DNA of 64,000 nt from Candidatus Cloacimonadota bacterium (lineage in GTDB: Bacteria; Cloacimonadota; Cloacimonadia; Cloacimonadales; Cloacimonadaceae). Position numbers and translations under genes: made by a program. Below are positions 1 to 64,000 of the stretch, one piece after another; position 1 is the first letter of the stretch, and each line of letters begins with the position of its first letter. The stretch is taken from positions 3,309-67,308 of the forward strand of contig DAOPZE010000001.1 in NCBI GenBank assembly GCA_035353255.1, given 5' to 3'. The notes beneath the pieces were generated by a model, which ran no database searches, was not told the origin of the DNA, and worked only from the letters and a program-made list of their open reading frames with translations.

Positions 1-160
1 AAATGCTTATCTATGATAGAGATGTTGTACAGATAGTTTCTGGGGTGATATACATTTACTACAGTCAATCCTGTTTTCTTGACGATTTGGGAAGATTTTC
101 CTTGTCTTAAATGTCCAGTCCCATTTAATGGCAAAAAAGTATTATACGAGGAACACCGTT

Positions 161-1357
161 ATGCAGCTTTCCAAACGTGCCCTGGAAATCCAGGCCTCAC
201 CCATTCGCAAGCTTATGCCTTACGCGATCGCAGCAAAGAAAAGGGGTATCAAGGTTTACCACCTCAATATCGGACAGCCGGACATCGAGACCCCTCCTGA
301 AATGATAAATGAATATCACAACTTCTCAGCTAAAGTTCTCGAATATGGTCCTTCTCAAGGATTGGATGTCTATCGCCATGGTCTGGTTGAATATTACGCA
401 AAGCATAAGATCGAACTTCATGAATCTGATATCATCGTCACAACAGCAGGAAGCGAAGCAATTACTTTTGCTATGATGGTCACATGCAACGAAGGAGATG
501 AGGTATTAGTTCCAGAACCCTTCTATACAAACTACAATGGCTTTGCGACGATGGCATCGATTAAACTGGTGCCGATCACCACTTACGCTGAAGAGGGATT
601 CCGGCTCCCTGATCCCGCAAAGATCGAATCCCTGATCACGCCTAAAACCAGAGCTATTATGCTCTGCAACCCAGGTAATCCAACTGGTTCAGTCTACACT
701 AGGACAGATCTGGAAAAAATATCGACACTGGCACGCAAGCATTCTCTCTTTATAATCTCTGATGAGGTTTACAGGGAATTTGTTTATGATGGCTTAAGCC
801 ATACTAGTATATTGAACATCGATGGTGTCGAAGACCTTGCCATTCTTGTTGACAGTATTTCTAAACGGTATAGTGCTTGTGGAGCGCGTATTGGCTGCAT
901 CGTCTCCAAGAATAAGGAACTCATGGCTGCCGCTTTGAAGTTCGCTCAGGCGAGACTTTGCCCTCCGACAATCGATCAATTGGCAGCTAATGCTTGCGTC
1001 CATCTTCCTGATTCATACATTGCCAATATTCTGACTGAGTATCAGAAACGCCGTGATATCATCTTTGAAGAGATAAGCAGAATACCCGGTGCTGTTTGCA
1101 GGAAACCTGAAGGTGCATTTTACGCTGTTGTGAAGCTACCCATTCCTGATGCCGAAGAGTTTATCATCTGGCTACTTAACAACTTCTCAATAGATAACGA
1201 AACTGTTATGGCCGCCCCGGGTGAGGGTTTTTACGCTACCCCTGGTTTGGGCAAGAACGAGTTACGACTTGCGTACGTTCTGAATGAGCACGACCTTAAG
1301 AAGTCAATGAATATCTTCCGACTCGGACTAGAAGCATACATAAAGCATATATCCTGA
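161..1357 (+). CDS. PLP-dependent class I/II aminotransferase (aspartate/aromatic type)
   Basis: Frame of ORF 128..1357. It has the N-terminal SPIRKL block and the Schiff-base lysine block SISKRYSACGARIG typical of fold-type I aminotransferases. Start placed at ATG 161 because GAGGA lies about 9 nt upstream; ATG 128 has no RBS. Confidence 0.85.
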   Translation: MQLSKRALEIQASPIRKLMPYAIAAKKRGIKVYHLNIGQPDIETPPEMINEYHNFSAKVLEYGPSQGLDVYRHGLVEYYAKHKIELHESDIIVTTAGSEAITFAMMVTCNEGDEVLVPEPFYTNYNGFATMASIKLVPITTYAEEGFRLPDPAKIESLITPKTRAIMLCNPGNPTGSVYTRTDLEKISTLARKHSLFIISDEVYREFVYDGLSHTSILNIDGVEDLAILVDSISKRYSACGARIGCIVSKNKELMAAALKFAQARLCPPTIDQLAANACVHLPDSYIANILTEYQKRRDIIFEEISRIPGAVCRKPEGAFYAVVKLPIPDAEEFIIWLLNNFSIDNETVMAAPGEGFYATPGLGKNELRLAYVLNEHDLKKSMNIFRLGLEAYIKHIS

Positions 1358-2010
1358 TGAATAGATATCTGCAACTGCTTTCAATGCAAAGGATATTAGC
1401 CGGTTTGGTTCATAATATCAACACTCCGCTTAATCTTATCCTTGGATATTCACAGCAGATGCAGACCGCCGACCCTGATAACCCCTCGTTACAAAAGATC
1501 ATAGACGCAGGACTAAGAATAGATGATCTTCTGAGTAATTCAATTGTTAATCTCAATGAGAGAATCTATGGTGATATTAAAAGCATTGATATATCTCACT
1601 GGCTGAGATCAGAAGTAGCCTTTCTCCAAAATGAGTTGTCAATAAAAAGACACATCCAGTTCACATTCATGGACATCGAAGAAAAGCTTATCGTACGAAA
1701 TTCCATTCCCGTTCTTGGAATGGTCTTAGAGTCGATCGTGTTAAACTTCATGGATTTATCTCAATCCAAGTCAGCCACTGCATCACTCTCCCTGAACAGA
1801 GAAGGGATCGACGTGCTTTTACAGATTTATCTTGCTACAGAGCCTCATCTCGGATTAGATGATTACAGCACTATCCTGCCAAGCTGTGTTGATCTAGCCA
1901 TTGTCTTTCCAGGAATGAAGACTGACTTGTTTTACAAGATACATACTCCTTGCATGACTGCAGAAAACTCCTGTCTGGTCGAATTGGTTATCTACAATAT
2001 CCATGAATGA
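1357..2010 (+). CDS. Cytoplasmic HisKA-like protein with H-box but no recognisable G1/G2 ATP-lid motifs (degenerate histidine kinase)
   Basis: H-box-like LVHNINTPLNLILGYSQQM near the N-terminus and an N-box-like LESIVLNFMDLS. There is no DxGxG or GxGLGL and no TM segment. Its start overlaps the upstream stop (TGATG) and its end overlaps the downstream response regulator by 8 nt. Confidence 0.55.
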   Translation: MNRYLQLLSMQRILAGLVHNINTPLNLILGYSQQMQTADPDNPSLQKIIDAGLRIDDLLSNSIVNLNERIYGDIKSIDISHWLRSEVAFLQNELSIKRHIQFTFMDIEEKLIVRNSIPVLGMVLESIVLNFMDLSQSKSATASLSLNREGIDVLLQIYLATEPHLGLDDYSTILPSCVDLAIVFPGMKTDLFYKIHTPCMTAENSCLVELVIYNIHE

Positions 2011-3409
2011 ACGTCATAATATCTTAGTAGTCGATGACAGCGCTGACACGCTCGAGCTCTTTAGTCAGAGGCTGAGTTCCAAGTATACAGTACATACTGC
2101 TTCCGACCTTAAGATCGCAAGGTCTCTTTTATCGATGCACAGATACCATATTGCAATAGTGGATCTGATCCTGCCTGGTGAGGATGGTCTGGATCTTATA
2201 CAGGAGATCAAAAAGATTTATCCCTTCACGGCAGTTATAGCGATTAGCGGTCAAGCCTCGATCGAGACTTCCGTTAATGCCATGAAACTTGGTGCTGATG
2301 AGTTCATCGTCAAGCCGATCAGAAACCTGGAACTCATCAACATTCAGGTTGAGAAAGTGCTCGAGAACCAATGGCTCGTTGAGGAGAACAGAAGGCTCAA
2401 TGAACTGATACAGAAGGATATCGAGACAGACCTAATTATAGGCAATAGCCCTTCTATTCAACAACTCCTCCAGAAAGTGAAGAAGATCGCCAAACTGGAC
2501 ACTCTTGTGCTTATCACCGGAGAGACCGGGGTCGGAAAGAGCGTCTTTGCCGAGCTTATCCACAGGAATAGTCATCGTAAGCATAAGAAGTTTGTTTCGG
2601 TCAACTGCGGAAGTCTCACTGAAACTCTTCTGGAAAGTCTCCTCTTTGGGCACAAGCGTGGCGCCTTCACCGATGCGGTTCGTGATAAGATAGGCTACTT
2701 CCAGGAAGCCAATGGTGGAACACTATTTCTCGATGAAATAACTGAGACATCGCTGTCTTTTCAAGTAAAATTGCTCAAGGTGCTGGAGACTGGAACCTTC
2801 CGTATGGTTGGTCACGACATGGATTTTAATGCCGACTTACGCATCATAGCTGCCTCCAATAAAGACATTGCTGAATGTGTGCGTGAGGGAAGTTTCCGTG
2901 AAGATCTTTATTATCGCCTGAACGTGTTCAATTTGCATATCACTCCTTTGAGGGATCGCCGCGATGATATCAAGATTCTGACCAATGCATTCGTGCGTGA
3001 GTTCTGCGCAAAGTATCGGAAGGAAGAGCTTACCGTATCGCCTGGTGTGATGTCAATAATACTGAATTCACCTTGGAAAGGTAATGTCCGTGAGCTCAGA
3101 AATGCTCTGGAACACGCTGTTATCCTTGCGGAGCATTCCGTGATCCAGCCTGAAGATCTTCCGGATATCATTCTGGGGAATACCGATAACCAGTATGAAC
3201 AACACACAGAATCCACACTTCTCTGGAACAAGGCAAAACAAGAATTTGAACTGCACTATCTGGAAGCATTGCTGGACAAGACCCAAGGAAACCTTAGCGA
3301 AGCATCGAGGCTTTCCGGGATTCCGAGAGAGAATATCTATAAGAAATGCAAGAACCTCAGCATGGACTATTCCAGATACCGCAACGATAACAAGAAACAT
3401 AGCGATTAA
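2003..3409 (+). CDS. Sigma-54-dependent Fis-family response regulator (NtrC-type enhancer-binding protein)
   Basis: Receiver domain (ILVVDDS ... AIVDLILPG ... KP), AAA+ Walker A GETGVGKS, Walker B LFLDEI, sigma-54 contact loop present as GAFTDA, and a C-terminal Fis-type HTH (NLSEASRLSGIPRENIYKK). Confidence 0.9.
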   Translation: MNERHNILVVDDSADTLELFSQRLSSKYTVHTASDLKIARSLLSMHRYHIAIVDLILPGEDGLDLIQEIKKIYPFTAVIAISGQASIETSVNAMKLGADEFIVKPIRNLELINIQVEKVLENQWLVEENRRLNELIQKDIETDLIIGNSPSIQQLLQKVKKIAKLDTLVLITGETGVGKSVFAELIHRNSHRKHKKFVSVNCGSLTETLLESLLFGHKRGAFTDAVRDKIGYFQEANGGTLFLDEITETSLSFQVKLLKVLETGTFRMVGHDMDFNADLRIIAASNKDIAECVREGSFREDLYYRLNVFNLHITPLRDRRDDIKILTNAFVREFCAKYRKEELTVSPGVMSIILNSPWKGNVRELRNALEHAVILAEHSVIQPEDLPDIILGNTDNQYEQHTESTLLWNKAKQEFELHYLEALLDKTQGNLSEASRLSGIPRENIYKKCKNLSMDYSRYRNDNKKHSD

Positions 3410-3420
3410 TAGGTGAGATT

Positions 3421-4353
3421 ATGAAGACTAAATGGAAGATATCCCCCTATCTTTACATACTGCCGGCGTTTATACTGCTGGCTGCGTTCCGCTTGATCCC
3501 GATCGTCATGTCCTTTATCATAGGCTTTTACAAATGGTCGATCAAAGGAACGGGCGAGTTCATAGGTTTGCAAAACTATGCGAGAATGTTTACTGATGGT
3601 GTATTTTGGCAGTCACTGCTCAATACATTTTGGCTGGTGATCATTGTTGTTCCAGCAAGTCTGATCTTCTCCCTGATCTTTGCGGCACTACTCAATCAGA
3701 TCAAGAAGCTGAGCGGATTCTTCCGCACAATTTACTTCTTGCCGTTTGTCACATCCCTGGTAGCAGTCTCGATCGTGTGGAAGATCATCTTTAATGAACA
3801 AACTGGACTGGCTAACACATTCTTAGGCTGGTTCAGCATTGCTCCTCAGAAGTGGCTGGCAGAACCGACGGGTATCTTTCAGTTGATGTTTGCCCCCTTA
3901 GGAGCGCATCTGCCAACGATCCTAGCCGGACCCTCGCAAGCTCTTTTCGCGATCATTATCATGAGCATCTGGAAGGGACTAGGCTACAACACGATCATCT
4001 ATCTCGCCGGCTTGCAGAATATCCCCAAGGATTACTATGAAGCTGCTGAGATCGATGGAGCGAACAAGCTTAAACAATTCACCCGAATAACCGTCCCTCT
4101 GATCTCCCCCACGACGTTCTATGTCCTGATAATGACAACGATAACGACATTCCAGACCTTCTCTCAAGTCTATTTGATGACTGACAAGGGTGGTCCATTG
4201 AATACGACGAAACTTATCGTCTATTACATTTACGAGAAAGGATTTGACGCTCTTGATATGGGTTACGCAAGCGCTGTCGCGCTATTCCTCTTTGTCGTGA
4301 TCCTTGGGTTGACAATTCTGCAACGTCGCCTTGAAAAGCACGTGAATTACTAG
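3421..4353 (+). CDS. Carbohydrate-type ABC transporter permease (MalF/UgpA-like)
   Basis: Six hydrophobic spans and the EAA loop EAAEIDGANKLKQFTRITVPLISP. RBS AGGTGA upstream. Confidence 0.85.
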   Translation: MKTKWKISPYLYILPAFILLAAFRLIPIVMSFIIGFYKWSIKGTGEFIGLQNYARMFTDGVFWQSLLNTFWLVIIVVPASLIFSLIFAALLNQIKKLSGFFRTIYFLPFVTSLVAVSIVWKIIFNEQTGLANTFLGWFSIAPQKWLAEPTGIFQLMFAPLGAHLPTILAGPSQALFAIIIMSIWKGLGYNTIIYLAGLQNIPKDYYEAAEIDGANKLKQFTRITVPLISPTTFYVLIMTTITTFQTFSQVYLMTDKGGPLNTTKLIVYYIYEKGFDALDMGYASAVALFLFVVILGLTILQRRLEKHVNY

Positions 4354-4365
4354 AGGAGGACGAAG

Positions 4366-5352
4366 ATGAACGAAAAACTACGAATGACCCTGATTTACAC
4401 TGTACTCACCGTATGCGGTCTCTTCATGGTAGTCCCCTTTCTTTGGATGCTGACGACTTCTCTCATGACTCAGCCGGAATTTAATAAACATGATTCTGTG
4501 TTCATCCCCAAAGAAGAGTACTTTGTTTGGGACAACGGTACGAAGGAACAACATGTCATCATGGTTCAGGTCGAAGGGAAGGAAACCGTCATTCATATTC
4601 TCGGCAAAGATAACCTGATTGTGAAGGAATACGTCAGAGTTCCCTCGGATCAAGTCCATAAAGTCAAGAAGATACCAAGTATCCATTGGGACAACTTCGC
4701 CAAAGCCTTCCAGAAAGTCCCGTTTGCCACATACTTTGCCAATACGATCTACGTTGCGCTGATGTCTCTGATCGGAGTTCTGATCACCTCCGTCCTGGCT
4801 GCATACGCTTTTGGACGAATGGAGTTCAAAGGGAAGGACTTGTTGTTCTACTTATTCCTGAGCATGATGATGGTGCCCGAACCAGTGTATCTGATCTCAT
4901 CCTACATCTTGCTGGATAAGCTCTCCTGGCTTGATACCTATCAAGCGTTGATCATTCCCTGGTGCGTCAATATATTCACAATATTCCTTTTCCGTCAGCA
5001 CTTCAAGAGTCTTCCCAAGGAGTTATTCGAGTCAGCGTCAATCGATGGCTGCAGTACCTTTGGTATGCTCTGGAGGATTATTCTTCCCTTATCGAAATCT
5101 GTGATCGCGACAGCGACAGTGTTCTCCATCATCGGCTCCTGGAATAGTTTCATGTGGCCACTGGTCATGACGACAAGACCTGAGCTGAGGGTTCTGCAAG
5201 TCGGCTTAAGCTATTTCAACCAGGAAGCCTCGACTCAGGCAACTCTTTTGATGGCCGCCTCAACTTTCAGTATCGTCCCGATCCTGATAATCTTCTTCCT
5301 CGCTCAAAAACAGATCATTGCCAGCTATGCCAAAGCCGGCTTAAAAGACTAA
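4366..5352 (+). CDS. Carbohydrate-type ABC transporter permease (MalG/UgpE-like) with enlarged first periplasmic loop
   Basis: EAA loop ESASIDGCSTFGMLWRIILPLSKS. A ~70-aa hydrophilic insert follows TM1. RBS GAGGAGG upstream. Confidence 0.85.
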   Translation: MNEKLRMTLIYTVLTVCGLFMVVPFLWMLTTSLMTQPEFNKHDSVFIPKEEYFVWDNGTKEQHVIMVQVEGKETVIHILGKDNLIVKEYVRVPSDQVHKVKKIPSIHWDNFAKAFQKVPFATYFANTIYVALMSLIGVLITSVLAAYAFGRMEFKGKDLLFYLFLSMMMVPEPVYLISSYILLDKLSWLDTYQALIIPWCVNIFTIFLFRQHFKSLPKELFESASIDGCSTFGMLWRIILPLSKSVIATATVFSIIGSWNSFMWPLVMTTRPELRVLQVGLSYFNQEASTQATLLMAASTFSIVPILIIFFLAQKQIIASYAKAGLKD

Positions 5353-5367
5353 AGTTTCGGAGTATTT

Positions 5368-8085
5368 ATGAACGCTAAAAGCAAACCCGTCACTCTATCA
5401 ACCAAGAAAAAGAACTATGTGGTTCCTGAGAAACCGATCATAGTCGATGACCAACCTCTCAAGCCACACGCGCTAGTTCCCATCCGCACTAATACTCTCA
5501 TAGCCTGGGCGATCTTTGCCGTGACTTTGATCGTCTATATGCTGACTCAGGCAAGGACGATGAGTTTTTGGGATTCAGGAGAATACGCCACCTGTATCAG
5601 TATCCTGGGTGTTCCCCATCCCCCGGGAAATCCCTTCTACATAGTTTTCGGCAGAGCCCTGGTAAGCCTGTTTGGATGGCTTGCATCAGATGCAGTCATC
5701 GCGGCATTTATTTCCTGCATGACTTCGGCTTTCGCCGTAATGTTCACCTATCTGATCACAGTCAAGCTGACAAGCATGTTCAAGATCAAAGCTTGGGAAG
5801 CAATGTTTGCCGGAGTTATAGCAGCATTATTCACCGCATTTTCCTTTACTTTCTGGATGAACGCGATCGAGGCTGAAGTCTATTCCGGACTCGTTTTCTT
5901 TGTGAATCTGATCTTCTGGGTGACCCTGGTCTGGGTCGAAAAGTCAGACGATTTCGATCATCAGAACATCCTTTTATTGATCGTCTATCTTTTCTTCCTG
6001 GGATTCTGTGTGCATCAAACCGCACTCCAGATCGCTCCCGCCATGTTGTTCATCGTTGTTTATCCCATGCTTCAAACTGGAGTCAAGAAAGACAACTTCT
6101 GGCTCAAGATATTGGGCTATTCTGCACTGTTGATCGCCGGATATGCGATCTTTGGCGTAATTGGCAAGGGAGCCAACAACGATCAGCTCGATAAATGGGG
6201 ATTCGGTATCATCGCTCTATTGATCATGTATATAGAGCTTAGAGACGTGATCGATTACCGGGTTTGGCTGCTCGCCTTTGCTCTTGTAGGTATCGGTCTA
6301 TCCTCGCACTTCTATCTCATGGTACGTGCCGCTGATCGTCCTTTTATCAATGAAGGTCAGCCCAGTACACTTAGCGCGTTTACTGATTATGTTCTGAGAC
6401 GCCAGTATGGGCAGAGTTCATTCCTGGAAAGGAGAAGCTCTTTCTTTGGGAATCAGCTTGGATTCCATTTCTTGCGCTATTTTGGTACTCAGTGGTTCAA
6501 CGCTGAAACGATATCCGGTTTTCTGAAAATACCTGCTAACGCGATCATTACCCTTGGCGCGATGATCGTCGGAGCGCTCGGCGTTGTGGGCGGTTGGTTC
6601 CAGCTCAAACAGAATCGTCATAGCTTCCGCTATCTGATGATCGTTCTCTTCTTCACCACGATCGCCATGGTTTTCATCATGAACCTTTCCGATGGTGAAG
6701 TTCGTGACCGTGACTATTTCTTCGTGGTTGCTTACAATATGTGGGCAATACTTTTAGGAATTGGTTCTCTGGCTTTTGTGCATCTGATCAAAAGCAACGC
6801 AGGCAAGATCGCCATGATCTGCGTCCTGGGGCTGTTGCCTCTGCTAAATCTGGTTTCTCAGTACAATGTTCATGATCGTTCACAGGAGTATATCGCGCTT
6901 GATTACGGAGTGAATTTCCTCAATTCTTTGGAAGAGAACGCGATAATCTTCACCAACGGCGATAATGACACCTTCCCGCTCTGGTACGCGCAAGCCGTTC
7001 AAGACCCTCACGCAAAGCAGAATATCTATAAAGCGACCGATATCGTTCCGGATGCTGCCACCGACCAAGCCATCAAACGAGCCATGGAATACAAGAATAA
7101 GTATCTCAAAGGAATTCGTAAGGATGTCTCCATCGCGAATCTATCCCTCCTGAACACACCCTGGTATATTCGCCAACTTCGTGATAAGGAAGGAATTCTC
7201 TTCAACGTCGATGACAGCCAGCTTGAAGATATGAACATCTCATTCGGAAGGCAATTCGAAGTCGGTTTCCCCGGTAATCCGTCCGCGGGCAAGATCACTG
7301 TGCCGATCGAAGATCAGCCCAGCTGGCGCCCCAACGGAGGCTTGATCAGATCAGATGTAGCTGTCATGCAGATCATCAAAGACAACTTCGGCAAGCGTCC
7401 GATATATTTTGCCGTGACTTGCCAAAGCTATATCGGATTCGAAGAATTCACCCGCAATGAGGGTATGGTTGCCAGAGTGGTCACCACCAAGAATGCTGAG
7501 CAGATCAATTTCAGCAGATTGCTGAACAATATCGATAACATCTATCAGTATCGCTCGATCGGAAACAAAGCAGTTTACAAGGATTCAAACATGAGGAGTC
7601 TGGTTCAGAACTACGGTTCCGGATTCATTAAAGCAGCTATCCGTTTTGTCGAGATTGGTGATTTCGCCAAAGCTAAATCCTACTCTGAGAGAGGACGGAA
7701 ATTCATCGATAACGAGATCAAGATGACCGAATTCAATGTTGCTTACTACTCAGCTACGGGGCAATGGTCCAAACTGGACGAATTCATTCAGAAATACCTC
7801 TTACCATACGATCGCAGCAACGAGATCTACGTCAGTTATGTCCTCAGGCACTTAGTCGAGAAATATCCTGATAAAACACTGGAGTACGTCGAGAAGGGCA
7901 TGCTCTTCTTCCCGGATGATCAGAGTTTCGCTCAGATCGCTCTCGAGATGAACGAGTCTCCGGAAGCAAAAGCTAGGATCAAAGCCATTTACGAAAGGGT
8001 GAAACCCAACGTGAATTACATGATCGATCCCTATATTCAGGAGCTCGACAACCCTGTCCCCGCGGATACGACACGCAGGAACTAG
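5368..8085 (+). CDS. DUF2723/PMT-like polytopic membrane glycosyltransferase with C-terminal helical-repeat domain
   Basis: N-terminal SFWDSGEYATCISILGVPHPPGNPFY block, which I associate with DUF2723 (TMEM260-like). About 11 TM spans are followed by a ~400-aa soluble helical C-terminus. Confidence 0.65.
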   Translation: MNAKSKPVTLSTKKKNYVVPEKPIIVDDQPLKPHALVPIRTNTLIAWAIFAVTLIVYMLTQARTMSFWDSGEYATCISILGVPHPPGNPFYIVFGRALVSLFGWLASDAVIAAFISCMTSAFAVMFTYLITVKLTSMFKIKAWEAMFAGVIAALFTAFSFTFWMNAIEAEVYSGLVFFVNLIFWVTLVWVEKSDDFDHQNILLLIVYLFFLGFCVHQTALQIAPAMLFIVVYPMLQTGVKKDNFWLKILGYSALLIAGYAIFGVIGKGANNDQLDKWGFGIIALLIMYIELRDVIDYRVWLLAFALVGIGLSSHFYLMVRAADRPFINEGQPSTLSAFTDYVLRRQYGQSSFLERRSSFFGNQLGFHFLRYFGTQWFNAETISGFLKIPANAIITLGAMIVGALGVVGGWFQLKQNRHSFRYLMIVLFFTTIAMVFIMNLSDGEVRDRDYFFVVAYNMWAILLGIGSLAFVHLIKSNAGKIAMICVLGLLPLLNLVSQYNVHDRSQEYIALDYGVNFLNSLEENAIIFTNGDNDTFPLWYAQAVQDPHAKQNIYKATDIVPDAATDQAIKRAMEYKNKYLKGIRKDVSIANLSLLNTPWYIRQLRDKEGILFNVDDSQLEDMNISFGRQFEVGFPGNPSAGKITVPIEDQPSWRPNGGLIRSDVAVMQIIKDNFGKRPIYFAVTCQSYIGFEEFTRNEGMVARVVTTKNAEQINFSRLLNNIDNIYQYRSIGNKAVYKDSNMRSLVQNYGSGFIKAAIRFVEIGDFAKAKSYSERGRKFIDNEIKMTEFNVAYYSATGQWSKLDEFIQKYLLPYDRSNEIYVSYVLRHLVEKYPDKTLEYVEKGMLFFPDDQSFAQIALEMNESPEAKARIKAIYERVKPNVNYMIDPYIQELDNPVPADTTRRN

Positions 8086-8104
8086 ACTGCAGATCATATC
8101 ATTT

Positions 8105-8136
8105 GAAGCGCTTCCGATCGGAAGCGCTTTTTTCTT
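8105..8136 (+). terminator. Rho-independent terminator after the DUF2723 gene
   Basis: 10-bp perfect stem AAGCGCTTCC (8106-8115) / GGAAGCGCTT (8120-8129), 4-nt loop, then TTTTTC. Confidence 0.85.
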
Positions 8137-8189
8137 TTCAAATATTACAGCCTCTAACTTACTCCCAGCCCTTCCCTATCGGTTTCGTG

Positions 8190-8237
8190 TATCCTTACCG
8201 TATCATTACCGTACGCTTCCCGTATGATATCCGTACA
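8190..8237 (+). repeat. 11-bp-phased CCGTAYG array, copy R1
   Basis: Sequence TATCCTTA-CCGTATC-atta-CCGTACG-cttc-CCGTATG-atat-CCGTACa. CCGTA cores start at 8198, 8209, 8220 and 8231, exactly 11 bp apart. Confidence 0.9.
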
Positions 8238-8457
8238 AGATACGATCACGATACTACACCTTTATCAGGATAATTCAGCCATCTCTTTGGCGGACAAAAG
8301 GAAAGAAGGGATTTTGTCTGATAGAGTATTCAAGGATGGCTGAGGAATATTTACCCGATCATAAGATAATCGCTGAAACTGTCCCTGATCTGCCAGAACT
8401 GTCTCGCCTATATATTATAGAGGGATGAATCTCTCAAGTAACAAAATGGAGTATTAT

Positions 8458-8901
8458 ATGAAAGTCAAACTCAACTACAACCAGCGTGCATATTCAGGTA
8501 AGCTGAACGATCTCGTTTACTATTGGGATTCTCAGTCAGGGATGATGATCGCGCGCAGAAAGCCGGTACATAAGGAAATCACGGCACAAAACAGGAGTTT
8601 CGGTATTAACTCAGTAAAACTCAGCGGGTTGATCCAAAATCCTGAGTTCAGGATAGACATGAAGCTCTATCTGGGGCTACTTCGGGAGGCAGATATGAAT
8701 GACGGGATAAATCGATGGTACGCACTCTACAACCGTATGATCTGGGGATTTGTGAAGAAACACCAAGAATGGAACATCAACGAGCTTGATCATGACACGA
8801 TCATCAGTAATGGGTTAAGCTGTGGAAGCGTGAAAACGGCTGTCGATGATGGATTATTGCCGCGAGTGGAAGGTTATCAGAGAATGACGAATCTCATCTG
8901 A
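8458..8901 (+). CDS. Hypothetical protein (147 aa), no recognisable motif
   Basis: Frame of ORF 8425..8901. Start moved to ATG 8458, which has GGAG 6 nt upstream. It is followed by a strong hairpin. Confidence 0.5.
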   Translation: MKVKLNYNQRAYSGKLNDLVYYWDSQSGMMIARRKPVHKEITAQNRSFGINSVKLSGLIQNPEFRIDMKLYLGLLREADMNDGINRWYALYNRMIWGFVKKHQEWNINELDHDTIISNGLSCGSVKTAVDDGLLPRVEGYQRMTNLI

Positions 8902-8922
8902 AAAAGCTGGCTAATGTGAAAT

Positions 8923-8948
8923 AAAGGTCACTTCGGAAAGTGACCTTT
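8923..8948. terminator. Bidirectional hairpin between convergent genes
   Basis: 11-bp perfect stem AAAGGTCACTT (8923-8933) / AAGTGACCTTT (8938-8948) with loop CGGA. It is A/T-flanked on both sides and lies between the 3' ends of 8458..8901 (+) and 8952..9404 (-). Confidence 0.8.
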
Positions 8949-8951
8949 GTT

Positions 8952-9404
8952 TCAAAAGAGGACTTTCACTAAAAGCTCAGGTTCGATGCGGAAGACGGAA
9001 CCCGACCCTTCAAAGAAATGATGTTCCTTGATCATGTGAAGATTCAGGGATGACCAGCTGATCGTGAGCCCAAGCTCAGTATTGGTGAGCCTGGTGACAG
9101 CTTTACGATAAACGCCGGGATGACTGAAGGGACAGGGCAACTTACCCCGGACAACTTCTGTCTCCACGACGAACTTGTTCTCGATTTCCAGAGGAGTGTC
9201 ATAGCTATTCCAGGAAGCGTCAGTAAAATACTGCATCCTGTCAGCAATTTCCTCGGGAGTTTTACCAAGGTTCTCCAATGTCTGTTCATCTGTTTCAATG
9301 ATCTCATGATAGTGTCGTGTGTCATCCCCCAGGAACCCGCTCAGGGTGATGACACCGGGTTGCATCCGCTTATCGATCTTGATTTCTTGAGGTGTTTGTT
9401 TCAT
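8952..9404 (-). CDS. Hypothetical cytoplasmic protein (150 aa), last gene of the nqr-like operon
   Basis: Frame of ORF 8952..9452. Start placed at MKQTPQEI (9404), 4 nt after the nqrF-like stop at 9409. No motif recognised. Confidence 0.55.
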   Translation of the reverse strand: MKQTPQEIKIDKRMQPGVITLSGFLGDDTRHYHEIIETDEQTLENLGKTPEEIADRMQYFTDASWNSYDTPLEIENKFVVETEVVRGKLPCPFSHPGVYRKAVTRLTNTELGLTISWSSLNLHMIKEHHFFEGSGSVFRIEPELLVKVLF

Positions 9405-9408
9405 AATA

Positions 9409-10512
9409 TCATCCAAAACTGTCGTAATATATCTTATCCGCAGCGAGACCATGCTCGACCAGGGATTTTGTTACCGCAGCGATCATACCCGGGCTTCCGC
9501 ACAGATAGGCTTCCGTATTCTTAGGGTCACGAATGGCATCCTTGAAGAACGGCATGACGAAACCTGTTTTGCCTTGCCAGTTCTCCTCTGGTGTTGCGTG
9601 GGATAGAACCGGAACATAAGTAAAATCAGGCAGAGCCTTTTCGAAATGCTGCATATATTCGGTGAGATAGAGGTCTTTGGTAGTCCTGGCTCCGAAGAAA
9701 TAGGTCATTTTACGATCGGTGCCTACAACTTCAAGGTGTTCCAGCATCGATTTGATCGGAGCTTTGCCACTTCCACCCGCCACGAAAATGACGTCAGCGT
9801 TTGTATCACGCAGATAGAAATCGCCATAGGGTCCGGTCAGATTGACTTCCTCCCCCAGCTGGAGATAATTATGAACCCAGGTCGTGCAGATACCTTCTGG
9901 AACAAGCCGGATGATGAGCTGAAGGGTTTTCTCATCTTCGGGTTTGGAGGAGATAGAATATGCCCTAACGACTTTCTGTTTCATCTTGGCGTAAGGCTTG
10001 GTCTCGATCTGAACGTATTGACCGGCTTTGAAATCAATCTTGGAAGGTTCAAGGAGCTCAAAGGTTATCCCCTTGGTATCGTAGGTATAATCAATTATCT
10101 CAGCTACTCTGGCTTTGTACTTGCGTATGTTGAAGATCGATTCGGGTATGACAATGCTGATGTCGGACTTGACTTTTACCTGGCAGGAAAGACGGATCCC
10201 GTCAGCTAGTTCGGCTTTGGAAAGGAGGGGTTTCTCGGTGGGAAGCAACGGTCCTCCGCCTTCAGTGACTTTGCACTTGCAAGCTCCGCAGCTGCCTCTT
10301 CCGCCACAAGCCGAAGGGATAAAAATCTGCTGGTCGCCAAGGGAGCTAAGGAGGCTGTTGCCACCTTTTACCGTGAGATCACGTTTACCATTGATATTGA
10401 TCTTCATCTCTCCATAGTTAGAGAGGAACTTCTGCGCGATCACTAATAGAACCGCAAAAGCGGCACAGACTCCGGTCAGGGCAAGGATATCATAGATGAT
10501 TCTCAGCGCCAT
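9409..10512 (-). CDS. nqrF: NqrF-type subunit: TM anchor, plant-type 2Fe-2S ferredoxin and FAD/NADH-binding reductase
   Basis: N-terminal TM helix, cluster motif CGGRGSCGACKC...LSC, FAD motif RAYSISS and NAD motif GGSGKAP. Confidence 0.85.
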   Translation of the reverse strand: MALRIIYDILALTGVCAAFAVLLVIAQKFLSNYGEMKININGKRDLTVKGGNSLLSSLGDQQIFIPSACGGRGSCGACKCKVTEGGGPLLPTEKPLLSKAELADGIRLSCQVKVKSDISIVIPESIFNIRKYKARVAEIIDYTYDTKGITFELLEPSKIDFKAGQYVQIETKPYAKMKQKVVRAYSISSKPEDEKTLQLIIRLVPEGICTTWVHNYLQLGEEVNLTGPYGDFYLRDTNADVIFVAGGSGKAPIKSMLEHLEVVGTDRKMTYFFGARTTKDLYLTEYMQHFEKALPDFTYVPVLSHATPEENWQGKTGFVMPFFKDAIRDPKNTEAYLCGSPGMIAAVTKSLVEHGLAADKIYYDSFG

Positions 10513-10523
10513 TTATGAAGCTC

Positions 10524-11111
10524 CTATTGGACCGAGACAATGCCGGAAAAACCGACAAAGCCCAATGCCATAATACCTGTGATGATGAGACTGATCCCGG
10601 CGCCTTGTAACCCCACGGGAACAAGCTTCTCTTTCAGTTTGGCTCTGATCCCGGCAAGCATGAGGATTGCCAGAAGCCAGCCAATACCGCTTCCGGCACC
10701 GAATGCTATTGACTGAAGGAAGTTATAATTGCGGATAACTAAGAAGAGGCTGACGCCGAAGATCGCGCAGTTCACGGTTATCAGGGGCAAGAAGATTCCC
10801 AAAGTATAGTACAGGGCAGGTACATATCGTTCGATGATCAATTCCAGAAGTTGAACGAACGCAGCTATAACGATAATGAAGACTATATATTCCAGATAGA
10901 CTATGTTCAAAGGTACTAATATGTAATGATGCGCAACCCAGTTCAAACCGGCGGTCACTGTGAGGACAAATATCACCGCTACACCGAGACCAAAAGAAGA
11001 TTCGACTTCTCTGGATACGGAAAGATAGGAGCACATCCCCAGAAAATTGGTCAGCAGTATATTCGAAGTGAAGATAGCTGCCCAAAACAGAACAAATGCA
11101 CTGATACTCAT
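10524..11111 (-). CDS. nqrE: NqrE/RnfA-family membrane subunit
   Basis: 195 aa with six hydrophobic spans and the conserved LGMCS block. Positioned directly upstream of nqrF. Confidence 0.8.
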   Translation of the reverse strand: MSISAFVLFWAAIFTSNILLTNFLGMCSYLSVSREVESSFGLGVAVIFVLTVTAGLNWVAHHYILVPLNIVYLEYIVFIIVIAAFVQLLELIIERYVPALYYTLGIFLPLITVNCAIFGVSLFLVIRNYNFLQSIAFGAGSGIGWLLAILMLAGIRAKLKEKLVPVGLQGAGISLIITGIMALGFVGFSGIVSVQ

Positions 11112-11115
11112 ATCA

Positions 11116-11712
11116 CTACGCCTTTACCTTATAGTATTTGGTGTTGATGATCCAGATCAGGATCGCCAGCAGGAAGAACGCGCTTGGTGCCATGACCATG
11201 ATCGACCAACGAATCCACCAGTCACCGAGGATGGGAATTCCGAAAAGGGAACCGAAGCCGAAAAGCTCCCTAACGACAGCGATTGCCAAAAGCACTAGTG
11301 TGTAGCCGATACCACTGCCAATTCCGTCGATAAATGAATCAAGAGGCTTATTCTGGGCGGCAAAGCCTTCTGCTCTCCCCATCAGAATGCAATTGGTGAT
11401 GATCAAACCGACATAGGGTCCGAGTTGCTTGGAGATCGCTGGCATATTAGCCTTGAGGAATATATCCACTACGATCACGTATGCCGCGATTATCAGGGTC
11501 TGAACCATCATACGGACACTGCGGGGAGTGTATTCTCTGATGGCTGAGATCGTGAGGCTGGAAAAAGCGACGGAGAAGGTCACTCCCAAGCCCATGATCA
11601 GGCTGTTCATCATTAGATTGGTCACTGCGAGAGAAGAACAAATCCCCAAGATCTGTCGCCAGACCGAATTCTCGCGAAAGGCTGAAACGATAAATATCTC
11701 TTTCTTGGTCAT
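11116..11712 (-). CDS. nqrD: NqrD/RnfE-family membrane subunit
   Basis: 198 aa polytopic protein with ILGICSSLAVT and TNCILMGRAE blocks typical of NqrD/RnfE. Confidence 0.8.
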   Translation of the reverse strand: MTKKEIFIVSAFRENSVWRQILGICSSLAVTNLMMNSLIMGLGVTFSVAFSSLTISAIREYTPRSVRMMVQTLIIAAYVIVVDIFLKANMPAISKQLGPYVGLIITNCILMGRAEGFAAQNKPLDSFIDGIGSGIGYTLVLLAIAVVRELFGFGSLFGIPILGDWWIRWSIMVMAPSAFFLLAILIWIINTKYYKVKA

Positions 11713-12371
11713 TGGGCAGTTCCTTGTTGATCCTTGATGATCATTATCTCATCTTTGAGCATACGGAGAACGCTGTTGCTTGTAATAGTCGCGCCGGTGA
11801 TCTGACGGATCTGAGTATCGCTTGTCGTGGCTTGACGTTCCGGGACCAGAGAGAAAACTGTCGGATTGTCACCGGATAATAGCTTCTTTCCCCTGAATTG
11901 TGTCCTGAAGCCTTCTTCCTCGATGCGGGCACCGAGCCCCGGAGTTTCCATCTGGGAATAAACTGCGAGGTCGATGATGGTCGATCTGTCTGGCGCTAAG
12001 GCGACCAGAGCTCTCATCGAACCCCAAAGTCCATTGCCGCCGATGTCATAGCAGTAAGCAAGTTCCTTACCTGATGCAGTGACAACGAAGCACTTTCGGG
12101 ATTGACTATTGTCTTCCTTTATGTATTTCTTAAAGGTATCCTGAGAGTTAGCTATCAGATCTGATTCGTGAAGCCTGAGCTCAGAAGCAATAGTCTTTGC
12201 GGTGAGCTTTACGATCTGTAACTGGTAAGCATTATCCTCGTTTGCCTTGATCTTTGCCTCAGAGGTTCGGAACATAACGGCAAGGATACCGACGAAGACT
12301 ACCGAGATGATGATCATGAACAGGATCGGATAGTATAAGGTTTCTGTAAACGGTGTCTTATCCATGATCAA
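11709..12371 (-). CDS. nqrC: NqrC/RnfG-family FMN-binding subunit
   Basis: Single N-terminal TM helix, FMN_bind-type domain and the covalent-FMN motif ITGATITSNSV. Start and stop overlap the neighbouring genes by 4 nt. Confidence 0.75.
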   Translation of the reverse strand: MIMDKTPFTETLYYPILFMIIISVVFVGILAVMFRTSEAKIKANEDNAYQLQIVKLTAKTIASELRLHESDLIANSQDTFKKYIKEDNSQSRKCFVVTASGKELAYCYDIGGNGLWGSMRALVALAPDRSTIIDLAVYSQMETPGLGARIEEEGFRTQFRGKKLLSGDNPTVFSLVPERQATTSDTQIRQITGATITSNSVLRMLKDEIMIIKDQQGTAQ

Positions 12372-13309
12372 GCCACCTTCTTCTTAGGTTTCAAAAGATA
12401 GTTGTCGATCCCGTACTCGATGATCGGCATAAATGCGTTGGTTAAAAGCAGAGCGAACATAAAACCTTCAGCAAATAGCGAGAATCTTCTGATGAAAACG
12501 GTTAAGAAGCCGATCATGATACCGTAGATCCAGATTGCGTATTTCCCCTTTGCCTGAGACACAGGATCAGTTGTCATAAAGACAATTCCGAACATTGCTC
12601 CGCCTGTCACTAACATGAAAAGTGGGTTCTCCGCGGGATAGAATATCCAGTTGAAGAGAAGGATACTGACAGCGGTACTCACCATGGGTTGCCATTTCGC
12701 TGTTTTAGATACGATCAGATACAGACCTGCAAGGATCAGAAGTAGTGCGGAAGTCTCGCCTATGGATCCGGATATATAACCAAGGAAGGCATTCAGGAAA
12801 GAAGTATCAACCGGCCGGCCAAGACGGAACTGACCGAGGATTGTAGCTGAAGTTATCATTTCAGATCCACCAGACCATCTTAGGAACCCTCCGGGAAAAT
12901 CAGACATGGTAAAAGGCTTGATCCAGTTTACGGTCATCTGCTGCGGAAATGATACGTAAACAAAAGTTCGTCCCAGGATCGCCGGATTGAACGGGTTGGT
13001 TCCAAAACCACCGAAGACCATTTTACCGAAAGCTATGGCGATGATCGCACCAACTGCTGACATCCATATCGGTATAGTGGGCGGCAAGGTCATGGCCACT
13101 AGTGTGGACGTCACAAAACACGCCATGCTGACCTTACCTGCTTTCTTCTTGTAGATAAACAGGTACTCAGTGATATAACCGGCAGCATTGGCTGCAAGGA
13201 CTACGGCGAGAACCCTCCAGCCAAAGAGAAAGATAGCGAATATCATGCTAGGTATCAGTGCATAAAGGACTCTGTTCATGATACTCTGTTTTAATATGCG
13301 TTCAAACAT
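12368..13309 (-). CDS. nqrB: NqrB/RnfD-family membrane subunit (313 aa, RnfD-sized)
   Basis: Blocks GGFGTNPFNPAILGR, ITSATILG (FMN-attachment type S/T-x-A-T), GETSALLLILAGLYL and FMTTDPVS. Confidence 0.75.
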   Translation of the reverse strand: MFERILKQSIMNRVLYALIPSMIFAIFLFGWRVLAVVLAANAAGYITEYLFIYKKKAGKVSMACFVTSTLVAMTLPPTIPIWMSAVGAIIAIAFGKMVFGGFGTNPFNPAILGRTFVYVSFPQQMTVNWIKPFTMSDFPGGFLRWSGGSEMITSATILGQFRLGRPVDTSFLNAFLGYISGSIGETSALLLILAGLYLIVSKTAKWQPMVSTAVSILLFNWIFYPAENPLFMLVTGGAMFGIVFMTTDPVSQAKGKYAIWIYGIMIGFLTVFIRRFSLFAEGFMFALLLTNAFMPIIEYGIDNYLLKPKKKVA

Positions 13310-13586
13310 GAAAATACATCGTCTCCCTATGTCTTACTTAAACTGTGGTAGGTGCATGCATCTTGTTCCGGAAAGAACTCAAATACATATTAAACTCGTC
13401 AATAAGAGAGATTGGAAAAAATATATTCAGAACATTCTTGTCTGTCGTAGAGCTGTGAATTCCTAATCCGTCTATGGATTCCAGCACAAAGCAGAACTCA
13501 CGCATCAAGCTGGGTTGCATCGTGATCTTACACTTAATCGTCCACGATGATATTGCTGTGAATTCACTTACGAGGAAATCCATAAG

Positions 13587-14249
13587 CTAATTCCCGGTAT
13601 TGCCAGATTCTTTGTTTGTATCTTTTTTGGGTGCAGGAGCATCAAGGTCAGGATCACCGGGAAGACGCACATAATCTCTTGTTGCGTTTACGTCTTCATC
13701 TGTAGGATTCTCTGAACCACGGCTAAGGAACACTTTAACCTGCATCAGTTTCTCGATCTTGTTTCCCGGAGCAGGAATGCATCTTACTACCGAGTTGGGA
13801 GGATACCTCTCTGAATAGAGTGAGTCAATGATCGTTGTTTTCAGGTTAGAATTACGTAAACGGATGTATGCTTCCTGATAAGGCAAGCCAATGATCTCCG
13901 GTACTTTAACTATCTTCGAGCCTCTGCTTACGACAAGATAGACAGCCTGATCCTGTTTTAACTTCTTGCCATCCTCTGGGCTCTGTTCGAGCACGAACTG
14001 AACCGGGATCTCATCCGACCATACGGAGTCCTTTACTACGACGTGGAGCCGGTCTTCATGCAAAAGGTTCTTTGCCTTTGCGAGACTAAGGCCAACTACA
14101 TTGGGCACAACCACAGTCGCAGAACTGCCAAGAATGATCGGATATATGATCTGACTTGAAAGGAAAGCCACAACGATGATGATTCCAAAGCCTATTCCAG
14201 CTATATAGCCAACATGTTTCCAGTTTATCTCTTTATGATAATTCTTCAT
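13587..14249 (-). CDS. Stand-alone membrane-anchored PASTA-domain protein (two PASTA repeats)
   Basis: One TM helix followed by two PASTA-like repeats (VVPNVVGLSLAKAKNLL...VYLVVSRG and VKVPEIIGLPYQEAYIRL...VFLSRG). The tail is charged and Pro-rich. Its start overlaps the rsmB stop (TAATG). Confidence 0.8.
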   Translation of the reverse strand: MKNYHKEINWKHVGYIAGIGFGIIIVVAFLSSQIIYPIILGSSATVVVPNVVGLSLAKAKNLLHEDRLHVVVKDSVWSDEIPVQFVLEQSPEDGKKLKQDQAVYLVVSRGSKIVKVPEIIGLPYQEAYIRLRNSNLKTTIIDSLYSERYPPNSVVRCIPAPGNKIEKLMQVKVFLSRGSENPTDEDVNATRDYVRLPGDPDLDAPAPKKDTNKESGNTGN

Positions 14250-15565
14250 TACTTGATCCTTCTGAGTTTTGCCGCAAAAGCCCCATCCATGTTATGCCTG
14301 AAAGGTACTGTCTTCATGCAACCTTTCTCAATGTATGTCTCAGGTATGAACCCTGAAGCATCCACAAGAATAAACTTTGCGTTGTTCCTGAGGAACTTCT
14401 CGACTTGTTTTTCGTTTTCATCAGGATTCATTGTGCATGTCGAATAGACCATGAACCCGTCAAGCTTCACGAAGTTCGAGGCATATTCCAAAGCTCTTTC
14501 CTGAAGCTTGATCAGTTCCGGAATATCCTGATGTACCTGCCAACGTATCTCTGCTTTTCTGGCAAGAACACCCCAACCTGAACACGGGGCATCTACAAGT
14601 ACTCTATCGAAGGCTGGCGCTATGGGACCGTACTTAAACGCGTCGTTTACGATAATCTTGATATTTGTAAGCTGGAGCCGATCAGCAGCTTGTTTGAGGA
14701 GCTTCATCTTGTTTGGGATTTTATCGACGGCAATAACTTCACCGCTATTATTCAGCTTCTCGGCGATATACGAGCATTTCCCTCCAGGCGCGGCAAAGAG
14801 ATCAAGCACTGAATTATCTTCGCGGGGATCGAGAAGATCGACAACCATTGCCGCTGAACTATCTTGCACGGAGAAATATCCTTCCGAGAAGGCAACATCG
14901 TTTAACACCTTATCAGCTTCACGAGTCGAGAACATCATTGGGCTGGCTTGCGTAGGTGTAATGATCACATCACGTTTGGCGAAATACTGCACCAGTTTCT
15001 GCGGGGTCGTTGCAGTCGAATTCACTCTGATATGAAGCTGTGGATTTTCGTTGAAAAAGATAGCAAGATACTCAGCATCTTCTTCTCCCCAGAGAGCTAT
15101 CCATTCCCCGATCAGTTCTTCTGGATATGAATGCTCGACAGATATTCTCTGGACCGGCTCTGTTGGATAGCTGACATCAGGATGCCTTAGGTAGTTACGC
15201 AAGACTGCATTGACGAAGTCTCCTAACGAGTTCCCCAATAGGGACTTTGTCAGTTCCACAGTCTCATTGACCGCGGCATGTGAAGGTATAGAATCCAAAT
15301 AGATGAGTTGATACAATCCTAGATAAAGCATGATCTTGATCTTAAGATCAGTTGTCGCGTACTTCTTTGGATCGGTGAAGATTGACAGAATGTAATCAAG
15401 CTTCATACGCATCTTAATAATACCCTTAACTACTGTATAGAAAAGCGCGACGTTTTCATTCGAATCTTTCAGTTTACGGGCACGTTGCTGTAGTAAGGTA
15501 TCGGAAAAATCGTGATCTTTGAACACCTTAAGGATGGTTGAATAAGCTTCTTGTCGGAAGTTCAT
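14249..15565 (-). CDS. rsmB: 16S rRNA (cytosine-C5)-methyltransferase RsmB/Sun family
   Basis: NusB-like N-terminus, SAM motif DLFAAPGGKC, and catalytic blocks DAPCSGWG and YSTCT. Confidence 0.85.
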   Translation of the reverse strand: MNFRQEAYSTILKVFKDHDFSDTLLQQRARKLKDSNENVALFYTVVKGIIKMRMKLDYILSIFTDPKKYATTDLKIKIMLYLGLYQLIYLDSIPSHAAVNETVELTKSLLGNSLGDFVNAVLRNYLRHPDVSYPTEPVQRISVEHSYPEELIGEWIALWGEEDAEYLAIFFNENPQLHIRVNSTATTPQKLVQYFAKRDVIITPTQASPMMFSTREADKVLNDVAFSEGYFSVQDSSAAMVVDLLDPREDNSVLDLFAAPGGKCSYIAEKLNNSGEVIAVDKIPNKMKLLKQAADRLQLTNIKIIVNDAFKYGPIAPAFDRVLVDAPCSGWGVLARKAEIRWQVHQDIPELIKLQERALEYASNFVKLDGFMVYSTCTMNPDENEKQVEKFLRNNAKFILVDASGFIPETYIEKGCMKTVPFRHNMDGAFAAKLRRIK

Positions 15566-16164
15566 TTGTTCTTCTGGTAGAGACGTTTTATGGTCTCTTT
15601 GATAAGCTGTTCGATAGTGAGATCAGCGCTGTCCGAATTCATCGCGCTCAGCTCTCTTCTGATATCCTTGATGTTGAACCCAAGTGACAAAAGCGCATTC
15701 TCTACTTCAAAGCTGATACTGTCATTTGTAACCATTTCGTGTGGATCAAGGTAGTCTGTGATAACCTGGATCTTATCTTTCAATTCAATGATCAGGCGCT
15801 GGGCCGATTTCTTCCCGAGTCCCGGTACCTTCGTTATCAACCCTTCTTCCCCACTCAGTATTGCTCTGCTGAATGCGCCTATTGACATCGTGGAGATGAC
15901 CGAAATGGCTATTCTGGGACCAACCCCCGATACTGAGATCAAGAGCTTGAAAAGCTCACATTCAGCTATTGTGGCAAAGCCATATATTTTGGCTCCATCC
16001 TGAGTGATGTTGAGAAATGTATAAAGTTGGCAAGTCTCTCCCAGTTTAGGGAGTTTCTCATAAGTACTAACCGGAATTCTGAGCTCCCATCCGAGTCCTG
16101 AGGATTCAATGACTGCCATTACAGGTGATTTTACAGCCAGCATTCCCTTGATGTAATTCAACAT
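15562..16164 (-). CDS. ruvA: Holliday junction DNA helicase subunit RuvA
   Basis: 200 aa with N-terminal MLNYIKG...V, helix-hairpin-helix blocks LISVSGVGPRIA and KVPGLGKKSAQRLIIELK, next to ruvC. Confidence 0.9.
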   Translation of the reverse strand: MLNYIKGMLAVKSPVMAVIESSGLGWELRIPVSTYEKLPKLGETCQLYTFLNITQDGAKIYGFATIAECELFKLLISVSGVGPRIAISVISTMSIGAFSRAILSGEEGLITKVPGLGKKSAQRLIIELKDKIQVITDYLDPHEMVTNDSISFEVENALLSLGFNIKDIRRELSAMNSDSADLTIEQLIKETIKRLYQKNK

Positions 16165-16640
16165 CCGCTTATCCTCATCCGGTTAAAATGGCAGACTGCG
16201 ATCGCAAGGGCGTCATAAGCGTCATCTTTTGTGGGATTGTTTTTTAGCTTGAACAGAGAGTTGACCATGAACCTGACTTGCTGTTTGGTCGCATTGCCAT
16301 TACCCACGACAGCTTTCTTGATTTCCCTGGGGCTATACTCAAACATAGGAATATTGCATTGAGCTAATGACAGAAGCAACACACCCCTGGCATGCCCAAG
16401 AGTGAAGATACTCTTCACTTGTTTGCTGAAAAACATCGTTTCCACCGCTGCCATGTCCGGTCGATACTCATGAATAACTCCAATCATGCGTTCATGCAGT
16501 TGTTTAAGTCTTTCAGGCAAATCTTTTGTCTGAGAGACATCTATGACGTCACAACCTGCCGCAATAACCTTGCGTCCTTCAAACTGCAAAAGACCATAGC
16601 CGCAGAAGCGGCTTCCCGGATCTATACCGAGGATGAGCAC
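16158..16640 (-). CDS. ruvC: Crossover junction endodeoxyribonuclease RuvC
   Basis: ILGIDPGSRFCGYG N-terminus and conserved acidic residues (AVETMFF, DAYDALAIAVCH); 160 aa. Confidence 0.95.
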   Translation of the reverse strand: MLILGIDPGSRFCGYGLLQFEGRKVIAAGCDVIDVSQTKDLPERLKQLHERMIGVIHEYRPDMAAVETMFFSKQVKSIFTLGHARGVLLLSLAQCNIPMFEYSPREIKKAVVGNGNATKQQVRFMVNSLFKLKNNPTKDDAYDALAIAVCHFNRMRISGC

Positions 16641-17389
16641 TATTCTTTATTTAGAGCTTCAAGAACTTCGTCTGAGATATCGAAATTAGCATAGACCTTC
16701 TGGACGTCATCAAGATCTTCCAGTTGATCTATCAGTTTCATCAGCTTTGAGGCAAAATCATCAGCATTGATTGTGTTCTTCGGCACCCTGGTAAGTTCAG
16801 CGTTTTCTACCGGATAACCCAGTTTCTCGATCGCGGCGATGACAGTATGAAAATCTCCAGAACCGGTATAGATATCAAAGCGGTCGTCATTCAGTTCGAC
16901 GTCTTCAGCGCCGGCTTCAAGGGCCTGCATCATAAACTCGTCTTCTTCGAGACCGGCAGCAGGAACCTGCATAAAGCCTTTCTGTTCGAAGTTCCAGGAT
17001 ACGGCTCCGGTTTCAGCAAGGTTTCCGCCGTATTTTGAGAAAGTATGACGCAATTCAGCTACGGTTCTGTTTCTGTTATCTGTCATGACGTCCACGACGA
17101 TTCCGACGCCGTTGTGTCCATAACCTTCATAGGTCAATTCTTCATATTGGACACCTTCGATCTCACCGGTACCACGTTTTATCGCTCTATCAATATTGTC
17201 TTTGGGCATATTCTCAGCTTTGGCGCTGTAGATTGCTGTTCTGAGACGAGGATTGGTTTCGGGATCGCCGCCACCGTTCTTTGCCGCCAAAATGATCTCT
17301 TTCACTAGTCTGGTAAAGATTCTACCACGTTTGGCATCGGTAGCGCCTTTTTTGTGTTTTATTGAACTCCACTTATTGTGTCCGGACAT
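16640..17389 (-). CDS. yebC: YebC/PmpR-family DNA-binding transcriptional regulator
   Basis: MSGHNKWSSIKHKKGATDAKRG N-terminus is diagnostic; 249 aa. Confidence 0.95.
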   Translation of the reverse strand: MSGHNKWSSIKHKKGATDAKRGRIFTRLVKEIILAAKNGGGDPETNPRLRTAIYSAKAENMPKDNIDRAIKRGTGEIEGVQYEELTYEGYGHNGVGIVVDVMTDNRNRTVAELRHTFSKYGGNLAETGAVSWNFEQKGFMQVPAAGLEEDEFMMQALEAGAEDVELNDDRFDIYTGSGDFHTVIAAIEKLGYPVENAELTRVPKNTINADDFASKLMKLIDQLEDLDDVQKVYANFDISDEVLEALNKE

Positions 17390-17471
17390 ACATAACCTCT
17401 CTATTTAACATCAAATTTCGTTAGCGTTGTCTTTTATTCATATTATCCCGCTCATGACCATCATGTCAAGA

Positions 17472-17504
17472 TAAAAAAGGGAGGCGGTCATCAAACTCGC
17501 CTCC
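17472..17504 (-). terminator. Rho-independent terminator after the EF-G-like gene
   Basis: On the minus strand: GGGAGGCG, 11-nt loop, CGCCTCCC, then TTTTTTA. The stems are at 17478-17485 and 17497-17504. Confidence 0.8.
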
Positions 17505-17538
17505 CTGTGCAATATATTCTTCAGTGTAAGTGTATGTT

Positions 17539-19593
17539 TTATGCTTCTGAATCCTGCCAGGCGGCGACAACTTTGGCTGTAATGTCGTCCGGTACCTTCT
17601 CATAGTGTGAGAAGCTCTGGGTGAAACGTCCGCGACCCTGGGTAAAGGATTTGAGGGCAGGATAGTAGAAGTACATTTCAGCGACAGGCATTTGTGCCGT
17701 AAGATACTGTTTCTTCCCACGCTGTTCCATTCCCATGATCCTGCCACGACGGGTTGAGATATCTCCCATGACGTCGCCCATGTATTCGCTGGGAACAATG
17801 ATCACGATCTCATGAATAGGCTCAAGCAAGATGGGTTTGCATTTCTTGAATCCTTCCTTGAGTGCCATGGATGAAGCGATCTTGAACGCCATTTCTGAAG
17901 AGTCAACATCGTGATAGCTGCCATAGTAAACTTCAACAGAAACATCCACGACCTGATAACCAGCTATGATACCTTTTTCCAAAGTCTCGAGCAGTCCTTT
18001 CTCGATAGCAGGGATAAAGTTTGAAGGAATGACACCGCCAACGATAGCGTTGATGAACTGGAATCCTTCTCCTCGTTCAGTCGGCTTGATGCGGAAATAG
18101 ACTTCACCGTACTGACCGCGTCCACCGGATTGCTTTTTGTGACGGTACTGCGATTCAGCGGAACCCATGATCGTTTCTTTGTAAGGAATACGGGGTTCTT
18201 TCATGACGGCATCGACTTTATATCTGTTCTTCATCTTCTTCAAAACTAGGTTGAGCTGCTGCTCACCCATTCCGGAGATGACATTCTCATGAGTTTCTGC
18301 GTTCAGATCAAATCTGATGGTCGAGTCTTCGGCGATAACTCTTTGCAGGGCACTACCAATCTTATCTTCATCGGATTGATTTGTTGCCTTGATCATTTGC
18401 CAGTAAGTTGCTGTAGGCAATTCTACATGCTCAAGGGCAATGTGAGAATTGAGGGGTACCAGGGTATTCATAACTTTGGCATTCTTCAGCTTGACCATTG
18501 CGCCAATATCTCCGGCTTTGATCTCCTGAGTATCATTGCGATTCTTCCCAAGCATATAATAGATATTACCGGCTTTATCTTTGGCATCCTTTTCGGGGAT
18601 GAAGAATTCAGTTCCGGTCTTCAGAGTACCGGAGAAGACACGAACATAAGCAAAATCGCCCATGCTGGGGTCTGCGTAAAGTTTAAAGATGTAGCCCAGG
18701 ATATCACCATCAGGGCTGACCTTGAAAGTGGATTTCTGGTCATTGTCCAGGACTTCGAGGATCGGCACATCTGCCGGTGAAGGGAGATAGGAGATCACTC
18801 CATCCAAAAACGCTAAGACACCGGTTCCGGTTCCAGCCGAGCAGGCAAACGCGGGGACGATCTCGCCTGTTGAAATACCTTTCTTGAGACCTGGGATCAG
18901 CTTGGAATCAGGAAGCTCCATGTTTTCCAGGAACTCATTCAATAGTTCCTCATCGGTTTCAGCGACTGCTTCCATCAAGTGTAAACGGGCATCTTCGACT
19001 TGGCTTGCCATATCAGTAGGAACTTCTCCGATACCGCTCGGACGGATCGCCTTGTTGGTGATCACATCGACTACGCCTTCGAATCCGCCTTCTTTACCGA
19101 TCGGGATATGGATCTTAACCGGGTTAATACCTGTATTTTCGTGAATCGCTTCCAGCGTTTTATCATAATCCGCGTGTTCGTTATCCATGCGGTTGACCAC
19201 TATGACCTTACCGACTTTCCGGTTTTCGACCTGTTCCAGTGCGAGCTCGAGCCCGACTTCGAAACCACCGGTCGCATTGGCTACGATAACAGCGTTTTCG
19301 ACTGCCTGGATCGCAACTATAGCATCACCGATGAAATCAGGATTTCCGGGAGCATCGAGGATATTGATCTTGTGATCTTGGTAGTTTGTGAAGCCAATCG
19401 AAAGACCCAAGGACATGTTTTTGGCTGTCTCCTCTGGATCAAAATCCATCACGGTATTTCCTTCATCGACTTTACCGAGACGGTTAGTGGCTTTTGTCAG
19501 GAAGAAAATCTGCTCAGCCAGGCTTGTTTTTCCAGCGCCGCTGGAACCGAGTAAAAGAAGATTTCTGATCTTCTTCATGTCATAGTCTTTCAT
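17539..19593 (-). CDS. Elongation factor G-like translational GTPase (paralogue type)
   Basis: Five-domain EF-G layout with G1 as GSSGAGKTS, G3 DAPG and G4 NRMD. Start set at MKDYDMKKIRN (19593), which has GAGGA upstream. It is not in an rpsL-rpsG-fusA-tuf context. Confidence 0.85.
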   Translation of the reverse strand: MKDYDMKKIRNLLLLGSSGAGKTSLAEQIFFLTKATNRLGKVDEGNTVMDFDPEETAKNMSLGLSIGFTNYQDHKINILDAPGNPDFIGDAIVAIQAVENAVIVANATGGFEVGLELALEQVENRKVGKVIVVNRMDNEHADYDKTLEAIHENTGINPVKIHIPIGKEGGFEGVVDVITNKAIRPSGIGEVPTDMASQVEDARLHLMEAVAETDEELLNEFLENMELPDSKLIPGLKKGISTGEIVPAFACSAGTGTGVLAFLDGVISYLPSPADVPILEVLDNDQKSTFKVSPDGDILGYIFKLYADPSMGDFAYVRVFSGTLKTGTEFFIPEKDAKDKAGNIYYMLGKNRNDTQEIKAGDIGAMVKLKNAKVMNTLVPLNSHIALEHVELPTATYWQMIKATNQSDEDKIGSALQRVIAEDSTIRFDLNAETHENVISGMGEQQLNLVLKKMKNRYKVDAVMKEPRIPYKETIMGSAESQYRHKKQSGGRGQYGEVYFRIKPTERGEGFQFINAIVGGVIPSNFIPAIEKGLLETLEKGIIAGYQVVDVSVEVYYGSYHDVDSSEMAFKIASSMALKEGFKKCKPILLEPIHEIVIIVPSEYMGDVMGDISTRRGRIMGMEQRGKKQYLTAQMPVAEMYFYYPALKSFTQGRGRFTQSFSHYEKVPDDITAKVVAAWQDSEA

Positions 19594-19717
19594 ATCATTC
19601 CTCATGTTAATAATTACAGCTATCGAAAAAGATAGGTTGAGCAATGATTTTCATTGGCGTCGTCTTGTCAATGTCTTTTTATCCAGATTGTCTCTTGGAT
19701 CGCAGCTCTCCCCTTTT

Positions 19718-19774
19718 AGGATATGGTACGCTTCCCGTATGCCTCCCGTACGGTCACCGTACGATATCCGTATG
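19718..19774 (+). repeat. 11-bp-phased CCGTAYG array, copy R2 (five units)
   Basis: Sequence AGGATAT-GGTACG-cttc-CCGTATG-cctc-CCGTACG-gtca-CCGTACG-atat-CCGTATG. Cores start at 19724 (degenerate), 19735, 19746, 19757 and 19768. Confidence 0.9.
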
Positions 19775-19944
19775 ATCGATCGGCAGGCATTGCATCACCT
19801 TATTGTCACATTATAAGCACGTAAGCATTGGCAAGAAAGAACAATTCCAGGAACATTGGAGAAACTGAATAGAAACCTCAACCTTATTGATGTTTACGCT
19901 TCATCTGAGTCTCCACATTCAACGTGCCGAAGTTCATTATGAAT

Positions 19945-19974
19945 AACAAAAACGGACAAGCAAAGCTTGTCCGT
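19945..19974 (-). terminator. Rho-independent terminator after arcC
   Basis: On the minus strand: ACGGACAAGC, 3-nt loop, GCTTGTCCGT, then TTTTTG. The stems are at 19952-19961 and 19965-19974. Confidence 0.85.
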
Positions 19975-19999
19975 CTATCTATCGAATGTGGTAATATTT

Positions 20000-20947
20000 C
20001 TACTTTACAATACGTGTTCCAGTTTTTCCCGCGAATGCTTCAACAATGGCTTCCATGGAAGTGATCAGGACTTCTGAACCGCCTCTTTCGATAAAATCGA
20101 TAGCCGCCATGATCTTGGGGCCCATACTGCCAGCAGGGAATTGTTTATCATCATAGTGTTTACGAGCCTCATCGACAGTAAGTCTCTCCAGATCCTGCTG
20201 ATCAGGTTTGCCGAAATTGATAGAGACCTTTTCGACACCGGTCAGGATCACGAAAAGATCCGCTTTGATCTCAAGCGCAAGCAGCGCGGATGCGAAATCT
20301 TTATCGATCACAGCGTCAACGCCTTCATATGATCCGTCATCTTCTATATATATGGGTATCCCGCCGCCACCTGCAGCGATCGCAATGTTACCGCTATCGA
20401 CGATACTTTTAACGATTCCCGCGGGGATAATATCCTTGGGTAGGGGTGAAGGTACGACTCTTCGATATCCCTTTCCGGAGTCTTCCTTGAGAGTCCAGCC
20501 TAGATCCTGATGTAGCTGGTCTGCCTGTTCCCTCGTATAATAGGTGCTACCCACAAACTTTGTGGGGTTCAGCATCGAAGGATCATTCTTGTCAACCACG
20601 ACTTGAGAGATGATCGTGATCACGTCCTTGTTGATGCCGATCTTGCGTAAACGGTTTTGCAGGCTTTGCTCTATCATGTATCCCATGGTGCCCTCTGTCG
20701 CGGCATTGAGGACTCCAAGCGGGAGCGGAGCGATTCCTTCTTTCTCACCGGCTTCCTGCTGACGTAAAAGGTTTCCTACCTGCGGACCGTTACCATGAGT
20801 GATTGCCAGTGCGTAACCCTGGCTGATAAGTTCGACAACTCCACCAAGAGAATCACGGGTATTGGCGAACTGCTCGGTTATAGTGCCCTTTTGTCCGGCT
20901 TTTATGATAGCGTTTCCGCCTAGAGCCAGTACTGCTGTTTTCTTCAT
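20000..20947 (-). CDS. arcC: Carbamate kinase
   Basis: VLALGGNAI N-terminus, HGNGPQVG and AAGGGGIP blocks; 315 aa. Confidence 0.9.
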   Translation of the reverse strand: MKKTAVLALGGNAIIKAGQKGTITEQFANTRDSLGGVVELISQGYALAITHGNGPQVGNLLRQQEAGEKEGIAPLPLGVLNAATEGTMGYMIEQSLQNRLRKIGINKDVITIISQVVVDKNDPSMLNPTKFVGSTYYTREQADQLHQDLGWTLKEDSGKGYRRVVPSPLPKDIIPAGIVKSIVDSGNIAIAAGGGGIPIYIEDDGSYEGVDAVIDKDFASALLALEIKADLFVILTGVEKVSINFGKPDQQDLERLTVDEARKHYDDKQFPAGSMGPKIMAAIDFIERGGSEVLITSMEAIVEAFAGKTGTRIVK

Positions 20948-20978
20948 TGATTTGTCCTCTTAATGACTAAAGTCAAAG

Positions 20979-21000
20979 CCGGGGGTGGATTCACCCCCGG
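20979..21000. terminator. GC-rich hairpin between the cpgS-like gene and arcC
   Basis: CCGGGGGTG, 4-nt loop, CACCCCCGG. The T-run (TTTTG) is on the plus strand and only a weak CTTTGACTTT is on the minus (coding) strand, so termination efficiency for the minus-strand genes is uncertain. Confidence 0.4.
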
Positions 21001-21030
21001 TTTTGTTCTAATTATATGACTTTGAGTATA

Positions 21031-22404
21031 TTACTTCTTTTTAGGTGCAGCTTTTTTAGGGGCTGTCTTCTTAGCGGCTTTCTTGGTGGCAAATCCACTT
21101 AGAACTTCCGCAACGGTCGGAACACCAATTTCCTGGAGCTCGTAAGAAACCTGGCAAGCGGGTTTCTTAATCTTTACGATACGACGAAGATCGATAGGAG
21201 TGGCGATAACCACTGAATCACATTCGGTATCATTGATGGTCTTTTCCAGGTCTTTGATCTGCTTTGCGCTATAGCCCATCGCGGGAAGCAGGATGCCGAT
21301 ATCAGGATATTTCTTGTAAGTATAGGCGATCTCGCCAACTGCCCATGGACGAGGATCCACGAATTCGGCAGCGCCGTATTTCTCGGCAGCGACCATACCG
21401 GCTCCAAAGGTCATCTCACCGTGTGTGAGGGTGGGACCATCTTCGACGACAAGGACGTTCTTGCCCATAATAAGTTCAGGTTTATCTACGAAGAGCGGAG
21501 AAGCAGCTTCGATGATCTTGGCTGTGGGATTGATCGCGCGAACGTTGGCACGAACTTCATTGATATCGTCCAGATCGGCGCTATCGATCTTGTTGATAAC
21601 GATAACGTCTGCCATATGAACGTTGGTTTCACCGGGATAATAGGTCACTTCGTCGCCGGGGCGATGAGGATCGACAACAACGATGCGAACCATTTCGTCT
21701 GAGCAATAGAAAGGAATATCATTATTTCCGCCGTCCCAGATGATGACGTCGGCTTCTTTCTCTGCTTCGCGAACGATTGCTTCGTAATCGACGCCGGCAT
21801 AGATCACACTGCCCATGGCAATATGGGGCTCATATTCTTCCATTTCTTCGATGGTGCATTTATGTTTCTTAAGATCGCTGAGTTCGGCATAGCGCTGTAC
21901 TTTCTGGGCGACAAGATCACCATAAGGCATGGGGTGACGGATGGAGACAACTTTCAGTCCGCGTTCCTTGAGGGCTTTTACGACTGCACGGGTTGTCTGT
22001 GACTTACCACAACCGGTACGGGCAGCGCAAATTGTCACCAGAGGTTTGGTGGTCTTGATGGTGGTATTGTCTGCGCCCATGAGCATGAAATCGGCACCAA
22101 TGGCGTTTACCAGAGCGGCTTTGTGCATAACCACTTCATAAGGAAGATCGCTGTAAGCAAGAACAACGAGATCTACGTTGTTTTTCTTGATCAAGGTTTT
22201 CAGCTCGCTTTCGGGTTTGATCTCAATGCCTTTCGGATAGAGCTTCCCAGCCAATGCGGCAGGATATTTCTTATCGTCGATACCAGGAATCTGAGTGGCT
22301 GTAAATGCTACTACCTCATAATCCTTATTATCGCGGAAAAAGACGTTGAAATTGTGGAAATCACGTCCCGCGGCACCCATGATAATTACCTTGCGTTTCA
22401 TCAT
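21031..22404 (-). CDS. P-loop protein of the cyclic 2,3-diphosphoglycerate-synthetase-like (cpgS/GTPase-annotated) family with Lys/Ala/Pro-rich C-terminal tail
   Basis: Rossmann-like N-terminus VIIMGAAGRDFHNFN and P-loop ARTGCGKSQT. The family assignment is from memory of similar arcC-linked proteins. The tail is ATKKAAKKTAPKKAAPKKK. Confidence 0.5.
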   Translation of the reverse strand: MMKRKVIIMGAAGRDFHNFNVFFRDNKDYEVVAFTATQIPGIDDKKYPAALAGKLYPKGIEIKPESELKTLIKKNNVDLVVLAYSDLPYEVVMHKAALVNAIGADFMLMGADNTTIKTTKPLVTICAARTGCGKSQTTRAVVKALKERGLKVVSIRHPMPYGDLVAQKVQRYAELSDLKKHKCTIEEMEEYEPHIAMGSVIYAGVDYEAIVREAEKEADVIIWDGGNNDIPFYCSDEMVRIVVVDPHRPGDEVTYYPGETNVHMADVIVINKIDSADLDDINEVRANVRAINPTAKIIEAASPLFVDKPELIMGKNVLVVEDGPTLTHGEMTFGAGMVAAEKYGAAEFVDPRPWAVGEIAYTYKKYPDIGILLPAMGYSAKQIKDLEKTINDTECDSVVIATPIDLRRIVKIKKPACQVSYELQEIGVPTVAEVLSGFATKKAAKKTAPKKAAPKKK

Positions 22405-22636
22405 AACTCCTTTTGTTGGATGTATATTTCTATTGTGAAGTCAGTTTAAATATCGTGCTTTATCGTCAAGGAAAAGTTTAATCGCTCACAAATTGACAGC
22501 TTGTGGAACTCGTGTATTCTATCGATTAGTTCATATAGAAAGCACATCCGTACCTGTTGTATAATTCAGCCTTGACACATATACATAAGCGATATTCATA
22601 GATCTTGATCAAAAATACTAGAACAAGGAATGACTC

Positions 22637-23173
22637 ATGAGATATGTATCAATTGTGGGAGTTATCCTGCTCACCATGTTGTTCTTACCACTTAGCGGTG
22701 AAACTTGGAAATCTGCAACAGCTTTGGCTGGTAAGGTTAGTTTGGAGTACCCGATGAGCTGGGTTGTTGACATGAATACGGATACGGAGTTCGATGTCTC
22801 CAATCATGACGAAGAGGCACTTTTCACTGAAGCGCTCTCACTTTCATATGAGAGTATTTCAGAAGAAGACAGCAAACTCAGTCTTGACCAGTTTGTGGAT
22901 GATTCCGTTGCCAATATGACCCGCATACTTGCCGGTAACGTTGATGACAGCAGCCATGTCGATGGACGCACAACGATCAAATCTGGCAAAAATGATGTTT
23001 GTCTATTGGACCTATCCTTGAAACTTCAGGGAGTATATCATCTCAAAGCCGGAATGCTCATCTGCAAGCTGGAGAATAAGGTTATTTTCGGTCTTTTGAC
23101 CTATGATGCTGATAAGGCGGAGATTAACAGCGAAACATTCAAACGCTTGATGGGCAGCATCACAATAAATTGA
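22637..23173 (+). CDS. Hypothetical secreted protein (signal peptide; possibly PsbP/DcrB-like fold)
   Basis: N-terminal hydrophobic signal sequence and an acidic mature part. The LEYPMSW motif is reminiscent of DUF1795/PsbP-type proteins, but this is weak. Confidence 0.45.
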   Translation: MRYVSIVGVILLTMLFLPLSGETWKSATALAGKVSLEYPMSWVVDMNTDTEFDVSNHDEEALFTEALSLSYESISEEDSKLSLDQFVDDSVANMTRILAGNVDDSSHVDGRTTIKSGKNDVCLLDLSLKLQGVYHLKAGMLICKLENKVIFGLLTYDADKAEINSETFKRLMGSITIN

Positions 23174-23255
23174 GATATTTCCACGCTCAAGCCTTTCTAA
23201 ATGGTCTTTTTTTCTTGACACGGTACAGGTGATTTTAAACCTTGTCAAAATGCGT

Positions 23256-23342
23256 GCCGAAGTGGTGAAATTGGTAGACGCAGTGGACTCAAAATCCACC
23301 GGGCATTAGCCCATGCCGGTTCGATTCCGGCCTTCGGCACCA
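23256..23342 (+). tRNA. tRNA-Leu (anticodon CAA), CCA encoded
   Basis: Acceptor stem GCCGAAG/CTTCGGC, anticodon stem GTGGA/TCCAC with loop CTCAAAA, long variable arm (class II), T-arm GGTTCGATTCC and 3' ACCA. Confidence 0.93.
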
Positions 23343-23473
23343 ACTAATTCAAGGAGAACATGGTAGTTTTTGCTCGTCAAGGCTAGTCTTTTGCCCCAAT
23401 CCCGAATAGTGTGAACAATTGGCTTGGTTTTTACTCTGACAAGTTTAGATTGTATAAGTTAAATATAGTAATC

Positions 23474-23489
23474 TGGCAGGATTATTGCA
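23474..23489 (+). promoter_or_regulatory. Sigma-54 (-24/-12) promoter candidate for the PorV-like gene
   Basis: TGGCAGgattaTTGCA against consensus TGGCAC-N5-TTGCW, with correct GG/GC spacing and one mismatch. It lies 35 nt upstream of ATG 23525, and the GGAGG RBS is in between. Confidence 0.55.
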
Positions 23490-23524
23490 AAGCCTGCTGT
23501 ATCACAGAATGTTGTGGAGGAAAA

Positions 23525-24562
23525 ATGCTCAGACATCCTTTCGTACTTACAGCTATGATTATGCTGGTAACCTTGATCGCTCCCTTAAGTCTTATGGGGA
23601 TATCTCAGGGTTCGCTCTTATATCTTACATTTGAGCCAGGTGCCAGGGCTAACGGCATGGCTCGCGCTTATACAGCCGTTGTGGATGATGCTTTTGCTGG
23701 TTGGTGGAATCCTGGCGCTATGGCTTTTAACCGCAAGAATCAGCTTGCCGGCACACACATGCCATGGCTGCAAACCACTGGTATAAATGATATGTATCAT
23801 GAATATCTGGCTTGGAATACATACTTCGACGGAATCGGTAATCTCGGTGCAAATATCGTTATGATGGACGCCGGTACTCAGATGGAAATGGATGAATTCG
23901 GTAATCCTTTGGGTGAGTTCCATACCTTCGAATTGGCTTTTGCCGGTTCTTATGGTTATGAAGTGGTTCCCGAAAAGATAGGTTTGGGAGCAAACTTCAA
24001 GCTTATCTATAGTAATCTTGGACCCGGACAAGGTAATACTGATACTGAGGGTAAGACCTTTGGTTTTGCCTTTGACATAGGTTCGAAATTCCAGGATGTA
24101 CTAGGAGTCAAGGGGCTTGACGCTGCGGCTGTTCTGCAGAACATAGGTCCCGATGTGACGTACGTTAATCAATCTCAAGCCGATCCTCTCCCTATGACCT
24201 TGAGAGTAGGTGCTGCCTACAGCATCTTTGACAATCCGATGAACTCCATGGTCGTCTCAGCTGAGGCAAGCAAGTTCCTCGCGAATGACGACCCTCTCTG
24301 GCAGAGGTTTATCACTGGTTTTGAACATCCTGAAGAGACGATCGTCTCCGCCGGAGCAGAATACACCTATCTCGATCTTATTTCACTCAGAGGCGGATAC
24401 TATTATGACAACGCCGGCAAGATCACTGGTCCTGGATTTGGTGTTGGTTTCCAGTACAGCTTCAACCAGAAGTATAAACTCAACGCTGACTTTGGTATGA
24501 TCTGGGGTGGCGAGCTTATCAACGATTATAATAAGGTCTTTTCTCTGGGATTTGAGTTCTAA
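23525..24562 (+). CDS. PorV/PorQ-superfamily outer-membrane beta-barrel protein
   Basis: Signal peptide from MLRHPFVLTAMIMLVTLIAPLSL. The block GARANGMARAYTAVVDDAFAGWWNPGAMAF resembles the N-terminal signature of PorV/PorQ/PorP-type T9SS OMPs. The sequence has an alternating beta pattern and ends in LGFEF. Start moved from 23411 to 23525 (GGAGG RBS). Confidence 0.55.
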   Translation: MLRHPFVLTAMIMLVTLIAPLSLMGISQGSLLYLTFEPGARANGMARAYTAVVDDAFAGWWNPGAMAFNRKNQLAGTHMPWLQTTGINDMYHEYLAWNTYFDGIGNLGANIVMMDAGTQMEMDEFGNPLGEFHTFELAFAGSYGYEVVPEKIGLGANFKLIYSNLGPGQGNTDTEGKTFGFAFDIGSKFQDVLGVKGLDAAAVLQNIGPDVTYVNQSQADPLPMTLRVGAAYSIFDNPMNSMVVSAEASKFLANDDPLWQRFITGFEHPEETIVSAGAEYTYLDLISLRGGYYYDNAGKITGPGFGVGFQYSFNQKYKLNADFGMIWGGELINDYNKVFSLGFEF

Positions 24563-24650
24563 ATCTCTAAAGATATCTTGATTGATAGCTGTGGGTCATT
24601 TGCTCGTTCGTGTTATCTATGAAAAGGCAGGTGACCCCTTTTCTTTTTCT

Positions 24651-27600
24651 ATGAGAAGAATCACCATCGTTCTTGCTTTCAGTATGCTGCTTATATCCAG
24701 TATGCTTTCAGCTAAGACTATGTCATTAAAGAAGTATGTCGTTCCGAACCATATTAAACAGCATCCATACATAAGCCTGCTTTCCGCGAATTCTGCATCT
24801 CCAAGCACGCATACAGACACCAAGGATCCGCGCTACAGCAAGTTGCTTGTGCTCTTGGTTGACTTTACAGAAGAGACTCCGGATGATCCCCTTACGACAG
24901 GCAACGGAAAGTTTCAGTTAGAGCCGGACATAAACTACTTGTACTCCATAGCGTCACCCCCGCACAACAGGCAGTACTATCAAGCCAACATGGAAGCTCT
25001 CAGGTACTACTACAAAGCAGTTTCCAATGGATCCTACAGCCTCGAATACGACGTTTATCCCACTAACCAGCAAGCTTACACACTCCCCCATCCGATGGGC
25101 TATTACAATCCTCCCGGTGCCTCGAGCGAGTTATTTGTCTCACGCATGGAGGAGTACTTCAAAACTGCTATTGAATTAGCAGACCAGACTGATCCAAATA
25201 TAAACTTTTCTCAGTATGGACACTTCATGATAATCCATGCCGGTTCTGACTGGCAGCATGATATCAACGCGGACAGTCCCTCCGATCTGCCATCTTTCTA
25301 CATTAGAGTCACACCAGGCAAGGAAGCAGTTGTCGATAATGGCTCAGTCAGGATATACAATGCCTGTAACGTCCCGTCAACTATATCCCAGGACTTCAGC
25401 GAACAGAACAGCGATGGAACCATATACAGAAGCGGTTATGGAGCTTTGAATTCAGTTCTTGCTCATGAGTTTGGTCACTCTCTTGGTTTAGTGGACCTGT
25501 ATAATACTAGAACATACCAGCCTATGGTTGGCGTATTTGATATTATGGATTCAGGCGGATCAGGAGTCATGGTGGACGGTCCTCTTCAGGATGGTTCCTA
25601 TGTGATGGTCGAAGGGATACTCCCCGCGCTTCCGGGAGCGTTCTCACGAGTTCTGCTCTTTGGTGATTACTATAAGGAACAAGGACTATTAAAAGAAGCG
25701 CAGTTCGTAAGTCAATCAGACAGTCTCAGGTTATGCGCGACAAGCAAGCGACAGACAGGGAATACGTTCATACCTCATACTTTGAAGATTCCGCTTTCTG
25801 ACACGGAATACGTTTTACTCGAAAACCGCTCTGTTGATCCTGATGGTGACGGCGCGACAGCCGTATTCAGCGATCTGGACGGACGTGTGATCCTCTACCC
25901 TACTGCCGCAGGAGATCCCACAAACACACCAACTTACGAGTATGATTATCTGCTTCCCTCATTCCTCCGTGCTGATGGTTCGTCCGTTGGCGGTGGAATA
26001 CTGGCTTGGCACGTAAACGAAGATATCATCTACAATGAAGGTGTGACTTATTCAGGTGGGGAGTGGGTCAGCAATTTTGATAACAACACCGTAAACAATG
26101 CTCTTTCGCATCGTGGAGTAAGAGTCATAGAAGCTGACGGCTTGGATGACATCGGCAACGAATATTCCTGGTACTGGGCTGGAACTCAGTATGAATATTT
26201 CCACAAGACGAAACCAACTCTAGGCAATAATGGTGAGTTCATAAACTGGTCTCTCGATCCCTGGCGTCCCAGGCTTTCATCTTCGACAACTCCTTCTCTC
26301 ACTGATGACGGTGGGCACGGTTCTCTCTACTGGATAGACAAGATCAGCAATCCCCAAGCAGTCATGAATCTCTGGATCAATAGCGGTTTCTTCGATAAAA
26401 GTCAAGCTATAGCATTCGGAGACACGAATTTTATCACAACTAAGCCTATTAACTCCAGCTTTCTGAATGAGGATAACATACCTGTTCTCTTGCCGGGAAA
26501 GATAGCGCTGCTAAGCCAGCATATTACTGCCTCAGATACGACCTGGGTCAATAACCTTGGCTTGTTTGACATGGCAGGTTCTCTTCCTGTACTCAGAACC
26601 ATAACATCTGATCAGAATGGCAATGGTTTCCGTGAACTGGTCATAGCTCAGAATGATACTCTCAGTTTATTGGAGTTTGCCAACGATACTCTGGACCAGC
26701 AGATGATAAGCCTACCAGAATCCATATCCAGCCCCCCCCTTGCCAAAAGCTACATATACGAATTCACCAAGGACTCAAACTCTATCCTCTTTGCACCTAC
26801 ACCAAACGCTCTATATACAATAGACGGAACAAGTGTTGCCAATATTGCTACAGAGCTACCCGGAGTCACCAATATCGCAGCTTGTAACTCCGGTATAGTA
26901 ACCGTACGTCCAAACTACTTTGACCTCATGCTATTGTTCCCTACAGGAGAAACCTACAGCATTCCCAATGAAACCTTCGGCAATTATGAACCTGTTTTCT
27001 ACAAGAGCACAGATAGCGACAACTCCAATCTGTTTTTGATGTCCAACACCGGAAACATATATACCTGGAATGGCAGAGAAGGTAGACAAAAGATATTCAC
27101 CAATACAACCGGAACACTCCCCACCCAAATGGGACTAAGTCTTTTGGGCAACCAAAGCCCTGTGCTATTCTTTGGCTTAGGCTCAAAGCTATATGTGGTT
27201 AGAACTGACGGTTCCTTCATGAGCGGCTACCCCGTATCAATCTATCCGGATATCGCGCAACCAGCCATGGAAGTACGATCTCTGCTACTTCACGATGAGA
27301 CATATTTCTATCTTCCCATAGAAGGAAGAGGCCATCTGGCTATCAATTCTCAGGCTCAGATCTCCCCCCAATACAGTTTGTTTAGAAACTCTGCCTCAAA
27401 GCAAGATTATCTTTGGTGGCAGGATAGCACAAACACTCTGTACTGGTACTATCCTGATGAAAATGGTAATCTGATCATCAACAGTCTGGACGATCAACAA
27501 GGTAATCCAATACTCTGGAGTGGTTTCAGGAACGGAGCAAGTGGTGAGTTTGTCTCAGTCTTTTCCGATGATAGTCCAGTACTGGAAAAATCAGCATATA

Positions 27601-27839
27601 TCTTTCCTAACCCGATTACAGGCAGTTCTGCAAGGATCAGGACATATCTGGCCGGATCAGGGAATTACCACATTTATGACATTTCTGGCACGAAAGTAGC
27701 TTCAGGTGAGATAGCCTCAAGCGCGTTCGGCGTTCGAGATATACAGCTGAATAACTTGAACCTGTCTTCCGGAGTATATATTTTGGTTCTGAATATAGAC
27801 AGTTATCACAAGACTCTCAAATTTGCAGTCGAAAAATGA
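24651..27839 (+). CDS. M6 (immune inhibitor A-like) zinc metalloprotease with T9SS C-terminal sorting domain
   Basis: Signal peptide MRRITIVLAFSMLLISSMLSA, M6-type block LLVLLVDF, zinc site LAHEFGHSLGLVDLY, and a C-terminal ~80 aa (27593..27836) matching the T9SS CTD pattern YIFPNP...YDISGTKV...LSSGVYILVL...K. Confidence 0.8.
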   Translation: MRRITIVLAFSMLLISSMLSAKTMSLKKYVVPNHIKQHPYISLLSANSASPSTHTDTKDPRYSKLLVLLVDFTEETPDDPLTTGNGKFQLEPDINYLYSIASPPHNRQYYQANMEALRYYYKAVSNGSYSLEYDVYPTNQQAYTLPHPMGYYNPPGASSELFVSRMEEYFKTAIELADQTDPNINFSQYGHFMIIHAGSDWQHDINADSPSDLPSFYIRVTPGKEAVVDNGSVRIYNACNVPSTISQDFSEQNSDGTIYRSGYGALNSVLAHEFGHSLGLVDLYNTRTYQPMVGVFDIMDSGGSGVMVDGPLQDGSYVMVEGILPALPGAFSRVLLFGDYYKEQGLLKEAQFVSQSDSLRLCATSKRQTGNTFIPHTLKIPLSDTEYVLLENRSVDPDGDGATAVFSDLDGRVILYPTAAGDPTNTPTYEYDYLLPSFLRADGSSVGGGILAWHVNEDIIYNEGVTYSGGEWVSNFDNNTVNNALSHRGVRVIEADGLDDIGNEYSWYWAGTQYEYFHKTKPTLGNNGEFINWSLDPWRPRLSSSTTPSLTDDGGHGSLYWIDKISNPQAVMNLWINSGFFDKSQAIAFGDTNFITTKPINSSFLNEDNIPVLLPGKIALLSQHITASDTTWVNNLGLFDMAGSLPVLRTITSDQNGNGFRELVIAQNDTLSLLEFANDTLDQQMISLPESISSPPLAKSYIYEFTKDSNSILFAPTPNALYTIDGTSVANIATELPGVTNIAACNSGIVTVRPNYFDLMLLFPTGETYSIPNETFGNYEPVFYKSTDSDNSNLFLMSNTGNIYTWNGREGRQKIFTNTTGTLPTQMGLSLLGNQSPVLFFGLGSKLYVVRTDGSFMSGYPVSIYPDIAQPAMEVRSLLLHDETYFYLPIEGRGHLAINSQAQISPQYSLFRNSASKQDYLWWQDSTNTLYWYYPDENGNLIINSLDDQQGNPILWSGFRNGASGEFVSVFSDDSPVLEKSAYIFPNPITGSSARIRTYLAGSGNYHIYDISGTKVASGEIASSAFGVRDIQLNNLNLSSGVYILVLNIDSYHKTLKFAVEK
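27686..27701 (+). promoter_or_regulatory. Weaker sigma-54-like -24/-12 element inside the protease 3' end
   Basis: TGGCACGaaagTAGCT has a perfect -24 half and correct spacing, but the -12 half is TAGCT instead of TTGCW. It lies 155 nt upstream of ATG 27856. Confidence 0.25.
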
Positions 27840-27855
27840 CTTAAGTGAGGATATC

Positions 27856-28851
27856 ATGAAAGCACGTCTGATACTATTTCTGATCCTATGTTTATCAGGA
27901 TTGGCACTTACCGCTGAAACCGTGAATAATGCCAATATTGACGATATGATCTTTGGCGTTCCTGTAGCTGGAGATACTCTTGTTTCTCCGGCTCAGAATG
28001 ATCTGAGGAACGATATCATCACCGTTAATTACCAAAAGAAGAATGCCAAGCTGGCGATGCTGTATTCTGCATTGCTTCCTGGTCTAGGTCAGTTCTACGC
28101 TGATAAAAGCGCGTTTCGCACCTACATCTACCCGGTAGTGGAACTTGCTCTTATCGGGGGAATAGTTTATTTTGACGCCAAAGGCGACGATAAGACCAAA
28201 GCCTACGAAAAGTATGCCAATGGTGAGAATATCACGGTCACATACGGAGATTTCACTTACACCGGACCAAGATATCGCCGTGACTTCCAGAACAACGTTC
28301 AGGCGATCGTCATGGCGCATAATGCCAATGACATCTATGACAGCACTTTCTTCCGGCTTGATGCTGCCAACAGCCAGCATTTTTACGAGGATATAGGGAA
28401 GTATGACAAGTATGTGTTTGGCTGGGCTGATTGGTATTACACCTTCGCCGCCGATCCAAGCGGCCAGTTTGTGTTGGATAATCCTGACTTTAGCGATGCG
28501 ATCGTGATGAGTTCTGATGACTACACGGCACAGTGGCTCGGCAATTACAAGATAGCTGACATTATTAATCATAACAATGTGAACTATGTATCCAGCAATT
28601 CTCTGAGTTCCTCTTTGCTGAGAAAAGAGTATATCAAAATGCGCCGCGCGTCCGAAGATGAATACCGTACCGCACATTATCTTTCCTTTGGCCTTGCCGC
28701 AAACCATATCATCAGCGCGATAGATGCCCTGGTCATGACCAATCAGGTCAATAGTAAAGCCATAACTCAAAGTCCCTTCAAGATGAATTATTACACCAGT
28801 ATCCGTGATAATCACCTTACTCCCAGTCTTGGGCTCAGCTATAGTTTCTGA
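27856..28851 (+). CDS. Secreted/membrane PGxGQ-motif protein, paralogue 1 (DUF5683-like)
   Basis: Signal peptide, SALLPGLGQFYADKS motif followed by a hydrophobic helix, a second helix ANHIISAIDALV, and a C-terminal LGLSYSF. Start moved to ATG 27856 (GTGAGGA RBS). Confidence 0.6.
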   Translation: MKARLILFLILCLSGLALTAETVNNANIDDMIFGVPVAGDTLVSPAQNDLRNDIITVNYQKKNAKLAMLYSALLPGLGQFYADKSAFRTYIYPVVELALIGGIVYFDAKGDDKTKAYEKYANGENITVTYGDFTYTGPRYRRDFQNNVQAIVMAHNANDIYDSTFFRLDAANSQHFYEDIGKYDKYVFGWADWYYTFAADPSGQFVLDNPDFSDAIVMSSDDYTAQWLGNYKIADIINHNNVNYVSSNSLSSSLLRKEYIKMRRASEDEYRTAHYLSFGLAANHIISAIDALVMTNQVNSKAITQSPFKMNYYTSIRDNHLTPSLGLSYSF

Positions 28852-28867
28852 TTAACTAAGGTTTTAA

Positions 28868-29521
28868 ATGCGCCGTTTACCTCTGTTCCTCTGTTTGATG
28901 TTTGCTCTTATGGCATCAATTCCCCTGATGGCGTTACCGAAGATAGCCTGTATTGGCATGTCCGCGATAGTTCCCGGTAGCGGAGAACTTGCCTTGGGTA
29001 AATACAAGACCGGAACAGTCATGTTGACGGCGGATCTTCTGGCTTTGACTGCGTACACCAGCCTGGGGAAGGATATTATCAATTATCGTGACTCATATAA
29101 GATGTATGCCGAAACCTACGCTGGTGCCGCTACTGACCAACCCGACGATTATTATCTGGATCTCCAATCGTATCTCAGCAGTGATGAATACAACAACTAT
29201 CAGGAAATGATCGCAAGAAACTACTTCCTGATCTATGGATACGATCCCGCCGGGTTTGCCGCTTACTTATCAACACATACCTATTCGGATGATATTGACT
29301 GGCAATGGCAGACGGAAGAGTTCTGGAAAGAATATAAGAAGATACGGGTTCAGTATCAGAATGCCAGATTGAACCGTAACCTCGCTCTCGGTGCAATTCT
29401 TCTCAACCGGCTCATCAGTATGATCGACGTGGCTTTTACGAAACCAGGTCCCAAAACCGGTGAATTCTACGTCTCCCCTATCTCCAACGGCCTAATGCTC
29501 AACTATCGCCATAACTTTTAA
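28868..29521 (+). CDS. Secreted/membrane PGxGE-motif protein, paralogue 2
   Basis: Same architecture: SAIVPGSGELALGKYKTG, helix, Tyr/Asp-rich middle, LNRLISMIDVAF, and C-terminal LNYRHNF. Confidence 0.6.
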   Translation: MRRLPLFLCLMFALMASIPLMALPKIACIGMSAIVPGSGELALGKYKTGTVMLTADLLALTAYTSLGKDIINYRDSYKMYAETYAGAATDQPDDYYLDLQSYLSSDEYNNYQEMIARNYFLIYGYDPAGFAAYLSTHTYSDDIDWQWQTEEFWKEYKKIRVQYQNARLNRNLALGAILLNRLISMIDVAFTKPGPKTGEFYVSPISNGLMLNYRHNF

Positions 29522-29523
29522 GC

Positions 29524-30180
29524 ATGGAGTCCTCTTTGAAACGCATCATTCTACTTATGCTAATACTATTAATCGTGGTTTCGGCTTTCTCACAAACATC
29601 GAAAGTTCCCTTTCTGAAATCCATAGTCGTACCGGGATGGGGGCAGTTATCTTCAGGAAGGGATTATGGCTACGCCATGCTTGCGGGTGAAGTTGCGATC
29701 ATCGGTTCTATGTTGTATCTGGGCACAGAACAGAAACTCAGCAAACAAGAGGCTTATGAATATGCCATGGAATTCGCTCATATCCGTCCCGGTGATTATG
29801 AAGACACTTATCTCGGTCACTTAAGTCATTACGATAGTAGTGGATATGGCGGCGGTGGATACAATGCCCATATTCGGGAACTAGCCATCGAAAACTATCC
29901 AAACGACCCAATAATGCAACAGCAGTACATTGATAACAACATCTATTCCGATGAGATGGCATGGAACTGGGATAGTTCCGGCGACCGAGGTACCTACAGT
30001 AAAATGAGGATACATACCCAGGATCTGAAGGACTTCTCCAAGATCGCGGTTGGAGTTATGATCCTCAATCACTTGGTAAGCGGTATCGACGCCCTCAGAT
30101 TCGGTAAAGACAACAACTCCGGTCTCTCCATCCAGATGCGAGGCGATCGACCGGTGGTCAGTCTCGACATTTCATTTTGA
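29524..30180 (+). CDS. Secreted/membrane PGxGQ-motif protein, paralogue 3
   Basis: Same architecture: SIVVPGWGQLSSGRDYG, helix, Tyr/Gly/Asp-rich middle, LNHLVSGIDALRF, and C-terminal VSLDISF. Only 2 nt separate it from paralogue 2. Confidence 0.6.
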   Translation: MESSLKRIILLMLILLIVVSAFSQTSKVPFLKSIVVPGWGQLSSGRDYGYAMLAGEVAIIGSMLYLGTEQKLSKQEAYEYAMEFAHIRPGDYEDTYLGHLSHYDSSGYGGGGYNAHIRELAIENYPNDPIMQQQYIDNNIYSDEMAWNWDSSGDRGTYSKMRIHTQDLKDFSKIAVGVMILNHLVSGIDALRFGKDNNSGLSIQMRGDRPVVSLDISF

Positions 30181-30214
30181 GGTTTTACCGTCGATAATCT
30201 GTCTGAACTCATTT

Positions 30215-30247
30215 AAAAGGCAAGCGATTAGAATCGCTTGCCTTTTA
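30215..30247 (+). terminator. Rho-independent terminator closing the PorV-protease-paralogue cluster
   Basis: 11-bp stem GGCAAGCGATT (30219-30229) / AATCGCTTGCC (30232-30242), 2-nt loop, then TTTT. The 5' flank is A-rich. Confidence 0.9.
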
Positions 30248-30283
30248 TCTTTCCGCTTCTTTTCCGATCCAGTACCCTGACCT

Positions 30284-30331
30284 TATCCTTACCATACGCC
30301 TCCCGTATGGTGACCGTATGATATCCGTATG
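30284..30331 (+). repeat. 11-bp-phased CCGTAYG array, copy R3
   Basis: Sequence TATCCTTA-CCATACG-cctc-CCGTATG-gtga-CCGTATG-atat-CCGTATG. Cores start at 30292 (degenerate), 30303, 30314 and 30325. Confidence 0.9.
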
Positions 30332-30625
30332 AGCGTTTGTTCACTATTCAGGTATCATTCATAGAGCTAATTGTCATCTTAAGCGATGGTCATAGGCGGT
30401 AGATATGAGATCGAGTTGTTCACAGTAAAGAATAATGAACGATTCAGACAGATATCCGCATGATGGAGACATCAGCTGAAACATCATTAGGAAAGCAACT
30501 TGAATCGACCGGGAATATCAACTTAATGTCATGTGTACAAGCATATTAACGCATCTAAAGATTGGGGTTGACAAATCTCACCACAGGCAGAGACTTGTTT
30601 TCCTAGTATGATATGGAGCTGAGTC

Positions 30626-33600
30626 ATGTATATAGATCATAGATATGAGGTTCTGGAGAGCCTTGGTACCGGTTCTTGGGCAAACGTTTACAAGGTACGG
30701 GATACTCGTACTGATAAGCTTTATACCTTAAAACTCTTCCAATACCTGCCATCCGAAGAGCTATATGCCAGATTCAGCGCCGAAGAAATGCACCATATTA
30801 CCAAGATCGAGCATCCCAACCTCAGCCATGTCGTGGATTTCGGACATGTCGGCGATCATGTTTACTACATCAGTGATTACTTCGAAGGTAATACCCTGAA
30901 TACATTCAAGTTCGGTAGAACCAAGGTGGATCAGCTCTATGACATCATTGTGCAGATCGCGTACGCCTTGCATGCCTTGCATGAACAGAATATCCTCCAC
31001 AAAGACCTTAAGTTGGAAAACGTCCTCTATCACGTGGAAGGAAAGGATGTTCGAGTCAAGCTTATCGATTATGGTTTTACCAAGATAGACCCGGTCAAGG
31101 ATAAAAAGTACGTCTCAGGGACTCTCCCTTATATCGCGCCGGAGATATATACAGGCAAAGCTCCCGATCGAAGGAGCGATTTCTACTCCTTAGGCGTTAT
31201 CTTATATAGAATATGCACAGGGAGTTTCCCTTACAATATCGACCAGATCAATGCCCTTATCACTGGAAACCAACGCTATTTCATTCCGACCTTCCCGTCA
31301 GAATTGAATAAAGACATCCCTCTCCCCCTGGAGAAATTCATCCTGATCCTTCTGGAACGCAACCCGGATAACCGGTTCAATTCCTGCGAAGAGATCATCA
31401 GCTATATCAACCGCATCCACTACAAGGAATACTCCTTCTCCGAATCATGGTCGATGGTCAACACTCTTAGGTTTAACAGCTATATAGTAAGAGAAAAGTA
31501 CTCGCATCAACTCCTGGATTTTATTCCGGCGGTCGGGGCAAGAAATGGCAAGATCATCTCTCTGATCGGTGGTGATGGGCTAGGTAAAGACAGCATTCTC
31601 TCGCTGTTTCGTTACCATTTGCTGAGCGGTGAGTATTTCCTCTTTGACTATAGCTGTACAAAGACTGATCATGAAGCTTTCTTCGCGTTGATCAAGGAAT
31701 ACCTGCATTCATTGAACGATCAGGAACTCAAGAACGACACTGCCTTAAACAAGATATCAGAGAAATTCAAGAGCTATCTCTTTGCTTCTGAGAAAGATGC
31801 CAAAGGTATATCCCAATCCGTGGAGGAGCTGCAAATTGACTTTCAGGCGGTCAGGTCGCTGCTGCTGGAACTATCTGAACGCAAACCGATCATCTTTATA
31901 ATCCGAGACTTCCAGTATGTCCACCATCATACTGTGGATTTTCTCAATTTCCTCTCCGGATTCCTGGTTCAATCAAGGATAATGGTCGTCCTTAGCTGCA
32001 ACGATTTCAATAAGGTCAAGCAGATCGATCATACAATACTGGTAAACATCCCTCCGCTCTCATTCGAAGAAACCAGGCAGTATATCAGTAAACTGCTGAA
32101 TACAGAGCCAAATCAGGGCTTGTTGGATGCCATCGCCTACCGGAGCGCCGGTAATCCGCATTTTATCAGAGAAATGCTGGTAGATATGATCATCCGCAAG
32201 ACGATAGAATATTCAGATGGACTGAAGCTCCCTGATGATCTAAACGATTATGTTTTGCCGGCAAGACTGCTGCACTCGATCTTCTCGCGCATGAGCAGGT
32301 TGACCAGCGCCAATTATCAATATCTGCAAAAACTATCGGTTGTTCAGACAACACTGACCAGGGAACTCATTCTCAGTATTCTGGGGATCACTGATATAGA
32401 GCTCTACAGTCTCCTCAATGAGAGTACCTATAATGAGATGCTACAGAAGGAGGATAAGCACTATAGTTTCTCCTTCCCAGAGGCAAAGGCAAGACTTTGG
32501 GATGAGACTGACCCTGATGAACGGATCAGGATTTCACAGAAGGTTCTTGATTTCTATGATTCAAAAGTTATCCACGATATCCCGCTGTGCAAAGGTATCA
32601 TCAGCAATGCGGAGATAACAGGAGATACCAGAAGAACGCGGGATTACCTCTTGAAACTCTACTATCTCCTCGATGCCGAACACGAGCAGGAACAGGCTTA
32701 CGATACAATGCTCAGGATCCTGGAGCTGGACGCTGACGCCAAAGTCAAAGTTGGCTACCAGGAATTCATCCATGACCTTTCCGCTTTTCACTCCAAGACA
32801 GAAATGACCGGATTCTATAAACAGGCTTCCCGTTTGTTGAAGAAGATGAACAAAATACCGGAAGTGTTTGAGAAGTACCTCTTGCTTGGCACGATAGATC
32901 TGCTTTCAGAGAATCTGAAGGAAGCTCTGAAACACTATGGTATAGCCGAGAACCTTGCGCTGACCGGTAAGCAGAAGATCCTCTGTTGGCAGTATTTCAC
33001 CCAGATATACACACGTATCGATCCAAGGAAGATGAAGCACTATCTGGATAAGATCGCGGCTTATGATCTTCCTCAGGATATGCAGATCCTCTACATCGAC
33101 CGGCTCGCAGTGTACTACTCCATCATGAAAGACACCGATAAAGCGATAAAAACCATTGAGACTTTCTTTGCTCAACTACCTCCTGAGCATGACACAGCAG
33201 TGATGATCAGACTAGCCGCAATGCACAACGATCTGGGTGTGTTCTACGGAGATCTGAAGAACATCGAAGAGGCAAATCAACATCTCAATATGGCCCTGAA
33301 TATCTGGAACCGATATAATATCAAGAGATTCCTTGCTTTGATATATAACAACATCTCAGACCTGTATCTTAAGCAGGGTTTTACCATCCAGTCAGAACAC
33401 TATTCCGATCTTGCATACGCCTCCGCGGATGAGCTGAACCTGCCTCTGATGAAAGCTCTTGCGTTATTGAATCAGGGCGAAGCCAAGATCAAGATGGGGA
33501 AATTCCTCGAAGCAGAAAGTAAATTGCTCGAATCTCAAGAATTGATCGAGAGAATCGGAAACACAAAGTATCTTGATTCGATAAAGCGGAACCTTGCTCT

Positions 33601-36088
33601 GGCAAAAAGCAAGATCAGAGGCTTTGGCTATTACTTTAAATTCCTCCAGGAAAGCGAACCAGAACTCATCGACGGGTATGTCCGCGAGATCAATCCTTTG
33701 GTGAAGACTTATTTCTACTATCTGCATGAGATGTCCAATCCCAAAAAACTTAGGAAATTGATCAGGAAGAATGTTCAGATCAATTACAAACACATCCTCG
33801 AGGAAGAGTTTTATCACAATGTTCTAAGTCTTTTGGCAATAACCGAAAAAGACTACGCGACTGCCCTCAATGAGCTCAAGATGGCGACAAAATTCGCCGG
33901 AGATATAAACAGTAATTATGCTATGGCAGTGTTCTATTTCTATCAGATCATCTGTTATTACGGACTTCGAGAGTATAAGAAAGCAGCTGAGTTGATCGAA
34001 AACGCCAAGCCTTTAGTGGTTGATAATCAGTACAATTATTGGCACCGTAATATCCAGATCATGGAGTTGAAACTGGATATGGTTAATCCTGAAGTGCCTC
34101 TGCGTAACATACTTCGCAGAACCAACGATCTGATGCTTTTATGCAGAGAAGAAGAATATTATCAGCTTATCGTTGAGCTTTATCAGATAAGGGTTCAGCT
34201 CCTTCTGGAACTGAGCGCGACTGAAAAAGCTTCTGCTTGTTTTGAGGAATACAAGCGTTTCCTCGAAGAGATCACGCTGAGTATAGCCGAAGATGACAGG
34301 CAAAATTATCTTCTGGTTAACCAATACGCGCTGAAGAGCATCACGAAGTTTGATCTTGTCGAATTCGTTTCACGCAGAAAGGACCAGAGAAACAGCTGGA
34401 ATGAGCTTCTGGTCAATATAGCTAATATCAACACATTGGACAGGATAATCTTCCTGATCGAAAAGGGCATAACTCAGGTTCTTTCACCCTGGCAGTTCAG
34501 ACTCATGGAGTATTCAGACCGTATAGGCAGCTTTTATACTTTTCAGAGTTACAACTGCGATAAGGATGTCAATATCGCCCCGGAACTACACCCTTACATC
34601 GAGAAGTCCATCAAAGCGGATAACTTGACCACGCTCTTCTTCCAGAACCAGAACATCATGGTAATCCCTCTGCTTACGGGAACCAAACGTATTGGAGTTC
34701 TGCTGTTAGCTGATGATGGGGAGCTTGAGTTTACCAAACACGAGATATCGATCATGCGCAGCATCAAACAACATCTGACTGCTCTCCTCGTCAGGATAAG
34801 AGACTATACTCAGATCACGATGAGGATCGATAAGATGAACCAACTGATGAGTATCTCCCACGAGTTGATGCGAGTCACGGATACTGTCGAACTTGAACAT
34901 CAGATCGTTTCAGCATTTATTGATATAACGAATAGCAGCAGAGGATTCCTGATCAAGAGAGATGCGGAAGGTAACAACCTCTATCAGATCCAGCTTGATC
35001 GCTCCAAACAGATACTCTCTTCAATATCTGGCATCAGTAAGACAGCATTGAGCGTGTGCCAGGCAACTATGGAGCCGGTCTCGACCTTTAACGCGATAGA
35101 AGATAACCGGTTCAAGAACTCTATCAGTGTTCAGGACTATGAAATACACACGATATTCTGCACACCGATCGTAGTTGATAATGTCAGCTATGGTATCATA
35201 TATCTCGATAACCTCCTGGAAAACAACAGGGAAATGTACCTCAATCAAGAGATCCTGACTCTTTTGATCGAACAGGTGACCGTAGCATTCAAGAACGCCG
35301 CACAATACGCTGCAGTGTTGCAAAAAAGCTCTGAGATCAATGCGTTTGAACAACTCAAAGATGAGTTTATGGCAATCGTTGCTCATGAGCTCAATACGCC
35401 TCTTACAACTCTGCAAGGCTATGTTTCAAGACTCAAGAGAAATCTGTATGTGGACGAGGAAGAACGAGTAGAGATCGTGCAGAAGATAGAAACATCGGTT
35501 AAAAAGTTAATTCTGACTATCGGTGATATAACTACCATGAATAACTATAATATCAAGACTTCGCTGACAAAATCCATCGTGCCTATAGAAGAGATCATTG
35601 AATTGGTTCAGCAGGAAGTCGAGATACTCTCACGCAAACGCAAGATGTTCATCAAGCTAGAGATCGAAAAAGACCTGCCACAGCTTTACGCGAACTGGGA
35701 AGCCTTGCATCTGATGCTCTATAATATCGTGCTAAACGCGATCAGATTTACTAATGACTTCGGAACGATCATTATTGGCGCCAGAAGATCAGCTTTCCAG
35801 CAAGAGAAACTCGATGGTAAGGACGCAATGGTCATTTATGTTCAGGATAACGGTATCGGTATCCCAGAATACCAGATCAAGAATGTCTTCAGGAAGTTCT
35901 ATGAACTCAATGAGATCTATGCGCATAAGTCCGGTATGGTGGAATATCGATCCAGCGGCTTGGGGCTTGGACTCGCCACATCCAGAAGGATTGCGGAACT
36001 TCATGGCGGTAACATCTGGATCAAGAGTAGAGAAAACGAAGGAACGACTGTCTTCATGACTATTCCTTTCAAGTCCGGAGGCAATTGA
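30626..36088 (+). CDS. 1820-aa multidomain sensor: Ser/Thr protein kinase, AAA_16/STAND-like NTPase, TPR-like repeats, GAF region, HisKA and HATPase_c histidine kinase
   Basis: Kinase: G-loop LGTGSWANVY, Lys in YTLKL, catalytic loop HKDLKLEN (H125), DYG, and GTLPYIAPE. NTPase: GGDGLGKDS (from aa 315) and IIFIIRDFQYV. Middle ~500 aa is helical repeats. H-box FMAIVAHELNTPLTTLQGY (His about aa 1587, nt 35384). ATP lid: DNGIGIP...FRKFYE...SGLGLGLATSRRIAELHGG. No TM segment seen. Confidence 0.85.
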   Translation: MYIDHRYEVLESLGTGSWANVYKVRDTRTDKLYTLKLFQYLPSEELYARFSAEEMHHITKIEHPNLSHVVDFGHVGDHVYYISDYFEGNTLNTFKFGRTKVDQLYDIIVQIAYALHALHEQNILHKDLKLENVLYHVEGKDVRVKLIDYGFTKIDPVKDKKYVSGTLPYIAPEIYTGKAPDRRSDFYSLGVILYRICTGSFPYNIDQINALITGNQRYFIPTFPSELNKDIPLPLEKFILILLERNPDNRFNSCEEIISYINRIHYKEYSFSESWSMVNTLRFNSYIVREKYSHQLLDFIPAVGARNGKIISLIGGDGLGKDSILSLFRYHLLSGEYFLFDYSCTKTDHEAFFALIKEYLHSLNDQELKNDTALNKISEKFKSYLFASEKDAKGISQSVEELQIDFQAVRSLLLELSERKPIIFIIRDFQYVHHHTVDFLNFLSGFLVQSRIMVVLSCNDFNKVKQIDHTILVNIPPLSFEETRQYISKLLNTEPNQGLLDAIAYRSAGNPHFIREMLVDMIIRKTIEYSDGLKLPDDLNDYVLPARLLHSIFSRMSRLTSANYQYLQKLSVVQTTLTRELILSILGITDIELYSLLNESTYNEMLQKEDKHYSFSFPEAKARLWDETDPDERIRISQKVLDFYDSKVIHDIPLCKGIISNAEITGDTRRTRDYLLKLYYLLDAEHEQEQAYDTMLRILELDADAKVKVGYQEFIHDLSAFHSKTEMTGFYKQASRLLKKMNKIPEVFEKYLLLGTIDLLSENLKEALKHYGIAENLALTGKQKILCWQYFTQIYTRIDPRKMKHYLDKIAAYDLPQDMQILYIDRLAVYYSIMKDTDKAIKTIETFFAQLPPEHDTAVMIRLAAMHNDLGVFYGDLKNIEEANQHLNMALNIWNRYNIKRFLALIYNNISDLYLKQGFTIQSEHYSDLAYASADELNLPLMKALALLNQGEAKIKMGKFLEAESKLLESQELIERIGNTKYLDSIKRNLALAKSKIRGFGYYFKFLQESEPELIDGYVREINPLVKTYFYYLHEMSNPKKLRKLIRKNVQINYKHILEEEFYHNVLSLLAITEKDYATALNELKMATKFAGDINSNYAMAVFYFYQIICYYGLREYKKAAELIENAKPLVVDNQYNYWHRNIQIMELKLDMVNPEVPLRNILRRTNDLMLLCREEEYYQLIVELYQIRVQLLLELSATEKASACFEEYKRFLEEITLSIAEDDRQNYLLVNQYALKSITKFDLVEFVSRRKDQRNSWNELLVNIANINTLDRIIFLIEKGITQVLSPWQFRLMEYSDRIGSFYTFQSYNCDKDVNIAPELHPYIEKSIKADNLTTLFFQNQNIMVIPLLTGTKRIGVLLLADDGELEFTKHEISIMRSIKQHLTALLVRIRDYTQITMRIDKMNQLMSISHELMRVTDTVELEHQIVSAFIDITNSSRGFLIKRDAEGNNLYQIQLDRSKQILSSISGISKTALSVCQATMEPVSTFNAIEDNRFKNSISVQDYEIHTIFCTPIVVDNVSYGIIYLDNLLENNREMYLNQEILTLLIEQVTVAFKNAAQYAAVLQKSSEINAFEQLKDEFMAIVAHELNTPLTTLQGYVSRLKRNLYVDEEERVEIVQKIETSVKKLILTIGDITTMNNYNIKTSLTKSIVPIEEIIELVQQEVEILSRKRKMFIKLEIEKDLPQLYANWEALHLMLYNIVLNAIRFTNDFGTIIIGARRSAFQQEKLDGKDAMVIYVQDNGIGIPEYQIKNVFRKFYELNEIYAHKSGMVEYRSSGLGLGLATSRRIAELHGGNIWIKSRENEGTTVFMTIPFKSGGN

Positions 36089-36091
36089 TTC

Positions 36092-38986
36092 ATGAACAGA
36101 GTAGTCATTGTGTCTCTGATCATGCTCTTCATGACCGGAGTCTCGCTTTTCTCTCAAACACCAAAAGAGATATACGACTATGAATATATAGTGGCTCTGT
36201 ATGAACAGCAGGCTGACAGTACGGCTCTGACTGAGATAGAGTCCTTTTCCTTCGCGTATCCTAACAGCGCTTATCTTCCCTCTGTAATGTTCATGGAAGC
36301 CGAGATCTACTACTTTAGCGGTAATTTTGCCAAAGCTAATATTACATACAACAAGCTACTCCCCAGGATCAATGACATCTCAGCATTGAGTGATGTCTAT
36401 CTTCATGATGCAGTGAGCCTGTATTACTTATCACAGTATGATTATGCCAGGGAGCGTCTTGAGTATCTTCAAAAGCTTACTGACGATGAAGAATATACCT
36501 CACAGGCATCCCTGTGGTTAGCTAAAACGACCTTCGCTGCAGGTCAGTATTTCAGCAGTGAAAAGTACTATCGCCAAGCTATTGAGCTCTTTCCTGATGA
36601 CAAGGCCATCAGATTCGAGCACTTCACCTGCCTGCTGAGACTATCAAGGGAGGACGAAGCATCCGCCATCTTTGATTCGTTACCGACCGACGAAACCTAT
36701 AGAAACCAATATCTGGAAGCATTACTAGCCTATTATCTGGGTAATTCTCAATACAGCAGTTTCCGGGAACTGGTAAGAAAGAACAACATTACCTTCCCGA
36801 ATGACGATCAAAACCTGCAGTTACTGATCATTCAGTATTACTACATGATGGAAGACTATACAGTCACTGATGCGTTGTTACTGCAAATCCCATACTCAAC
36901 TCCCAAACTCGACTTCTACAGGGCACTGATAAACAAACAAAAGGGACATATTGCACAAGCTGACTCTCTCTTTGCAATATTGACCAGGGGGGACGATCCT
37001 GAACTGGCTGTTCTGAGCTACCTTGAACGACTCAGAATCCTCTTCCTCGCTTCTCCTTCCGACGCTATGCAGCAGCTTCAGTCTTTCATGGATTCTCCCC
37101 ATGCAGCTCGATATAAAGGTGTTGGCCTCTTACTTTCGGGCATATTCGCATATCAAGCAGGGGATTATATTAAGTCCATAAGTTATCTGAACAGCAGCCA
37201 AGCATTCCAACTCGATGGTGAGCAACTCGAAAGAGCAGCTTCACTGATCCCCAAGAACTGGTACAAGCTCAATGAGTTCGACCGAGCGACAGCAGGATAT
37301 AACCGCTATTTAAACCTATACCCAGAGGGTCGTTATCGTGATCAAGCCTGGTTTGATTTGGGAATGATAGACTACAATAGAAAGGATTACCTAATCGCCA
37401 GATTCTACTTCCAGAATCTGCTGAACGAGAAGCCATCTGAATCCTATCTCTCCGACGCAGGTCTTTATCTGGGTGAGATATGTTTCTTCCGGGGTGAGTA
37501 TAATGAAGCGATCCCGTATTATCTTCATTCCTCTACCGGCACCACAACCAATCCTTTTTTATTGCTCCGCACTGCTCAGTCTTACTACTTCCTTAAAGAC
37601 TACACCAATGCTGACAAGTACCTTCAACAGGTGACTGATCCTGCTTTCGAAAGCGATAAACTCCTGCTCAAAGGCAGTATACTATTCGACCAATATCAAT
37701 ATCGTGCTGCGCTGGATACTTACAACCAAGCTATCGAGATCACTTCAAATCCCATGCAACTGACTGAGCTACTTAGCTATAAAGCGCTGACTTTATACCA
37801 ATTGAAGCAATTCAAAGAGGCATCAACCCTGTTTCTTGAGTTATCCAGCTTAAAAGAGAGCCCGGATACTTATCTCTATCTTTCTGCAAAATCAGCCTAT
37901 CAAGGCGGGAATTATCCTCAGGCACTTCAACTTTATGACAGGTTCATAGACAACTACCCTGATTCGGATTATATCCTGGATGTAAGCTCAGAGATAGCCA
38001 CGATCAATTACAACCAGGGAAACTTCTCAGAGTCTCTTGATAATTGGATATCTATCCTGCGGCGGTACAAGACAAAACAAGGTTTCGAACCCGCAGAACT
38101 TCAGCTCCTTCAGAATGTTTTTTCTGGGATTGAGCTTTGCCTCATCCAGTCTCAGGATCTGGAAGACGCGGAAATGATCATGGATATGATCGACAGCTTT
38201 ACTTCAGACTACATCAAGTTTGAGCTGCAATACATCCTGGTCAAGCTCTACGCTTCACGTGACCAATGGGAGGATCTGATCTCTGAAGCCGATAGCATTC
38301 GCTCAGCAATGCCTTCCATGTACACTTCAGATATTGAGCTTCTCGTGGTTGAATCCCTTATCAGGCTGAATCGATACACTGAGGCTGACAGTCTTTTGAC
38401 CATTTCTTATGCTGTTGACCAGAATCCTAAAACACTATTGAAATGGGCTGAACTCGATGAACTCAATAGAGACTATTCCGATGCTCTCGACAAGTATCAG
38501 AAGCTCTACGCCCGGACTCCCGATCCCCAACTCTGGCTTAAAATGCTGCAATGCTCCGCACAGCTTGATTTCTCCGGCTTCCGCGAACTTTGGAACATAA
38601 ACAACCAAACCCAATATGAACTTCCGGATGCAGATCTGATTTATCTGCAATATCTCTTGAGAATCACTGACTACGAGTCTGCAAGGCGTTTTGCCGAAGC
38701 AATGCTATTGAAGAACTTCAATCCTGCAATCCATTCTCAGTGCTACCTCGTCCTGGCGAAGATCCAGTACGATCTGGCTCAATACACGGATTGTATTAGC
38801 TCTCTGCAAAGAATCAAGCTTGTATTTCGGGATTATCCTGATGTGATCCGGGAAGCCAACTACTTCCTGATCAAGTCCATGTACCAAAGCGGTCTCAAGT
38901 ACGAAGCCCAGTCTCTCTACAATGATCTGCTTCCGGAGCTGACTGCTGATATGATAAACGATCTTACGGAGATGATGAGTGAGTAA
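36092..38986 (+). CDS. Secreted tetratricopeptide-repeat protein (964 aa)
   Basis: Signal peptide MNRVVIVSLIMLFMTGVSLFSQ, then many 34-aa-type repeats with the A/Y/L pattern (for example YYFSGNFAKANITYNKLL, GEYNEAIPYY, GNYPQALQLYDRFIDNYPDSDY). It starts 4 nt after the kinase stop. Confidence 0.75.
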   Translation: MNRVVIVSLIMLFMTGVSLFSQTPKEIYDYEYIVALYEQQADSTALTEIESFSFAYPNSAYLPSVMFMEAEIYYFSGNFAKANITYNKLLPRINDISALSDVYLHDAVSLYYLSQYDYARERLEYLQKLTDDEEYTSQASLWLAKTTFAAGQYFSSEKYYRQAIELFPDDKAIRFEHFTCLLRLSREDEASAIFDSLPTDETYRNQYLEALLAYYLGNSQYSSFRELVRKNNITFPNDDQNLQLLIIQYYYMMEDYTVTDALLLQIPYSTPKLDFYRALINKQKGHIAQADSLFAILTRGDDPELAVLSYLERLRILFLASPSDAMQQLQSFMDSPHAARYKGVGLLLSGIFAYQAGDYIKSISYLNSSQAFQLDGEQLERAASLIPKNWYKLNEFDRATAGYNRYLNLYPEGRYRDQAWFDLGMIDYNRKDYLIARFYFQNLLNEKPSESYLSDAGLYLGEICFFRGEYNEAIPYYLHSSTGTTTNPFLLLRTAQSYYFLKDYTNADKYLQQVTDPAFESDKLLLKGSILFDQYQYRAALDTYNQAIEITSNPMQLTELLSYKALTLYQLKQFKEASTLFLELSSLKESPDTYLYLSAKSAYQGGNYPQALQLYDRFIDNYPDSDYILDVSSEIATINYNQGNFSESLDNWISILRRYKTKQGFEPAELQLLQNVFSGIELCLIQSQDLEDAEMIMDMIDSFTSDYIKFELQYILVKLYASRDQWEDLISEADSIRSAMPSMYTSDIELLVVESLIRLNRYTEADSLLTISYAVDQNPKTLLKWAELDELNRDYSDALDKYQKLYARTPDPQLWLKMLQCSAQLDFSGFRELWNINNQTQYELPDADLIYLQYLLRITDYESARRFAEAMLLKNFNPAIHSQCYLVLAKIQYDLAQYTDCISSLQRIKLVFRDYPDVIREANYFLIKSMYQSGLKYEAQSLYNDLLPELTADMINDLTEMMSE

Positions 38987-40469
38987 GTTCTTCACTTGGG
39001 GATTCCTGCTCCTTGCCTTTTTCGTGACAGAACTACCATCTCAGGTATACCAATTGCCGGATGTAAACGTGAAGGTCGAATCCCCGATCAAAGCCTATAT
39101 CTATAAAAAACCACTCAGCTATGATCCTGATAGTTTGCGCCAGGAACACTTCCCGGTGTTTCTTCCCGTTGTCAAACCAGAGATTACCTACGCCAGTATC
39201 TTGCCCTATTACCCTCCCGTTCGCTATCATGCGAACCTAAATCTTTCTTCACGGGCAAACCTCCTGGCAGACTTCAACTACTATCCCGGGTTAAAGAATC
39301 TGAAGAGTGTAGGCGCAAGTTTTGATTGGTACACCAGGAAATCAGATTGCCATTCCAGTCTTATTGATCTTTCCGCAATTTCTCAATTTGGTCAAAACAG
39401 AGTTGCTTTCCAGATCGATCTTGCGGATAACTCACGCAAATCGTTCAGTCAAAGCACCAACAGATTTAATGTGACTCATTCAATAGATAGCCTTCAGATC
39501 AAGACGATAACCATCAAACATCCTAAAACCTCACTGAACTTACTCAGCTTTTCTGAATCAGATCCTGGTTTCGATCATGACTCAAGCACTATCGGTTTGG
39601 ATCATTCCAGCCGTATCGTATTCAGTGAAAGACTCATTGCTCTGCACTTCGTGACCGATCGAAAGGCAACAGCTCTCGATCTTGACTATGTACTGCCAGG
39701 GAAAATATCTCTATTTGACAATGTAACCTTGGGCATGATCACAGATTTTTCCCACTTTCTACCCGCTTTCTCAGCTCACTATTGTACTTCACCAGGAACT
39801 AACAGCACTATAAGTCTATCTCTGTCTCCCTATTGTGAAAGCGTCCCCCCCCTGCCTTTAGATGGTTTGCACCGCTGGACTGAACTTAGTGAAGCTCACA
39901 GGATAACCCTTATTCCCTGGAATCTTAACGCCAATGTTATGTATCGTCTCAAGCAGCGTTTTTTTGATGCTCCTCCAGAGATTAAGCTATCATTCTCTTC
40001 AATCCAGGCTGTTAACTATCCGATCCTGTCACCCGGTACAAGCCTTTCAGTTCCTAAAACCAGCTACCAGGATATCTTCAGGAACGATCTAATAGCCTCT
40101 GCCAAAGCTAAATACCAGGGAATTGAGTTCGAGCAGTCTCTCTCATTAAGCCTTCAGTATCTGACAGATATGTCCTGGCACCGTAAGCCTTATGAAGCTT
40201 TGTTCAACCTGAGTACCACTGCCAGCAAGAGCATCGGTAAATTGGATCTGGGCCTCTGCTTTGAGCAGGATTACAATCGTGTTGATCACAACTATCGTCA
40301 TCTACCGGAATCGATCGATCTTTCGCTCAAAGCATCATATCAAATCTGCAGCTATTGGCAGCTAAACGCATCGCTCTTGAATCTTTTCAATACCGATAAC
40401 ACCTTGTATAATTCTCTGCCGTCCCAAAGACGTGAGCTTTGGATCGGTTTCCGGTTTCTGGGAGTATAG
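38979..40469 (+). CDS. Predicted outer-membrane beta-barrel protein (496 aa), family unknown
   Basis: Signal peptide MSKFFTWGFLLLAFFVTELPSQ. The sequence is Ser/Leu/Asn-rich with alternating hydrophobic strands and has an aromatic-rich C-terminus ELWIGFRFLGV. It overlaps the TPR gene by 8 nt. Confidence 0.45.
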   Translation: MSKFFTWGFLLLAFFVTELPSQVYQLPDVNVKVESPIKAYIYKKPLSYDPDSLRQEHFPVFLPVVKPEITYASILPYYPPVRYHANLNLSSRANLLADFNYYPGLKNLKSVGASFDWYTRKSDCHSSLIDLSAISQFGQNRVAFQIDLADNSRKSFSQSTNRFNVTHSIDSLQIKTITIKHPKTSLNLLSFSESDPGFDHDSSTIGLDHSSRIVFSERLIALHFVTDRKATALDLDYVLPGKISLFDNVTLGMITDFSHFLPAFSAHYCTSPGTNSTISLSLSPYCESVPPLPLDGLHRWTELSEAHRITLIPWNLNANVMYRLKQRFFDAPPEIKLSFSSIQAVNYPILSPGTSLSVPKTSYQDIFRNDLIASAKAKYQGIEFEQSLSLSLQYLTDMSWHRKPYEALFNLSTTASKSIGKLDLGLCFEQDYNRVDHNYRHLPESIDLSLKASYQICSYWQLNASLLNLFNTDNTLYNSLPSQRRELWIGFRFLGV

Positions 40470-40569
40470 GACTTTTCAACGATGAAATATGCAACTGTAA
40501 TGCTAATAACTATCTCTCACAATGCAATTTGTATATAAACTCATATAAATAAACGTAAAAGGAGTCAGT

Positions 40570-42177
40570 ATGGAAAAACTGATGCTATTAGGTGATGAAG
40601 CCTTAGCCCAAGGCGCACTCGACGCTGGGATCTCCGGCTTCTATGCCTATCCAGGTACTCCCTCGACCGAGATCGTGGAGTATGTCCAACGGAGCAAACA
40701 GGCTGCCCAGATGAACGTTCACAGAACCTGGAGTTCAAACGAGAAGACCGCCGTTGAATCTGCCATAGGCATGTCCTTTGCCGGAAAACGCACCATGGTC
40801 ACTATGAAGCATGTCGGTCTGAATGTCGCGGCAGATCCGTTTATGAACAGTGCCTTGACCGGCGCGAATGGCGGTATCATCATTACCGTTGCGGATGATC
40901 CTTCAATGCACTCATCCCAGAATGAACAGGATTCCCGCTTCTACGGGAAGTTCGCCATGATCCCGATTCTTGAGCCTTCCAATCAACAGGAATGCTACGA
41001 CATGGCTTTCTATGGTTTTGAGCTGTCTGAGAAGTACCATGTACCTGTCCTCCTGCGCCTGACCACTCGTCTTTCCCATTCCCGCTCGGGTGTCACAAGA
41101 CGCGAAGTCCTGCCTCAGAAACAAATGAGGAAGCCTGATGACATCTTCCAGTTTATGCTCCTTCCAGCTATCGCGAGAAAGAAGTATAAACACCATATCG
41201 AGCTTCAAAAAGACTTTCTGGCAGAGTCGATCGTTTCTCCCTTCAACGAGTTCAACTTCGAGGGAACAGACTATTCCCGTGGAATTATCACCACCGGACT
41301 GGCTTACAACTATCTCCGTGAAGTCTTTGCCGGAAAGCCTATCCCCCATCCGATCCTGAAAGTCTGTCAGTATCCGGTTCCCGAAGAAATAGTCAGCAAT
41401 CTCTACGATAGATGCGATTCACTCCTGATCCTCGAAGAAGGAATGCCCCTGCTGGAAGATAGCATTAGAGGATTCGCCCTGGGTACCAAGAAACCTATCC
41501 ACGGACGGCTCGATGGAACAATCCCTCGTGATGGCGAATTGAATCCTAACAAGATCGCCGTGGCTTTGGGTCTTCCTGACACCTATGGCAAGGATATTCC
41601 TGAGATCGTAAGTCAGAGACCGCCCGCGCTCTGCGTTGGCTGCCCCCACTCCGATTCCTTTCTGGCTCTGAATGAGGCAATTGCCGAATACGGAAGAGGG
41701 CATGTCTTCAGTGACATCGGTTGCTACACACTGGGATTCATGCCTCCCTACAATGCGATCAATGCCTGTGTTGATATGGGCGCGTCGATAACTATGGCAA
41801 AAGGAGCCGCAGACGCAGGTTTGTTCCCTTCCATAGCCGTGATCGGAGATTCAACCTTCTCGCACAGTGGTCTGACCGGACTGCTGGATTGCGTGTTTGA
41901 CAAGACCAATGTTGTCATCGTTATTCTCGACAACGCTACCACCGGCATGACCGGCGGTCAGGAATATACCGGAGCTGGTAAGCTCGAAGCCATCTGCGAA
42001 GGTATCGGCGTCGAAAAAGAGCATATCCGCGTCTTTGTTCCTCTCAAGAAGAACTTCGACGAGATGGTACGTATCTACAAGGAGGAGATCGCCTACAACG
42101 GCATCTCCGTGATCATCCCTCGCAGAGAATGTCTCCAGACTCTCAAGCGCAAGAATAAAATGGAGGTGCAGTCATGA
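40570..42177 (+). CDS. iorA: Indolepyruvate:ferredoxin oxidoreductase alpha subunit (TPP-binding)
   Basis: N-terminal LLGDEALAQGALDAGISGFYAYPGTPSTEI, CVGCPH block, and TPP motif GDSTFSHSG...LDN. Followed by iorB with a 4-nt overlap. Confidence 0.8.
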   Translation: MEKLMLLGDEALAQGALDAGISGFYAYPGTPSTEIVEYVQRSKQAAQMNVHRTWSSNEKTAVESAIGMSFAGKRTMVTMKHVGLNVAADPFMNSALTGANGGIIITVADDPSMHSSQNEQDSRFYGKFAMIPILEPSNQQECYDMAFYGFELSEKYHVPVLLRLTTRLSHSRSGVTRREVLPQKQMRKPDDIFQFMLLPAIARKKYKHHIELQKDFLAESIVSPFNEFNFEGTDYSRGIITTGLAYNYLREVFAGKPIPHPILKVCQYPVPEEIVSNLYDRCDSLLILEEGMPLLEDSIRGFALGTKKPIHGRLDGTIPRDGELNPNKIAVALGLPDTYGKDIPEIVSQRPPALCVGCPHSDSFLALNEAIAEYGRGHVFSDIGCYTLGFMPPYNAINACVDMGASITMAKGAADAGLFPSIAVIGDSTFSHSGLTGLLDCVFDKTNVVIVILDNATTGMTGGQEYTGAGKLEAICEGIGVEKEHIRVFVPLKKNFDEMVRIYKEEIAYNGISVIIPRRECLQTLKRKNKMEVQS

Positions 42178-42746
42178 AGAAGGATATAATTCTCGCAGGT
42201 GTCGGCGGACAGGGGATCCTGACTATCGCGACCATTCTTGGCGATGCCGCTCTCAAACGTGGCTGGCAACTCAAACAAGCAGAAGTACACGGCATGAGCC
42301 AGCGTGGTGGTGATGTCCAATCCCATCTGAGACTCTCGGACGAGCCTATCTGGTCAGATCTGATAACCTTAGGAAAAGCCGACATGATCCTCTCTGTTGA
42401 ACCCATGGAAGCCTTGCGTTACCTACCCTATCTCGCTCCTGATGGCTGGATAATAACCAACAAAACGCCGTTCGTGAACATCCCGAATTACCCAGAGATC
42501 GAAGCTGTCTATCGTCAGATCGAATCTATACCCAATCACCTTCTGATCGATGCCGACGAACTTGCCAAGGAAGTGAAGGCAAACCGTGCCATGAATATCG
42601 TGACACTCGGCGCAGCCATCAAACACCTGGGATTCAGTGCCGAAGAGATCGAAGCATCAATTCGTTCGATCTTCGAACGTAAGGGAGAAGTGATCGTCGA
42701 ATCGAACATCCGTGCGCTCCGCGCCGGAATCGACTTCAAGAAGTAG
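42174..42746 (+). CDS. iorB: Indolepyruvate oxidoreductase beta subunit
   Basis: ILAGVGGQGILT N-terminus and EVHGMSQRGG block of the POR-gamma/IorB family; 190 aa. Confidence 0.8.
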   Translation: MKKDIILAGVGGQGILTIATILGDAALKRGWQLKQAEVHGMSQRGGDVQSHLRLSDEPIWSDLITLGKADMILSVEPMEALRYLPYLAPDGWIITNKTPFVNIPNYPEIEAVYRQIESIPNHLLIDADELAKEVKANRAMNIVTLGAAIKHLGFSAEEIEASIRSIFERKGEVIVESNIRALRAGIDFKK

Positions 42747-42786
42747 TCAAGATCTGATCTGAGTTACATTTCAGATCATAATATTA

Positions 42787-42825
42787 CGAAGGGGAGATCG
42801 TTAAACCCGCACTCCCCTTCTTTTT
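42787..42825 (+). terminator. Rho-independent terminator after iorB
   Basis: 9-bp stem GAAGGGGAG (42787-42795) / CTCCCCTTC (42811-42819), 15-nt loop, then TTTTTC. Confidence 0.75.
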
Positions 42826-42866
42826 CGTCTGTTATCACATTTCCTTATCCCCACCTTCTACCAGAC

Positions 42867-42946
42867 CCTATCCTCACCGTATGCCTCCCGTACGGTGACC
42901 GTATGATATCCGTACGAACGTACAGCCTTAGTATGGGGAGGATAGG
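42867..42946 (+). repeat. 11-bp-phased CCGTAYG array, copy R4, bracketed by a 9-bp inverted repeat
   Basis: Sequence TATCCTCA-CCGTATG-cctc-CCGTACG-gtga-CCGTATG-atat-CCGTACG. Cores start at 42877, 42888, 42899 and 42910. CCTATCCTC (42867-42875) is complementary to GAGGATAGG (42938-42946). Confidence 0.9.
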
Positions 42947-43004
42947 ATGATGTTTCGGTTGGAATAAGATTCAGGAAAAGGAAAGAACTTAGGGAGACGG
43001 GATG

Positions 43005-44441
43005 CTAAAAGCTATATTCCATACGCCATTGCCAGTTGCCCAATGCCGTCCCGGGTATGTTCATTCTGGCTTCCGCTCCGAGACCAAGCACATCTTGCAT
43101 CGGGATAATGACCATTCGACAAGGCGATTGTCTGGCGATCTTAATGATGATAGAGTGGATATTGCGTTCGTTAACTTCTTCGCCCTCAGCCAATATCATG
43201 TTATCATTGATGTACTGCATCAGGTTTATATAGCTATCATCTTCAGGTTCAAGATCATTGAACCATTCCACAGTCGTTTTATTATCATGCGTGGCTGTGT
43301 AGAGGATGCGGTCTTCTGGATATTCTCTAACTTTCGGGACTGATTCTTCGAAGCAGAACTGCAGGACTATCATCCCGGGTATAGAAATGTTGTCCCGATA
43401 GGCGCAGACTTCCTGATTCAATACTCCAAGATCTTCAGCTATGAATTTCTGATGTGGGTATTTCTCGGTAAGGACTCGGAAGAAATCATCCGGACGTGCT
43501 TTGAGCCAATGTCCGTTTACCGCGGTTAGCGAGCCTTCCGGGACGCTCCAGTAATTCACGTAGCCGATGAAGTGATCGAGTCTGAGCAGGTCAAGGTAAG
43601 AAAAAGCGTGCTCATACCTTTTCATGATCAAATCGAATCCTCTTTCAGCGAGTTTGTCCCAATTGTAGATCGGGTTTCCCCAAAGCTGGCCATCTTTCGC
43701 GAAGGCATCTGGCGGAACACCGGCAAGGCTTAGCCTCTTCCCCTTGTTGTTCAGATCAAACAGATCCTGATTCGCCCAGACGTCCGCGCTTTCATAAGCA
43801 AGGTAGAGAGGTATATCGCCGATCAGGGTGATTCCCGAGTTTCTCAGATGTTTGTGGAATCTGTGGATCTGATCTTCTACGATTGCTTGTTGCGCCGTGA
43901 AGGACAGCATTTTTGTGCTGTACTGCTCCCAAAGTGAATCGAAAAGCGAGTCTGAATAACGACGATGCTCCTCTTCCCAGTTAAACCAGGCACTGTCTTC
44001 ATAGAGGTGAGAGAGGATCAGAAAAGCGAGATATGGTTTCAGATACCAGGATCTTTGAGAGATATATTCGCTGAGATCATGCGTTCTCAGATATGCCCTC
44101 GTCGCTGTTGCCCAGAGCTTGTCTTTGGTTCTATAAACACTGTCAAATTGGACATTCTGGCTTCGGGGGAGTTTGGCTTCCTGGAGATCTTCGAGAGAAA
44201 CCAAGCCATCCTGATAGAGGAGTTCGGGGCTTACCAGATAGGGGTTGAAGGCATATGCAGAGAGAGGGTTATATGGGGAGTTCCCATAGCCACAATGAGT
44301 AAAAGGCAGGGTTTGCCAGTATTTGTAATCATTGAGAGTGAGGTATTCGCAAAAGTCATAAGCCGAAGGACCGAAATCCCCGATCCCATAGTCGCCCGGG
44401 AGTGAGCTGATGTGCAGAAGGATGCCCAGTTCCTGATTCAT
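43005..44441 (-). CDS. malQ: 4-alpha-glucanotransferase (amylomaltase)
   Basis: GILLHISSLPGDYGIGDFG N-terminus and the LRLDHFIGY and PGTALGNWQWR blocks of GH77. Confidence 0.9.
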   Translation of the reverse strand: MNQELGILLHISSLPGDYGIGDFGPSAYDFCEYLTLNDYKYWQTLPFTHCGYGNSPYNPLSAYAFNPYLVSPELLYQDGLVSLEDLQEAKLPRSQNVQFDSVYRTKDKLWATATRAYLRTHDLSEYISQRSWYLKPYLAFLILSHLYEDSAWFNWEEEHRRYSDSLFDSLWEQYSTKMLSFTAQQAIVEDQIHRFHKHLRNSGITLIGDIPLYLAYESADVWANQDLFDLNNKGKRLSLAGVPPDAFAKDGQLWGNPIYNWDKLAERGFDLIMKRYEHAFSYLDLLRLDHFIGYVNYWSVPEGSLTAVNGHWLKARPDDFFRVLTEKYPHQKFIAEDLGVLNQEVCAYRDNISIPGMIVLQFCFEESVPKVREYPEDRILYTATHDNKTTVEWFNDLEPEDDSYINLMQYINDNMILAEGEEVNERNIHSIIIKIARQSPCRMVIIPMQDVLGLGAEARMNIPGTALGNWQWRMEYSF

Positions 44442-45439
44442 GAATTCAATATCTTCGTCAAAGAGAGAATCAGGATCAGGCTTCCATCCAGGCCGGCTGA
44501 TTTGAGCTGATGATCAGCCACAAGCAGAAGTTCGAATGCTTTGCGGATGGAGGGAAGTTTATAGGCAGCGGCAAAGCCGAGATATTCGCGCTTTTGTGAA
44601 GGGAAGAGCTCCTGAAGATGCGTGCTGATGATCTCAGCATCGGATATATGCCGGGATTTGAGAAGATTGATCTTCCAGATCGTCAGAAAGAACTTACGCA
44701 GCTGAAAGAGAATCTGGAGCGGCTCCCAGTCATTATCTATCATCTTTTGCAGCATAGAGAGAGATTGATTCTGATTTCGTTTCCCCAGGGCACGCTGAAA
44801 GTCGATGACAGTTCCGGTTCGCGTCGTTCCCAAACTACGGAAAATATCGGCTTCGGTTATACCTTTTTGTTCACCAGCCATAAGAATAACTTTCTGAAGT
44901 TCATTATACGCATAGCTGTAGTCAAGCTCTATTCTGCTGGTGAATTCTTCTATAGCTTTGGGTGACATGGTCTTGCCGATGGTTTTCAGCTCAGCTTCGA
45001 GCCATTCCTTCATCTGGTTCATGAACTTGGGTTTTTCGACTTGGATAAGATTAGTAGTCTCTTTGATCTTTTTCCAGGCACCTAGCTTGCCGTCTATCTT
45101 TTCGGCGGTGATCAGGAGAGTCTGCTCTTCCGCGGGATTCTGAAGATACCCGGCTAGATATTCAAGTTCTTTTTTTCCGAGATCCTCAGCGTTCCTGATC
45201 ATGATCAGCTTGGTGGTTGAAAATAGGGATATACTGTCGAGTATGTCGTTAAGCATAGACAACTTGGTTTCGTTGCCGTAGAGGGTCACAAGCTCTGCTT
45301 TGGCTTTGATGATCAGTTCATTGCGGATCCTTGAGGCAATCTTATCCATCCAGAAGCTGTCATTCCCCACGATCAGATATGATTCTCCTAAGCCTATCTT
45401 AGCTTTATTGAAATCACTTACCGAGAAGGATTTTGGCAT
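44438..45439 (-). CDS. holA: DNA polymerase III delta subunit
   Basis: 333 aa with a HolA-like N-terminal layout (YLIVGNDSFWMDK, LIMIRNAEDL). The assignment rests on overall pattern and size only. Confidence 0.6.
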   Translation of the reverse strand: MPKSFSVSDFNKAKIGLGESYLIVGNDSFWMDKIASRIRNELIIKAKAELVTLYGNETKLSMLNDILDSISLFSTTKLIMIRNAEDLGKKELEYLAGYLQNPAEEQTLLITAEKIDGKLGAWKKIKETTNLIQVEKPKFMNQMKEWLEAELKTIGKTMSPKAIEEFTSRIELDYSYAYNELQKVILMAGEQKGITEADIFRSLGTTRTGTVIDFQRALGKRNQNQSLSMLQKMIDNDWEPLQILFQLRKFFLTIWKINLLKSRHISDAEIISTHLQELFPSQKREYLGFAAAYKLPSIRKAFELLLVADHQLKSAGLDGSLILILSLTKILNS

Positions 45440-45440
45440 A

Positions 45441-46256
45441 CTATAAGACCGAGATGAGAATAACGATCAATCCTACCGCCCAACAGTAGAAAGCAAAGTA
45501 TTTCAGCTTGTTCTGACGGATAAGATTCATCAGTAAGGCTATCACGGCATAACCGGCAATTGCGGAAGCGATGAAACCCACAAAGTAGCTGAAAATCATG
45601 TGCTTGTCCAGTGCTTTGATGTCTTTGAACACGGAAAGATTAGCCGCAATGATCGCAGGAATGCTGAGTAGGAATGAATAGTGAGCGGCATCCTTGCGCT
45701 TTACTCCGCACATAAGCGAAACCGCTATTGTTGTACCGGAACGGGAAATACCGGGGATGATAGCGATCCCTTGACCCAAGCCAATGATCACGCTGCGGAT
45801 GAAACCCATGGAGAAAGCCGGAATAGGAGTGGATTTGATATAGTCTGAAATAAAAAGCAAAACGCCGGTAATAAGCAGCATAAAGGCTACGAACATCGGC
45901 TTGGCATTGGTAAAGAGGGAATCAAGCGTATCTTTGAAGATCAGGTAGATGATACCTGTTACTAGGGTGGAAATGATAAGATAAACAATCAGAAGCCGGT
46001 TGTGCCGGTGTTTCTGTTGGTTGACCTGGGGTTTCCAGACCATCAGAGCCTGGATCATATCCCAAAGAGTGGAACGGAAATAGATCATAACTGCAACGAG
46101 AGTTCCAAGGTGGACAAACACGTCAAAGCTGCCACCGGTGCTTTCTGAGACTTTCAGATAGTACTCCGCAAGTTTGAGGTGTCCAGAACTGCTGACCGGA
46201 AGAAACTCGGTTAATCCCTGAAGGATGCCTAAAAAAAGAGCTTTGAAGAATCCCAT
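45441..46256 (-). CDS. uppP: Undecaprenyl-diphosphate phosphatase
   Basis: GLTEFLPVSSSGHL and PGISRSGTTI motifs; eight hydrophobic spans. Confidence 0.9.
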   Translation of the reverse strand: MGFFKALFLGILQGLTEFLPVSSSGHLKLAEYYLKVSESTGGSFDVFVHLGTLVAVMIYFRSTLWDMIQALMVWKPQVNQQKHRHNRLLIVYLIISTLVTGIIYLIFKDTLDSLFTNAKPMFVAFMLLITGVLLFISDYIKSTPIPAFSMGFIRSVIIGLGQGIAIIPGISRSGTTIAVSLMCGVKRKDAAHYSFLLSIPAIIAANLSVFKDIKALDKHMIFSYFVGFIASAIAGYAVIALLMNLIRQNKLKYFAFYCWAVGLIVILISVL

Positions 46257-46264
46257 ATATGTCC

Positions 46265-47491
46265 TTAGATGATCCCTGGTAGCTGTTTATTACTTAAACG
46301 AGACAAGGGAACGATCGTAAAGCCTGCCTGGTGGAGCTTGTCAATCAATTTCTCCAGATATGCCAGCTTTGCTTCATTATGACAATGTGTTATGGCTATC
46401 ACGTAGTTGTTGTGTTCTGCTAGACTCAGTATTCTCTCATACTTCTCGTTAAGGGTTTTATCCGAGACATTAGGCGAATCAAGAAAGATCTGGTTCTGAT
46501 AGGCTTTTACGTGTGATTTCTGAGCCACCTGGTAGGCTACGGAGACGCTTGATGTCCTACTGTCCAGGAAGTACATATTATGTTTCTGTAGCACATTCAT
46601 CACCGCTACCATCACTTCCGGTTCCGTGGTTGCCAAGCTACCCATGTGGTTGTTAACTCCCTTACACTGTGGAAGTTGTTTGATAAATCTCTCTACCCTG
46701 CGTTCTATTTCCTGAGGTGACAGCTGAACCAGGATAGCATCCTTCCCGGGGTCTTGAGAAGGATAGTCAAGAGGCTCCATGGGAATATGTACCAGGGTTT
46801 CCATGCCCAGAGCGTGAGCGCGGTTCATGGTAAACTCACTATACTTCATATCAGGTAGTATGGATATGGTCAACCCCTTATCCGCATTCAAGAACCCTTC
46901 TAAAAGGTTTCCTGAGATCATCCCGAAATCATCTATTACGATGGCAATAGCCTTCCCTTGTGCCACGACAGGGTAATAGCTTGGATCGTAGAAGATATCT
47001 ACCTTATAGGTTTTATCGATCCCTGCCTTAGTGAATTGAAGAGATTGTCGCGAGCTGGTTTCCTTGCCTTTTTCCAGAATACCGCCCACCTTCTCGACTT
47101 CTCCTTTGATGATCATATTGGAAAAGACCAGGTCAAGGTTACTGCGGTTCAGAGGTAGCTTGTAGCGTACTTCTTTCCCTTCTGTAGTTCTCTTGACAGC
47201 TTCGTCCGGTACATCCAGCAATCTTGCCGCTCTCTGAATGGCAGTATCAAGCTCAGAATCAACTTTCGCGGAAGGCTGTACTTTCACAGTATCTTCCTGA
47301 TTAGCTTTACCCTTTCTGGAGGTTTCTGCTTCTTGAGGAGACTTAACCTTAGTTTTGAAGATATCACCTGGTGTCTTAACGATAAAGTAGATGAGCGCTA
47401 CACAGATAACACCGAGCAGCACGTAGATCCAGACCGGATCATTACTTTGCTTTTTACGTGAACGAGTATTTTTAGTTCTCTTGCGTTGCAT
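46265..47491 (-). CDS. Membrane-anchored divergent polysaccharide deacetylase (YibQ-family) protein
   Basis: Basic N-terminus plus one TM helix, and a C-terminal domain with IAIVIDDFG and GVNNHMGS blocks typical of the YibQ/DUF610 family. Confidence 0.7.
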   Translation of the reverse strand: MQRKRTKNTRSRKKQSNDPVWIYVLLGVICVALIYFIVKTPGDIFKTKVKSPQEAETSRKGKANQEDTVKVQPSAKVDSELDTAIQRAARLLDVPDEAVKRTTEGKEVRYKLPLNRSNLDLVFSNMIIKGEVEKVGGILEKGKETSSRQSLQFTKAGIDKTYKVDIFYDPSYYPVVAQGKAIAIVIDDFGMISGNLLEGFLNADKGLTISILPDMKYSEFTMNRAHALGMETLVHIPMEPLDYPSQDPGKDAILVQLSPQEIERRVERFIKQLPQCKGVNNHMGSLATTEPEVMVAVMNVLQKHNMYFLDSRTSSVSVAYQVAQKSHVKAYQNQIFLDSPNVSDKTLNEKYERILSLAEHNNYVIAITHCHNEAKLAYLEKLIDKLHQAGFTIVPLSRLSNKQLPGII

Positions 47492-48314
47492 TCTTGACCT
47501 TTATCTTGATTGGATGAAGTTTATGTATCATCTTGGAAGTTAACGCTATTATAGGATAGAAGAACAAGTTAGAGAGCACAAAGGATGAGAAGATCATGAA
47601 TACGTCATAGGCGAGATCTATCGAAGTATCAACTTGTATCAGCTCGAACCTAAGGGTGATACCAACCAACTTACCGGCCATGTCCAGAACCGGCGATAGC
47701 ACGAACTTGATCAGCATTACGTAGATCAATGCTGAAGCCAGGACTGCCATTATGATCGTTCCCGTGAAGATAAGAGTCTCTTTTATGTTCTTGCGAGCGA
47801 AGCATATAACCTGATTTATCGCTCTTGGATAGCTCATCCCTTTGTCTCTGTATGGTTTTGACCAGACACTTTGGATGTAGTAAAAGAAGATCAGAGCAAT
47901 AGCTATATACTGAAAGAAGTGCGAGTATATTCGTTTGATCGGCAATTCGATCTGATAGAAATAGCTTAAGAAAGTCTTCACAACAAAGACGACCATAGCG
48001 ATCAAAAGAACCGTCAGAAGTCCCTTATGCAGTTCAAGAATGAACCTGATAAAGTCCTGCCTGTTACGTTGAATAGAGTTGTTCGGATTCATGAACCCAT
48101 GATACTTGATCAGCAGGAACCCCAGGAACGCGACAACAAGAAGAAACAACGTCAAGGGCAAGAGATGTAATTGCCTGGATAGCAGCTCATACATCCAGAA
48201 AAGAAAGCTAAAGCTGTCCAACCAGTAGAAGATCGCGGAGGGGAACAAAAACACCTGAATCCCATTCCACTCACCAAACAAAACCTGCCGTGACACTGAG
48301 ACAATTTTCTTCAT
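47472..48314 (-). CDS. Polytopic membrane protein, unknown function
   Basis: 280 aa with at least six hydrophobic spans and no recognisable motif. It overlaps the downstream gene by 20 nt. Confidence 0.5.
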   Translation of the reverse strand: MKKIVSVSRQVLFGEWNGIQVFLFPSAIFYWLDSFSFLFWMYELLSRQLHLLPLTLFLLVVAFLGFLLIKYHGFMNPNNSIQRNRQDFIRFILELHKGLLTVLLIAMVVFVVKTFLSYFYQIELPIKRIYSHFFQYIAIALIFFYYIQSVWSKPYRDKGMSYPRAINQVICFARKNIKETLIFTGTIIMAVLASALIYVMLIKFVLSPVLDMAGKLVGITLRFELIQVDTSIDLAYDVFMIFSSFVLSNLFFYPIIALTSKMIHKLHPIKIKVKNATQEN

Positions 48315-48378
48315 ACTTGACCGTCATTTCCCAAAAAGATTTAATAACCTGTTCAAGCTATTAACCTTCAACATTCTG

Positions 48379-49824
48379 TCAACCACAAATCTCCCGGAAT
48401 GCGTGTAATCTATTGATCACTTCCGCTTTACCCAGAATAAAGAATATGCTTGGAATATCAGGGCCATGGAGTTTACCCACCAGAGCAAGCCTCAATGGCG
48501 AATAGAAATCCTTTCCTTTGATTCCAAGAGTGGATATCGCCTGCTTGACCAGAATGTTGATCTCATCATCAGTTTCAGGATAAGCAGTATCCAGCTGTCT
48601 TAGAAAATAGTCAGTGACAGCCAGAGACTTATCTGCGTCGAGAGATGCAATATCTTCCTGAGTTGGCTTGGCCTGATCGAGAAACATCCTGCAATAGTCA
48701 ACGAATTCCGGCAGCAAGGTGACTCTGTCTCTGGCGACAGCGATCATTCTGAGTGTCTGTTCGGTGGTTTCAAGAGTGTATCCAGCCTCATGGAAATAGG
48801 GTTTTGCATATTCCATGATCGTTTCCAAAGGCAAGGAACGGATATATTGCCCATTCATCCAATCCAGCTTGGTCAGGTCAAAGATCGCTCCGGACTTGCT
48901 CACCCTCTTGAGACTGAATTCCCGGCAAAGCTCTTCCAGGCTGTAGATCTCGCGGTCATCATCGGAGTGCCAACCCAGTAAGGCGATGAAGTTTATGATC
49001 GTTTCCTTGAGATAACCTTTTTCCAGATAGCTTTCTACGGACACATCATTCATCCTCTTGCTGAGCTTACTGCGGTCAGGATTCAATATTAGAGGGAGAT
49101 GTACCCAGGCGGGTATATCCCAACCCAGGCATTCATAAAGCCAGATATGCTTTGGGGTGCTGGAGAGCCATTCCTCTCCACGAATGACATGAGATATCTT
49201 CATCAGATGGTCATCGACCACTGCTGCCAGATGATATGTCGGGAATCCATCGGATTTGATCAGAACCTGGTCGTCTGATTGAGAGGATTCCATCTCGACA
49301 TGTCCTCGGATCTCATCCTCAAAAGCAAAGGTTCGTTTATCTGGCATCTTAAGGCGCAAGACATGTTTATCTCCGCGAGCCAGCCGTTTCCTGATCTCTT
49401 CTTCCGACAAAGACAGGCAACGCCTGTCATATTTGGCGAACTCCCCATGTTGGGTCTGCTCTTCCCGCATCTGAGTAAGTGTTTCTGAACTGCAAAAACA
49501 ATGATAGGCATCTCCTTGCCGCAGAAGTTGATCAGCGTATCTATGATAATGCTCCAACCGTTCAGACTGGGTATAGGGACCGTATTCCCCACCTAACCCC
49601 GGACCTTCATCGATACTGATGCCGATCGTCTTAAGAGAAGCGATCAGTTTCTCGGCAGCGTCAGGAACAAGCCTGTTCTGATCAGTATCCTCTATTCTAA
49701 GGATCATGGTTCCGCCTTGAGAGCGGGCAAAGAGATAATCATAGAGAGCAGTTCTGAGTCCCCCGATATGCAGGTATCCTGTAGGACTGGGTGCAAAGCG
49801 TACACGAATAGCTGTGTTTGTCAT
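48379..49824 (-). CDS. gltX: Glutamate--tRNA ligase
   Basis: RFAPSPTGYLHIGGLRTAL (HIGH) and KLSKR (KMSKS); 481 aa. Confidence 0.95.
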   Translation of the reverse strand: MTNTAIRVRFAPSPTGYLHIGGLRTALYDYLFARSQGGTMILRIEDTDQNRLVPDAAEKLIASLKTIGISIDEGPGLGGEYGPYTQSERLEHYHRYADQLLRQGDAYHCFCSSETLTQMREEQTQHGEFAKYDRRCLSLSEEEIRKRLARGDKHVLRLKMPDKRTFAFEDEIRGHVEMESSQSDDQVLIKSDGFPTYHLAAVVDDHLMKISHVIRGEEWLSSTPKHIWLYECLGWDIPAWVHLPLILNPDRSKLSKRMNDVSVESYLEKGYLKETIINFIALLGWHSDDDREIYSLEELCREFSLKRVSKSGAIFDLTKLDWMNGQYIRSLPLETIMEYAKPYFHEAGYTLETTEQTLRMIAVARDRVTLLPEFVDYCRMFLDQAKPTQEDIASLDADKSLAVTDYFLRQLDTAYPETDDEINILVKQAISTLGIKGKDFYSPLRLALVGKLHGPDIPSIFFILGKAEVINRLHAFREICG

Positions 49825-50418
49825 TTATTCCTCGATAGTGCTGTTGATCAGATCGTATGTCTCGTCCAATAGGCTCTGATGAACCAACCGGTAATGCGGT
49901 TGGTAAACGCTTTTATATATGTCAGAATGACTTGGGATCAGTTCTTGGCTGATCATATCCGAGATTCTCTTGGTATCAGATTCTGTGAGAGGTAGTCTGG
50001 TTTTTATCAATGGGATAACTTGCGACCAAACGAGTTCAATGTCTTTTGAACTATATGGTTCGCTAAGCCTGGATCCGTTTATGATCCTGACGAATTCGTC
50101 GATTGCTTCCTCTTGCTTTCTCCCATCCAGATCGGACAACCAGCATAAGCTTATCCTCTGATATCCGATTCCCGTACCGATATCATACGAGAAGGGTACG
50201 GGAAGCATACGGGCAGCGTTCAGTTCAGCAAAGAGTGCCTTCTTGATCAGGGAATGGGAATGTGGCATATGAGATGGTCCGGTAATTGCCTGATATATAA
50301 GTTTATACAGATCATCGAGCTGTGCCAGAGGATAGGAACAAAGCTCCATATCCAGTATCCGGGAAAGTTGCTCTTTAGTGAAGGAAGGTTTAAAGATCGC
50401 CATAAACCAGTTCACCAT
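49825..50418 (-). CDS. Hypothetical cytoplasmic protein
   Basis: 197-aa ORF abutting gltX. No motif recognised. The start is uncertain: it overlaps the amidohydrolase 3' end by 29 nt, and the alternative ATG is at 50403. Confidence 0.45.
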   Translation of the reverse strand: MVNWFMAIFKPSFTKEQLSRILDMELCSYPLAQLDDLYKLIYQAITGPSHMPHSHSLIKKALFAELNAARMLPVPFSYDIGTGIGYQRISLCWLSDLDGRKQEEAIDEFVRIINGSRLSEPYSSKDIELVWSQVIPLIKTRLPLTESDTKRISDMISQELIPSHSDIYKSVYQPHYRLVHQSLLDETYDLINSTIEE

Positions 50419-51871
50419 TCTTTATGGTCGCGACAACTTTAGGCTGATCGCTGTAAGTCCCTTGATCCAGAGGTTTATCCAGAATAGTAAGGTCTGCCTG
50501 GTAACCTTTCTTGATATGCCCCTTGGTCGTTTCTTCATGTGAAAGCCGGGCAGCATTGATCGTATAAGCCGCTATCGCCTCAGCGAATGTTATCCTCTCA
50601 AGCGGGTTATGGTGTTCAACCGCTGAGTAGATACCATTTAGCGCGTCAAGTTCTGTTATATACCAATCTGAACCGAAACAGAGATTGATATTCATGTCTA
50701 TAGCGTGGCGAAATCTATTCATCTCGCGGCTACGAGATGCGCCCAATACACTCTCGTAGAATCCCTCTTCCCCACCCCAATAGCGGTCGAAAGCGGGTTG
50801 CATGACGGCTTGAGCTCCCGACTCAGCGATCTTATCTAGGAGATCCAGAGGAGTAAGTTCCATGTGGATAAGCTCATGTCGAAGGTCTTTGGGGTCAGTC
50901 TGCGCAAGTTTCAAATATACATCATTGATCTGCCTGATCGCGCGGTCTCCAATGCAGTGCACTGCGACCTGGAGATCATGCTTATGAGCCTCTGTGATAA
51001 AAGAATCCCAGAAGTCGTTGCTCTGGTAGAGAACCCCATTCTTGTCGGTGTGGAGATAGTTTTGGGAGATAGCCGCGGTATAGGAACCAAACGATCCATC
51101 CGCAAGAATGCATCCGCCGATACGTGTCGCGCCTAGCTCCAGAGCAGCCTCAATATCGAAGCACTGTGGATAGATGTTGTAATCGATCGGGAATCTTCTC
51201 AAATTGTCCCGGATCAGGCGATAGTGCGTTAAACTCCGGTTCGCGTCACCGATCATAGTGTGGATTGATGTGAATCCACCCGCAAGTGCGATCTGAGAAG
51301 CTTTATCATAAGCTTTCAAGATCTCCTGTTCACTAAGGTTTCCATGTAGATAATGGACTACTCTATCGTTCTCGTCTCCTCGGAAGATATAGTCTCTAGG
51401 TACCTTGAGAAACTCGCAAAGATTACCGTTCACGACGCAGCTATGACCGTCTATCCGTCTCACAATTAAAGGTCGTGAAGGGGCAACGGCATCCAATTCA
51501 TGGGTCAGCGGAAATCTATGCTCTTCTATCTGATTCTCATCGAACCGCCAACAGAAAAGAGTGTCAGAGCCGGGGTGTTTATCTATGTGAGCAGAAAGCA
51601 GTTCCTGAATCTCCGCAATGCTCCTGCAAGCTCCCAGATCGACTCCACCTGAGTAAAGCCCGCCTTCAAAACTATGAGTGTGGGTGTCGATAAATCCCGG
51701 GTAGATCGCCTTTTGTTTCATATCTATCTGCATGACGTCATTTGGTTGTGTGTCACTTTTTTGGAGGATGTTCTCGATCAGGCTGTTTCTCAGATAGATC
51801 GAAGTAACAGAATCTGTGAGTTTACCGTCGATATAGAATTTACCGTTAGTTAGCAGCAGATCACTCTTCAC
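50390..51871 (-). CDS. Amidohydrolase-family (Amidohydro_3-type) metal-dependent hydrolase
   Basis: GFIDTHTHSFEGG (HxH metal site), VAVHCIGDRA and FGSDW blocks. Confidence 0.7.
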   Translation of the reverse strand: MKSDLLLTNGKFYIDGKLTDSVTSIYLRNSLIENILQKSDTQPNDVMQIDMKQKAIYPGFIDTHTHSFEGGLYSGGVDLGACRSIAEIQELLSAHIDKHPGSDTLFCWRFDENQIEEHRFPLTHELDAVAPSRPLIVRRIDGHSCVVNGNLCEFLKVPRDYIFRGDENDRVVHYLHGNLSEQEILKAYDKASQIALAGGFTSIHTMIGDANRSLTHYRLIRDNLRRFPIDYNIYPQCFDIEAALELGATRIGGCILADGSFGSYTAAISQNYLHTDKNGVLYQSNDFWDSFITEAHKHDLQVAVHCIGDRAIRQINDVYLKLAQTDPKDLRHELIHMELTPLDLLDKIAESGAQAVMQPAFDRYWGGEEGFYESVLGASRSREMNRFRHAIDMNINLCFGSDWYITELDALNGIYSAVEHHNPLERITFAEAIAAYTINAARLSHEETTKGHIKKGYQADLTILDKPLDQGTYSDQPKVVATIKNGELVYGDL

Positions 51872-52448
51872 AGTTTAGCCTCCTGATCATGTCATAAAAG
51901 AGATTGATGGGAAAGCCCATGACGTTGAAATAGCATCCTCGTATAGACTCAATGAACTGAGACCCATATCCTTGGATCCCGTAAGAGCCGGCTTTATCGT
52001 TAGGCTCTTTTGTCTTGATGTATGATTCGATCTCTTTGTCCGTAAGAGTTTTGAATCTAACCTGAGTCCGCTGGTAATCCTTGATGATGTTGTTTTTCCA
52101 CAAGATACAGATGCCTGTATAGACAGCGTGGGTCTTACCTGAGAGCAGATTCAGATGTGTTTCGATCTCATTGCTGTCCATTGGCTTACCCAGAATCTTG
52201 CCGTCCACGAACACTAGAGTATCCGATCCGATGATCATTGTATCGTTGTCGAATAGATCCTTGATCGCAGTGGCTTTGTTCTCCGCGTGAGTCATCACTT
52301 GCTTGTATGGAGGCGTATCAAGCATGGGTTCCTCGATCCTGGCAGGTACGATCAGCGGTCTTAAACCGATCATTTCCAGCAATTGCTTCCTTCGAGGAGA
52401 TTGTGAAGCCAAGACTATGCGATTATTCTTCAATATATTATGTATCAT
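51861..52448 (-). CDS. maf: Maf-family nucleoside-triphosphate pyrophosphatase
   Basis: IVLASQSPRRKQLLEMIGL N-terminus, GSDT and KAGSYGIQG blocks. Confidence 0.9.
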   Translation of the reverse strand: MIHNILKNNRIVLASQSPRRKQLLEMIGLRPLIVPARIEEPMLDTPPYKQVMTHAENKATAIKDLFDNDTMIIGSDTLVFVDGKILGKPMDSNEIETHLNLLSGKTHAVYTGICILWKNNIIKDYQRTQVRFKTLTDKEIESYIKTKEPNDKAGSYGIQGYGSQFIESIRGCYFNVMGFPINLFYDMIRRLNCEE

Positions 52449-52589
52449 AATGTTATCCTATAAGACACGCTGCGTTGTGGGGTTTTGCCGTCAATAAAAA
52501 AAACGTGGGCGAAAAAAGTACTTGCCTGAAAGTCCTATATCTGTTTTCCTTGCACGTAGAAAAAACAAAAAATATCCAGGAGGATTACA

Positions 52590-53675
52590 ATGGAACGCGT
52601 GCATAACTTTAACGCAGGACCTGCCGTGCTACCCGAAGAAGTTTTACGGGAAGCGCAGGCTGATTTCTTCAACTACAAAGGCATGGGACTTTCCGTCATG
52701 GAAATGAGCCATCGTAGCAAGGAATATCAAGCGATCATCGATGAAGCTAATGCTTCGGTCAAAAGGATATACAACCTTGGTGATGACTATGAAGTCCTGT
52801 TCCTGCAAGGTGGAGCTAGCCTTCAGTTCCTTATGGTTCCGATGAACTTTGCCTTTGATGGTAAGGTGGCAAACTATATCAATACAGGCGCATGGTCAAA
52901 GAAAGCCATTTCTGAAGCCAAGAAGATCGGTAAGCAAGTACATGTTGCTGCTACTTCAGAAGACAGAAACTTTGCTTATATTCCCCGGACATGGACTTTG
53001 TCTGACGATCCATCGTACCTTCATATCACTACTAATAACACTATCTTCGGTACAGAGTGGCATTCGGATCCGGATGTTCCCAAGGATGTTCCTCTTATCG
53101 CAGATATGTCTTCGAACTTCATGAGCAAACCGATCGACGTACAGAAATACTCTCTGATCTATGCCGGAGCCCAGAAGAATGTCGGTCCTTCGGGCGTCGT
53201 GGTCGTTATCATGAAGAAAGAACTTCTTCAAAAAGCCAACACGGGTCTTCCGTCCATGCTCGACTATCAGATCCATGCCAAGAATGGTTCGATGTATAAC
53301 ACACCTTCAACCTTTGGTATCTATATGATAGGTCTTGTGCTTCATTGGATCGAAGCTTACGGCGGGCTCGAGAAGATTCAGATCAACAATCAGGTCAAAG
53401 CAGCTTATATCTATGACGCAATAGATGCTTCTGCCGGATTCTACAAAGGTACCGTGGACAAAGCAGATCGCTCCCTGATGAATGTTACCTTCAGACTTCC
53501 CAGCGAAGAATTGGAAGCTCTGTTCATCTCTGAAGCCAAGAAACAAGACATGATCGGACTCAAGGGACATCGTGACGTTGGAGGATGCCGTGCCAGCACA
53601 TATAATTCACTTCCCTTGCCTGCTGCTCACGCGCTTGCTGAGTTCATGAAGGAATTCCAGAAACAACACGGTTAA
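52590..53675 (+). CDS. serC: Phosphoserine aminotransferase
   Basis: FNAGPAVLP, MEMSHRS, and YAGAQKNVGPSG (PLP lysine); RBS AGGAGG. Confidence 0.92.
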   Translation: MERVHNFNAGPAVLPEEVLREAQADFFNYKGMGLSVMEMSHRSKEYQAIIDEANASVKRIYNLGDDYEVLFLQGGASLQFLMVPMNFAFDGKVANYINTGAWSKKAISEAKKIGKQVHVAATSEDRNFAYIPRTWTLSDDPSYLHITTNNTIFGTEWHSDPDVPKDVPLIADMSSNFMSKPIDVQKYSLIYAGAQKNVGPSGVVVVIMKKELLQKANTGLPSMLDYQIHAKNGSMYNTPSTFGIYMIGLVLHWIEAYGGLEKIQINNQVKAAYIYDAIDASAGFYKGTVDKADRSLMNVTFRLPSEELEALFISEAKKQDMIGLKGHRDVGGCRASTYNSLPLPAAHALAEFMKEFQKQHG

Positions 53676-53707
53676 TTACCGTTATACATCTGAAAGACTT
53701 ACAATAA

Positions 53708-53736
53708 GGAAAGCTCGGGATCATCCTGAGCTTTCC
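53708..53736 (+). terminator. Hairpin after serC (possible weak terminator)
   Basis: 9-bp stem GGAAAGCTC / GAGCTTTCC with an 11-nt loop. The downstream tract is ACTTTGAT, a poor U-run. Confidence 0.35.
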
Positions 53737-53755
53737 ACTTTGATAAAGGAGAGAC

Positions 53756-54370
53756 ATGTCGATTCTTAGCTTGATCAACCGTGGTGGTGGTCTGATGTGG
53801 GTCTTGTTGCTCATATCGGTAGTGGTTATTGCAATAGTTATTGAGAAGTACAGGTATCTTTCCAAGGTTCGGAAACTCAATCAGAAGCTTGCTAATGCTC
53901 TCAAACAACAGGATAAACTGGACAATATCAAATCAGTACTGAGAATTTACAAGGGCGAAAGCCCCCTGAGCGTTATACTCTCCAAGCTTTACCTGGAAGA
54001 TTCAAGAGACATATATCTCGTTAAGGAGAGTATGGAAACTGCCGCAGGATTGGAGATGCACAAACTTGAGAAGGGTATGGGATGGCTCAGCACCTTTTCC
54101 GCGATAGCTCCCTTGATCGGCTTTCTTGGTACAGTTCTGGGGATGGTCAAGGTATTCATGAACATCTCAGGCTCCACCCAAAGCGCGATTGACATCAGCA
54201 CTCTTGCAGGTGGTATATGGGTTGCTTTGCTGACCACCGTAGGCGGTCTAGTAGTTGGTATTCCGACTCTGATCTTCTACAATGATCTTGTTGGTAATCT
54301 TGAGAATATTGCCCACGAGATGGAAAGCCAGGCAGTGACTCACCTAAAACGCTTTCAATCATTGACATGA
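53756..54370 (+). CDS. exbB: MotA/TolQ/ExbB proton-channel protein
   Basis: Three TM spans and the conserved SAIAPLIGFLGTVLGM block; RBS AAGGAG. Confidence 0.85.
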   Translation: MSILSLINRGGGLMWVLLLISVVVIAIVIEKYRYLSKVRKLNQKLANALKQQDKLDNIKSVLRIYKGESPLSVILSKLYLEDSRDIYLVKESMETAAGLEMHKLEKGMGWLSTFSAIAPLIGFLGTVLGMVKVFMNISGSTQSAIDISTLAGGIWVALLTTVGGLVVGIPTLIFYNDLVGNLENIAHEMESQAVTHLKRFQSLT

Positions 54371-54768
54371 AGATCTCTACATCCAAAAAGACCATTACTT
54401 CTCCAGCCTTGATCTCGATGACTGACGTGATCTTTCTGTTGCTGATATTTCTCTTGATCTCCTCCAACTTCACGTCCCAGACTGGTTTACCTGTCAAACT
54501 TCCCGGTTCTTCGACCGCCACCAGGCAGACAAACCAAGTTATAAATCTGGTCTATCCCGGCGGGGACAAGATATTGATCGACGGAAAAAGCGTCAAACTT
54601 GAGGATCTTGGGGAAAACCTGAAGACCCTCTTCAAGAACAAGACTCAGATCGTTAAGCTTGCCACGGACAAAAAGACCCAGATCCAAGACGTCATTGATA
54701 TCATGGACGTAATACGTATGTCCGGTTTTGAGCGGATCTTCGTTGCCACGGATATCAAGAAAAGATAG
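54367..54768 (+). CDS. exbD: ExbD/TolR biopolymer transport protein
   Basis: 133 aa with the LISMTDVIFLLLIFLL TM helix carrying the conserved Asp. It overlaps exbB by 4 nt. Confidence 0.8.
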   Translation: MKISTSKKTITSPALISMTDVIFLLLIFLLISSNFTSQTGLPVKLPGSSTATRQTNQVINLVYPGGDKILIDGKSVKLEDLGENLKTLFKNKTQIVKLATDKKTQIQDVIDIMDVIRMSGFERIFVATDIKKR

Positions 54769-54770
54769 AT

Positions 54771-55478
54771 ATGATTCCCATCAAGGTTAAGGTCCTAAAA
54801 TCACCTGCCGCACTTTCGATCCTGCTTCATTTGGTCATACTCCTGATCTTTGCCTTGATCATAATTCGTCCCGATGTATCTTTGAACTGGCATGAATTCG
54901 AATGGGCTCAGAATTTTACAGATATCCTGCCCAAAGTATCAATCCCACAGGTGACCGAGAGTGTGACTGAAGGTGCGCCACAAGGTAGTGAAACTACCAT
55001 AGCCCAACCAACAAAGAATCAAGGAAATGCTCAGACACCCCAGCAGGCAGTCTCTACCACTCCACAGGCCAGAGTATTAGAACTCCCCACTTTTTCCGAC
55101 GGAGATCAAGCCGCTGTCGTTGAAAAGCCTGCCGTAATCCCAGGAAAAAGAGGCAAGGTTCCAAGACCCAGTCAAGCTGGTCCCGGAACTGCATCAGGAA
55201 ATGGGTATAGTTTTAGCGGAGATGGAGGCATAGCCATCAAAAACCTCGTACTTCCGGATCTGAAGGTTTCAGATTACGGTGAAGTCAAGCTGGAATTCAG
55301 CGTTCGTAACGATATGACTGTCGAACCTACCACCATTCGCGTTGCTAAAAGCGGAACTCAACCTCAGAATCAATCTGCTATCAAAGCACTCAAACAATGC
55401 ACTTTCACTTTAACCGGGATGTTCAACCCCGACAAAAGACATTCCATCCTCTTCAGATTCCTCCCGGCGGAAAGATGA
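54771..55478 (+). CDS. TonB-like energy transducer
   Basis: N-terminal TM helix, Gln/Pro/Thr-rich linker and a ~80-aa C-terminal domain (GEVKLEFSV...). Its position after exbBD supports the call. The sequence match to TonB_C is weak. Confidence 0.5.
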   Translation: MIPIKVKVLKSPAALSILLHLVILLIFALIIIRPDVSLNWHEFEWAQNFTDILPKVSIPQVTESVTEGAPQGSETTIAQPTKNQGNAQTPQQAVSTTPQARVLELPTFSDGDQAAVVEKPAVIPGKRGKVPRPSQAGPGTASGNGYSFSGDGGIAIKNLVLPDLKVSDYGEVKLEFSVRNDMTVEPTTIRVAKSGTQPQNQSAIKALKQCTFTLTGMFNPDKRHSILFRFLPAER

Positions 55479-56317
55479 TGCAAGGTTTTACCGACAGTCT
55501 TTCTATTCCCAAGATCATGGGTATCTTAAACGTTACTCCCGATTCTTTCTCTGACGGAGGTAAGTTTCATGATCCTATATCCGCGATAAACCATGCGGAA
55601 AGTCTGATATCGCAAGGAGCAGACATTCTGGATATTGGCGCGGAATCAACTCGCCCGGGTTCAGAGACGCTCGATCCAGAAACCGAGATCGCAAGACTTG
55701 AGCCTGTATTATCCGGAATTAGAACTCATTATAAAGATATACCTATTTCTATCGATACCCGAAAATCCCTCGTGGTGAAAATGTGCCTCCCCTATGGGAT
55801 CCAGTATGTGAATGATATCTCGGCTCTGAGACATGATCCTGATCTTGCGGGATTGTTAGGTGATAACCCCAGTCTCAGGATCGTTCTGATGCACATGCAG
55901 GGCGAACCCGGTTCTATGCAGGATCAGCCAGCCTATAAGGATGTTTTGCAAGAAGTAATCACTTTCTTCGAAGAGAGAATATCTTTCTGCCGCAGAAACG
56001 GAATTGAAGACTCACAGATACTTCTTGATCCCGGCATTGGGTTCGGCAAGAATCTTGAGCACAATATCCTTCTTCTGCGTAGCTTGAGAACCCTTTCCCA
56101 GCTTGGTTTCCCGATCGTACTAGGCGCAAGCCGCAAGCGTTTTATCAATGAGATCTACTCCAGTCCTCCAAGCGGACGTCTTCCCGGAACGCTTGCCGCA
56201 TCACTGTCCGGTTTACTGCAAGGCACAGCGATCATACGTGTGCACGATGTGGCTGAGCACAAACAATTCTTCGATGTCATTTCCCGAATTCTTCCAGAGG
56301 ACTTATGGACTTTCTGA
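55475..56317 (+). CDS. folP: Dihydropteroate synthase
   Basis: IMGILNVTPDSFSDGG and DIGAESTRPG blocks. Start placed at the ATGATG that overlaps the upstream stop. Confidence 0.93.
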   Translation: MMQGFTDSLSIPKIMGILNVTPDSFSDGGKFHDPISAINHAESLISQGADILDIGAESTRPGSETLDPETEIARLEPVLSGIRTHYKDIPISIDTRKSLVVKMCLPYGIQYVNDISALRHDPDLAGLLGDNPSLRIVLMHMQGEPGSMQDQPAYKDVLQEVITFFEERISFCRRNGIEDSQILLDPGIGFGKNLEHNILLLRSLRTLSQLGFPIVLGASRKRFINEIYSSPPSGRLPGTLAASLSGLLQGTAIIRVHDVAEHKQFFDVISRILPEDLWTF

Positions 56318-57051
56318 TCCCTTCATTTGCTGATGTGATCGATATACTGATCATAGCTTTCCTGATCTATCAAGCGTTGCTGATCGTCCGCAAGTCCGGT
56401 TCACATCAGATCCTCTGGGGTTTGCTGCTGATCTTCGTCTTCTATTTTCTTGCCATGGTTCTGAATCTGAGGATGCTGACAACTGTACTGAACACTGTGA
56501 GGAACTATTGGATCCTCGCCCTAGTGATCCTATTCCAGCCGGAACTGAGGTCATTTCTATCTAGGCTAAATATCTCCAGAAATATCGGCATGACTTTCCA
56601 TAGAAAGGAAGCCGGCTCTCAGTACACTCCTTTGATCGACGCCATCTCATCGATGTCATTCAGGAAGATCGGCGCCTTGATCGTCATTGAAAACAAACGT
56701 AACCTGAACGAATACATCCATGGCGGAGAACTATTGGACGCATCTGTCTCGACTAGGTTGATCCTGACCATATTCAACACCAGATCTGTTCTGCACGACG
56801 GTGCTATCATCATTCGCGGAGATAGGATCATGGCGGCAAAAGTCGTACTTCCTCTGTCCAAGAAAGCAGAGTATGTCAGCCGCTATGGAACCAGGCATCT
56901 TGCAGGGATAGGCATTTCTGAGCTTACCGATGCCCTCGTGATCATTGTTTCCGAACAGACAGGTCAGATCTCAGTCGCGAGTGGAGGAAAGCTGCAAACC
57001 GGTATTGCTTTTGAAGAACTCGTACAGATCATTTCTGATGCTTCCAGATAA
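56305..57051 (+). CDS. cdaA: Membrane-bound diadenylate cyclase CdaA
   Basis: Three N-terminal TM helices and a DisA_N domain with GALIVIE, HDGAIIIRGDRI and YGTRHLAGIGISE. Confidence 0.85.
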   Translation: MDFLIPSFADVIDILIIAFLIYQALLIVRKSGSHQILWGLLLIFVFYFLAMVLNLRMLTTVLNTVRNYWILALVILFQPELRSFLSRLNISRNIGMTFHRKEAGSQYTPLIDAISSMSFRKIGALIVIENKRNLNEYIHGGELLDASVSTRLILTIFNTRSVLHDGAIIIRGDRIMAAKVVLPLSKKAEYVSRYGTRHLAGIGISELTDALVIIVSEQTGQISVASGGKLQTGIAFEELVQIISDASR

Positions 57052-57676
57052 ACGTCCTCTGCTCATCGGGATCACAGGCAACATAGGTAGCGGTAAATCA
57101 TCAGTTTCGAAGCAGATACAAGCCGAAGGATATAGGGTTGTCAACGCGGATGAATGTGCCCATCAAGTTCTCTACTCAGATGATCTTGTAGCTTCACTTC
57201 AGAAACGATGGGGTTCCGGTATTTTCCGTGATGGTGAAATTGACCGTCAATCTCTTGCCAAGATCGTCTTTTCTTCGAAAGCAGATCTGGAATATCTCAA
57301 TTCTATGATCCATCCACTGGTACTCAAAGCCTTTGATCATATAGTATCGATCTCCACCGATGATTACCTTTTCTTCGAAGTTCCTCTCCTCTTTGAAGCA
57401 AACCTGGAGAGATGCTTTGACTTCATTGTTCTCGTAACCAGCCCATTGGATCAGCGGATCAAAAGGGTACAGGAGCGAGATCACGCCGATGACGAGTCAA
57501 CTTTGGCACGTATGGCGAACCAGATTGATGACATTGACAAACTCAACAAAGTCGATCTTTTGATTAACAATGACTCAACGTTCGATGCTCTGCAAAAGAC
57601 TGTCAGGATATTCCTTGGCGATCTAAAGAACATACAGCATAGAACCATTATCAACTTTTTCACTGATCAGCAGTAA
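57038..57676 (+). CDS. coaE: Dephospho-CoA kinase
   Basis: LIGITGNIGSGKSS P-loop. Start moved to ATG 57038 (MLPDKRPL), which overlaps cdaA by 14 nt. Confidence 0.85.
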   Translation: MLPDKRPLLIGITGNIGSGKSSVSKQIQAEGYRVVNADECAHQVLYSDDLVASLQKRWGSGIFRDGEIDRQSLAKIVFSSKADLEYLNSMIHPLVLKAFDHIVSISTDDYLFFEVPLLFEANLERCFDFIVLVTSPLDQRIKRVQERDHADDESTLARMANQIDDIDKLNKVDLLINNDSTFDALQKTVRIFLGDLKNIQHRTIINFFTDQQ

Positions 57677-57824
57677 GTCTCTAACGAGAAGATAGTACAC
57701 ACTCACTGAGGAAATGACTCCATTCCATTTCTTCAGATACAGAGAAGCGCTTGACAGCCACTTATGACTATCTTGTACCATCACAGAATTATGATCTTAC
57801 CCTTATCGAATGATAATCGTATTC

Positions 57825-57872
57825 CGTACGGATATCATACGGGAGGCATACGGTGGGCGTACGGGAAGGATA
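57825..57872 (-). repeat. 11-bp-phased CCGTAYG array, copy R5 (inverted orientation)
   Basis: The reverse complement reads TATCCTTC-CCGTACG-ccca-CCGTATG-cctc-CCGTATG-atat-CCGTACG. On the plus strand the TACGG cores are at 57827, 57838, 57849 and 57860. Confidence 0.9.
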
Positions 57873-57996
57873 CCGCATAACTAAAGCCATAACACGCGAG
57901 ATTGAGATGGGATGTCTTGATATTCATCAGAAAAGTGCTTGTTTTCGATCATGTTTTGGTTATCATGTTAGTAACTATGCACTTAAGAGGTTAACA

Positions 57997-58311
57997 ATGA
58001 TACATGAGGTAGTCAACAACAAACTGGACGGATTTTCCAATAATAAACTGCTGGTCTTGGATTTCTATGCGGACTGGTGTAATCCCTGCCAGGCACTAGC
58101 ACCGGTTTTGGATAAGATCGCGAACGATAATCAGGATATCACATTCCTACGGATAAATGTCGATAACAACCAGGATCTATCAGATAAATACAACATTCTC
58201 AGCATTCCTACGCTTATCTTGATCAATGATGGTAGAGTGATAGAAACTTCGATCGGAGTTATCTCAGAGAACGTTCTGCAAAACAAATTGGATCTGATGA
58301 AACAAGCTTAA
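57997..58311 (+). CDS. trxA: Thioredoxin (active site WCNPC)
   Basis: 104 aa with VLDFYADWCNPCQALAP and SIPTLILI blocks. Start moved to ATG 57997 (AAGAGG RBS). The longer ORF from 57853 runs through repeat R5. Confidence 0.8.
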   Translation: MIHEVVNNKLDGFSNNKLLVLDFYADWCNPCQALAPVLDKIANDNQDITFLRINVDNNQDLSDKYNILSIPTLILINDGRVIETSIGVISENVLQNKLDLMKQA

Positions 58312-58359
58312 ATTGAGTTAATATTCTCTTTGTGTAAGTGACCTTGGAAATCTATGGGT

Positions 58360-61300
58360 CTATAGGTTAACTTCGACCCAGACCCCCAGCCTGAAGATCC
58401 TTGTCCCGTCGTCGAGTCTTTTATCCGATGTGAGCTCCCAGGCGCTGGTTATACCGCCTTTGATATTCTGGTCAAATTGGTACGTTGCCCCGGGCGTTAT
58501 GGCGATCCTGCTGGTGTTTCTGTCAACCTGTGTCGCTTCTCTGCCGATCGTCTCATCGAAGTTCTTTTCGAATAATAGGGTCAGAGATGAGCTGAGTTCG
58601 TTCTTGATATGTATCTTCTTACCGGAGAAGGGTATCTTGAACCCTTTACCGGCTCTGAAGGAGTAGGACACCGTTCCGTTCATCGACTGCGAATTATTTG
58701 TCTTGATAATGTCATAGTTGTCCATTGCGGTGATATTTTTAGTACGGCTGAGAGAATAGCTGAGATTAACACTCAGGGACTTCGCAAAGTTGCCGGAGAA
58801 GCCTAACAACGGGCTCAAAGCGGTAGTAAAAGTTTCCTGGGAAGGTTCGAGCCAGTCAAGGTCACCATTCTGACGGACAGTATATTGGAATCCGGTGTTT
58901 AGTCTGCTTCCGGAAAGCCACTTTGACACCCCGATATATCTTTCAAAATCGACCAGAGAAACTGTAATATCAGGGAAAGTTGTGGAGATAGATTGATTAC
59001 TGGCGTTGGATTGTCTGCGATTCATGGTATAAGAGTAATTTATCGTGCTATCGACATTGCGGGAAACTGCCAGACCCGAAGAAAGCGTCAGTGTGTTATC
59101 ATTGGTCGTGGCGTCGAGGAAGTCTGGCGCGACCGAATGCGGGAGACCGATCTGGAATGCGAAAGGCGGGCGGACATCTTTCTCAGTGTAAGTCATGTTG
59201 TAAGTGTTTTGGAATGAGGCATTAATGTTTTTAAACTTGGATAGATAATTTAATAAGGTCGCCGGAACCTGGATAAAGCTAAAGCTATTGGAAGGCTTCT
59301 TCCCTCCTTGATCTCCGTCTTTCGGGACCTTGGGTTCTTCTCTGGGATCGGTCTCTTCCTTTGGTTCAAGATTATTCTTCTGGGAACCTTCTTCTTCCTT
59401 CTTTACCTCTTCTCCGGGTTTGTCTTCTCCCTTGTCAGAATCCTGCATCTCGAGCTTCTTCTTTTCCTCTTCGGTTAGTTCTTTCTTGTCACCCTCTTTA
59501 TCAAGTTCTTCTTTCGGTTCTTCTTGGTTACCATCAAACTTATATTCCACACCGGTTTGGTTTGGATCCTTGATTTCTTCTTTGGGCTGTTCTTTGTCCT
59601 TTTTGTCGTCTCTCTTCTTTTGAGGAGCCTTGGCTTTTAATGACTGTGACCAACCACTCAGAAGGTTTGAGTTTTGCAGTGTCACAGTGGCTCTGATTGA
59701 TCGGTTATTGCCGCCGTCTGAAGAATATACATCTATTGGGCCTTCGTCTGTGTTCTCGGTATGTTTACGCTGGAACTCGGTGTACTTGGTTGTGACAGAT
59801 GAATTGATGTTGAAGATATTGGAAAGGTAGTTCGGATTATATGCCAGTTCCACATCCTGCGAATATTCGGTTTCTTTACCGAGATTGATTTCTTTGTAGT
59901 AGTTCTTCTGAATCAGGTCTCGTTTTGTATTCAGTCTCAATCTGGCGGTTACATCCGAGAGGAGATTCCAATTGATGTTGGTATCCGTGGTCAGCAGCCT
60001 GGTATCGGCAGTGTTTGCCCGGGGATACCAACCGGTGATATTCTCTCTGGTATCCCAATAATAAGCGTTGGGTTCAGTAGCATTGAATGTGAAGCTGTTG
60101 TTCCAGGTCGTCGGGAACCATCCCAACCGGTATCTTTTTATGAGCGGGAAGCTCACTTTATCCGCAGGCAGGCTCAGATTATAGTTTAGTGTACCACGGT
60201 AAGTCAACGTCGTATCTTGTTGCGTTGGATTATGTAGATAGGAATCCTCGAGTCGCGCGCTGAAAGATGTCCTGTAGAGCGTATAGTTCAGGATCTTGTT
60301 TTTAGGAGCTGATTTCATACTTAAAGCGACATCAGCGGAATAGATGAGAGTCTCGTTCTTCTCGCGCTCTTTCTCAGTCAGATCAACGATATTCTCACGA
60401 AGCAGGTCTGAGTTTGCTCGATAACGCGGAATACCCTCAGTGTAGGTTCTGTTCAGGGACAACGGAATATCCATATTCCAGGATGTAGGCAGAAGCTTGT
60501 TCAGGAAGTACTTGTTTGTGATCGTCAATGACTTTGTTGAGGTAAAGGTGTTTGTTCTTCCTCGTTGGATAGTGGCATTGAAGTTCTCCGATTTGTCGTC
60601 ATAATCGACATCCAGAGTAATAAAATCAGCTAGTGCTGCGTTGAGAGTGAGGCGCTTTGCGATACCAATATCTTCATAAGGGTCCGCAACTCTCAGATCG
60701 TTGAAGAATACTGTTCCGGAAAACTCCCTATTTACCGGCAAGCTGTCCGGAATCGCCACGCCGAAGTAAACTTCACTAATATTAGTAAGTGTGGTCTTCC
60801 TTCCTATGAATGATACACTGTAAGACCCATGATCAATCGTGCCCTGGGTTTCGACGGGAAAAACTTCCTTGAGGGAACTTAATTCCTGAAGGTTATAAAC
60901 AAACTGATCCCACAGAGATTCAGACATCTTCGCCTGCCAAGCCTTAACGCCAACTCGTTGAGTGATCTGGTAATAATTCAGGGAATCCGCGCCGACCCGA
61001 AAGATAATATCAATGGAATCCGGATATGCTGAGTTTAGGTCTATATTCTCGGGATAGACCCAAAACTTGAGACGGTCATATGACAACAAGCTGTAAGGAT
61101 CGAATAACCGCTGACGCAAGAGTACTTGCTGGCCCGGCTGGAGATTAGCGATATTGAGGCTTAGAGCAGATTCACTTGTTTCTCGTCTATCCTCTATGAA
61201 AACAGTTCCCTTGGGAGGAGTGTAATGACTTCTGTTCTTCTGATTATTGACAATTCCAGATAAGTATTGTGTTCCGTATTGAGTCAATTCTGAACCCGAG

Positions 61301-64000
61301 ACTATTGAGCCATTCTCGTCCCTGACATAGAAATCCTGCCACTTGTTGCCGACGACAGAAGCATCCGCAATCAAGACCTTTGCTGTGGTATCTGTCTCTA
61401 GCCAGATCCTGGCGTAGGATATCTTTTTTAAACTTGGTTGGACTCCGGTAGTCGAATTGTTAACTATCTGATAATATTCAGGATCAGTCAAGGGTATCCG
61501 GTAGAGCCGCCAACCATCATGATTGATATTCTCCAAGTGCAGGGAGTCGATAAGCGAAACTGAATAGCTTAGATAACGGTCGAGCTGGTTCAATACTCCG
61601 TTACCGTCAAGATCCTCGGTATCCAGAACTCCGTTCGCTTCAGTACAATTCAGGAATGGATAGTCACCAGTGGCTTGATCAATTACGTTTGAAGCAATAT
61701 CGTTGGGATCATGCCCCGGATCATCCTGTGATATGCCATCAAGACCGATATCCTCATCATGAGTTGGCACGCCATCATTGTTCTTGTCTTCATTATTCAG
61801 GACATTGAGTCCGCCATACTCGGTATAAAAATCTTCATTTAGATCTCCAAGATCTATGTGTAGCGTGGCATTAGGAGTTGGCTCGTTGTTCCGGACGTCG
61901 AGTTTGACCAGTACTTCTATGTACTTCTTCTGGGAGAAATCAAGTTGATTTCCAAGGTATTTCATGATCCCGCCCCAGCTCCAGATACCTGCTCCCGGCA
62001 TCCCAAGATTGTTGGGGAAAACTTTCAAAGCCAGTACAGTGACATTCTCAGTCTTTTCGGTTTCAGTCAAAGTCAAAGGATCTTCAAGCTGGTCGCGGTG
62101 GATGTTTTTGGGGTTGTACCAAATCGTTCTGCCTTTTGCAAGAGATTGATTCCATGGTTTACTCGCCAAGGACCAGGTTCCTATCGTCACGCCCATGGGA
62201 TATGAATCTACGATCGATTCCATATCATCGATGTACGCTTCCTTTTTCTTTCCATTGGGATCGCCATAGATATTTGGGATCGTATAGGCAATTTCACCAG
62301 ATAGAGTTAAACGGCTTTCTGCGGTTGTGTTTATCAGGGGCAGCGCGTTGAGGATCTTGGTAATGAATTTCGGCTTGAGCGTAAGAGTACCATCTACGTC
62401 AGCCATCCACATCTGGATGTTCTCGTTCCCGATCTTGGGACGCTTATCGCTGACGCTCTCCGACCGGTATATCAAGGTACCACCTAGTTTAGCATAGTTA
62501 GTGATATTCCAGTCTGCCCTGACGCCTGTAAGAGTTTTCTGAGCCACCGCGAAAGTCGAACGATACTCGTAATCGATCTCGATCTTGGCGTCGGGATCTT
62601 TGCCCTCTGCCGTCAGGAACGTTATCCTTCCAAAGTCATAATCTACCAGATAATCGATGTTCTCTTTCTGCTGTTTGGAGTTCACTAGAACCCGGACGCT
62701 TCCCTTGAGTATACCTCCTTGGGGAAGCTCGATCGCCTCTCTGCCTATCTTGCCTTTAACAGAGATAAAGAAATCAATATCATCGTTATAGATGTTTTCG
62801 TTTTCATCTTCATAGATAATGCCGTCTCCTAACGGGGCAAAAGGCTGAATGAAGGGGAAGTATACAATGCCGGAAGTGAGATTAACGGTATTGTCGTCAC
62901 CATTGATCAGCCCGTCTCCGGAGCTGTCCATACGCAAGTAATCATTATAGGTGACAATACTGCCCACCTGAAGACTATCAGCTACATTATAGTTTCTAGT
63001 CTTATCCACATTCTCTGTAAAGATCTCAAGATTAAAGCCATCGCTTTTAATATTGGTTTTATTCATGTTGTACACGTTGCGCATCTGGTAGTGCCAGACG
63101 TTGTTCGGATCGGTTGAGTCATATTCCTGGTTTCTGCGACGTATCGGTTTTGCGTGCGTAACGGTATCTTCAGGGTCATCAGGATCCATATTAAGCGGAA
63201 CAGGTATCCCGTCCTGACGGATGTATTGAATTGCGATAGTAGTCCTGCGGTCAACCGCCCTTAGGATCTGGATAACACCGGAATTGTAATCGGTCACAAA
63301 GTCAGTTCCCTCGACGAGCTTATCATAGTATGGTACGTAGAAGTCGTTCTGAGAAAAGAAGATCGTATCACCAACAGCTGATGCAACATTATTTGTCGAG
63401 TTGAAATCATCTATATATACGTTTACGGTACCGTTCTGTGGTAAAAGACCAGGGTTCTTGATCAGCCATGCTCCACGTGAATTGGTTTTAATAGCGTTGT
63501 TTAAATATCCTGTCGGAACATTTGGTCCCATGTCGTCAGCTTCATAAAGATCATACAGCTCGTAAGGATCCGCGATATAGTACATAGTTCTTGCAGTATA
63601 GTCCTTACTGCGGAACACTGTTGAGTCAGCCTGAGATTGTCCTATATACGAAAGAGTATTCTTTTGTCCTTCTTCCTTACTGGCGATAACAGAAAGATCT
63701 AGATTCCCATACTTAAATCTTGATGTGACTCCGAACAATCCCTGCGAACTTGTGGAATAACTAATGTATCTTGATCCCGCCAAAGACAAGGTAATATTAC
63801 CCGCTTCGATGGATTTGACGATCTCATCTTCATCACCGGTGTACTTAACGTTGATGTTGTTAGGATCGAAGAGCTGTTCGTCCATCTGTGAATTGTATTT
63901 AAGATTGACCGCTATCTTCTCGCCGATGGTGCCGGATAGACGTAGATTGGTCTCTTGCTCCATCTTAAGATCGAAACGACTGGAATTACTTGTATCATAG
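58360..64000 (-). CDS. sprA: SprA/Sov-like T9SS outer-membrane translocon, 5'-truncated by the window edge
   Basis: More than 1867 aa and very beta-rich. The N-terminal visible part (VKYTGDEDEIVKSIEAGNITL...SSQGLFGVTSRFKYGNLDLSVIASKEEGQKN) matches my memory of the repeated SprA N-terminal signature. The reading frame stays open upstream of Met 63963 to nt 64000 (..YDTSNSSRFDLK-M..), so the true start is outside the window. Confidence 0.7.
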   Translation of the reverse strand, partial: YDTSNSSRFDLKMEQETNLRLSGTIGEKIAVNLKYNSQMDEQLFDPNNINVKYTGDEDEIVKSIEAGNITLSLAGSRYISYSTSSQGLFGVTSRFKYGNLDLSVIASKEEGQKNTLSYIGQSQADSTVFRSKDYTARTMYYIADPYELYDLYEADDMGPNVPTGYLNNAIKTNSRGAWLIKNPGLLPQNGTVNVYIDDFNSTNNVASAVGDTIFFSQNDFYVPYYDKLVEGTDFVTDYNSGVIQILRAVDRRTTIAIQYIRQDGIPVPLNMDPDDPEDTVTHAKPIRRRNQEYDSTDPNNVWHYQMRNVYNMNKTNIKSDGFNLEIFTENVDKTRNYNVADSLQVGSIVTYNDYLRMDSSGDGLINGDDNTVNLTSGIVYFPFIQPFAPLGDGIIYEDENENIYNDDIDFFISVKGKIGREAIELPQGGILKGSVRVLVNSKQQKENIDYLVDYDFGRITFLTAEGKDPDAKIEIDYEYRSTFAVAQKTLTGVRADWNITNYAKLGGTLIYRSESVSDKRPKIGNENIQMWMADVDGTLTLKPKFITKILNALPLINTTAESRLTLSGEIAYTIPNIYGDPNGKKKEAYIDDMESIVDSYPMGVTIGTWSLASKPWNQSLAKGRTIWYNPKNIHRDQLEDPLTLTETEKTENVTVLALKVFPNNLGMPGAGIWSWGGIMKYLGNQLDFSQKKYIEVLVKLDVRNNEPTPNATLHIDLGDLNEDFYTEYGGLNVLNNEDKNNDGVPTHDEDIGLDGISQDDPGHDPNDIASNVIDQATGDYPFLNCTEANGVLDTEDLDGNGVLNQLDRYLSYSVSLIDSLHLENINHDGWRLYRIPLTDPEYYQIVNNSTTGVQPSLKKISYARIWLETDTTAKVLIADASVVGNKWQDFYVRDENGSIVSGSELTQYGTQYLSGIVNNQKNRSHYTPPKGTVFIEDRRETSESALSLNIANLQPGQQVLLRQRLFDPYSLLSYDRLKFWVYPENIDLNSAYPDSIDIIFRVGADSLNYYQITQRVGVKAWQAKMSESLWDQFVYNLQELSSLKEVFPVETQGTIDHGSYSVSFIGRKTTLTNISEVYFGVAIPDSLPVNREFSGTVFFNDLRVADPYEDIGIAKRLTLNAALADFITLDVDYDDKSENFNATIQRGRTNTFTSTKSLTITNKYFLNKLLPTSWNMDIPLSLNRTYTEGIPRYRANSDLLRENIVDLTEKEREKNETLIYSADVALSMKSAPKNKILNYTLYRTSFSARLEDSYLHNPTQQDTTLTYRGTLNYNLSLPADKVSFPLIKRYRLGWFPTTWNNSFTFNATEPNAYYWDTRENITGWYPRANTADTRLLTTDTNINWNLLSDVTARLRLNTKRDLIQKNYYKEINLGKETEYSQDVELAYNPNYLSNIFNINSSVTTKYTEFQRKHTENTDEGPIDVYSSDGGNNRSIRATVTLQNSNLLSGWSQSLKAKAPQKKRDDKKDKEQPKEEIKDPNQTGVEYKFDGNQEEPKEELDKEGDKKELTEEEKKKLEMQDSDKGEDKPGEEVKKEEEGSQKNNLEPKEETDPREEPKVPKDGDQGGKKPSNSFSFIQVPATLLNYLSKFKNINASFQNTYNMTYTEKDVRPPFAFQIGLPHSVAPDFLDATTNDNTLTLSSGLAVSRNVDSTINYSYTMNRRQSNASNQSISTTFPDITVSLVDFERYIGVSKWLSGSRLNTGFQYTVRQNGDLDWLEPSQETFTTALSPLLGFSGNFAKSLSVNLSYSLSRTKNITAMDNYDIIKTNNSQSMNGTVSYSFRAGKGFKIPFSGKKIHIKNELSSSLTLLFEKNFDETIGREATQVDRNTSRIAITPGATYQFDQNIKGGITSAWELTSDKRLDDGTRIFRLGVWVEVNL

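Follow-up and report, generated by a model that had tools for sequence, protein, structure and literature searches.

The window, i.e., the whole stretch of 64,000 nucleotides analysed here, contains short arrays built on the heptamer CCGTAYG. The reference copy, R4, is located in the gap where the IOR-beta and GH77 genes converge, and R1 lies downstream of a TMEM260-like gene. R2 is antisense between two minus-strand genes, at 80 nt upstream of the start of an EF-G-like gene, R3 is 295 nt upstream of a gene for a Ser/Thr-kinase/His-kinase of 1820 aa, R5 is antisense between coaE and a thioredoxin gene, about 120 nt before the start of trx, and R6 is inside a called orphan ORF (49825-50418) that has no homologue outside the species. 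Together the copies make up a family of dispersed short intergenic arrays, each with 4-5 units spaced at 11 bp (one DNA turn), in the metagenome-assembled genome (MAG) of a Cloacimonadota bacterium from a digester. Source records give the proteins of the window the name Candidatus Cloacimonadota, and the presence of a SprA_N protein agrees with the FCB group. The arrays and the features associated with them are as follows.

8105..8140, plus strand: intrinsic terminator of the TMEM260-like gene upstream of R1, an 11-pair stem (8105-8130) followed by a T run, about 50 nt before R1
8187..8237, plus strand: R1, with leader GTGTATCCTTA, then CCGTATC-atta, CCGTACG-cttc, CCGTATG-atat, CCGTACA
8289..8310, plus strand: purine-rich block of R1, GGCGGACAAAAGGAAAGAAGGG, at +52 to +73 from the array end
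19724..19774, plus strand: R2, with five units, the first degenerate (TGGTACG)
30215..30252, plus strand: terminator-like hairpin AAAAGGCAAGCGAT-TAGA-ATCGCTTGCCTTTT, 37 nt before R3, from direct reading
30281..30331, plus strand: R3, with leader CCTTATCCTTA, then CCATACG and three canonical units
42789..42826, plus strand: terminator hairpin of the gene upstream of R4, AAGGGGAG-N15-CTCCCCTT followed by CTTTTT, 40-50 nt before R4, from sequence and RNAfold
42866..42916, plus strand: R4 (reference copy), with leader CCCTATCCTCA, then CCGTATG-cctc, CCGTACG-gtga, CCGTATG-atat, CCGTACG
42919..42946, plus strand: 3' arm of R4, degenerate inverted units CGTACAG / AGTATGG / GGAGGATAGG
42972..42988, plus strand: purine-rich block of R4, CAGGAAAAGGAAAGAAC, at +56 to +72
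50173..50223, minus strand: R6, with CTGAACG-ctgc, CCGTATG-cttc, CCGTACC-cttc, TCGTATG-atat, CGGTACG (degenerate)
57825..57875, minus strand: R5, with CGGTATC-cttc, CCGTACG-ccca, CCGTATG-cctc, CCGTATG-atat, CCGTACG

Copies, phase and distribution among lineages

The initial annotation had listed five copies, R1 to R5, and direct reading of the window sequence finds all of their coordinates correct. The cores start at steps of 11 bp, at 8198, 8209, 8220 and 8231 in R1, at 19724 (degenerate), 19735, 19746, 19757 and 19768 in R2, at 30292 (CCATACG), 30303, 30314 and 30325 in R3, and at 42877, 42888, 42899 and 42910 in R4, with the minus-strand units of R5 occupying 57825-57875. The list itself was one short, the degenerate copy R6 at 50173-50223 on the minus strand having been overlooked; it is matched by nhmmer with an E value of 5e-30, R1 being matched over 8159-8328 with 1.7e-31 and R4 over 42836-42996 with 1.5e-36. 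As had been stated, 5 of 48 positions distinguish R3 from R4, and for gaps longer than 100 bp the estimate of 5 occupied out of about 12 is close to the 5 of 10 in the ORF map. The terminators placed upstream of R1, R3 and R4 are real, the first being found by a terminator scan and the other two by direct reading and RNAfold. The scan does not list the hairpin before R3, probably because its A/T ends were absorbed into the stem.

Beyond the window, a seventh copy of the same species is present about 4.5 kb to the left (L153, 5291-5432, in the leftward extension), which gives 7 copies in 74 kb, or about one copy per 10 kb, with 6 in intergenic gaps and 1 in the orphan ORF. The window sequence recurs in anaerobic-digester assemblies, including contig DAONFV010000001.1 of MAG GCA_035403745.1. 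A metagenome scan with a family-specific pattern gave 25 loci, from which 13 further distinct copies were obtained. These belong to a second Cloacimonadota lineage, with loci of 48-53% G+C that have no DNA in common with the window except the CCGTAYG element. The sample used below therefore consists of 20 copies, 13 of which were recruited via the pattern itself.

The phasing is exact. All 80 of the 80 units counted in the 20 copies are in the 11-bp register, with no indel, and at every site a period-11 array is called independently by Tandem Repeats Finder. The two-unit pattern CCGTAYG-N4-CCGTAYG, with at most 2 mismatches, gives 30 matches versus 0.42 expected, and none of 100 dinucleotide-preserving shuffles reaches 30. 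By contrast, single heptamers outside the arrays occur 4 times per strand versus 3.2 expected, i.e., at the chance level, implying that it is the array that is special, not the heptamer.

In 8 loci of other Cloacimonadota (about 107 kb) nhmmer finds no copy; at the density of the window the probability of finding none is 4e-5 for all 8 loci and 0.04 if the two closest loci, which are longer, are taken by themselves. Among these copy-free loci are those of the relatives nearest in IOR-beta identity (82-85%). In 5 relatives the gap that follows the IOR-beta gene also lacks the family. The absence from the 8 related loci indicates that the family is lineage-restricted and that any role it has is either dispensable or taken over by other arrays. 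Conservation of an orthologous site between the two lineages was considered at a nitroreductase gene and rejected, the nitroreductase neighbours not being orthologues.

The initial annotation had not recognised a described repeat family here, and this agrees with the searches. With Rfam 15 at the gathering score only a tRNA-Leu is found in the window, and at E values up to 10 no match falls on the element. Blastn against plasmids and phages gives no match, and a literature search on the CCGTAYG motif and on Cloacimonas repeats gave nothing relevant. A viral match to the d-e junction (see below) is a chance two-unit match inside a gene. CCGTAYG arrays in Streptomyces, Bacteroidota and phages looked suggestive of a widely conserved CCGTAYG-binding factor, an idea that failed the shuffled-heptamer control: three shuffled heptamers give 21, 13 and 16 viral matches versus 8 for CCGTAYG. 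Since shuffled heptamers match viruses as often or more, the matches outside Cloacimonadota are generic 11-bp tandem repeats.

Conservation and extent of the element

In a gapless stack of 19-20 copies the units fall into five positions, a to e, and over the 80 units at positions b to e the counts are C1 79, C2 79, G3 79, T4 80, A5 80, Y6 40 C and 40 T, and G7 70. Unit a is degenerate, TATCCTTA standing in its place in most copies of the window, and in the second lineage most copies have five units. The spacers had been described as conserved in the same order, which holds for R2, R3 and R4 (cctc, gtga or gtca, atat) but fails for R1 (atta-cttc-atat) and R5 (ccca-cctc-atat). Over the whole sample the b and c spacers vary (CCTC in 12 of 20; GTGA, CCTC, CTTC, GTAC or CCCC), and the only general spacer is the one between d and e, which is ATAT in 19 of 20 copies, so that CCGTATGATATCCGTAC is the most conserved block. 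With T at position 6 in half of the units, a cluster of methylation sites (GTAC/CGTACG) was rejected as an explanation.

The element is longer than the roughly 50 bp initially assigned to it, and on its 3' side it has inverted units and a purine-rich block. The inverted units, which are degenerate (AAATACGG), lie 3' of the array in register with the direct units, and in 12 copies an inverted half-site (AAATACGG-like; TACGG-like) is located at +3/+4 after unit e. Consistent with this register, the autocorrelation at 11 and 22 nt in the 3' 100 nt is 0.313 and 0.307, versus about 0.26, which is significant; in the upstream and distal sequence it is not significant. At least 14 of 20 copies have the purine-rich block (GCAAAAGGAAAG) at the fixed distance of +57 (plus or minus 1) nt. 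A pyrimidine-rich tract lies 5' of the array at a varying position. R4 in addition has its own 15-nt inverted repeat, CCTATCCTCACCGTA / TATGGGGAGGATAGG, with 87% complementarity. A small ORF or leader peptide following the SD-like purine block was also looked for and rejected, nothing there being conserved.

The conservation is strongly uneven along the element. Pairwise identity is 77-79% in the array and 31-34% in the flanks, equally within and between the two lineages, and within the array variation is limited to Y6, the spacers and the G7 of the last unit. Between near-identical strains (5 pairs) the array shows 0 differences in 255 positions, the adjacent 3' region 8 in 450 (P about 0.01) and the surrounding, mostly coding DNA 8 in 2940. 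The near-invariant CCGTA, the exact phase, the variable spacers and the random-level flanks show together that purifying selection maintains an asymmetric heptamer that is read in phase with the helix: CCGTA-G and the 11-bp phase are held, while the spacers and flanks drift. Unselected copying would spread differences evenly, and the uneven variation thus reflects selection rather than recent copying.

This result bears on the possibility that the arrays are selfish or decaying MITE-like DNA having no host function, i.e., subterminal transposase-binding repeats or slippage products. It is noted that the family is multi-copy, intergenic and lineage-restricted, being present in two Cloacimonadota lineages and absent from the 8 related loci, and that its pyrimidine-rich and purine-rich flanks look like inverted ends. 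However, near-invariant cores with variable spacers are not expected from unselected copying, and the copies, with flanks at the low identity given above, are not similar along a whole element. No target-site duplication is detected, direct repeats within copies being 4.75-5.05 nt long versus 4.87-5.17 nt in between-copy controls, and the flanks are no more complementary within than between copies (permutation P = 0.42). No insertion polymorphism is seen among the 5 strain pairs, and no transposase gene is near the copies. A classical MITE is unsupported, given the missing target-site duplication and the generic flank complementarity, and we consider the MITE-like possibility in general to be rather unlikely.

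A different possibility, to which we give somewhat more weight while still regarding it as improbable, is a hairpin of the REP/REPIN type, formed in RNA or single-stranded DNA by the array together with its inverted 3' units; it would serve as an mRNA 3'-end stabiliser, a terminator or the substrate of a RAYT-like HUH transposase. The heptamer lends itself to such folding, since CGUAYG pairs with itself (with G-U wobble) and two neighbouring units can pair as a 6-bp hairpin. In the RNAalifold prediction b pairs with c and d with e, with 1 compensatory change and many G-C/G-U changes, the copies fold slightly better than shuffled sequences (mean z -1.17, P = 2e-5), the minimum-free-energy fold of R4 is a long hairpin, and the array is followed by degenerate inverted units, TACGG-like at +3/+4 in 12 copies. 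Moreover, the other 11-bp arrays of Cloacimonadota, described below, are mostly clean palindromes. By contrast, the predicted folds vary from copy to copy, with the trivial unit-unit pairs being the only consensus pairs, and the two strands fold equally well (-33.1 versus -33.8 kcal/mol). C1 is invariant despite its position outside the self-complementary hexamer. G7 changes to A in unit e in 7 of 20 copies and is never compensated at C2, and G3 changes to A once, though half of its potential partners are U (T at Y6 in 40 of 80 units). Conservation is far weaker in the 3' arm than in the 5' arm, the arrays have mixed orientation relative to transcription, the complementarity of the flanks is not copy-specific, and there is no Rfam match. 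A closing helix or terminal inverted repeat formed by the 5' pyrimidine-rich flank with the 3' purine-rich block was rejected on the same permutation result and on the varying 5' positions. Finally, no RAYT (Y1 HUH transposase) domain is found among about 35 flanking or window proteins scanned, and neither RAYT nor transposase occurs among 30 or more flanking genes.

The copy-varying folds, the equal strands, the uncompensated G7, the weak 3' arm and the mixed orientation favour an asymmetric heptamer read on duplex DNA, and the invariance of C1 outside the self-complementary hexamer points to a protein bound there. The REP-like alternative raised in the initial annotation thus holds for the distribution, and its RNA or hairpin mechanism is unsupported, given that only unit-unit hairpins are shared between copies, that the strands fold equally and that the flank complementarity is generic. 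In distribution the family does resemble REP/BIME sequences of Enterobacteria and Pseudomonas (including REPIN-RAYT), being short, high-copy, extragenic, lineage-specific and concentrated at gene 3' ends and in convergent gaps, with some inverted-repeat content. In structure it is unlike them: a REP is an imperfect palindrome, whereas the CCGTAYG core repeats an asymmetric heptamer head to tail, exactly 11 bp apart, with hairpins shared only between units, no RAYT seen and unrelated flanks outside the array.

Placement relative to genes

The 18 copies that can be classified comprise 8 in convergent gaps, 9 between co-directional genes (3 sense versus 6 antisense) and 1 in a divergent gap. The share in convergent gaps is in excess of the 15% expected (P = 0.003), and divergent promoter gaps are avoided. 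Some copies lie 28-53 nt past a stop codon with no terminator in between, and others follow a terminator. In 7 of 20 copies the array side precedes an opposite-strand start codon by 60-180 nt. The copies are flanked by housekeeping genes of unrelated function (IOR, GH77, EF-G-like, amino-acid kinase, giant Ser/Thr-His kinase, GlmM, DHFR, RibD, OTCase, fumarase, RadA-like, thioredoxin, T9SS cargo), with no functional coherence among them, and none of these genes suggests a candidate for a binding protein. No sigma-70 promoter or terminator stands at a consistent place beside the array, nor did inspection by eye uphold a sigma-54 or Bacteroidetes-type motif. A polarity oriented by replication was rejected too: the copies run -,+,+,+,+,-,- along the contig, and the GC skew shows no clear switch.

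The initial annotation had proposed the Pho box and a global regulator as one model. The Pho box is a 7-bp direct repeat with a 4-bp spacer, arranged head to tail. The 7 + 4 bp head-to-tail units of the CCGTAYG array, with their exact 11-bp period and thus one per helical turn, do have the layout of PhoB, OmpR and SARP sites, SARPs binding repeats 11 or 22 bp apart (PMC10936776), and the 7 copies upstream of opposite-strand start codons could be read as response-regulator sites of the OmpR/PhoB or SARP-like type controlling a regulon. The placement tells against this. Convergent gaps, which have no promoter, hold 8 of 18 copies and a divergent gap only 1, orientation and distance to start codons are not fixed, antisense copies outnumber sense ones between co-directional genes, the neighbours lack the coherence of a regulon, and no sigma-70-like promoter consistently accompanies the array. 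At about 1 per 10 kb the copies are much denser than the sites of known regulons, and the heptamer is unlike CTGTCAT. Unlike Pho and SARP boxes, the arrays do not hold a set place and orientation on promoters, over or beside the -35; they also have 4-5 units and spacers that, except the last, are not A/T-rich. The context argues against a promoter-type OmpR/PhoB regulon, and we regard a Pho-box-like promoter element as an unlikely identity of the array.

Another model proposed at the start was a plasmid-type centromere or a set of replication iterons. The parC site of plasmid R1 consists of 11-bp direct repeats, to which ParR binds cooperatively. Likewise, RepB of pMV158 binds three 11-bp direct repeats in its binding locus, at about 80 bp from an inverted-repeat hairpin, which resembles the direct-then-inverted layout of the CCGTAYG element (PMC4753449). 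The likeness to both systems, in which tandem 11-bp direct repeats are bound cooperatively, ends with the repeats: those are single plasmid loci beside rep or par genes, and here seven copies are scattered through 74 kb of a chromosome-like contig rich in housekeeping genes, where neither par nor rep genes are close by and nothing resembles plasmids or phages. The convergent gaps, mixed orientation, unrelated neighbours and the lack of par and rep genes near the copies exclude a centromere or iteron role, which copy number and context effectively refute.

The location at gene ends and in convergent gaps would also suit a site that is read by its shape, for a DNA-wrapping enzyme or nucleoid protein; an example would be a strong gyrase site of the BIME-2 kind, with phased flexible CG/TA/YG steps over about 130-150 bp. 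BIME-2 elements are strong, transcription-independent gyrase (protein-binding) sites, and the gyrase motif of E. coli covers about 130 bp with two periodic arms (PMC6379681), and the 11-bp periodicity here reaches about 100 nt past the array. The analogy covers periodicity and location only. However, the gyrase motif is degenerate and symmetric and the CCGTAYG element strongly asymmetric, five bases are near-absolutely conserved, much beyond the needs of indirect readout, and the family is absent from relatives. Such a site is in our judgement very unlikely, slightly more so than the OmpR/PhoB-type regulon.

A candidate phased protein-binding array at gene ends

We propose that the CCGTAYG family is a REP-like dispersed family whose core is a putative array on duplex DNA that a protein would bind cooperatively and that would act at gene ends, a reading to which we give a little less than an even chance. 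The initial annotation had put forward a phased protein-binding array; the true repeat family, the strict 11-bp phase and a conservation pattern fitting a protein on duplex DNA bear this out in part, and its Pho-box, global-regulator and centromere specifics are unsupported. Judged from the sequence, the generic phased protein-binding array appears to be the best-supported mechanism and is partly supported. Among the binding partners that had been offered, a nucleoid or boundary factor fits best. It is noted that the copy number and placement are unlike any characterised transcription-factor regulon, which counts against the reading as a binding array.

In the proposed mechanism, the heptamers on one face of the duplex would be read cooperatively by a putative sequence-specific protein, with one subunit per helical turn. 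Precedents for such binding are RepB on its three 11-bp repeats, the SARPs, and ParR on parC. The invariant GATATC junction and the palindrome formed by the last unit with the inverted half-site (CCGTA-N5-TACGG) would be the likely nucleation point. From the placement after terminators, in convergent gaps and in either orientation we infer a role at gene ends, where the array may be a chromosome-organising, topological or insulating site and not a promoter-proximal activator site. By analogy with REP/BIME-2, it can be suggested with low confidence that the element helps to organise the chromosome, affects its topology or insulates transcription at gene ends.

Arrays with unrelated units point in the same direction as regards the period. 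Among the unrelated arrays in the fetched Cloacimonadota loci, counted at a threshold of at least 2.5 copies, 11 of the 18 with periods of 9-13 have period 11 (P = 1.6e-4); 3-4 have each of the periods 7-10, and none has period 12 or 13. The loci concerned are L134 and L152 (both with CTAATCATTCC), L122, L125, L149, L150, and L147 and L148 (both with CCTGCWTG), and the CCTGCWTG array sits in the gap orthologous to that of R4. Like CCGTAYG, these arrays are intergenic, have an 11-bp period with several direct units and one or more inverted units after or before them, and often have pyrimidine-rich or purine-rich flanks. Unlike CCGTAYG, they have unrelated units, are mostly cleaner palindromes and are so far of single or low copy. 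A speculative extension, which we hold to be about as improbable as the REP/REPIN-type hairpin, is that Cloacimonadota carry lineage-specific 11-bp arrays as a class of chromosomal signposts at gene ends not described before, each family co-evolving with its own putative DNA-binding protein. That protein might act in boundary formation, insulation or topology, or might come from the domestication of a Rep/HUH-like protein and read iterons as RepB does; CCGTAYG would then be the high-copy example, and CCTGCWTG, CTAATCATTCC and others its counterparts in sister lineages. If true, a phylum-wide class of 11-bp arrays with co-evolving readers would raise the interest of the finding.

Most of what is known of dispersed intergenic repeats comes from Proteobacteria (REP/BIME, ERIC, Correia), where they are palindromic. 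The CCGTAYG family is not a described one and has another construction: it is a high-copy family of phased direct repeats, with a near-invariant asymmetric heptamer, in an uncultured phylum that is important in anaerobic digestion. Its pattern of conservation speaks for a reader that recognises the sequence. The family can serve as a lineage marker in metagenomes, and it may cause assembly breaks. The motif is simple enough for pull-down, DAP-seq and structure prediction. If its reader is a protein at gene ends, the family would offer an accessible case in which bacteria encode chromosome organisation or the insulation of transcription in their sequence.

Strain variation around the CCGTAYG array

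Five sets of strains were compared (L116/L124, L120/L127, L117/L130, L129/L133 and L134/L136/L152). Across the strain pairs the CCGTAYG array itself is identical (0/255 differences), and the 90 nt immediately 3' of the array show 8/450 differences versus 8/2940 in the surrounding DNA, that is, they change about six times faster. At the reference copy, R4, and there only, window positions 42932-42964 hold a strong SD-like GGGGAGGATAGG followed by ATGATGTTTCGGTTGGAATAA, an ORF of 6 codons (MMFRLE). The purines of this SD-like sequence also take part, as the 3' half, in a 15-nt inverted repeat with the array leader.

Genes and RNAs in the window

The ORF at 57853-58311 (+) is a real thioredoxin gene (Pfam, 2.4e-23), with the true start probably lying near 57996 (AAGAGG-N6-ATG). 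With this start, the inverted copy R5 is antisense and located about 120 nt upstream of the thioredoxin gene, and the gap is therefore not convergent. The degenerate copy R6 is inside an ORF at 49825-50418 (-) of 192 aa, annotated as hypothetical by the gene callers. Since no homologue outside its own species was found among 5.8 billion proteins, this ORF may be spurious, or may be an orphan gene with the array absorbed into its coding sequence.

It is also noted that two giant genes of the window adjoin copies of the family:

30626-36088 (+), Ser/Thr kinase-AAA-TPR-GAF-HisKA-HATPase fusion, 1820 aa
58360-63963 (-), SprA-like T9SS protein, 1867 aa

The exact product of the SprA-like gene was not found in the gene index, where its start is thus probably called differently. 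The sole Rfam or ARAGORN match in the window is a tRNA-Leu(CAA) at 23256-23342 (+).

Other short-period arrays

Three marine metagenome contigs of 1-1.6 kb (L118, L128 and L137) consist almost wholly of 11-bp arrays in both orientations, with units CCGTACGATAT, CCGTACATCCC and CCGTACGGCGT, and have no relation to the window. A 12.9-kb Ga0126342 contig (L132), with low coding density and at least 8 different 11-bp tandem arrays, matches the search pattern solely via a CGTATGATATC tandem repeat and is probably a eukaryotic or otherwise unrelated locus.

The second Cloacimonadota lineage carrying the family also has long 7-nt tandem arrays with one common unit (GTATCAG / AGGTATC), one of which directly adjoins an 11-bp palindromic array:

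L122 9543-9623, GTATCAG x11.6
L125 1543-1630, AGGTATC x12.6

In this lineage, L121 9187-9208 holds two tandem AGTTATCCACA at 11-bp spacing, containing a DnaA-box-like TTATCCACA, and may be the oriC or dnaA-promoter region.

Outside the window, Cloacimonadota loci carry intergenic arrays of 11-bp period with unit sequences unrelated to CCGTAYG, each laid out as several direct units plus one or more inverted units:

L134 11-92 (= L152 4961-5042)
L122 9453-9523
L125 5055-5095
L149 7032-7064 and 20520-20558 (two arrays)
L150 19528-19560
L147 10798-10840, unit CCTGCWTG
L148 10827-10865, unit CCTGCWTG

Among Cloacimonadota arrays unrelated to CCGTAYG the period of 11 is in excess (11 arrays versus 0 with periods 12-13), and in L147/L148 it is the gap orthologous to that of R4 that holds the CCTGCWTG array.
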